From Eledone cirrhosa (taxonomy: Eukaryota), in the NCBI GenBank assembly GCA_964016885.1, contig CAXHJY010001176.1, positions 1 through 24,306 on the forward strand: a stretch of DNA of 24,306 nt, given 5' to 3'. Below are positions 1-24,306 of this stretch, piece after piece. The notes below the pieces were generated by a model, which worked only from the letters and a program-made list of their open reading frames with translations, made no database searches and had not been told where the DNA came from. The position numbers were made by a program, and so were the translations under genes. Numbering within the stretch: the stretch's first letter is position 1; every line of letters begins with the position of its first letter.

Positions 1-14348: not shown

Positions 14349-14388
14349 CCGAGCTGAGGATCCGAATAAGGTGAAACATTTGTTCTTG
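14349..14388 (+). ncRNA. Minimal type-I hammerhead ribozyme motif
   Basis: CCGAG-CTGAGGA(14354-60)-TCCGAATAAGGT-GAAA(14373-76)-CATTTGT-T-CTTG. Stem I is CGAG/CTTG, and the inverted twin shows CTCGG, the perfect partner. Stem II is weak. Confidence 0.6.
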
Positions 14389-14563
14389 ATATGGTGAACT
14401 AACTGTTGTGAAACTACCTCTACCAAACTCGTGCTATGGACTGAGTGCTCTACTTCTACGGATATAACACTCCAGTATTCTACTAATATTTATATATATA
14501 TATATGAGAATGTTGAAGTTTGGTTGAAGCATTGTGGAATAAAAACTTTCCCCCTCGGAAAAC

Positions 14564-14598
14564 CCCCAGTTGATGGATGCGAAATCCGAAATATAGGG
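14564..14598 (+). ncRNA. Degenerate minimal hammerhead
   Basis: CCC-CAGTTGA-T-GGAT-GCGAA-ATCC-GAAA-TATA-GGG: stems I, II and III are present, but the core has two mismatches to CTGATGA. Confidence 0.45.
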
Positions 14599-14809
14599 AT
14601 AATTAAATCACTTCCAAGGTAACTCTATCTCGTGTTATTATTTTTACACTCTTTCCTACGTTCCTCTACACCCTATACGTCTCATTTTACATCTCTCTCT
14701 CATTACCACCTGATTCTGTTACCCGGAGATTTACCCATCTGCATTGTTGAGGCCTCCAAAACGACCAATTGTATATATGTGTGTATATATTTATATATAT
14801 ATATATATT

Positions 14810-14976
14810 ATTAAAATAACAGATTAACGTTTAAGGGTGAAAGCAGTGATTCTTTGCTTAAACTTTAATCTGTTATTTTAATAAATATTTGCTCTAGGGT
14901 TCTTATATATTTGATATATATTTATCCTTATCGAGCCCTCTTTGGATTTTAGTCTTCAAATTTATTATTATTACTA
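14810..14976 (+). repeat. Unclassified dispersed repeat, copy 2, with short 5' fold-back
   Basis: Matches 5035-5180; ATTAAAATAACAGATTAA is the reverse complement of the internal TTAATCTGTTATTTTAAT. Confidence 0.85.
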
Positions 14977-15334
14977 TATATATATATATACATATATACT
15001 TAGTTTTTCCTGTATACATGAATTGTAGAGGTATAAACCTTTATTTACATCAGGTGGGTCATCTCCGGGAACTGTAAATCTCATTGAGAGGGTTCGTTTC
15101 ATTGCTCGTCAGTTTATTTTTTGAATCTCTTGAAAATATGGTTCACCTGGAATCTTGACTAAATTTATACCTTGAGGGGACTGGGTCAGTTCAGGTTTGT
15201 TGGGTCCCTCATCGGACCCAGTTCTAGTTTAGTGAGTCCCTCATCGGAGGGCCCGGGTATTCGTCATCACCGCCCTTACTCCCGATCAATCCGGCCCTGT
15301 CTGAAATCTTGCTAAGTTGCTTCTTACATCTTAA

Positions 15335-15562
15335 CCCTTTAGCATTTATATTACTCTATATTTACTATTGTATTCTTGTTGTGAAGGCTTTACCTCACAC
15401 AATTATCCCACATAATATGGAAACTATGAGATTTTGATATTTATTTTGAAAACAATACCTTAAAGTCGGTATGAGTGGCCAGTTAAGCCTGGTTATGGCT
15501 GGTTTGAACAGAAAAAGATGACAGAATTCTGGCCGGATATGGCCAGTTTAAATGCTAAAGGG
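15335..15562. mobile_element. piggyBac-type non-autonomous MITE
   Basis: TTAA target-site duplication at 15331-34 and 15563-66; perfect 14-bp TIRs CCCTTTAGCATTTA/TAAATGCTAAAGGG with CCC..GGG termini. Confidence 0.92.
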
Positions 15563-15759
15563 TTAAGGCCTCAATGGTTATAGAATGTCAAACGTACACA
15601 AACCTCTGAGTTGTGAACTGCGATTAATGGAAAATCCACTTTGGACTTTTAAAGTGGATAAAGTATTAGTCTTGCTGAAGACGATGAAACAGCCGCTCTT
15701 TTCCGGAGGTCTTTCACTCCGAGACCGATACATACATATGTACGTCCATACATATATAC

Positions 15760-16180
15760 ATGGTGGCTGCCAACTCGTTTTCGAGTACGGCCACTACTTT
15801 ATATCCATGTAGGAGAACCCCTACCGATGCGCTGAACGAGTGTGACTTTTTAGTCCAGCCAGCGACTTGAAAACTCTGGTACAAACACTACACCTGTGAC
15901 AATTATTGACACATAGTGCTGGGCCCATGGTACCATGTGAGGACAAGTGCAGAGAGATCTCCAGATATAAAGCAATGCTTGTGCCGTGAAGCTTTTATAG
16001 TGAGCAAAGGCACTGCACAAAGCCAGTCCCACTCTCTTAACCAAGATGATATTTACCAAAAAGAAGAACAAGTCAACATCATTAGATACCATCAGAGTTG
16101 CAGGTGTTATATCAGAGTTTTCCTTCTCCTAGAATTCTGCCTTGACAAAGGCTAAGAGGTCATCTCTCCCAATATTTATA
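15760..16180. mobile_element. Old retroposon fragment (possibly RTE-related), copy 1
   Basis: Homologous to 16301-16610 (ATG.TGGCTGCC; AGCCA.TCCCACTCTCT; AAGAAGAA..TCAACATCAT; GAGTT..CCTTCTCCTAGAA..GACAA.GGCTAAG). The RTE link is from memory of the motif only. Confidence 0.55.
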
Positions 16181-16300
16181 TATACGTGTATATATATATA
16201 CTCTGGTACAAACACTACACTTGTGACAATTATTGACACATAGTGCTGGGCCCATATATACATATATACAAATATACATACTTACGTACGTACATACATA

Positions 16301-16610
16301 CATGATGGCTGCCCCCTCGATATCTAGTATGGCCATTGCATGATATACCATTATTAATAATTATTAATTAATGCTACCGTGCAATTCCTGTGCATGAAGA
16401 TGTTTATAAAAGTGAGGAAAGACTGTGCACTGAGCCAATCCCACTCTCTGAGCAACAGTAGCTATAACCCGAAAAGAAGAAAAGATCAACATCATCGGTA
16501 ACTACTGAGCCGTATGTTTTATGTCGGAGTTATCCCAGTTTCCTGAGTTGCCTTCTCCTAGAAGAATATCCTGACAAGGGCTAAGGGTCCTTCACTCCCA
16601 GTGGTTTAAC
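16301..16610. mobile_element. Old retroposon fragment, copy 2
   Basis: See copy 1; both copies begin after a (CATA)n tract. Confidence 0.55.
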
Positions 16611-16670
16611 CCCGCGATCGGATGTCCAGCCGATTATTTCTACATACATACATAGTTACATACATACATA

Positions 16671-16914
16671 CATGCATACATATGTACATACTTACATAAT
16701 AGATATGTACGTACACACATGCATACATATGTACATACTTACATAATAGATATGTACGTACACACATGCATACATATGTACATACTTACATAATAGATAT
16801 GTACGTACACACATGCATACATATGTACATACTTACATAATAGATATGTACGTACACACATGCATACATATGTACATACTTACATAATAGATATGTACGT
16901 ACACACATGCATAC
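16671..16914. repeat. 47-bp minisatellite, 5.2 identical copies
   Basis: Unit CATGCATACATATGTACATACTTACATAATAGATATGTACGTACACA at 16671, 16718, 16765, 16812, 16859 and a partial copy at 16906. Confidence 0.95.
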
Positions 16915-17073
16915 GTAGATGCATACACATATTCATTCTTACACATAGGCATACACACATACATGCACATATGCATACATATATATATATGTAGACATAT
17001 TTACATAGATATATACACACATATACATTATTCATACATGTCATACACATATATACATATATATGTATATATA

Positions 17074-17720
17074 CTCTCTATCTCTCTCTTCCCCATCTCT
17101 CACTCTCCCTCTCTCCCTCTCCCTCTCTCTCCCTCTCTCTCCCTCTCCCTCTCCCCCTCTCCCTCTCCCTCTCTCTCTCTCTTTCTAATTTTCTTTCCCT
17201 TTCACCATATTTCTCACAAAATATATTACCTCATAATTCTTTCCTCCTCCTCCTCCCCCTCTTTCCTTTCACCTCCATCGCTTCCTCTTAAGATGCCCTC
17301 CCCTTCCTCCTCTATATCTCCTTCCACCACCACCACATTGCCCCCTTCCTCTTCTACTGGTTCATCCTTCACCTTCCACTTACATTCGATCCACTTCATT
17401 CCTCATCTATATCTCCTTCCTCCTCATCCTACAACTCTTCTTCTTTCACATACCCCTCCTCCTCCCCTCCTCTTCCTATTCCTCCTGTAATACTTTCTAC
17501 AAATATGTCGGCTTCCTTCTTTCCTCTACACAACTGTCTCTGTCATCTAATAATCTCTTTCCGCCACCACCACCACCATCACTACCACCACCACCAACAC
17601 TACAACCCCCACCACTACCACCACCACTTCCACCACCAACAACAACAACACTACAGCCACCCCTACCACCTCCAACGACACCACTTTATGTCACCTTCCT
17701 CTTCTCCCCCAAACCTCTCC
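17074..17720. repeat. (CT)n/(CCT)n pyrimidine tract and (CAC)n repeat
   Basis: Seen directly. Confidence 0.9.
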
Positions 17721-17730
17721 CACAGTTGTC

Positions 17731-17890
17731 AGGTCACGTGCTACAACCAACAGTACCGCAGTGTATGCAATAAAAGTTAAGAGATAGTTGATCACGTGAC
17801 ATCACGTGTCTCCCTGACTGACCAATGGCTGAGTTTTATAGTTGAATGCTGGGACAGCAATAAACTAACCTCTTGACAGCCAATCATATG
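17731..17890 (+). promoter_or_regulatory. Candidate promoter/enhancer: three TCACGTG E-boxes, two CCAAT boxes, two GCAATAAA motifs
   Basis: CACGTG at 17735, 17793 and 17803; CCAAT at 17822 and 17880; GCAATAAA at about 17767 and 17857. Confidence 0.5.
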
Positions 17891-18380
17891 TTGAGCAATG
17901 TTACAACGTCAGCAATTTGTATTCAGTGGACGTATATGGTGGTGGTGGCAACAGTGGTGGTGGTAGTGGTTGTTTAACCCTTCATCGGAAGAGAGAATGT
18001 GTGGGGAGGGAAACGGAGGACAAGCGTGAGAGAGAAACGAGGAAAAGTTTGCTTCGTGAGTGCTCAAACAGTGGACCGGTGAAGTAGCAGATATTCCTCA
18101 GTCCAGAGAAGATCTGATAGGGATGGGTTCCAGAGAACAATGAAACCACAAAGAGAACAGTCCATGCTTTTGCGAGACGAGTTTTTCTATCTTTTTCTGA
18201 GTATGTGATGTTGTTTTCTAATTAAAGAAAAGAGTCCACAGATTTTAGAGAATTTTGTGTTTGGTTGTACTTATTGCATCTTTCCTGGTTATAGCAGATA
18301 TATTCAGTGGTTGAGGTGTTAACATAGAGACCAGTATCGTCTGGTTTTTCTTTTGGAGCTCAACAATTTTAGAGGAGAGG

Positions 18381-18435
18381 AAAGTCGATTAAATCGATTC
18401 TAGTGAATTACTGGTACTTTATTTTATCGACCCAC
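18381..18435 (-). mobile_element. SINE core fragment
   Basis: ACTGGTACTTTATTTTATCGACCC is the reverse complement of the core seen at about 18744-18767. Confidence 0.75.
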
Positions 18436-18624
18436 GTTGGTTTGTCTATTTCTTCTATTCAATTGCAGCACATTTGATTCTGGTAAACTATCCCAGTTGT
18501 ATCGATTTTAAAGCACTAAAACAACGTATCTCCTGCGGTCGATTGATTAGAGGGGACTGTCCTATGATTTGTCCGTTTTTCCCTTCTCTTCACCCACCTT
18601 TTTTTTATTCATTATATATATATA

Positions 18625-18814
18625 AGGGCGGTGGATTGGCAGTATCGGTAGAGGGTCGGACGCCATGCTTTCCAGCATAGTTACGTCCCTTTACGATCTG
18701 AGTTCAACTCCCGCCGAGGTTGACTTTGCCTTTCATCCTTACGGGGTCGATAAAATAAAGTACCAGTAATGCACTGGGTAATTGCTGGCCTTGTGCCTAA
18801 AGTAGAAACAATTA
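18625..18814 (+). mobile_element. tRNA-derived octopus SINE
   Basis: A-box-like TGGCAGTATCGG, B box GAGTTCAACTC at 18700, core GCCGAGGTTGACTTTGCCTTTCATCC..GGGGTCGATAAAATAAAGTACCAGT; ends in (TA)n. Confidence 0.85.
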
Positions 18815-18923
18815 TATATATATATATAAGGAACGATCGACTTTCGTCAAATCGGACCGAGGGAACAATGTTTCCGTTGGTCTTTCCAATTGCTAAACTA
18901 TCTATCGGTCGCAACTCCAGGTA

Positions 18924-19001
18924 GGAGCAACGTGAAATAAAGTGTCTTGCTCAAGGACATAACGCATCGCCTGGTCCAGGAATCGAACTCACAACCTTAC
19001 G

Positions 19002-19003
<2 letters not shown>
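18924..19003 (-). mobile_element. tRNA-derived SINE fragment (second family)
   Basis: The reverse complement contains B box GAGTTCGATTCC followed by GTTATGTCCTTGAGCAAGACACTT; GCAACGTGAA.TAAAG is shared with 24289-24304. Confidence 0.8.
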
Positions 19004-19032
<29 letters not shown>

Positions 19033-19109
19033 TATATATAAATATATATATAAATATATATATAAATATATATATAAATATATATATAAATATATAAATA
19101 TATATATAT

Positions 19110-19194
<85 letters not shown>

Positions 19195-19304
19195 AATATG
19201 AGAGAGAGAGATATTAAATTTTATTTTTACACTCTACTAATGTATTGAGTACCTTAATAACTGTGGTTACCTCCAGATTGAACCCCCACACACACACATA
19301 TATA

Positions 19305-19344
<40 letters not shown>

Positions 19345-19347
<3 letters not shown>

Positions 19348-19511
19348 CGAAGGTGTTGTGGTAAGGAACCAGAGTACTCAATACTTAGGATAGACGGCAG
19401 AAGGAAAAAGTATGATTCCGACGGCAGAGCTCAAGCCGTTCCGACGGCTATTTCTAGAAATAGCCGTCAAAACGGCTTGAGCTCTGCCGCTGGGGTCATA
19501 CTTTTTCTTAT
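19345..19511 (-). mobile_element. (TA)n-anchored element, copy C, with fold-back centred at TTTCT|AGAAA (19455/19456)
   Basis: Reverse complement of 21399-21532 with an internal deletion between ACCA repeats; ~52-bp imperfect palindromic arms spanning 19404-19507. Confidence 0.85.
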
Positions 19512-19513
19512 AT

Positions 19514-21182
19514 ATAACCTGGACATTATTTTCCCAATTTGTAGAAAACTTTTAATGAAACGATCGTTTGGAAAGAGAGATGTATTTTAATTATGTCTCA
19601 TATAAAATAATACAACTGGCTATCCGCAAAATACGTATAGTTAGCACCCCAAACGTATAATTGGGATTATACTAAGGTATATCCTAATGTTTGTTGAGTG
19701 AGACGGAAGCCGGTCGGAGTATTGCTTAAAGCTTTCTCTGTTAATGTATTAAATATTAAACTCTTGATTTGGCCAGGGATGAATATTTCCAGATACATTT
19801 TAGGTATGACTTTCCGTATTTATTCTTTGTATGAAATATTGATTTCCTTCCGGTATCTTATCTCTGTTTTTAGCCTAAGAAAATACCTATATGCGTGTAT
19901 AAATAATACATGCATATATTTATTTTTTTATATCCAATTGAGTTCTTCACGCATGGTTTAAATTATTGAAAGAATTGATTGACCCGCGTGCATATTATTT
20001 TATGTATTTCGATGACCTCCCCTTTCCGCTTTTTGGCAGTGTGAGATCTCGCATTGTGAGACTGCTGGAATTTCAAATTTGGCGGTCATTCTAGCACGGA
20101 GGAGTACCATCGCTGAATATTAATATCGGTAAGAATTTTTTTTATAACGATATTTGTCGGACATCCACTAATAATTTATAAGTGGGTACCTACATATATT
20201 CCTATGGACTATGTGTAGGCTTCTACATAACCTGGACATTATTTTCCCAATTTGTAGAAAACTTATAATGAAACTATCGTTTGGAAAGAGAGATGTATTT
20301 TAATTATGTCTCATATAAAATAATACAACTGGCTATCCGCAAAATACGTATAGTTAGCACCCCAAACGTATAATTGGGATTATACTAAGGTATATCCTAA
20401 TGTTTGTTGAGTGAGACGGAAGCCGGTCGGAGTATTGCTTAAAGCTTTCTCTGTTAATGTATTAAATATTAAACTCTTGATTTGGCCAGGGATGAATATT
20501 TCCAGATACATTTTAGGTATGACTTTCCGTATTTATTCTTTGTATGAAATATTGATTTCCTTCCGGTATCTTATCTCTGTTTTTAGCCTAAGAAAATACC
20601 TATATGCGTGTATAAATAATACATGCATATATTTATTTTTTTATATCCAATTGAGTTCTTCACGCATGGTTTAAATTATTGAAAGAATTGATTGACCCGC
20701 GTGCATATTATTTTATGTTTATCGATGACCTCCCCTTTCCGCTTTATGGCAGTGTGAGATCTCGCATTGTGAGACTGCTGGAATTTCAAATTTGGCGGTC
20801 ATTCTAGCACGGAGGAGTACCATCGCTGAATATTAATATCGGTAAGGTTATTTTTTTTATCGATATTTGTCGGGCATTCACTGATAATTTATAAGTGGGT
20901 ACCTACATATATTCCTATGGACTATGTGTAGGCTTCTACATAACCTGGACACTATTTTCCTAATTTGTAGAAAACCTATAATGATACGATCGTTTGGAAA
21001 GAGAGATGTATTTTAATTATGTCTCATATAAAATAATACAACTGGCTATCCGCAAAATACGTATAGTTAGCATCCCAAATGTATAATTGGGATTATACTA
21101 AGGTATATCCTAATGTTTGTTGAGTGAGACGGAAGCCGGTCGGAGTATTGTTTAAAGCTTTCTCTGTTAATGTATTAAATAT
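19514..21182. repeat. 713-bp tandem repeat, about 2.3 near-identical copies
   Basis: TAACCTGGAC starts at 19515, 20228 and 20941; identical 87-aa ORFs at 19698 and 20411 confirm the period; the third copy is truncated into (TA)n. Confidence 0.97.
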
Positions 21183-21398
21183 ATATATATATATATTTAT
21201 AGATAGATATAGATATATATTATTTATATATATTATATAGATATATATTATATATATCCTTTATATATTATATATATACTATATACATTATATATATTAT
21301 ATAGATATTATATATATACTATATACATTATATATATTATATATATATTATATATATATCCTATATATTTTTTATATACATATTTTATATATATATAT

Positions 21399-21532
21399 CC
21401 AGAAATAACCGTCGAAACGCCTTGAGCTCTGCCGTCGGGATCATACTTTTTCTTATTTTACACTCTACTATCCTAAGTATTGAGCACTCTGGTGCGTTAT
21501 GGTCCAGTTGGTTCCTTACCACAACACCTTCG
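21399..21532 (+). mobile_element. (TA)n-anchored element, copy D (apparently full length)
   Basis: CCAGAAATAACCGTCGAAACGCCTTGAGCTCTGCCGTCGGGATCATAC...GGTTCCTTACCACAACACCTTCG followed by (TA)n(GA)n. Confidence 0.85.
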
Positions 21533-21534
21533 AG

Positions 21535-21583
<49 letters not shown>

Positions 21584-21792
21584 CAGGCAGGCAGGCGAGC
21601 TGTTGTTACGGTAACAGGCCCACCGTCTATCATCTCCCTTTCATCTTTACTATAGCAAGACTCTGATAGTCCAACTCTAGTCTTCGGTACCTCTAATTAG
21701 TATTTCAGACATATTTGAAACCATCTACTCTATTCTTCTTGTTGTTATTGTTGTTGTCCACACATCTGCTTAGAATTTATTTCTTTGAGGGG

Positions 21793-23390
<1,598 letters not shown>

Positions 23391-23409
23391 TCCATCGAGT
23401 GGTTGAAGT

Positions 23410-23645
23410 GCGGGCACGTGCCTTATTCCCGCGCGCGAGAAAACAAACCTTCCCCCCCCCTCACACACACACTTACCCAAGGGGTTTAATTTCAACAAAT
23501 CAGTGGGGTCGGGTGGGTTGGGGTAGGTTGGGCTATTGAAAGATTTAGGGGTGGTGTAGGTAGCGGGGATTGGATGGAACCCGAGGAACCTTAGATATCT
23601 GGCCAACCCCGAAAAGTTCTACCCAGGGACTGACATCAAAGCAAA
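23410..23645. promoter_or_regulatory. GC-richer island with E-box, E2F-like and TCF/LEF motifs and a G-quadruplex motif
   Basis: GGCACGTGCC 23413-22; TTCCCGCGC 23426-34; GGGGTCGGGTGGGTTGGGG 23505-23; ACATCAAAG 23633-41. Confidence 0.35.
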
Positions 23646-23678
23646 CGAAAAGGAAATCAGCCAACCAAGGGAACCTAC

Positions 23679-24085
23679 CCACCACCACACCGCCACCACC
23701 ACACTGCTATCATTACTACCACCATCACCACCACCACATCACCACTACACCACTATCACCACCACCACACCACTATCATCACCACCATCACCACCACCAC
23801 CATCACCACCACCACCATCACCACCAACCCACCACTACACCGCCGCCACCACACCACCTACGCACTACCATCACCACCACCACCACCACACCACCATCAC
23901 CACACCACCACCACCACATCATCACCACCACCACACCACCACCACCGCCACACCACCATCACCACCAAACCCACCACCACACCGCCTCCACCACACCACC
24001 ATCACCACCTACGCACTACCATCACCACCACCATCACCACCACCGCACCACTATCACCACCATCATCACCACCACCACAATCACC
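23679..24085. repeat. Degenerate (CAC)n repeat
   Basis: Seen directly; gives the poly-H/T/P ORF 23570..24115. Confidence 0.93.
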
Positions 24086-24099
24086 CCAAGTAAAGGGTC

Positions 24100-24306
24100 G
24101 AAACACCGCGGTTGATTCGATCAACTGAACAACTTGCTCGTGGAATTAACATTCAATGGGCTGAGCATTCCACAGTCACGTGTAATCTTAGCATAGTTCT
24201 CAGGGAGATCCAGTGTGACGCAGAATATGATAAAGTTGGCCCTTCCAATTACAGGTACATCTTATTTCTGCCATGTTAGTGGACTGGGGCAACGTGAAGT
24301 AAAGAG
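24100..24306 (-). mobile_element. SINE (second family) running off the window end
   Basis: Ends with GTGGACTGGGGCAACGTGAAGTAAAG, overlapping the start of the 18924 fragment; the body resembles octopus SINEs from memory. Confidence 0.7.

Follow-up and report, generated by a model that had tools for sequence, protein, structure and literature searches.

The composite structure studied here, about 2.2 kb long and lying entirely within (TA)n in a 24,306-nt stretch of Eledone cirrhosa DNA (the window), raises the question of what kind of element it represents, and of whether the related sequences at its ends carried the tandem array between them. The first-pass annotation described inverted 135-bp termini enclosing an array of 713-bp units, and proposed a candidate undescribed non-autonomous element or nascent satellite carried by ends resembling terminal inverted repeats (TIRs). 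The reading favoured here, with a probability of roughly 0.75, is that the unit is a decayed non-LTR retrozyme copied in trans by a Hydra-type Penelope-like element (PLE), and that the arms flanking the array are pseudo-LTR remnants of a second family.

The window consists of AT-rich, microsatellite-dense, non-coding DNA, and the order of components within the composite was found again as previously described. A left (TA)n microsatellite, the putative target (19298-19347), is followed by terminus C, which comprises an inverted 3' end of the terminus family with its tail (C-left, 19348-19455, minus strand) and a direct, tail-less, 5'-truncated copy (C-right, 19456-19511, plus strand). Next come the retrozyme-like array (19514-21182, plus strand), consisting of 2.34 copies of 713 bp with the left copy truncated inside helix II of its hammerhead; a scrambled TA tract of 216 bp (21183-21398), in which sequence comparison reveals an internal 39-bp duplicate; terminus D, a direct, 5'-truncated copy of 134 bp (21399-21532, plus strand); and a right microsatellite of (TA)n then (GA)n (21535-21582). 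TA-type junctions are present at both ends of the array, as had been reported, and the fold-back in C (19404-19507) has a predicted DNA fold of -53.6 kcal/mol (z = -13.4). No target-site duplication can be read in the left (TA)n (19298-19347), the flanks being microsatellite. The inverted relationship of the termini holds, but not their size, as D is 134 bp and its inverted partner in C only 108 bp; similarly, C and D are indeed related, but three arms rather than two termini can be counted, C-left being inverted and C-right and D direct. Nor are they simply a local pair, because further pieces of the family lie in the window at 1833-2011 (partly palindromic, with the tail and an undamaged hammerhead 3' half), 2092-2132 (an inverted tail) and at 19219-19255.

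The 713-bp tandem repeat is genuine and is one member of a dispersed family. Four public sequencing runs (X1, X4, X6 and X8), bearing two species labels, were compared with positions 19348-20230 only, a span that took in terminus C and one unit; X8 is reduced-representation data, the best runs share 39% of words, and the read 'majority' cited below may be that of a sister species. The head-to-tail joint from 20226 to 19514 is found in two X1 contigs, one X4 contig and ten X8 reads with seven different starts, and is absent from X6. Its presence in three of the four runs answers the earlier concern that reads might reveal a single, mis-assembled copy. As the joint also occurs at diverged loci and in X4, which bears the second species label, the suggestion of a satellite born at this locus is not supported, while the proposal that non-integer head-to-tail copies fit a circular or multimeric template is supported by the 2.34 units of what appears to be a non-autonomous mobile repeat. 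Tandem repeats of this kind at dispersed loci, evident from the joint and the diverged pieces, are typical of retrozymes, as is a GC content below 45% (33% in the unit). Again in agreement with the first-pass annotation, none of the six read-through frames of the unit has a Pfam match, and there is no transposase or reverse transcriptase (RT) remnant. The plus strand of the unit folds more stably relative to shuffled sequences (z = -5.6) than the minus strand (z = -3.3; 20 shuffles each).

Within the array, 14 of 713 positions distinguish unit 1 from unit 2, and the 246 positions of unit 3 differ from unit 2 at eight and from unit 1 at nine. These differences are unevenly spread: units 1 and 2 are identical over unit positions 53-495 (P = 2e-5 for 13 uniform changes, or 1e-3 once clustered changes are merged), which is indicative of later conversion or polishing. 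The right end of the array is also shared with other loci. Among the best 18 of 5708 pieces, four (X1 pieces 2, 3 and 4 and X4 piece 15) leave the unit at 19750-19756 for sequence that does not resemble it, and X1 piece 5 reads through. The stop site at 19756 is unit position 246, equivalent to the local array end at 21182; this exact coincidence implies that position 246 is a family-wide end. Depth drops about 17-fold at 19750-19756. In X1, the summed contig depth is approximately 1e6 in the arms, between 2e4 and 1.4e5 across unit positions 18-257, and in the remaining unit mostly 1-6e3, with two local peaks; these values rank the parts without measuring copy number. The leftward fall from a fixed end, although noisy, resembles that of a 3'-anchored, 5'-truncated retroposon, and a partial tandem with a fixed 3' end and 5' truncation, as indicated by the pieces and the noisy depth, is the form expected of a Penelope-dependent element. 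A solo-LTR reading of the 246-bp part was rejected on the grounds that depth over it is not flat.

The statement that the unit has no hammerhead core is contradicted by a degenerate type I hammerhead that spans the very junction at which the unit had originally been delimited. This motif (hammerhead 1, 20164-20285, plus strand), identified with a pattern descriptor and the read majority, has a helix I of 4 bp, a core half at 20168-20174 that is two changes from CUGANGA, a helix II of U.U plus 7 bp enclosing two hairpins, with 95 nt between the core halves, GAAA at 20270-20273, and a helix III of 2 bp plus a tetraloop, with cleavage predicted after 20281. Helices I to III all pair at this first junction. 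At the second junction, which does not match the descriptor, hammerhead 2 (20877-20998, plus strand) has one change in each core half, while the first, truncated copy retains a 3' half (19549-19572, plus strand) with GAAA, a palindromic helix III and predicted cleavage after 19568. Shuffled versions of junction 1 matched with two or fewer core mismatches in 3 of 500 cases and with one or fewer in 0 of 500, figures that are post hoc, since the descriptor was composed after the motif was noticed. Independent of the descriptor is the read support for the canonical core: G is found at position 20170 in 165/166 and 29/29 X8 reads, at 20173 in 162/166 and 28/29 X8 reads, and at both in all X1 and X4 contig depth among the best 40 of 216 variant rows.

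Hammerheads 1 and 2 have in common a change at the G8 position, which is needed for hammerhead activity (PMC11167929), and hence both local ribozymes are predicted to be dead. At the level of the family there is a type I hammerhead motif per unit, as in retrozymes; the two consecutive complete hammerheads by which Li et al. recognise an active locus are not present here, both cores being changed. These changes also account for the failure of a strict hammerhead scan to pick up the unit. Rfam likewise returned no hammerhead from the unit, only sub-threshold hairpin matches, and with the native letters the hammerhead fold (-27.9 kcal/mol) is less stable than the best fold (-32.2 kcal/mol), with helix I and II pair probabilities near 0. 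Judged by its letters, the core style matches that of Hydra-clade PLEs and of axolotl HHR_Amex2; the basal helix II U.U occurs in 14 of 26 Hydra rows, and the cleavage-site U in 10 of 26 (PMC8557442 File S2). This Hydra-style hammerhead suggests that the unit is best read as a non-LTR retrozyme whose helix II is unusually long and branched.

The terminus family is far more abundant than the unit, and mostly occurs without it. Among the best 20 of 447 loose-end rows, 3269 of 9808 X8 reads exit the arm at 19516 into (TA)n rather than into the unit, 652 extend into tail-like sequence, and 951 and 893 exit at the hairpin centre into low-agreement AT-rich sequence; agreement in the sequence inward of the arm is 0.48-0.55. 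A further 92 X1 contigs end at C-right in (TA)n, and no contig bridging arm and unit is among the 18 of 5708 pieces listed. The array is thus unlikely to be carried by TIR-like ends as first proposed. Insertion in (TA)n, apparent from both the sequence and the read loose ends, is characteristic of Penelope-dependent elements, as is an inverted truncated 5' copy with an optional tail, which is about 75 bp here against a published 30-40.

Read in the direction of D, an arm consists of GAAA, a 5-bp helix III and GUC, then a tail with a stem motif; in D itself, a degenerate hammerhead 3' half (21414-21442) precedes a tail of about 75 bp with the stem motif at 21462-21488. Both D and C fail the 3'-half descriptor in their native letters, and with the letters of the read majority at 19441, 19469, 19490 and 19491 the arms of C regain GAAA and the GUC site. 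In the copy at 1833 the stem motif follows a hammerhead 3' half, an arrangement found in 0 of 5000 shuffles with post hoc descriptors. As window copies of the terminus family display the 3' half and no 5' half, its ribozyme reading is a likely one, and the arm can alternatively fold as a plain hairpin around GAAA. The arms are likely to be truncated 3' ends, that is, pseudo-LTR remnants, of a second Penelope-type family, rather than the ends of a DNA transposon.

C-left and D align over 108 columns with 98 matches, 10 mismatches and gaps of 19, 3 and 2, C-left having lost 19 bp and carrying a rewritten stretch at about 19394-19403; either matches the copy at 1833-2011 at about 85%. The arms differ mutually at 6-9 of 56 positions, the units by 2-3.7%. 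The first 24 nt of C-left and D are identical where the copies at 1833 and 2092 differ, and both have a T at 19416 that is carried by about 5% of reads. C-right and D have in common a minor T at 19508, C-left is without one allele that D shares with C-right, and the joint between C-left and C-right is a perfect palindrome. The possibility that C-right and D are a 58-bp target-site duplication is not favoured, given their 6/56 differences and the inner letters that D keeps and C lacks.

A strict descriptor of the stem motif found in the tail matches six places in the window, all of them TA-associated repeats. By eye, a similar stem lies about 40-47 nt after the hammerhead in three of six Hydra consensus 3' ends (Hydra-2_Amil, Hydra-2_Ajap and Hydra-1_Crog). 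Of the 28 outer-stem cells in seven chosen window copies, 27 are paired, with two of the four pairs changed on both sides; this pairing score was reached by 7 of 500 shuffles, and the relatedness of the copies inflates the support. The unit has a loose match (19619-19649, plus strand, and also 20332-20362), which is weak alone, as 100 of 2000 shuffles (5%) also match. All seven direct copies lie on the plus strand, despite the symmetry of (TA)n, which would occur with a probability of about 2% were they independent. A covarying stem common to several window families and to Hydra elements of a coral, a sea cucumber and a copepod is a candidate cis signal; no description of a downstream stem was found in the main text of PMC8557442, which contains no match for 'stem-loop' or 'hairpin'.

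Other repeats in the window have similar components. A second TA-flanked, retrozyme-like element (2133-2433, plus strand) contains a perfect hammerhead core at 2169-2282, with a helix II of 83 nt and an Rfam score of 13.9 bits (below the cut-off of 34), and the stem motif at 2337; its 5' end is fused with the inverted terminus-family tail at 2092-2132, as the array is with C. Long palindromes at 4571-4723 and 14272-14392, the latter starting like a terminus-family arm, each have a hammerhead 3' half in one arm, and possibly represent the same fold-back at helix II; such a half occurs in one arm of three of the four window palindromes, at 2-5% by chance for each, with C failing in its native letters. 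A TA-flanked segment at 1249-1612 has a degenerate hammerhead-like core near its 3' end (about 1523-1570) and no Pfam match, and ends in TATTAA before (TA)n, as is also the case at 2433 and 21182. Two copies of another TA-flanked family (5035-5178 and 14834-14977) have the stem motif with a TA-expanded loop. The window also contains SINE-like repeats at 13489-13670, 18624-18815 and 18860-19000, of which the sequence at 18624-19000 presumably resembles octopus SINEs; a near-exact duplicate (15873-15928 and 16200-16255) that gives, on the minus strand, a weak and sub-threshold match to a C2H2 zinc finger (E = 0.003); and a 47-bp minisatellite of 5.8 copies (16641-16914).

With its overlooked hammerhead, the unit is likely to be a passenger RNA that encodes no protein and that Penelope-type enzymes copied into TA microsatellites. 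The template would be plus-strand multimeric or circular retrozyme RNA. A Hydra-type Penelope-like reverse transcriptase/endonuclease would nick (TA)n, begin reverse transcription at unit position 246, a fixed internal site, run on through 2.3 units and join at TA microhomology. For the terminus family, two start sites would yield ends with and without the tail, copying would often stall in helix II, and second-strand priming would generate the inverted copy. These steps have precedents: Hydra elements, one of them listed from Octopus, insert in (TA)n, and PLE insertions are known to favour (TA)n, to form partial tandems and to carry an inverted truncated copy at the 5' end, with or without a tail (PMC8557442), while in a lizard PLE two internal RT start sites define the tail, both target strands are extended and uncut RNA is inserted (PMC11167929). 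PLEs make up 6.83% of the O. vulgaris assembly (PMC13282606). The assembly favoured for the composite, at about even odds, is a single event in which a read-through RNA consisting of arm, array, TA tract, and arm plus tail would have been copied from the end of D, with an inverted copy closing the left side; it would have remained uncut because both ribozyme cores were already dead. Favouring one event are the rare alleles common to C-left and D, the minor allele common to C-right and D, the exact palindrome of C and the dead ribozymes.

The alternative that the same two Penelope-dependent families piled up at a (TA)n hot spot and never moved as a unit, either through separate insertions or through invasion of an older C-left/D inverted pair by the array, is nearly as likely, given the density of the family in the window and the lack, among the listed reads, of any that connects an arm with the unit. 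The arms usually end in (TA)n without the unit, three further terminus-family pieces lie within the same 24 kb, and the arms differ from one another by more than the units do, including the 10 of 108 columns separating C-left from D; moreover, microsatellites are known to drive the stacking of unrelated elements in plants (PMC5907723). A pile-up does not, however, readily account for the 24 identical nucleotides and the 5% T of C-left and D, the minor T shared by C-right and D, or the exactness of the C palindrome. If the array was instead made locally, by DNA-level duplication or unequal exchange of a 1.3-mer and not by multimeric reverse transcription, the identical tract between units 1 and 2 would follow directly, as would their many common differences from the read majority, the G8 change among them. 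This is considered fairly unlikely: the 11 differences between units 1 and 2 within positions 496-660 would not result from one recent duplication, the joint is present at other loci, and the tract can be explained by conversion after insertion or by polishing.

The model implied by the first-pass annotation, a non-autonomous, TA-targeting TIR DNA transposon with an internal tandem array, similar to Tetris, pearl (a TIR DNA transposon with an internal array) or SaTar, appears less probable still. The inverted ends are about 91% alike and TA-flanked, a short motif is repeated inside the arm, and TA-targeting MULEs and foldback elements with internal repeats do exist (PMC5907723; PMC4079207). 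Yet such a transposon would have the same fixed terminus at either end, joined to its interior, and the reads do not reveal this; there are two alternative outer ends, with low-agreement AT-rich sequence inward of the arm, the arms are mostly unlinked to the unit and hold a polar hammerhead half with Hydra-type motifs, and the unit has a hammerhead and a fixed end of its own. An assembly artefact arising from a single copy can be given very little weight, for despite the long identical tract, and the lack of a piece spanning the locus among those listed, three copies are distinguishable and the joint recurs in X1, X4 and X8. Two other classes were rejected by eye. Helitrons have a 5' TC and a 3' CTRR with a subterminal GC hairpin, which were not found at the array ends on either strand, and TRIM or LTR elements have TG...CA repeats, a primer site and a polypurine tract, which were also not found.

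With a decayed retrozyme as the preferred identity of the unit, the unit and the terminus family are likely to share a helper enzyme, predicted to be a Hydra-type PLE acting in trans. An open reading frame with RT and C-terminal GIY-YIG was not found in the six frames of the unit by Pfam, so that the unit is at most a dependent of the Hydra clade and not an autonomous member. In 36 frames from six other stretches of the window there was no RT, GIY-YIG or transposase, four having weak sub-threshold Pfam matches, and no tRNA was found. None of five motifs from the unit and termini directly matches the Hydra or Naiad consensus files in the PMC8557442 supplement, a 12-nt match by eye between the unit junction and the Hydra-1_Obim 5' region is within chance, and exact-pattern scans of metagenome contigs, viral contigs and prokaryote genomes yielded no match. 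A broader, speculative and on balance unlikely proposal is that the genome holds a guild of Hydra-dependent passenger RNAs, whose hammerheads would be hidden from standard searches behind branched helices II of 80-95 nt, whose conserved downstream stem would serve the telomerase-related Penelope RT as its signal for recognition or for starting, and in which the ends of one family would move the dead multimer of another as cargo.

Thus an apparently new composite DNA element becomes one of a known, RNA-based kind, and the reason for its having been missed is evident. The term 'undescribed' does not apply to that kind, as non-LTR retrozymes and PLE insertion structures are already known; the present element departs from them in the 713-nt length of its monomer, in a helix II that is both long and branched and, possibly, in its arrangement as cargo. 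No octopus retrozyme was found in the mainly open literature searched, PMC7229834 mentions neither octopus nor cephalopod, and both families may already be catalogued in Repbase or Dfam. If a long helix II is general, surveys with short-helix descriptors undercount retrozymes in this lineage, as the hammerhead at 2169-2282 exemplifies. PLE mobilisation is poorly understood, and the downstream stem is directly testable. Caution is also warranted elsewhere: in TA-rich invertebrate genomes, a hairpin or an apparent TIR can consist of PLE ends in inverted orientation.

The closest known relatives in organisation are the animal non-LTR retrozymes, which are likewise non-coding, low in GC and arranged head-to-tail in short multimers, with one type I hammerhead per unit and a PLE proposed as helper (PMC7229834; 10.64898/2026.07.22.740005). 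Axolotl HHR_Amex2 has the same 2-bp helix III with a tetraloop and the same basal helix II U.U (PMC7229834). The 713-nt monomer compares with about 170-400 nt in invertebrate retrozymes and up to 972 nt in vertebrate consensus sequences. Unlike these, the array described here has a 95-nt branched helix II, both of its local cores are broken and the ends of another family flank it; self-cleavage and accumulation as circular RNA, which mark retrozymes, would be expected of copies with intact cores. Hydra-clade PLEs (PMC8557442; Hydra-1_Obim, Hydra-2_Amil, Penelope-13_HM) also insert in (TA)n with a hammerhead of the same core style near the 3' end, a downstream stem motif (three of six consensus 3' ends, by eye) and an inverted truncated 5' copy. 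They differ in having a short helix II and in encoding RT and GIY-YIG, neither of which is encoded here, clade assignment depending on a protein; the 3' end of Hydra-1_Obim has no direct sequence match to the unit or the termini.

The arrangement as a whole is paralleled by the Pen3a-flanked NRPS insertion of Adineta vaga (PMC3846280), in which unrelated cargo is likewise bracketed by pseudo-LTRs, two of them direct and one inverted, and the inverted junction is palindromic. The cargo here, by contrast, is another non-autonomous retroelement, no target-site duplication can be read, and the locus is a candidate case of co-mobilisation. SaTar MULEs (PMC5907723) and Tetris (PMC4079207) similarly consist of TA-flanked modules stacked end to end, with inverted ends near tandem repeats. 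These are DNA transposons with fixed, paired TIRs, whereas the ends of the composite in E. cirrhosa are polar and variable, and bear likely remnants of ribozymes.
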